From Oligoflexus sp. (GTDB taxonomy: Bacteria > Bdellovibrionota_B > Oligoflexia > Oligoflexales > Oligoflexaceae): a DNA stretch of 21,257 nt. A program made the translations under genes and the position numbers. How positions within the stretch are numbered: the stretch's first letter is position 1; the number at the start of each line of letters is the position of its first letter. Positions 1-21,257 of the stretch are shown here, piece by piece. The stretch covers positions 1-21,257 of the forward strand of contig JBGSTX010000055.1 in the NCBI GenBank assembly GCA_041736305.1. The letters run 5' to 3'. The notes under the pieces were generated by a model. It saw only the letters and a list, made by a program, of their open reading frames with translations, searched no databases and was not told the DNA's origin.

Positions 1-155
1 TTGGCTAGAGTGCTCGTGAGAGCAGGCTCTCTGAGTTGGGCTGAGTCCGTTTTCTGAACCTTGGTATAAGCGGGAGTTCGAACAAAAGCAGTCGAAGGCT
101 CAAAAAGTTCGCAGAGCAACGCCAATATCAAAAAATATAAGTGAAATCTTTTGAT
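1..155 (-). CDS. Possible 5' end of an exported protein running off the window edge; start codon unclear
   Basis: Hand translation of the minus strand gives (I)KRFHLYFLILALLCELFEPSTAFVRTPAYTKVQKTDSAQLREPALTSTLA, open to position 1 and shaped like a signal peptide. AAAGGA lies 9 nt before an ATC codon at 155-153. There is no in-frame ATG; in-frame TTGs lie slightly downstream. Confidence 0.3.
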   Translation of the reverse strand, partial: MKRFHLYFLILALLCELFEPSTAFVRTPAYTKVQKTDSAQLREPALTSTLA

Positions 156-555
156 TGTACTGAATCCTTTGCAGGTTTCTTTAGTTTTTCAGTTTATTTC
201 CACTGAAAAAGGGCCTTCTTTATGGTCTTTCTTACTTCCATTATCGCACAATTAAAGTTTTCCCGGACCAAATTGCGTCGCCTCACAGGCAAAAAAATTA
301 TGTCCGTTTCTCAGTCTCGGTTTCCCATGCTGCTAGGGGCTCTTGTATGGTTCGAAGGAGTGGTGAGGAAACACTGCTCCGAATCTAAAGGCTCGGCCGA
401 CAGGCTATGCACTATGCTCCCTGAGTATCATACCCTTCTGCGAAAGCAGCTGAGCCTCGAAAAGCGACTGAGAAAGGCCCGAGTCTCTGATTTCAGTCAT
501 AGTGGGATCCATGCAAACCTGCGGAAAGCAGCCCGCCTCCTGCCTCCTGAGAGTC

Positions 556-2196
556 TTACCGGACCTCGCTAACACAGCTGTTGGCCGGAAGATCCATTGT
601 ATAGTTTCGTCCATCGACCTGCAGGATTTGAGGCTGAGAAAACTTGCAGACTGTCTGGCTCTGCACAGGCGGTTGTTGACTTCTATCCTGGAGGCTGAGC
701 TCGAGTGCGCTACAGATTAGAGACTTTGCTTTCCCGACGACTGAAGTATCCAACGGAATATTCAGCCCAAGGGTTCCGCTGTCGGCATGCATGGATTGCC
801 CGGTAACGGCCAGCTGATAGGGATCGCAGCTTAGCTTGCCTTCGAGCACATTAACGCCGGGATTAAGATTCGCTACAGTCAGACGTAGTAAACCCTGATG
901 TGCTGAGGGCTCCTGGGCGTTTTCTTTGCGAACTGTGAGAGGGGCGGCGTCGCCTTCTATAACTGCATTTTTGACCTTCAAGCTTTTAAACGGAGCCTTC
1001 GTGAGATCCCAATAGGCCGACCCCCGCTTGATTGGAAATTTTGTTTCCGGCGTAAAGCTATAGCGAACAGCCTGCCTGGCGTTGAGGATGCTGGCGCTAT
1101 CGTAGATCGTCAGCGAGCTGCAGTTATAAGAACCCAGCTGATTTTTCATGGGGTGCTTGAGGAGGATCGATACTGAATGTCTGTAGGCTGGCGAGGGAGT
1201 ATCCTGATAGGAAAAAAAGTTGACGAGACCATCGTCCTCACGGCAGCGCAGAACACCAATCCCCGGCTTTGCGAAAGGCAAGGGGCCCAGCCGAGCGATC
1301 AACCACTGATCCACGATGACTGGCCGATAAGTAATGATCGTGGGTAGCTCTGTACAGAAACGATAAGGCCTTGCATCGAGGGAGCGAACCTGCCCTTCGG
1401 TCTGCTGAGTGCAGCAGGCACTCAGGTTTTCTGTTTGCCATCTATGACCATCGGCTCGGCAAGCCTGCTCGCGTGGAAAAATGCTTCGCTTCTCATAAAC
1501 GAAGCGCAGGGTCGCGATGTCGCCTGATGAAAGTCTTGAAGGTTGTACAAGCAGGTCGTTCCGGGTATTGGCGCAGTAATTCATAATCGAGTCTTTATCG
1601 AAAGATCCGATGCGAATGCCGCCCAAAATTTCATCACTGACACCACCCATTTGGGTCTCGTCACAGGTCGAATCAATGCGATCAGCTTCGTGACGCAGAC
1701 CGAGCGCATGGCCGAACTCATGGAGAGCCGTTGTGAGTAAACAATGCTCTCCACTGCAACTGCCGGGTGCGAGTATGCTTTGGAACGGTGCGATCTGGTA
1801 ATTAAAAAAGAGGCGGATGCCGCCGGGCATCCCGTCCAATTTCTTGCCAAAGGCCTTGACCTCCCCCAGAATACCGTTGCTCGCTAACTCTGCATCACTG
1901 GTCTCTTGAATCCAGATGCCCTGGTCCCCGGCACGACAAGCTTTCCAGCCTGTGAACTGAAATCCAGCCTGGCTAAATTCACGAGTCACAAGATCCTGAA
2001 TTTTTTGTCGCTGACTGGCAAAGCGATCGCTAAAATCCTGCCAGCAGACGGCGATTTCGCGTCGATCCCAGAGATAGGCTGAGCCTTCAACAACGTTGCC
2101 CTGGCTTTCTGAAAGCGAGGGTTCCCGGAATTTGCAGGCACTGAGGCTGAACAAGAGCATCGGATAGACCATGCGAGTCCAAAATTGAGTTGGCAT
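556..2196 (-). CDS. Secreted lipoprotein zinc metalloprotease (metzincin; M10/M12/M57-like) with C-terminal beta-rich extension
   Basis: Lipobox-like LSAC after a hydrophobic stretch; extended zinc motif HEFGHALGLRHE (about 1687-1722); Met-turn SIMNY; LSSGD helix typical of metzincins. Confidence 0.85.
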   Translation of the reverse strand: MPTQFWTRMVYPMLLFSLSACKFREPSLSESQGNVVEGSAYLWDRREIAVCWQDFSDRFASQRQKIQDLVTREFSQAGFQFTGWKACRAGDQGIWIQETSDAELASNGILGEVKAFGKKLDGMPGGIRLFFNYQIAPFQSILAPGSCSGEHCLLTTALHEFGHALGLRHEADRIDSTCDETQMGGVSDEILGGIRIGSFDKDSIMNYCANTRNDLLVQPSRLSSGDIATLRFVYEKRSIFPREQACRADGHRWQTENLSACCTQQTEGQVRSLDARPYRFCTELPTIITYRPVIVDQWLIARLGPLPFAKPGIGVLRCREDDGLVNFFSYQDTPSPAYRHSVSILLKHPMKNQLGSYNCSSLTIYDSASILNARQAVRYSFTPETKFPIKRGSAYWDLTKAPFKSLKVKNAVIEGDAAPLTVRKENAQEPSAHQGLLRLTVANLNPGVNVLEGKLSCDPYQLAVTGQSMHADSGTLGLNIPLDTSVVGKAKSLICSALELSLQDRSQQPPVQSQTVCKFSQPQILQVDGRNYTMDLPANSCVSEVR

Positions 2197-2256
2197 GAGA
2201 GTGTCCTAAGGATCTGTACAGTTAAACACGCTACTAGCTAATCTTCTGCATCACGA

Positions 2257-3054
2257 CTAATCGAGCCAAAAGCGTTGGTTATTTGAAATTCCACCAGGAC
2301 CGGCTACGAAGGGTTTGCAACGATAGAGTATGATGGGCTGGCCTGGGGACACTCCAGCGCTACCACCGCTAACGTCCATGCATTTGCCTGAGTCTTTAGC
2401 CAATTTTATATAACCATATCCACCGTTGTTGCCCTTATCCCAAAGCCATTTCTGATTGTCGTCATTGTTCTTGCAGACATCAATGACAACATAGCCGTCT
2501 CGAGCCGTTGCACAGCCCACCCGCAGCGATTTATTGGGTACCATGCGCGCGCCATTCCCATCAGCAGCCCATGCTGTATAGTAGGTATTGGTGCGGATCT
2601 GAACTTCCTCAGAGTTAGGCTGGGTGCTGACAATGGCAAATCTAGCACAATCACCCCACAGCCCATTGAGGTTTTTACCGGCGGTTGTTCCGTCTTTGGA
2701 GTAGTCCTGAAAAAACTTGCTGGACTTTATTGAGATAAGGCGCGAACCAGATAAGATGTTGGGATCCTTTCGAAAGATGTCGGCGACCACACCATTCTGT
2801 TGAGCTATGCCCGCAACCGTCCAGACCACACAGGCCCAATCATTGGGTCCTACGAGACGAATAGTCCCCTGCACAGCGTTGCCGCTTGTCGCCATAAGCG
2901 AGGCATCTTCGTCCGCAGGATGGTCGCCACCACTTTCTTTAGTCCTGCAGGATGAGCCAAAGCTGAGCATTAAGAGAGCGCAGATAGCGTTTCGCCAAAA
3001 GGCGGATCGAGCGTGAGGAGAATTCAGCTGCAAGGGCAGAAAACACTTGAACAT
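2257..3054 (-). CDS. Lipoprotein with ricin-type beta-trefoil (RICIN B lectin) domain
   Basis: Signal peptide ending GSSC; C-terminal repeats VCKNNDDNQKW and GYIKLAKDSGKCMDVSGG...LYRC...NQRF match the ricin QxW/QxF pattern; AAGGA RBS upstream. Confidence 0.8.
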   Translation of the reverse strand: MFKCFLPLQLNSPHARSAFWRNAICALLMLSFGSSCRTKESGGDHPADEDASLMATSGNAVQGTIRLVGPNDWACVVWTVAGIAQQNGVVADIFRKDPNILSGSRLISIKSSKFFQDYSKDGTTAGKNLNGLWGDCARFAIVSTQPNSEEVQIRTNTYYTAWAADGNGARMVPNKSLRVGCATARDGYVVIDVCKNNDDNQKWLWDKGNNGGYGYIKLAKDSGKCMDVSGGSAGVSPGQPIILYRCKPFVAGPGGISNNQRFWLD

Positions 3055-3232
3055 GGAGCGTATCCTTATAAAAAGGAGAGAATAGGCATTATCTTAAGCG
3101 TGTTTATTGCTGATGGCTAGTGGATAGCTCATTATATGGCTGGAACGGCTTTACCAAGGCTAGCAGGGACTCGAACTTTTCCCGATCAGAATTAATCCAA
3201 GAGGCCTGCGAACTCGTACTGGAAGGATCTTA

Positions 3233-4066
3233 TTATGGATGCGTCTCAGCAATAGGACTGAGCCACAGACCCCAGACCACGCCCTCCTGCAGCCATCGCC
3301 GAACGTACTCGTGCAGATCGGCTTCAGAGCCCTGGGCTTTTTTTTCAAGCTCTATCAGAGCTAAGCCAAGGTTCATTTTTTGAAGGTTTTGATAGAAACG
3401 GGATTGGAGTTGCACCAAAGGTCTATAGACCAGTGCTGCCCCTACCCTCTGGACGAGATACGTTTGTGCGTTCAAGAGGCGATCCGGCCAGGACAGTTTT
3501 TTTGACCTATCGGCTAAGAGAGCAAGGTATAGATCGAGAAGGGGCCAGTCTTCACTTATAATCATCCAATCAGCGCAAGGCTTCAAAGTCAGCTCGAAGA
3601 GATTATCGACTGCTAAGCCCTGCGGATTCCAGGCCTGAGTGAAGGGGGCAGCGAAAACTTTTTGCCTGGCCCGATCCCAGGCTGCAGCTTGCCTTAGGCA
3701 GCCCGGAGGACCTGGCAAAGTCACTTTATCCAAAAAAGTTTCGAAGTATTCTGCAAGGTCTTGTAGCGCATAAGTGCAAGGCGGATGTTCTAGAAGATAT
3801 CTCTGGGCCAAGAGATTGAAATCCCAATGGCCCATCAGTTCAGCTGTCAACGGAAATTCTTTTTGCAAAACGTTGAACAGCCTCGTCCAGTACTGAAAAT
3901 GATAAACGCTTATTCCAGCGTTTGCTGTTTCGGGGATCATTGCGTATACAGCTTTCCAATTAGATCTTGATTTTGAGTGGAAGACACCTCCTGAGGTTTC
4001 CAGTGGCGTTCGAAGAAGCTGACCCCACTGCGCCTGGAATTCTTGCAACCACTCAGGGGATTTCAT
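3233..4066 (-). CDS. DUF2063-type (BufC/HvfC-like) MNIO partner protein
   Basis: N-terminal pattern LQEFQ...GISVYHFQYWTRLFNVLQKEFP...LMGHWDF...YLLEHPP typical of DUF2063. Overlaps the DUF692 gene end. RBS AGAGGAG (4073-4079) favours the ATG at 4066 over the track's 4072. Confidence 0.8.
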   Translation of the reverse strand: MKSPEWLQEFQAQWGQLLRTPLETSGGVFHSKSRSNWKAVYAMIPETANAGISVYHFQYWTRLFNVLQKEFPLTAELMGHWDFNLLAQRYLLEHPPCTYALQDLAEYFETFLDKVTLPGPPGCLRQAAAWDRARQKVFAAPFTQAWNPQGLAVDNLFELTLKPCADWMIISEDWPLLDLYLALLADRSKKLSWPDRLLNAQTYLVQRVGAALVYRPLVQLQSRFYQNLQKMNLGLALIELEKKAQGSEADLHEYVRRWLQEGVVWGLWLSPIAETHP

Positions 4067-4886
4067 AAACATCTCCTCTATAGAAGCGCGCTTTCTGCAG
4101 TTCGGCGAGGAGGATAGGCAAGCTAGGTATCTTGCTGTCCCATTCTAAAAGAGTTGGAAAAGGACCTCCGAGTTTCCAAGCCGAAGCATAAAGATTCCAA
4201 ACTGCTTCGGCCACAGGTCCGTCATGGGTATCAACTAATCGACCGTCGCCCTGAGAGTGATGGCCAGCGAGATGGACCTGTAAAACCCTCTCAAATGGAA
4301 TGGCGGCTAAGTACTCTTTTGCATCAAAGCCATGGTTTTGGCTCGAAACATAGATGTTGTTGATATCGAGGATCATCCCTATATCAGCTCTTTCAACTAC
4401 CGAAGAAAAAAACTCCCACTCAGTCATTTCACTTCTAGCAAAAGTCACATAGCTCGATAGATTTTCCAGGGCAAAAGGGCGACCAAGGCGCTTTTGGACA
4501 TAAGCAGCTCGCTCAGCAGCAAAGTCGAGCAAATCTCGGCTATAGGGAGTTGGAAGTAGATCATGATGGGAGAGTCCATGCGAACCGGTCCAGCAAAGAT
4601 GGTCGCTAACAAAAGGAGCGTCGACGCTATCAGCTAAGCGGCAAAGCTCCTCTAAGTATGCTTCGTTCAACGCATCTGCACCAAGTAGGTTGAGACCCAC
4701 CCCATGGAGGACCACTGGATAGCGGCTGCGGACTCGCTCTAAGTTCTCTCGAGGTGGCCAAGCAGCCCCCGTGAAATTTTCAGTGATAGCTTCAAAATAG
4801 TCGACAGCTGGCCAACTCGCAAAGAGCTCAGTATAGAACTCGGTCCGCAGACCAAGTCCCAAGGCATGGGGGTGAAGTCTTTCCAA
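4053..4886 (-). CDS. DUF692 family multinuclear non-heme iron oxidative enzyme (MNIO), bufferin-maturase-like
   Basis: GLGLR N-terminus and iron-ligand motifs LHGV, SDHL, ENL, LDINNIYVS, HLAGH, DTH and LLEWD all present; TTG start 11 nt after the upstream stop. Confidence 0.95.
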   Translation of the reverse strand: MERLHPHALGLGLRTEFYTELFASWPAVDYFEAITENFTGAAWPPRENLERVRSRYPVVLHGVGLNLLGADALNEAYLEELCRLADSVDAPFVSDHLCWTGSHGLSHHDLLPTPYSRDLLDFAAERAAYVQKRLGRPFALENLSSYVTFARSEMTEWEFFSSVVERADIGMILDINNIYVSSQNHGFDAKEYLAAIPFERVLQVHLAGHHSQGDGRLVDTHDGPVAEAVWNLYASAWKLGGPFPTLLEWDSKIPSLPILLAELQKARFYRGDVYEIP

Positions 4887-4897
4887 GATCTCTCTTC

Positions 4898-5590
4898 CTA
4901 TTCTGTCATGCCCCAGCTTTTAGCTTCTATGGGCAAAGTCTTAATGTGAGCTGCGGTTCTCTTAATTTCTGCCAGCGAATAGCTCTTGTAAAAACCAGGC
5001 ATATTCGCGAATGCCACACCATCGGCGGCTACACCGTGAATACCGAAAGCAATCTTAGCTATCAGGGCACTCTCAGGACGAGCTTGGAAAGCAGCAATGG
5101 CGGCTGTCGCATCAGTGCCAGGCGCAATGGGAAGGACAAACTTATCGGTGCCTTCTCCGTGGCAAAAGCTACACTTAATCTCCGAGCCCACCTCTTTACC
5201 ATTGTCTGAACCAGTAAGAATAGCTGCACCGCTGAGACCCTTGTCCTCTGGAAGATCAACGCAGGACATACCTGCGCAAATGTTGAGAGCTTGGCAGCTG
5301 TGCTCGCTGAGTTTCCCTGAGGAGCTGTGGTAGGAAAGTCCAGCGCATGAGTTAGAACCTGAGCAGCTTGCATGGGTCTGCAATACCCCACCACGCCCCT
5401 CACAGGTACTAGTGAAGCTTTGCAGCGTGATAGTTTTGTCGACTGAAGTGGAGCTGATTGCGGGCTTAGCCGGGGACACTTCGACAATTTTTTCTTTCTC
5501 GTTTTCTCCACATCCTCCAAGCTGCGCTCCCATGAGACCCATCAAAGCTGCTCCGAGAAGACTCGATTTTACGGGTTGTACATCGCTCAT
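4898..5590 (-). CDS. Lipoprotein with Cys-rich bufferin-like (putative MNIO substrate) domain fused to a class I c-type cytochrome domain
   Basis: Lipobox LGGC (Cys27); six-Cys region C63-C110 with two CxxxNxCAG repeats; heme motif CSFCH (residues 140-144); distal-ligand-like NMPGF (Met197) and C-terminal helix SLAEIKRTAAHI; GAGG RBS. Confidence 0.8.
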   Translation of the reverse strand: MSDVQPVKSSLLGAALMGLMGAQLGGCGENEKEKIVEVSPAKPAISSTSVDKTITLQSFTSTCEGRGGVLQTHASCSGSNSCAGLSYHSSSGKLSEHSCQALNICAGMSCVDLPEDKGLSGAAILTGSDNGKEVGSEIKCSFCHGEGTDKFVLPIAPGTDATAAIAAFQARPESALIAKIAFGIHGVAADGVAFANMPGFYKSYSLAEIKRTAAHIKTLPIEAKSWGMTE

Positions 5591-5611
5591 AACTTTAATT
5601 CCTCAATGCAA

Positions 5612-5659
5612 GAAAAAATAAACGATCATGCTTCCGTGGAAACACGGAAAAGATGGTCG
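5612..5659 (-). terminator. Intrinsic terminator- or attenuator-like hairpin upstream of the MNIO operon
   Basis: Minus strand reads CGACCATCTT-TTCCGTG-TTTC-CACGGAA-GC-ATGATCG followed by TTTATTTTTTC. Confidence 0.6.
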
Positions 5660-5700
5660 ACAAAGGTCCGTTGATTTGAACAGAATTCAGTAGGGGGGCT

Positions 5701-6102
5701 TCAATAGAACTTGGGATGAGGAACGGGAGGCTCTAGTTTGAACTCAGACTTCAAACTTTTGATAAAAAAGTCAAAAAGACGTGTCGAGGAGGGTTGGAAA
5801 CGAATCCATGCCTGCGTATCGACGTTGGGTAGAAAAAAGGCAAAAAATGTCAGGAGGTCGCACTTACAAGATGCATCTGTCTTATACTGCGGCTGCTTTG
5901 CATCTAGAGGTGGACGAGACTTTGCGGTTTGAGTCTGATGGCACGAAAAAGTCAGTTCATCAGACGTAAGAATTTGGCGCGCATCCGATACAAATGCTTC
6001 AATCGCTCGGCAACGAGGGACAGTCGACAAGGCGAACGCCATCACCAAAGCAAGCCCGAGAACGAGCTGGAGTGTCTTTGATAATGAATGAAATAGGTAC
6101 AT
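5701..6102 (-). CDS. Small membrane-anchored Cys/His protein with Pro-rich C-terminus (DUF2946/CruR-like leader protein)
   Basis: N-terminal hydrophobic helix, SCH and SCKC motifs, C-terminus EPPVPHPKFY; directly upstream of and co-oriented with the MNIO operon. Confidence 0.6.
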   Translation of the reverse strand: MYLFHSLSKTLQLVLGLALVMAFALSTVPRCRAIEAFVSDARQILTSDELTFSCHQTQTAKSRPPLDAKQPQYKTDASCKCDLLTFFAFFLPNVDTQAWIRFQPSSTRLFDFFIKSLKSEFKLEPPVPHPKFY

Positions 6103-6156
6103 AACTTTGGCTGATCTCCCTGAAGACGTATAATGCTAGCATACGGAATGCTGGAG

Positions 6157-6171
6157 ATGAAAGTCTTTCAT
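6157..6171. promoter_or_regulatory. Perfect 7-1-7 inverted repeat, candidate operator
   Basis: ATGAAAG-T-CTTTCAT, about 55 bp upstream of the 6102 start in the divergent intergenic region. Confidence 0.35.
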
Positions 6172-6729
6172 AATACTGTCTCACAAGGATACCCACCAAT
6201 TTATTGGTGGAAGGAATTGGGAGAGATCTATATCCCAGGTCGGAGATAATTTTCATTCAGTTTAGACAGTAAGAATACCCGTCAACTTTTTGCGCCAGAA
6301 TGCAAAACTTGTGAGCTGTCCCCTGAACCGTTTTGCCTGCCACATCGCGAAATTCGCCGCTAGGACGGATGATCTTTATAGGGTTTATGATCAAGAGACC
6401 AGCTACCGAAATGTTCGATTTGCTGAGCTTTATCCAGCTACTCTCGGTGCGCCAAGCGATCTAAATCCCTGAGCCGCTGATCCGTGATATCGCGTGACAC
6501 GGTGGCTAGGCTATCAAGCGCCTGGGATTTTACCGGTCCTTCGTAAAAAAAGTGCCTTGTTTATCTTGTCAGAACTGAACAGCTGTCAATATTTTTGGCA
6601 GGCTACCGTCCATCTGCCGAATGGATTCTGCACCTTATCCTCTAAGCGAGTTCAGCATAGCCTTTGCAATAGGCTTCCCTATGATTTCTGAGCACGTAGA
6701 TATCAGCCCCACGTAAAGGAAAAGTTTCG

Positions 6730-7827
6730 ATGACCAAGCGCACTACGATTTTTCTATCTGTTTCTTGGCTCTCACTCGTTATAGGCGCCGCGGCCTGCAG
6801 TACCGCCCAAGATAAATCCGAGATCGCCAGCACGAGTGCTGCAGGATGCAGCAGTGGGTCTATTGAAGTCTGCGTTCTTCCTGGTGCTTATGAACTCGAT
6901 ACAGCCATCGACAGTGTCCTATCTAATCTCAAGCAAAAAGCAAAAGGCGATGGCTTCAATGGTGCCCGCGTAGCCTGTACCGAGGTGAGTTACCCCGGTG
7001 CTGAGCCGAAGGTTCTGGCAGAAGCAGCTGAGCGCGGTACCTTTATTTGCCTTTTCAATAATACTGCAACTATGAATATGGCCCTCAACCGCCTAAGCAC
7101 CTTTATCGAAGACTTCGAAACAGTCGATGCAGACGCAAAATACAGTGACGAAGTCTGGGCGGAAGAGCAGAAGTCCAACGGTTCGCTGGGACACAATCTT
7201 GAGTCCCAGGACCTGAGCCGCTACCTAAAGGAGACTAAGCCCTTCATCGAAAAAAGATCTCAGAGCCAAGTTCTTGGGATTCAGATTGAAAACGAATTTT
7301 CGAAGAAATTCATCCTACCCATGCTGCAAAACAAACCTAAATCCATCCTCCTCGGTGTGCCTTTGCCTGAAACTTCGGGCGAAGAGGCGGCTGCTGAGCT
7401 AAAGGCTGTCCTCGGCCATGAGATCTTTCACTCGCTTTATTTTCACAGCGATGTCATGCAGCAAGTTGTAAAGAGCTACGTGGATGCCGCGAGTGCCGCA
7501 GATATATCGCTGATGAAGAAGCGCCTCTCACAAAAAGGCTACGCGGTAGAGAATGAAGACGGCTCCCCTGCTAGCGCAAAGCAAAGCTACATGTTCTATA
7601 ACGAAACTGCAGCCTACCTACTCGAGTCAGGCGCTTGTACCGACGGTGCTTTTATGAGCTATGTAGATGAAAGCGTTGAAGATCTAAAGGAAATTTCTAA
7701 AACAGCCCCGCTCGTAGTCAAGCATGCCGCAAAGCTACGCGAGATTTTGGTCAGCAAACAAGTTATCGATCCGCAGTGGGCGAAAAAGTGGTCTCCAGAC
7801 CTTATTAAAGATGGCTGCCACCTTTAA
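6730..7827 (+). CDS. Lipoprotein, putative gluzincin-type zinc metallopeptidase
   Basis: Lipobox AAAC; HEIFH (HExxH) in a helix with downstream NETAAY (third-ligand Glu pattern); AAGGA RBS. Confidence 0.6.
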   Translation: MTKRTTIFLSVSWLSLVIGAAACSTAQDKSEIASTSAAGCSSGSIEVCVLPGAYELDTAIDSVLSNLKQKAKGDGFNGARVACTEVSYPGAEPKVLAEAAERGTFICLFNNTATMNMALNRLSTFIEDFETVDADAKYSDEVWAEEQKSNGSLGHNLESQDLSRYLKETKPFIEKRSQSQVLGIQIENEFSKKFILPMLQNKPKSILLGVPLPETSGEEAAAELKAVLGHEIFHSLYFHSDVMQQVVKSYVDAASAADISLMKKRLSQKGYAVENEDGSPASAKQSYMFYNETAAYLLESGACTDGAFMSYVDESVEDLKEISKTAPLVVKHAAKLREILVSKQVIDPQWAKKWSPDLIKDGCHL

Positions 7828-7867
7828 TTATTCGCCTCCCAAGCTGTCATGCTCATTGATACGTAAA

Positions 7868-7887
7868 GGCAAAGCGAAAGCTTTGCC
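7868..7887 (+). other. Perfect stem-loop downstream of the 6730 gene (terminator or RNA stabiliser)
   Basis: GGCAAAGC-GAAA-GCTTTGCC, an 8-bp stem with GNRA loop; no clear U-tract follows. Confidence 0.4.
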
Positions 7888-8000
7888 CGCATGTTTGCCT
7901 GGGAAAAATTAAATACGTTCCAATGATCTGTTTGCAAAAAAAGCACCTTCCCGTATCTTGCACGCACGTTAGAATTGTTTGCTAATTTAGGGGGATTCCA

Positions 8001-9911
8001 ATGCTTTCTTTGCGGGTAAATCATGCCTTACTAGCCTTGCCACTCTGGACTGGAAGCTTGCCAAGCCAAGCTTTTGCCGAGTTTCGACCAGCAGAATCAC
8101 CATCAAGCACGGCTTGCGTTATCATGCAAGGCAACGGTGAGAAGTTCCCTGCCCTCCTCGCGCAACTTATGGCTGTGCTCGAACGCGATATCGAGCCGCA
8201 AGTGATCATGGGTGGGTCTTCCGCTTCAGGCGTTTCGAGCATACTGCGTGCCTTGTTGCAGAACCCGAGTCTGCTGCGGACTACGGTAGCAGTGGATGGC
8301 CGCTCTTTAAGCTTAGCGCAGAAAGCAGCTCGGGTCATAGCCAGTTCCAGCGCAGTAACAAGTACTGGACTAGCCCTCCCTAGCTTAAACACCTTTGGCA
8401 AAACCTTGACGTCGCTGGGCAAGTATCTAGCAGCCGATAGACTGCTTGAGGCTTTTATAGGCTATCCCGATCAATCCCTCGGCGCCTTAGAAGCGACCGT
8501 GGGCCAGACGGCTTTAATGGTAGAATTCTTCGCTAACGCGGATTTTTCCCAAGCCATTCGCGAACCGAATCTAAGCAAAAGAACTGCTCTTGTACGAGCC
8601 GATTGGCTTGAGTTCGGCGATCATATCTTCGTCACGCCAAGCGAATTTAGCAGAGCCCTGATTACGGCGCCTGGTAACCCACGCTGGACCGAGCGGGTAG
8701 AAGAGATAAAGCGACGCTATTTCGATCTTTTCTATGACGAGAAGTCCCCTCCCGACGAGAGGCCTGCGCTGGCTCTGAAGCGCTATAATCGCAAACTAGA
8801 GGAATTAGCTCCTCTGCTCGCAGCTGTCTCTGACGAGGATCTTCTAAAAGCCTTCAATGCGGTGATGGGATTGCTGAAAAATCTTCCCTCCATGAGCAGC
8901 AAAGCCTTGGGCTCTGCCGAGGGATTCTATCTTGTGAACGGCAGCTACTTGCGTAATGCATACCATGGCCTCCTCCACGACGGCAGTGGACCTATGGCTA
9001 TCCCCTCGGGTGTGCTGATCCATGCCACGGCTCGTGCTGCCTCGATGAAGGACGGGAAGCTTAGGGAAAAGACTGGCCTTAAGTATCTCTATCAGTCCTA
9101 TTTCCCAAGTCAAGATCTCTACAGGGATCTTGCGAGCGCACGACAGAAGCTCGCAGAGGATAGGAGTTTTATTGAATCCACAAACGATGCCGGGACTGTC
9201 GAGGCGCTTTTCGACAAGGATCATCTGTTGGTCTTGGAGCCGAAAAGCCTCGCCCAAGCATTGAAAGCATCGATGGCTGAGCCAAATGCCTTTCGACGAG
9301 ATCCTATCGAGCTGAGCTCGCGGGATAGACGGGCTAACGATCTAGTCTCGGAGGAATCGACTCTGGTTTCCTACGGTGGTTGGCTAGAGCATGCCAATCT
9401 TAGAAGCTTAGGTAGCCTTGAGACCTGCAAAAAGGCTGATCTGCTGATCGAAGTTTCTAATCTGAGTCCGCAGCTTTACAAGTTCCAATTGAAAGCCATT
9501 CGACCTGTCATTGCTGGGGGGATTGGCTCCCTGGTCAGTGCATCTGCAGGAGGACTAGCCGCGAGCGATGAGCCTGCCAAGCTCTGGACGAATCAGCTAT
9601 GGAAGGCTTTTTATGCCAGCCGTGAGCTCAGAGTGCCTGAAAAATTTCTACTTCTAGATTTCGATTGGGATAATGCCTCGGGTCTCGACGGCTCTCAAGC
9701 GGATGGGATGAATGCGGCTTATCAGGACAATAGGGATGCTTTCTTCGTCAGGGCATACCAGGACGCCAGTGAAAAGCTGCAGCAGAGCGGTATTCTGCCG
9801 GCTGAGCTTTCGGCTAAGAGCATCATCGGTGCTGACCTCAACGGCGTGCCGCTTAAGTCCATACTTGAGCCAAGTCTCTTAGTGCCCACCGTAGCAGAGC
9901 TCATGCAATAA
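8001..9911 (+). CDS. Secreted, highly divergent patatin-like phospholipase-fold protein
   Basis: Sec signal ending AFA; patatin blocks in the correct order: VIMQGNGEKF (oxyanion block), IMGGSSASG (nucleophile elbow), ALKASMAEP, LVSYGGW (DGG block). Confidence 0.55.
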   Translation: MLSLRVNHALLALPLWTGSLPSQAFAEFRPAESPSSTACVIMQGNGEKFPALLAQLMAVLERDIEPQVIMGGSSASGVSSILRALLQNPSLLRTTVAVDGRSLSLAQKAARVIASSSAVTSTGLALPSLNTFGKTLTSLGKYLAADRLLEAFIGYPDQSLGALEATVGQTALMVEFFANADFSQAIREPNLSKRTALVRADWLEFGDHIFVTPSEFSRALITAPGNPRWTERVEEIKRRYFDLFYDEKSPPDERPALALKRYNRKLEELAPLLAAVSDEDLLKAFNAVMGLLKNLPSMSSKALGSAEGFYLVNGSYLRNAYHGLLHDGSGPMAIPSGVLIHATARAASMKDGKLREKTGLKYLYQSYFPSQDLYRDLASARQKLAEDRSFIESTNDAGTVEALFDKDHLLVLEPKSLAQALKASMAEPNAFRRDPIELSSRDRRANDLVSEESTLVSYGGWLEHANLRSLGSLETCKKADLLIEVSNLSPQLYKFQLKAIRPVIAGGIGSLVSASAGGLAASDEPAKLWTNQLWKAFYASRELRVPEKFLLLDFDWDNASGLDGSQADGMNAAYQDNRDAFFVRAYQDASEKLQQSGILPAELSAKSIIGADLNGVPLKSILEPSLLVPTVAELMQ

Positions 9912-9934
9912 TTTTCTAGGCGTGCCTGCAGGGC

Positions 9935-10471
9935 TCAAATTTTATCGCTTAGGATTTTTACAAAGTTAAAGAGAAGTGGGCGAAGAGCTTCGACCTCGCC
10001 CACTTGTGAGCCAAATTCGCAGGAAAGGGCCAGAGGGATATTTTTCGCCTGACTCTTGAGTTCCCGACCTTTTTTAGTCAGATGGTTGATGACCACGCGG
10101 CCATCACCAGCCGGCTCCTTCAACTTATCCGCTCGTTCACGGGAGAGTAGCTCCCGCTTTTCAAGCTTGTTCAGCACCTGAATTACGGTGGCCGAATCGA
10201 GGTAAAGTCGATCGCCGATGTCTTTGACACTGAGACCGTCCTCTTCCCAGAGTACCATCAGTACTAAGTACTGCGGATAGGTCAAACCTAAGGGGTCGAG
10301 GTGGGGCTTGTAGAGTTGAATCATCATGCGCGAGGCAGCGTAGAGGGGAAAGCAAACCTGCTCGCGCAGTTTTAGCAGATCTTCGGCCTGAGTAGTAGGG
10401 GGCAAAGCGGGAGAGCTCGACTTTGCCTTGACCCGAGTCTTAGATTTAGCTTTTTTCTGAGACGGTGCCAT
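9935..10471 (-). CDS. ohrR: MarR family regulator, OhrR-like organic hydroperoxide sensor
   Basis: LREQVCFPLYAASR (sensor Cys40), YKPHLDPLGLTYPQYLVLMVLWE, LYLDSAT, DGRV wing motif; a second Cys near the C-terminus. Confidence 0.85.
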   Translation of the reverse strand: MAPSQKKAKSKTRVKAKSSSPALPPTTQAEDLLKLREQVCFPLYAASRMMIQLYKPHLDPLGLTYPQYLVLMVLWEEDGLSVKDIGDRLYLDSATVIQVLNKLEKRELLSRERADKLKEPAGDGRVVINHLTKKGRELKSQAKNIPLALSCEFGSQVGEVEALRPLLFNFVKILSDKI

Positions 10472-10492
10472 CGCAGCTCTCCCGAGGCTATC

Positions 10493-12118
10493 TTATTTCT
10501 TTACACAGATCCGTGCATCGCTAAAGAGGATGCCCGATTCACAGCGTGCATTGCTACCACAATCTTGGTCCTCAACGCAGAGGCATTCGCGCGTCACGCC
10601 GCATTCTTTAGTACGTGGTTCGGCAAAGCGGAGAGATGGGTTGATAATTTTTTTCCAGAAGGGGTTCTCAAAAACACCCTGAGGATCAAGAGCCTTCTGC
10701 TGCTTAAGGAAGTCATCCCACTTTGGAAACTGGGCTGGACCTAGTCCTTCGAAGTAAGGCTGGCTATTCTTACCCCAGTGTGGACGGCCCTGATATTTGC
10801 CGAGAGTCAACTGAACGATTTCGTCATAAACATCGCTCGAGGCTTCGAGCTGCTTCTCGTTAGCCTGTGGAATGTGAATTTCGAACATCACCGTTTCATG
10901 GCCATAGGCCTGGCCTAAGTAGGCTTTCGAGGGAGCTGAGAAGCGCAGATAAATCCCGAGCAACGGGAAGCAGGCTGGACGAAGGCGGATGAGTTCCTTG
11001 ACGTCTTGAGCCCAAGCAGGAAAGTCCTTGGCGCTAAACGCAACTTCTACCGTCCGCGTCTTGATTCCACGATCCCAGGCGCACTGACCGTCGGGGCAGC
11101 TTCCGCCTATCATATTATAGGAAAGGCCAACCGCGCTTTTCGAAGAAGAATCAACCGCTTTATAGGTCGAAACCCAAGCATTGGCGCGCAGAGCTTCAAC
11201 TGAGCATTGAATGACTCTAGTTGAGTTCAGTACCTCGATCGGCTGGGGGAATTTTTTGATAATGCCAGCGATAGCCGGGGTGGTCCAACTGTTGTTGAAG
11301 GAGTCTCCTGGAGTCGAAAGCGGAACTTGATCGAGCGTGTCGAGAATATAAGACTTCTGTAGCGGGAACCAGTTGAGCTTCGCGTAGGTATGCCGGCGAG
11401 CGAGATCGAGAGCTTCGTTTTCGATATTTGCATCGCTCAACTTCGTGAACGAATTTTGCAATTTAAACTGAGGAAGAACTTTTAAAGTGATTTCGTAAAT
11501 AACGCCGAGGAGTCCAAGATTGACCCGAGCTGCGTCCAAAGATTCGCCACTTAGAACTTGCACGGCGCCGGTACCGTCGACGAGTTTCAGTTCCTCAACC
11601 CAATCACCTACAGCAGTGGGAAATTGTAGGGAGCTATTGTGGGCTCCGGTTCCCATGGCGCCGGCAACTGTTACGCCGTTGTAGTCAGGCGTTACTGGGA
11701 AGGCTAAGCCATAGGCATTTAGCTTTTCTTGAAGGTCGCCAATGCGAATCCCTGGCTGCACAGTAACCTTGAGGTTCGTTGCGTCTACCGCGAGGAGTTG
11801 CTTGAGAGGTTCTACATTTAGAACGATTCCATCGCTTTCAGGGCAGATCACTGGGCTGTAAGACCGTGAGGCCTGAATTGATCGCACTTTCAGGGACAAG
11901 CCACTGTCGAGGGCGCGCTTAACGGCAGATTGTATATCAGTAAGCGAATTTGCTTCGATGAGCTGCGAAGCTGGGCAAACTATGCTGCCTGCATAGTTTG
12001 AAACTTTGAGCTCTTTGTCATCCTGAGGGAAGAAGAATGCAAACGCGCTGCTGGCGACTAGCATCGCCGGGAGGGTGGCCAAGCTTGGCCTCAGTAAGGT
12101 TTTCCAAGAAGGTTTCAT
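10493..12118 (-). CDS. Secreted FAD-linked oxidoreductase, L-gulonolactone oxidase / arabinono-lactone oxidase family (plant GULLO-like)
   Basis: Signal peptide ending AFA; FAD_binding_4 motifs VTVQPGI, TVAGAMGTGAHNSS, LGLLGVIYEITL; ALO-type RPHWGKN and DPQGVF; Cys-rich tail. Confidence 0.88.
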   Translation of the reverse strand: MKPSWKTLLRPSLATLPAMLVASSAFAFFFPQDDKELKVSNYAGSIVCPASQLIEANSLTDIQSAVKRALDSGLSLKVRSIQASRSYSPVICPESDGIVLNVEPLKQLLAVDATNLKVTVQPGIRIGDLQEKLNAYGLAFPVTPDYNGVTVAGAMGTGAHNSSLQFPTAVGDWVEELKLVDGTGAVQVLSGESLDAARVNLGLLGVIYEITLKVLPQFKLQNSFTKLSDANIENEALDLARRHTYAKLNWFPLQKSYILDTLDQVPLSTPGDSFNNSWTTPAIAGIIKKFPQPIEVLNSTRVIQCSVEALRANAWVSTYKAVDSSSKSAVGLSYNMIGGSCPDGQCAWDRGIKTRTVEVAFSAKDFPAWAQDVKELIRLRPACFPLLGIYLRFSAPSKAYLGQAYGHETVMFEIHIPQANEKQLEASSDVYDEIVQLTLGKYQGRPHWGKNSQPYFEGLGPAQFPKWDDFLKQQKALDPQGVFENPFWKKIINPSLRFAEPRTKECGVTRECLCVEDQDCGSNARCESGILFSDARICVKK

Positions 12119-12216
12119 CGCTATTTCCTTAGTGTTAAGAGGGCTTGTCCCTGCATTTGACCAGAATAGCGCTAATCCGCATTACGCAGATCTTCGCCAC
12201 GAGCCTGAGGTAATCG

Positions 12217-12244
12217 TTTGAATACAAATTACTTGAGTACAAAG
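12217..12244. promoter_or_regulatory. Tandem imperfect palindromes, candidate MarR/OhrR operator
   Basis: TTGAATACAA (12218-12227) and TTGAGTACAA (12233-12242), 15-bp period, about 100 bp upstream of the oxidase-ohrR pair. Confidence 0.45.
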
Positions 12245-12738
12245 CAATTGATTTCGGAGGGGCACTTAAAGCGTTACTATGCCATGGATGACTAGGCGAG
12301 ATGGAAGGCGCTCGCTTAAACAGGAGCTTGTGACTCCTTCTTTCTCTCGTCTCTGAAACTTCAGAAAGATCGAGAGAGCTCCCAGGTAAGCGCCAAGATT
12401 CAGGACGCGTTCCACGCCTAGTCGCTCAACGACCTTATGCTGGAGGAGCTAAAATTGCTGCTAAAGAGCAAAGCAGGCAGTGTCCAAGGACATGGCACGG
12501 TGCGAGTCAATTGATTCATCGAGACTTCCGACCACTTCATTTCAAACCCATTCGGTAAGATTTAATTCGATCCAACTCGATGCAACTCGTCTTTCGAGGC
12601 CCGGCACGAAGCACAAAGTTCTAAAGCATCGCCATCGAAACTTTGTAAGTGCCTATAATAAAAATATTATTTATGCGATTTGAGATCTATTAAAGTTTAT
12701 TGAGCTACAGCCGAATTGGGGATTAAGAGGACTTAAAG

Positions 12739-14304
12739 ATGTTGAAAGAAAAATGCAAATTCATACTAAATCAAGTTCTTTTCTCGAAGAATCCCTCGTC
12801 TGAGGACGGCTCTAGCTTGATATATGTCCTGATCATCGCGGCGATCGGCTCGAGCATGGTGGCTATAAGTACAAGCCGATCGAGTAACTCGAAGAGTCAG
12901 TCAGACAAGCTTAAAGCCAATGCTTTTGTCAGAAGTAGCCTCATGGATCTTAATAGTCAGCTTAGTTGTCCAGGTGGAGCTATCCGGGTGAAAAAGGGCA
13001 GTTGCGATGCGAAGTCAAAATCCATCACGCTCTCTATCCGCGAACTCAGGCGCATAGCTATGGAAAAGACCTCGCACTCTCTCGCTACGACGGGGGGCTT
13101 GCCGGCGGCAAATAGGGGATACGATTATTTCGATCTCCTTCACATGAGAATCGTCTGTTACAAGCGAGGAAGTCACTTGGATGCGTCCGGAAAACCGATG
13201 ATGACAGATAAAAAACAGATACCTTGTACGCTGCTGGGAAACATAGACCAAACTCTAACACCGCTGGTCTCGCAGAATAGACTCAGCGGGGTTGAGGAAC
13301 GCTTCAATCAAGACGTGGCTGTGATCCTAGCTACCATTAATCCAGAAATAAATACGAAGATTGCGGATGTTGAGAAAGACATCAAAAAGCTCGAGGTGAA
13401 GAAAAAAGTGTCTGAGCATCAGCACGGCATTGCGCTAGATCGGCTGAATGTAGCAAGTAATAACCTGACAGCTAGGCAAGACGTTTATAATTCCCTATTA
13501 GGCCAATTTAATAGATCTGTGCTTGACTACAATGCCAAAGTCGCGACGTGCCCATCTCCTTGCCCCAGTGATAGTCCGCTCCTGCCTGAAATTTATGCTG
13601 CTCAAGCAAGCATGCTAGCGCTCCAAGAGCAGCTGAACCGTTCGATTGCGACCCTCAATACCGCCACTACAAATTTTAGGAATGTGCAAAGCGAGGAAAA
13701 TCTCGCTAGAAGTGAATTGCAAGGCAATATAGATGCTATTGCTACAGAGCAAAAGAGAATTAGCAGCTATCAGAATATGATTCAGTATCTCAAATCAATT
13801 AGCGATGGCAAAGACCTTATTCTAAGAAATTCTCAGCTGGCTGTTCTTCAGGCCGAGGGAGGCATACTCAAACGTCTGCTTCGTCACGGTGTAGGCGGAG
13901 CTGCTACTTCTGCGCTCTCTCGCTTGCCTAATTCGGATAATGACGGCCTGAGCAGTTCGCAGACTACTCCTGAAGATGCGGACAATATTCGTTTGGGAAT
14001 GATCGTACTTAAGCCCTTCTGTTCCGTTGATAATGGTGAACCTAGGTTGAGGTTTAGCGCCAAGGTTACCGATGTAGAAGACATCGGAGGAGGGCTTGAT
14101 TTCAAAGACAATTATTCGAAACGCCGGAATCAATTGATCAAAGTTTTGAATAATGTAGGCCTACCAGCGAAGGATGGTTGGGTAAAAATGCCGATAAACT
14201 TCACGCCATCTAATTGCACGCTTATTGAAGAGGAAGACCCACCTCTTACAGGTGCAAATAATTGGAAAATGGACGGTTTGACATCCACGAGGACCAATCC
14301 ATGA
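12739..14304 (+). CDS. Large PilX/GspK-like minor pilin with long coiled-coil insertion
   Basis: DG|SSLIYVLIIAAIG class III-like signal without Glu5; heptad-rich region about 13330-13800; AAGAGGA RBS; ATGA overlap with the next pilin gene. Confidence 0.6.
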   Translation: MLKEKCKFILNQVLFSKNPSSEDGSSLIYVLIIAAIGSSMVAISTSRSSNSKSQSDKLKANAFVRSSLMDLNSQLSCPGGAIRVKKGSCDAKSKSITLSIRELRRIAMEKTSHSLATTGGLPAANRGYDYFDLLHMRIVCYKRGSHLDASGKPMMTDKKQIPCTLLGNIDQTLTPLVSQNRLSGVEERFNQDVAVILATINPEINTKIADVEKDIKKLEVKKKVSEHQHGIALDRLNVASNNLTARQDVYNSLLGQFNRSVLDYNAKVATCPSPCPSDSPLLPEIYAAQASMLALQEQLNRSIATLNTATTNFRNVQSEENLARSELQGNIDAIATEQKRISSYQNMIQYLKSISDGKDLILRNSQLAVLQAEGGILKRLLRHGVGGAATSALSRLPNSDNDGLSSSQTTPEDADNIRLGMIVLKPFCSVDNGEPRLRFSAKVTDVEDIGGGLDFKDNYSKRRNQLIKVLNNVGLPAKDGWVKMPINFTPSNCTLIEEEDPPLTGANNWKMDGLTSTRTNP

Positions 14305-16073
14305 GTAGAAAAATAGGGAAAATTTGGAAAGCAGACTCTGCACAAACGATTCAGTCTCACGTGTTTGGGTGCTTCAAAGGCAAAGCCCAGTCCGCCTTCA
14401 GCCTCATCGAAGTGATGATCAGCCTGGGGCTACTAGGCATAACATTCGCTGGATATATGAAGTTCTCGGCGAATTCTTCGGCGGGACTTATCACTGTGTC
14501 TGAGAAAACAGATCTATTGATGCTGAGAAAGTTTATTACTACGCAGTTCAGCTGCGAAAAAACTTTGGCAGCGAGCTCGAAACGTGAAGGAGGGCGACTG
14601 ACTTATGTCAATTGTCCTGCCGGCATTGCGGGTCGAAGCATCGATATATATAGTAAAGATAGAGATGGCAAGATTATGTTTGCCAAAGATGGCTCTCTGT
14701 TTGGCGTTTATAAGGACAGTCTTGGCAAGGACCAGGGGGGCTACAAAGTTGTTGGAGTGTGCGATGGTAACGGATCGGTTCCTGATGTTGGAAGTCCGGT
14801 AAAAGTCCCTTCTTTTCGCTTCTTTGCTTCAAAAGCAGACAATCCATTTCCTTTACAAATCAACAGCGTATTGAAGTTTTCTCCCGGTTGGTCGGATTTG
14901 TTGGATGGGGGTGAAATAGAGTGCGCACTTCCGGATGATCCAGGTCTGCCTGTGGATACCAAGTGCACAGCCATGTTCGTTTCTCGACCGGGTGGAGTTC
15001 CCACGGAAGAAGTACCTGGCCCTTACTTCCGCTCGAACGGAGACCCGTGGATTACTGGGGGCCACGGTGCTAGTCTCGTCATCCGTGCTTACCGTGAACA
15101 AGATCTTGCAATTAGCTCCACTGAGGGCCGGCCTACCACTTGGCGAATGAAGTGGATGAACAAGAACCCCGACGACACGATAGGTGACCCAGTGTATGGA
15201 AGGTTGGTTGAGGATGGGTTCGCAACCCCTGTAGCCTCTCCTAGCTTTCTCGTTCCTGCAAACCTAACTCTCATGAATCCTAGCCAGCCAATGAGCAATT
15301 GCACACAGGGTGGAGTTATAACTACTGCCGCTCCTGCTTACAACCAGGTCCCTGCCTGCAGCTTCTGGGAGCAAAAGGTAGAATTCAATCAAATGTCCAA
15401 TCCTCCTGACTGGTACGCAGCGCCTCTTGATTTGATTATCGAAGGGCTCGATTCATCGCAGAATGTTCTGACCTCTTGTTCCACCAAAATGCAGTTGATA
15501 AGTCCCCTCGTTCTCACCTGGCCGCGAAATGCGGATACGCCAGAGGACCTTGATTTTCATCCTACAACTACAAAGTTCGACATCGCGGCCTCGGGAAAAA
15601 GGGTTAATTCTGGCTGGATCGGCGGCTTCTCTGCATTCTTAGTGCTCGATCGAAATAGAAATGGACGAATAGATAACGGTTCGGAACTTTTCGGAGATGC
15701 CACTGCGATTGGGAGATCTACTGCTTCGAAAGCAGCGCGGCACCCTCATGGTTTCGCAGCGCTAGCCGAATTTGACGATAATCAGGACATGTTTATCGAC
15801 CAGCAAGACGAGGTGTATACGAATCTTCGACTCTGGTTTGACGAGGATTCGGATGGTGAAAGTCAGCCTTGGGAGCTCCATGGTCTGAAAGATTTTGAAG
15901 TCAAGAAAATCGCACTGCGTTTTAAGCCCGTGGACAAACAACCCAAAGAAGCTAACATGCTGACCAAATTCGCCTATGAATCATCTTTTTATGGCCCGGA
16001 GATTTGTGGTCCGGCAGGGTGTCGCATTTATGATATATACTTTACAATGGCCCATCCTAGGGATGCGGAATAA
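14301..16073 (+). CDS. Type IV pilin-like protein with C-terminal FrpC-type Ca-binding self-processing (SPM/MIIA-like) module
   Basis: QSA|FSLIEVMISLGLLG prepilin motif; C-terminal SPLVL...FDI...GW...FLVLDRNRNGRIDNGSELFGD...GFAALAEFDDNQDMFIDQQDEVYTNLRLWFDEDSDGESQPWELHGL. Start placed at ATG 14301 (GAGGA RBS, ATGA overlap) rather than 14262. Confidence 0.8.
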   Translation: MSRKIGKIWKADSAQTIQSHVFGCFKGKAQSAFSLIEVMISLGLLGITFAGYMKFSANSSAGLITVSEKTDLLMLRKFITTQFSCEKTLAASSKREGGRLTYVNCPAGIAGRSIDIYSKDRDGKIMFAKDGSLFGVYKDSLGKDQGGYKVVGVCDGNGSVPDVGSPVKVPSFRFFASKADNPFPLQINSVLKFSPGWSDLLDGGEIECALPDDPGLPVDTKCTAMFVSRPGGVPTEEVPGPYFRSNGDPWITGGHGASLVIRAYREQDLAISSTEGRPTTWRMKWMNKNPDDTIGDPVYGRLVEDGFATPVASPSFLVPANLTLMNPSQPMSNCTQGGVITTAAPAYNQVPACSFWEQKVEFNQMSNPPDWYAAPLDLIIEGLDSSQNVLTSCSTKMQLISPLVLTWPRNADTPEDLDFHPTTTKFDIAASGKRVNSGWIGGFSAFLVLDRNRNGRIDNGSELFGDATAIGRSTASKAARHPHGFAALAEFDDNQDMFIDQQDEVYTNLRLWFDEDSDGESQPWELHGLKDFEVKKIALRFKPVDKQPKEANMLTKFAYESSFYGPEICGPAGCRIYDIYFTMAHPRDAE

Positions 16074-16098
16074 TTCGATCGTTCTGGGAGCTTCTTGA

Positions 16099-16647
16099 AT
16101 GAACCGTCAAGTGCAGGTTGATCATAAGGAAAGTGGAATGACCCTCGTCGAGGTGATGATTGCAGCTGCGCTTTTCGGTATTTTGGTACTCTTTGGAGGA
16201 CGAGCTGCTTATCTTCTCCATTATCAAAGTAAAGCCGTAGAGGTTAACCATACTCTCAACAACGCCAAAGCCGAAATGCTTATGCTTACCGACTGCAATA
16301 CCTCAGTTTCTCTCCGAGGGGGACGCCCAGTTCGCGCCTGTGACTTCGATCCTAAAGTCACCTGTCCAAGTTCGAACTACATGACAATTATGAGTAAAAG
16401 AGCCGGTGGTTCTGGTGCTCGCAGGCAATTGATAAGAACCTGGACTGCGCCTCCGACGGGAAAGAACAAGTCGACTACCTCGACCTATGGCAGCTCTCTC
16501 GATCTCCGTGCAAGGTGCGGCTGCTGCCCGGAGTGTGTGGATGGGAAAGGTGTCTTTCTCGAGTATAAGAAAATAAGCCCTCCCGGTCCGGCCTACGAAT
16601 ATAAGCCTATGTTCAATGGATTGCCGATAGATTGTGTAGTGAACTAG
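16099..16647 (+). CDS. Prepilin-type N-terminal cleavage/methylation domain protein (minor pilin)
   Basis: ESG|MTLVEVMIAAALFG with Glu5; Cys-rich head; GGAG RBS. Confidence 0.85.
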   Translation: MNRQVQVDHKESGMTLVEVMIAAALFGILVLFGGRAAYLLHYQSKAVEVNHTLNNAKAEMLMLTDCNTSVSLRGGRPVRACDFDPKVTCPSSNYMTIMSKRAGGSGARRQLIRTWTAPPTGKNKSTTSTYGSSLDLRARCGCCPECVDGKGVFLEYKKISPPGPAYEYKPMFNGLPIDCVVN

Positions 16648-16704
16648 TCGATCAGTATTCTTAGGCGTCGCCATTTAGGTACTTCTTGATGATCAGCTGG
16701 GCCG

Positions 16705-17268
16705 CTATAGTCCTGTTTTGGATGCGTCCGGAGGATAGTTTACGTGTAAAGAGATGAGTTCAATTATTGCGTGTTTGTGAGTTTCGTAGAACCTTGCCAG
16801 CTCGTCGACAAAAGCATCAGATTCCTCAGTAGTCGCATATCGAAAGTAGCTTTCCCCTCCCAGACATTTCTTAGTAAGCAAACTGCGGGCGAAGAGGTCT
16901 TCGAGTCTAGCAGCAATAGACTTGGCATTCGTGCGGATAACCGCTTCGATAGCTTTAATCGTCAATTCCTCCTGGTGCCTCTTCCGCAAAAGCAAAAGAA
17001 TATCTAGCTGCTCGATGGAATGAACATTTTTTATAACGAAGTTTTCTAAAGCTCGAGGAATTCCCCGTTCATTGCGATCTTTAATTCGGTAATCCTCTTC
17101 TTGGTCGTATAAAAATTTAAATGTACCCAAAAGTGTGCCTGCTTGGCATAATAGTCTGCAGTTCAGATTGATATTTCCAACCTCAGTTGTCAACAGATTG
17201 GTTTTACCGATTTGATAAAGTATAATATAAACGTTACGGACATATTCGGCTGAGGTCCGACTAATCAT
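16705..17268 (-). CDS. Hypothetical protein, possibly winged-helix-like; true start uncertain
   Basis: The C-terminal about 120 aa (IPRALENFVIKNVHSIEQLDILLLL...IAARLEDL...YFRY) looks like a folded helix-turn-helix/wing domain. The N-terminal about 65 aa is AT-rich and may be non-coding. Confidence 0.55.
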   Translation of the reverse strand: MISRTSAEYVRNVYIILYQIGKTNLLTTEVGNINLNCRLLCQAGTLLGTFKFLYDQEEDYRIKDRNERGIPRALENFVIKNVHSIEQLDILLLLRKRHQEELTIKAIEAVIRTNAKSIAARLEDLFARSLLTKKCLGGESYFRYATTEESDAFVDELARFYETHKHAIIELISLHVNYPPDASKTGL

Positions 17269-17521
17269 TGATTGTGAGAAACCTAATGTATTTACAAAAT
17301 GGCCTCCTTTACGATGCTTTAGTCTGCTCTCTACCGCTGGTTTGCCTAGTAATAGGACAGCTGCTTGGGCTGCCGGACTTGGTTCAAAAACGAAGTTTTT
17401 GGAATCCAGAGACGCTCATGAGGATCGATGAGTTAGACCTGGAGTTGATGGCTCATCAATCTATATCCGAGCAGATGACTTTCAACGACTGATCACAAAC
17501 TAAAATTTTTTGAGGAAAGTC

Positions 17522-19717
17522 TTGCCAAAACTCATACTCGCCTCAAATCGTCTCCCTGTTTCCATACGGAAAAATGATGATGAATTTATCGTTCAGCAAA
17601 GCCCCGGAGGTCTAGCAACCGGACTTTCTAGCCTTATTGAAGAAGACGACGTTATCTGGGTTGGCTGGCATGGCTATCAAGAAGCCCTTGATCCTCAGAC
17701 ACATGCAGCATTAATTCAGAGATTAGAGGCCATGAAGCTCTGCCCGATAGATCTCGATCCAAACGAGGTCACGGCCTACTATAATGAAGTTTCAAATGGG
17801 ACTTTCTGGCCCCTCTATCACTACCAGATTGAGCGAATGGCTTTGGAACTTAGGGGCTGGGAAACCTATCGCATAGTCAATATGCGCTTTGCTGAGCGCA
17901 TCGCAGCGCTCTATCAAGCTGGCGATTGCATATGGGTTCACGACTACCACCTACAACTTTTACCGGGACTGCTCCGAGACCTGCTTCCAGATGCGAGGAT
18001 TGGATTCTTCCTCCACATACCCTTCCCTTCGTCGGAAATCTTTCGCATTCTTCCTTGGCGCCAGGAAATATTGGATTGCCTGCTTGGAGCCGACCTCATT
18101 GGATTTCACATACACTCTTATGCTCGTCACTTTGCTAGCTCACTGCTGCGAGTCCTCGGAGTTGAAGCTTATGGTGACAAGATTCTATACAAGGGCCGCA
18201 ATATTCGGATTGGTGCCTTCCCACTTGGTGTAAACACGCAATCCATAGTCGATAAATCCGATGTATCAGATTGCGATATAGCTCTTGCCATTCGAGGGAT
18301 GCGTGAAGGCGGCAAAATTGAACACATTATGCTCGCGATCGATCGCTTAGATTACACCAAGGGCTTACCTCAGCGATTGCTCGCCGTAGAAAGACTCTTG
18401 GACGAAAAGCCGAGTCTAAGAGGAAAAATCGTCTATGTGCAGATAGCGGCTCCCTCCCGGGATGAAGTGCCGGCCTACAAGAAATATCGCCGAAAAGTAG
18501 ATGAACTGATCGGTAGGATCAACGGCAAGTATGGAATGCCAGACTATCAACCCATTCATTACATATCGCGAGGTTTTTCGCAGGAAGAAGTCCTTGCACT
18601 CTATCGTTATGTGGATGTGATGCTGGTAACTCCTCTTCGCGATGGGATGAATCTCGTAGCCAAGGAGTTTATTGCGGCTCGATCAGATGACGACGGGGTG
18701 CTAGTGCTGAGCGAATTTGCAGGAGCAGCTGCCGAGCTCGGGGAAGCCGTCCTCGTCAATCCGTATGACATCGATGGAATGGCCAGTGGCTTTGTCCAGG
18801 CCATAGAAATGAGTCTCGAAGAACGGAGTTCAAGGATGAAAGCCCTTCGCAGTCGGATCGCTCTCTTTGATGCAGCTGGTTGGGCCAAGCGCTTTGTCGA
18901 TCGAATCGGATCTTCATCTGCAGAGGGCACACGGGTCCAAGGGTTCACCCGCCCATCCAATCTATTCGAAATGCTACCTACGCAAAAGATACTGCTGTTT
19001 TTGGATTATGACGGGACCCTTTTCCCTATCGTGCGGATTCCGAGTCTGGCTCGTCCCGATTTACCTCTCCTGACTCTTTTGCGAAGGCTGGGCGAAAATC
19101 CTCGAGTTGAAGTCCATATTGTTAGTAGCCGCTCTCGGGAGTCTCTCGATAAGTGGTTTACAGGAATGAATATTCACCTTCATTCTGAACATGGTGCAAT
19201 GAGTCGCGGTCCTCAGTCAGGTGAGTGGGTTGAACAGGTCTCTGTCTCGCAGTCCGCAGGTTGGAAGCCCCATGTGCGGTCTGTGCTCAAGGACTTTGCA
19301 AAGAATACACCAGGCTCATTTATCGAAGAAAAGGAAGTCTCCCTCGCCTGGCACTATAGGATGGCGGATCCAGAGCAAGGTCAACGTATGGCGAGTGAGC
19401 TTCGTTTGCATGGACGCGAGACTTTTGCGCCTATGGGTCTCGAAGTCATACAGGACAAATATGTACTAGAGGTGCGACAGTCAGGGATTAATAAGGGCAT
19501 AGTCGTGAGAAGAATTAGGGAACAGCAGGCTGAGCCCGTGTTTTCAGTAGCAATCGGTGATGATTCTACCGATGAAGACATGTTCGTCGAGGCAGGTGAG
19601 AATGGGCTTACAATAGTCGTAGGCGATCATGCTACTAAAGCTGCTTATAGGGTGCGCGATTCGTCCGAGGTTCGTATCTTTCTCGAGCTGCTCGCTTCAC
19701 CAAGGTGGTCCAACTGA
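17522..19717 (+). CDS. otsAB: Bifunctional trehalose-6-phosphate synthase/phosphatase (GT20 plus HAD fusion)
   Basis: [60 protein letters not shown] motifs [27 protein letters not shown] at 17512-17516 favours the TTG at 17522. Confidence 0.95.
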
Positions 19718-19809
19718 ATAAATTCGGCTTCACAATTTCGCCAAGTACCGTTAATCTGGGCCCCAAGTATTGAGGAGAATCAGGTAAAAAACTAAGGAAA
19801 TCCTCACTT

Positions 19810-20724
19810 ATGACCGATCAGAAAGCTCCTGGCAGAGAGCACATAAACTGGAACCAAGTTTACTACTTCTCCGTTATAGCGGAGTGTGGATCGATAAAGG
19901 CGGCTGCCGAAGTCTTAGAAGTTGGGTCGTCAAACCTTAGTGAGCAACTGAGTAAGCTGGAGGAGGACCTCAAGCTTAAGCTATTTCATCGCCAGCATCG
20001 CAAGCTTATCTTGACTGACGATGGGGCCCGATTGTTTCAAAGCGCCCGACAAATGTTTGAGACTGGTAAGAGATTCATCGATCACTTGACTCCCCATCAG
20101 ATGGGTGGCTTCACATATGGTATCGGGCTTGTGCCAGCCCCTACGTACTCAGTCGCTCATAGATTGATCCGTCTCTTCGTCAAGCACAACATCGATGTAT
20201 CTTACAACATTCATCGGTTTAATCACGATGAGATGGAGGCAGCTCTGCTCGATGGAAAAATAGATTTCGGATTTACCGATAAACGTACCGAGCGGAAAAA
20301 TATTGTCCAATCACTGATCCATACTTCAGCGCTCAGCTTCTTTGTTTCGAGCTATTTGCCGAAGAAAACTTTGGCGGAATACTTCCTCGAGTTGCCTGTT
20401 CTAATTTGCCGCTCGGAGCGTTACGTCCATTCATTTATTGAAGAAGTATTGGACGATCTGGAACTAAAGCCAAAAAATATTATTCTTTCTGAGTACCCGA
20501 GCCTTATCGAGAGCCTTTGCCGCGAGGGTCTGGGGATCGCAGTCATGGTACGCTCTCCCTTTGAACATGAACACAACTTAAGACAGATAGATATGCCGGA
20601 TAAGTTATCGCCCTTTAAAGAAGTCCTCTATGTGAGCTGGTTAAAGGGAGCAGAGAATTCGGAAGGTGTAAAGAGATTTGTCGAACTGCTTCGTGCCTCA
20701 GATCATGTCGTTTGTAGCAATTAA
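19810..20724 (+). CDS. LysR family transcriptional regulator (NhaR-like)
   Basis: N-terminal HTH INWNQVYYF...GSIKAAAEVL...LSEQLSKLEEDL...LFHR...LTDDG; LysR substrate-domain patterns; AAGGA RBS. Confidence 0.92.
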   Translation: MTDQKAPGREHINWNQVYYFSVIAECGSIKAAAEVLEVGSSNLSEQLSKLEEDLKLKLFHRQHRKLILTDDGARLFQSARQMFETGKRFIDHLTPHQMGGFTYGIGLVPAPTYSVAHRLIRLFVKHNIDVSYNIHRFNHDEMEAALLDGKIDFGFTDKRTERKNIVQSLIHTSALSFFVSSYLPKKTLAEYFLELPVLICRSERYVHSFIEEVLDDLELKPKNIILSEYPSLIESLCREGLGIAVMVRSPFEHEHNLRQIDMPDKLSPFKEVLYVSWLKGAENSEGVKRFVELLRASDHVVCSN

Positions 20725-20787
20725 CAGGATTTTTGAAGATTGCTGAATTAGCAAATCAAATTCTAAAAGCTCAACTGAACCAAAGCT

Positions 20788-20826
20788 AAAAAAAAGAACG
20801 GATCAGAAGGAAAGCCCTTCTGATCC
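20788..20826 (-). terminator. Rho-independent terminator of the TonB-dependent receptor gene
   Basis: 11-bp stem GGATCAGAAGG (20800-20810) / CCTTCTGATCC (20816-20826), with an A8 run at 20788-20795 giving a U-tract on the minus strand; 11 nt after the stop. Confidence 0.8.
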
Positions 20827-20837
20827 AGCGAAGTCTC

Positions 20838-21257
20838 TTAGAAGCTTTGCGTTAGCTTAACATAAACGTTCTGACCTAAAGTGTCGTAGAGCGAACCGTT
20901 GACTGTTGGGTTTTGCGACTCATCAGCCGGTGGCTTGGTTGCGAGGACGTTGACGGCTCCCACAGCAACAGTGCCGTTGAAGAAAGCCGAGTAGGTGTAC
21001 TGAAGATCGAATTCATTGTGGAGGGGGAGATCACCCGCAGCAGCATAGGCCTTCTCTGTTCCACCCGTTGTGCGAGCGGTCGCGCCTACACTATGGTCAT
21101 TGGAAAAGGTAAAGGTAAAGGAGTTGTTTGCCTTCCAACGCGGGCGGGCGAAGATGCCGATGCGATCTTGCAGCTTCTGTCCTTCAAAGGCCGATTCTTT
21201 GTAGTAGAGATAGTAGCTCGTGTCGAAGGCCCAGTTGAACAGGAGATTCGCACGATT
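20838..21257 (-). CDS. TonB-dependent outer-membrane receptor, C-terminal fragment (5'-truncated by the window)
   Basis: Hand translation ends ...PRWKANNSFTFTF...EFDLQYTY...GAVNVLATKPP...LYDTLGQNVYVKLTQSF*, with amphipathic beta strands, the NxxxxxPP motif and a terminal Phe. Not in the ORF track. Confidence 0.85.
   Translation of the reverse strand, partial: NRANLLFNWAFDTSYYLYYKESAFEGQKLQDRIGIFARPRWKANNSFTFTFSNDHSVGATARTTGGTEKAYAAAGDLPLHNEFDLQYTYSAFFNGTVAVGAVNVLATKPPADESQNPTVNGSLYDTLGQNVYVKLTQSF

Follow-up and report, generated by a model that had tools for sequence, protein, structure and literature searches.

The 21,257-nt stretch of Oligoflexus DNA analysed here (the window) carries what appears to be a buf2-type bufferin operon, made up of a precursor, a BufB-type MNIO and a DUF2063 partner without DoxX, in which the precursor position is taken by a lipoprotein that joins a six-Cys bufferin-like domain to a monohaem cytochrome c. 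This lipoprotein fusion is a conserved architecture. Its product is probably (at about 0.6) a lipid-anchored, redox-coupled copper-binding module with a thiooxazole site and a haem c, matured through the MNIO, Sec, the lipoprotein pathway and Ccm. Copper-handling systems of this kind are known, the locus being a conserved variant that has received little study, and the idea is partly already in print.

Bufferins rank among the biggest MNIO-made RiPP families and, to our knowledge, have to date been understood solely as passive copper buffers. Since a conserved clade links a bufferin-type site with both a haem and the membrane, some bufferins may act by redox chemistry, beyond chelation. Fusion to a cytochrome c is seen in roughly four-tenths of the best 150 among 221 representatives of the six-Cys family. 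If the proposal is true, MNIOs modify multi-domain proteins that are afterwards matured by Sec, Ccm and the lipoprotein pathway. The idea can be put directly to the test in cultivable carriers (Oligoflexus tunisiensis, Cystobacter fuscus and Sorangium).

Operon and modification enzymes

The features of the locus, all on the minus strand, are as follows.

5701..6102, minus: possible accessory gene for a 133-aa protein, membrane-anchored, whose IPRC, SCH and CxC motifs are invariant
4898..5590, minus: gene A (ORF list), 230-aa lipoprotein in the precursor position, Buf2-like six-Cys domain plus monohaem cytochrome c
5510..5590, minus: signal peptide and lipobox LGGC, gene A residues 1-27, Cys27 predicted to be lipidated (sequence inspection)
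5252..5443, minus: six-Cys bufferin-like domain, residues 50-113 (Cys conservation, hhalign against BufA2-type)
4916..5236, minus: predicted class I cytochrome c domain, residues 119-225 (PF00034, AF2, VIA-align)
5159..5173, minus: haem c attachment motif CSFCH (C140, C143, H144), invariant in 41/41
5000..5002, minus: M197 in NMPGF, conserved, likely distal haem ligand by comparison with class I cytochromes c
4053..4886, minus: gene B (ORF list, PF05114, NF050167), BufB-type MNIO (DUF692), 277 aa, TTG start
3233..4072, minus: gene C (ORF list, PF09836), DUF2063 partner, 279 aa, likely start ATG 4066

The tight three-gene operon described in the first-pass annotation is confirmed by the ORF coordinates. 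Gene A stops at TAG (4898-4900), and an 11-nt gap rich in purines separates it from the TTG of gene B at 4886. Gene B runs to TGA at 4053-4055, overlapping gene C by 20 or 14 nt, because gene C may start at ATG 4072 or at ATG 4066. The latter start is more likely, and AGAGGAG lies 6 nt before it; a GAGGA is found ~10 nt 5' of the gene A ATG. A promoter and terminator scan gave counts not above those of shuffled sequence. An artefact of gene calling or assembly was considered as the source of the fusion and rejected, as the fusion recurs in 27 loci, complete genomes among them.

The bufferin type assigned earlier to the MNIO/DUF2063 cluster also stands. For gene B, PF05114 gives E 7.5e-95 and NF050167 MNIO_BufB reaches its cut-off (312.7 bits against 310), with the MNIOs of five related loci lying slightly below it at 260-309 bits. 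The adjoining gene C matches PF09836 over residues 48-114 (48.7 bits, cut-off 27.2, E 9.4e-13). At 277-279 aa it has the size expected of the two-domain form, the C-terminal RRE-type part being without a family match. A complex prediction that paired precursor residues 28-120 with the DUF2063 protein gave a score of 0.02 and a mark of 0.32, and is counted neither way. The idea that the operon is missing a required DoxX gene was rejected, since doxX is likewise missing from the three-gene buf2 cluster of Caulobacter and Buf1 can do without DoxX (PMC11626156).

Two domains on a predicted lipoprotein

Gene A has the lipobox, six Cys, two CxxxNxCAG repeats, CSFCH (140-144) and NMPGF (196-200) that had been ascribed to it. 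Its signal peptide, predicted by inspection only, reads as a hydrophobic stretch followed by LGGC at 24-27, and in the family-wide alignment the lipobox position holds small residues and then Cys. The Cys of the domain are C63, C76, C82, C99, C105 and C110, with the repeats CSGSNSCAG (76-84) and CQALNICAG (99-107). Across 20 homologues, all nine Cys of gene A (C27 among them), H144 and M197 show no variation, so these features are more than chance. A wider alignment of 41 sequences keeps C63, C76, C99, C105, C110, C140, C143 and H144 without exception, and C27, C82 and M197 in at least 90% of the sequences. The six domain Cys are invariant in 37/37 domain sequences.

The six-Cys domain is, as judged from its sequence, a distant relative of BufA2. 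The NF050166 (BufA2) model gives 13.5 bits on gene A (E 0.063), below its equivalog cut-off of 60, and matches the six-Cys region of all 13 relatives scanned at 10.8-23.5 bits (best E 4.7e-5); some of these relatives also returned unrelated weak matches. Comparison of the domain by hhalign with a BufA2-type profile, built from 19 proteins of one phylum, the same as the host's, gave a probability of 92.8% and E 4e-7 over 33 columns. This register puts C76/C82 on CysI/II of BufA2 and C99/C105 on CysIV/V, and a His two residues ahead of the second repeat is common to both. The four residues C76, C82, C99 and C105, singled out from the start as candidate targets, are thus the same ones that hhalign sets on the two CxGxNxC repeats of BufA2. 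Because the two non-repeat Cys are placed elsewhere, the modification pattern could differ from that of BufA2. Folded alone, the domain has a pLDDT of 71.1, and the model resembles no known fold (best VIA Z 3.4, to unrelated proteins). A PDB sequence search with the domain profile gave 0 matches at E <= 1, and ESM Atlas gave no usable match for residues 40-118.

The C-terminal part is, as judged from its motifs, a class I monohaem cytochrome c, and the cytochrome half of the fusion as first proposed is upheld. PF00034 passes its cut-off marginally over residues 129-219 (22.2 bits against 21.3), CxxCH is invariant and the Met is conserved. A precomputed PF00034 match exists in just 2 of 31 homologue clusters, and in some Myxococcota members CxxxCH replaces CxxCH. 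The AF2 model has pLDDT 93-98 across most of the domain. Of the 50 VIA-align rows shown, all but one are c-type cytochromes by title; the best, 7o38_A, aligns 72 residues within 119-220 at Z 7.6 and rmsd 2.6, all Z being below 8. Foldseek with the full gene A model found no match in the PDB at E <= 0.001, the top row, at E 0.14, being ACIII subunit E. The host genome has CcmE (95 bits) together with three PF01578 (CcmC/CcmF-type) genes, and ResB was not found in it. It thus appears to encode cytochrome c maturation System I, which shows a capacity for covalent haem.

Conservation, proposed function and alternatives

Gene A homologues fall into 31 clusters. Clustered at 50% identity, the six-Cys family has 221 representatives; among the best 150, 65 extend into a tail of 80 aa or more, and CX2-4CH occurs in 63 of those 65. 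The fusion was surveyed at 27 loci of Oligoflexia and Myxococcota taken from genome contigs. The first-pass annotation had allowed that homologues might mostly occur away from DUF692 genes; the survey found otherwise, with an MNIO within ~130 nt downstream on the same strand in 24 of the 27. In another locus the MNIO comes after a second precursor gene (L027), in one it lies 3.3 kb upstream of the fusion (L015), and on one short contig no MNIO was seen (L026). An MNIO/DUF2063 is present somewhere within the locus in 26/27, and genes for stand-alone six-Cys domains adjoin MNIO/DUF2063 in 22/32 loci.

The MNIOs next to the gene A family seem to form a clade of their own: 48 of them separate from 23 beside canonical BufA2-type precursors with SH-aLRT 100, in a quick tree whose canonical set is drawn from one phylum only. 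This tree also hints that the fusion may be the ancestral state, from which the stand-alone six-Cys lipoproteins found in Myxococcota may derive through loss of the cytochrome part. Observation here covers the order of the genes, the identity of the domains, conservation, synteny, the MNIO clade and the presence of Ccm genes.

YtkA/FixH-like proteins are encoded near the fusion in 6/27 loci, and one locus (L006) has MbnP and an MbnH-like peroxidase as neighbours. Copper- or respiration-type neighbours occur in a minority of loci, which come partly from near-identical genomes (L014/L024, L011/L020). No copper gene was found in the window, and PCuAC was not found in the host genome, which is 92.7% complete.

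The maturation pathway proposed is modelled on Caulobacter BufA1/BufA2 and on DybA; the chemical steps, which metal is bound and which way electrons flow are what we infer. Acting in the cytoplasm, the MNIO together with the DUF2063 protein would turn C76, C82, C99 and C105 into 5-thiooxazoles, and Sec would export the chain while unfolded. The lipoprotein pathway would then lipidate Cys27 and cleave the signal peptide. A disulfide may form between C63 and C110, and the host's Ccm System I would put haem on C140/C143, H144 and M197 serving as its axial ligands. What results would be a periplasmic, membrane-tethered protein with a thiooxazole copper site beside a His/Met haem c. Its function would most likely be copper binding coupled to one-electron transfer, in which bound Cu(II) is reduced to Cu(I), or Cu(I) oxidised, with electrons of the respiratory chain, for copper buffering or delivery to cuproenzymes. 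A possible role in Cu(I)/Cu(II) redox handling or sensing had already been suggested in the first-pass annotation. A more specific version is tentative, with the odds against it: the haem would conduct electrons in cis to the MNIO-made thiooxazole copper site, and the protein would gate copper delivery to cuproenzymes as a cupric reductase or Cu(I) oxidase of the periplasm. In the literature, no described protein was found that combines a covalent haem with a RiPP-type heterocycle metal centre on a single lipid-anchored chain.

The protein could instead be mainly a membrane-anchored respiratory electron carrier, like ActE or cytochrome cy, with a bufferin-like domain that just metallates or protects a partner oxidase. 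ACIII subunit E is the top Foldseek row (E 0.14) and takes VIA rows 6, 20 and 41, CcoP and caa3 cytochrome domains are also among the structural matches, one homologue (L009) matches ccoP at E 5.4e-8, and the L013 locus carries Rieske/cytochrome b genes 1.4-4.4 kb upstream. However, every structural match is weak, respiratory genes lie near just one of ten loci scanned, and the gene is tied to MNIO/DUF2063 (24/27 directly, 26/27 within the locus), not to oxidase or bc operons, so a mainly respiratory role is unlikely. The same synteny bears on the suggestion that the six-Cys domain of the fusion is not an MNIO substrate, holding three disulfides or a thiolate metal site whilst the MNIO acts on another product, for example the 133-aa protein. 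That protein has no Pfam or NCBIfam match, although its Cys/His motifs are invariant, and gene A itself fails the BufA2 equivalog (13.5 bits against 60). Yet a counterpart of this possible accessory gene stands beside the operon in 7/27 loci, in Oligoflexales only, against 24 loci with the fusion-MNIO-DUF2063 order. C76, C82, C99 and C105 line up with the BufA2 repeats, the MNIO clade tracks the precursor family, and the stand-alone domains, too, lie by MNIO/DUF2063 (22/32 loci). It is therefore very unlikely that the domain escapes modification.

Equally to be weighed is whether the site serves another metal, such as mercury, gold, silver or iron, or whether the protein is a periplasmic redox or metal sensor for a RegB/RegA-like two-component system. 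MerC-bufferin fusions, as mentioned in the text of PMC12452194, hint at metals other than copper, but the thiooxazole peptides characterised in PMC11626156 and PMC13097082 are all copper-binding. RegB/RegA-like pairs lie within 4 kb of the fusion in 8-9/27 loci, but are missing from most, and a full-length RegA-like regulator was not found in the host genome at 92.7% completeness. Another metal or a sensory role thus seems improbable, and the redox-coupled copper-binding module is preferred.

Relation to known systems

The fusion had first been put forward as an architecture not yet described, a claim that does not hold as worded. Antoine et al. 2025 (PMC12452194) catalogue Buf1/Cytochrom_C and Buf1/Cytochrom_C/FGE-sulfatase fusions in the legend of Fig. 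3j, and the article's text gives lipoprotein signal peptides for ~16% of Buf2 bufferins and Buf2 precursors of up to 367 residues. Lipidated bufferins have been predicted, and MNIO modification followed by lipidation demonstrated on one chain (PNAS 2026, PMC13056109). A Buf2-like cytochrome c lipoprotein was not found named anywhere in the literature; MerC/Buf2 is the sole Buf2 fusion named in the text of PMC12452194, the first supplementary file of which has no 'Cytochrom_C', 'cytochrome' or 'Oligoflex'.

Lipid-anchored class I cytochromes c such as ACIII ActE (8k9e_E) share with gene A a lipoprotein N-terminus, a flexible linker and one CxxCH His/Met haem domain. ActE, however, is without an MNIO-associated Cys domain, and the structural likeness is weak (Foldseek E 0.14, VIA Z 6.6). 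The chryseobasin-like DybA (PMC13056109) offers a precedent for the proposed order of a cytoplasmic MNIO step, Sec export and Lgt/LspA/Lnt lipidation of the lipobox Cys, although its MNIO is of the ChrH/DybH subfamily with other chemistry, and it is a small peptide without haem. The mining window of that study, 50-160 aa, would miss a 230-aa precursor such as gene A. The Buf1/Cytochrom_C fusions, known from genome mining, similarly carry bufferin and PF00034 domains on one exported chain; compared by the description in PMC12452194, theirs is the four-Cys DUF2282 (Buf1) domain, whereas gene A has a six-Cys Buf2-like domain and is a lipoprotein.

Among the closest known operons is buf2ABC of Caulobacter vibrioides (Leprevost et al. 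2024, PMC11626156), which has the same precursor-MNIO-DUF2063 order, a BufB-type MNIO and no doxX. Its Buf2 undergoes a mass shift of -18 Da (PMC11626156), which we read as four thiooxazoles and one disulfide. Buf1 binds both Cu2+ and Cu+, and modification of bufferin proceeds without the signal peptide (PMC11626156). The BufA2 (BUF_6/12Cys) precursors resemble gene A in their signal peptide, six conserved Cys, two CxGxNxCxG repeats and a His before the second. In gene A, by contrast, the two extra Cys lie one in an N-terminal helix and one five residues past the second repeat, a lipobox replaces the signal peptidase I site, the family's MNIOs fall in a clade separate from those adjacent to canonical BufA2, and the chain continues into a cytochrome c domain of ~110 aa.

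The operon and the spread of the fusion

The stretch is contig C159 of a 5.0-Mb genome (completeness 92.7%), and the genes that concern us here are the following.

4898-5590, minus strand: gene A, lipoprotein precursor; ORF of 230 aa with a TAG stop at 4898-4900
4053-4886, minus strand: gene B, MNIO (DUF692); ORF of 277 aa with a TTG start and a TGA stop at 4053-4055
3233-4072, minus strand: gene C, DUF2063 partner; ORF of 279 aa counted from its first ATG
5701-6102, minus strand: 133-aa Cys/His protein, upstream of the operon at a distance of 110 nt; its N-terminus has a hydrophobic segment, and its IPRC, SCH and CxC motifs are invariant

GAGGA lies upstream of the ATG of A, a purine-rich stretch fills the 11 nt between the A stop and the B start, and the B stop falls inside the beginning of C. 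The first ATG of C, at 4072, gives a B/C overlap of 20 nt; the ATG at 4066, 6 nt after AGAGGAG, gives one of 14 nt and appears the more likely start. Protein A has LGGC with C27, cysteines at 63, 76, 82, 99, 105 and 110, two CxxxNxCAG repeats, CSFCH at 140-144 and NMPGF at 196-200. The three-gene operon and all the features that the first-pass annotation listed for protein A are thus borne out by ORF and sequence reading.

A search of 5.8 billion proteins with protein A gave 31 clusters (30 without the window's own) of 45-78% identity and nearly all of equal length, the close ones being labelled Oligoflexus. A scan of one genome per species, sorted by tblastn and ORF reading, found 59 loci of the six-Cys family, and the fusion of this domain to a cytochrome c is present in 27 of them (L001-L027), in Oligoflexus, Pseudobacteriovorax, Silvanigrellales, Cystobacter fuscus, three Sorangium genomes, Polyangiaceae and other Myxococcota MAGs. 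The suggested survey of whether the fusion consistently sits beside DUF692 gave this result: in 24 of the 27 loci the fusion gene is followed on its own strand by an MNIO that starts no more than about 130 nt further downstream, counting L010, which is cut by a contig end, and L011, where the MNIO is frameshifted. DUF2063 follows the MNIO, or is fused to it, in 23 of these 24. In L027 fusion and MNIO are separated by a second six-Cys gene of the stand-alone kind, L015 has an MNIO/DUF2063 pair 3.3 kb upstream of the fusion, and no MNIO is seen on the 4.4-kb contig of L026, where the cytochrome part has diverged.

The remaining 32 loci (L028-L059, almost all Myxococcota) carry the six-Cys domain alone, mostly in lipoproteins and sometimes in tandem arrays of up to three genes, with MNIO/DUF2063 within the locus, usually convergent, in 22. 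Run exhaustively against 1.84 billion representatives, a profile retrieved 221 proteins at E <= 0.001, of which 173 reach E <= 1e-10. Among the best 150 of the 221, 139 fit the six-Cys spacing and 65 have at least 80 residues past the domain; CX2-4CH occurs in 63 of these 65 tails, and thus the cytochrome fusion is one of two main architectures in a family of modest size.

Variants of both architectures were seen. Downstream of their fusion precursors, L012, L018, L021 and L025 have MNIO and DUF2063 joined in a single ORF (551-643 aa). The L011 MNIO (6687-7489, Cystobacter fuscus strain NCWS) is split over two frames by what looks like a frameshift or an error of sequencing; strain Cbf 10 (L020) has this gene intact. 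The Sorangium fusions (L017, L019, L022) have an additional Asp-rich region of about 130 aa from the lipobox to the six-Cys domain, and residues 134-193 of L017 weakly match a calcium-binding XopAW-type model (E 1.8e-5). L030, L039 and L040 are three-gene tandem arrays of stand-alone six-Cys lipoproteins convergent to MNIO/DUF2063, and up to five six-Cys domains occur in single proteins (595 aa; noted with representatives P0158 and P0033).

Relationship to bufferin 2

The sole family match to residues 61-90 of protein A is the bufferin 2 precursor model, BufA2 (NF050166), at 13.5 bits (E 0.063; cut-off 60 bits). BufA2 also matches the six-Cys region in all 13 relatives scanned, always under the cut-off (best E 4.7e-5), and some of these have further weak, unrelated matches elsewhere in the protein. 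BufA2-type genes were sought in 131 genomes of the window's phylum; 61 had a match, 8 over the cut-off. The 21 ORFs extracted gave 19 for alignment once two near-duplicates were left out (8 over the cut-off, the rest at 44-60 bits). These were compared by hhalign with 37 six-Cys domains, picked from the window and 54 segments found by spacing pattern, giving 92.8% probability and E 4e-7 over 33 columns. In this register C76/C82 correspond to CysI/II of BufA2 and C99/C105 to CysIV/V, and a His two residues ahead of the second repeat is common to both. The other two cysteines of BufA2 lie after the first repeat and in the C-terminal helix, whereas in protein A C63 is in a predicted N-terminal helix and C110 is five residues past the second repeat. 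Because the NF050166 score is below its cut-off, the repeats align and the other two cysteines are placed differently, the six-Cys domain is, as judged from sequence, a distant BufA2 relative with its own topology and not a BufA2 equivalog. Caulobacter Buf2 is reported to show a shift of -18 Da (PMC11626156), which we read as four thiooxazoles and one disulfide. By analogy, the four repeat cysteines of A would be modified and C63 and C110 paired.

The enzymes are also of the bufferin type. B matches PF05114 at E 7.5e-95 and, with 312.7 bits, passes the NCBIfam equivalog threshold of 310 for BufB, the bufferin maturase, the HvfB, ApyH, MbnB and ChrH models scoring far lower relative to their respective cut-offs. 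C matches DUF2063 (PF09836) at 48.7 bits; its C-terminal half, where a bufferin partner would be expected to have an RRE-type domain, has no family match. No DoxX gene follows C, the next gene encoding a ricin-lectin lipoprotein. The operon resembles in this the Caulobacter buf2 cluster, also of three genes without bufD, and Buf1 is reported to be able to do without DoxX (PMC11626156).

A quick tree was built from 71 MNIO segments, 26 beside fusions (window included), 22 next to stand-alone domains and 23 next to BufA2-type genes from the phylum of the window, these last including the other two MNIOs of the same genome (contigs C38 and C137); segments of under 220 query residues, L087 (which has a stop) and three duplicate loci of this genome were left out. 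The 48 MNIOs of the six-Cys family are split from the 23 BufA2-adjacent ones by a branch with SH-aLRT 100, and form a dedicated enzyme clade on this tree. Within the 48, the MNIOs of stand-alone domains fall among those associated with fusions. If the canonical set is taken as outgroup, this nesting hints, as a lead only, that the fusion may be the older state, on a quick tree with inner supports of 81-92, two long-branch fusion rows and a canonical sample from one phylum.

The cytochrome domain, maturation and genomic context

Residues 129-219 of A narrowly pass the PF00034 cut-off (22.2 bits against 21.3), and relatives match ccoP and cytochrome c6 models at E 5e-8 to 6e-7. All 41 aligned sequences keep C140, C143 and H144, and at least 90% keep M197. 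An AlphaFold2 model from the 41-sequence alignment (mean pLDDT 82.3, pTM 0.74) has pLDDT values that drop from 93-98 across most of the cytochrome part to 59-73 in the two loops with the Cys repeats. Foldseek gave no match at E <= 0.001 (top row ACIII subunit E, E 0.14); in a wide VIA-align search the best Z was 7.6, under 8 (7o38_A, rmsd 2.6, 72 aligned residues), and 49 of the 50 rows shown, covering residues ~117-221, are c-type cytochromes or cytochrome c subunits by entry title. The structural comparison is in keeping with a cytochrome c fold but does not settle it. The haem motif is CxxxCH in place of CxxCH in some Myxococcota fusions (L011, L018, L020, L021, L023; also P0056, P0088 and P0120), with still longer spacing in P0138. 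The genome encodes CcmE (95 bits) together with three genes of the CcmC/CcmF type and so has System I available for attaching haem; ResB was sought in the genome and not found.

Apocytochrome c is unfolded during export and acquires its haem in the periplasm. BufA1 is reported to be modified in the cytoplasm, with a signal peptide dispensable for modification, and exported by Sec (PMC11626156), and DybA to be modified by its MNIO in the cytoplasm before lipidation by Lgt/LspA/Lnt (PMC13056109). Protein A could likewise undergo cytoplasmic MNIO modification, Sec export, lipidation and finally periplasmic haem attachment. These two precedents and unfolded export therefore make the four steps compatible in order, and this maturation logic, drawn by analogy, is the best-supported part of the proposed mechanism. 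For the haem, the favoured role would be redox coupling to bound copper. Buf1 is reported to bind Cu2+ as well as Cu+ (PMC11626156), and a related thiooxazole peptide up to four Cu(I) (PMC13097082); a His/Met haem beside a thiooxazole copper site could reduce or oxidise the metal.

The other two of the three MNIO loci in this genome have small BufA2-type precursors (29-44 bits), so the fusion operon comes on top of these loci and does not replace them. One (C38:5408-7468) has MNIO and DUF2063 fused in a 565-aa ORF and the other (C137:881-4301) has two precursor-like genes; a BufA2-like gene also lies at C96:1326-1691, with no MNIO among the ORFs across 4 kb.

No copper gene is recognisable in the window. 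All-against-all comparison of neighbours at 27 loci (window, L001-L025 and L027) found a histidine kinase in 9 and a REC-Fis regulator in 8; in two pairs scanned, the best NCBIfam matches were ActS/PrrB/RegB and ActR/PrrA/RegA, both below cut-off. A YtkA/FixH-like protein occurs at 6 of the 27 (Pfam-confirmed in two of four scanned, plus another in L009). The gene for the 133-aa protein is kept beside the operon at 7, in Oligoflexales only and on the opposite strand in L007; its product matches no Pfam or NCBIfam family and might be an accessory protein that binds metal. Rieske and cytochrome b genes lie near the fusion in L013, and MbnP and MbnH-like di-haem cytochrome c peroxidase genes just downstream of the operon in a Silvanigrellales MAG (L006:8917-12291). 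Such Mbn genes belong to copper acquisition in methanobactin-type loci. All these associations are in the minority and partly from near-identical genomes. Sco is present in the window's own genome; no full-length RegA-like gene or PCuAC was found there, at 92.7% completeness. Unrelated neighbours in the window (556-3054, minus strand; 14262-16647 and 17510-19717, plus strand) comprise a 546-aa zinc-metalloprotease-like lipoprotein, a lipoprotein of the ricin-lectin kind, a trehalose-6-phosphate synthase/phosphatase fusion and two proteins whose N-methylation motifs resemble those of type IV pilins.

Place among known bufferin systems

Antoine et al. 2025 (PMC12452194) give Buf2 precursors a length of 51-367 residues, with lipoprotein signals in about 16%, and list Buf1/Cytochrom_C, Buf1/Cytochrom_C/FGE-sulfatase, MerC/Buf1 and MerC/Buf2 fusions; in the available sections of that paper the cytochrome domain is given no proposed role. 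Read from its first ATG, the Sorangium fusion ORF of L017 has 367 aa, equal to this upper limit, and therefore the fusion family may already be inside their Buf2 set, its cytochrome domain, which scores weakly, having been overlooked. In the PNAS 2026 study (PMC13056109) mining was limited to 50-160 aa. A full-text literature search, with most subscription journals outside its coverage, found no description of a Buf2-like cytochrome c lipoprotein. The MNIO-linked fusion is real and conserved and its identity is well supported; its chemistry and function we infer. It is a variation on the already known bufferin-type system.
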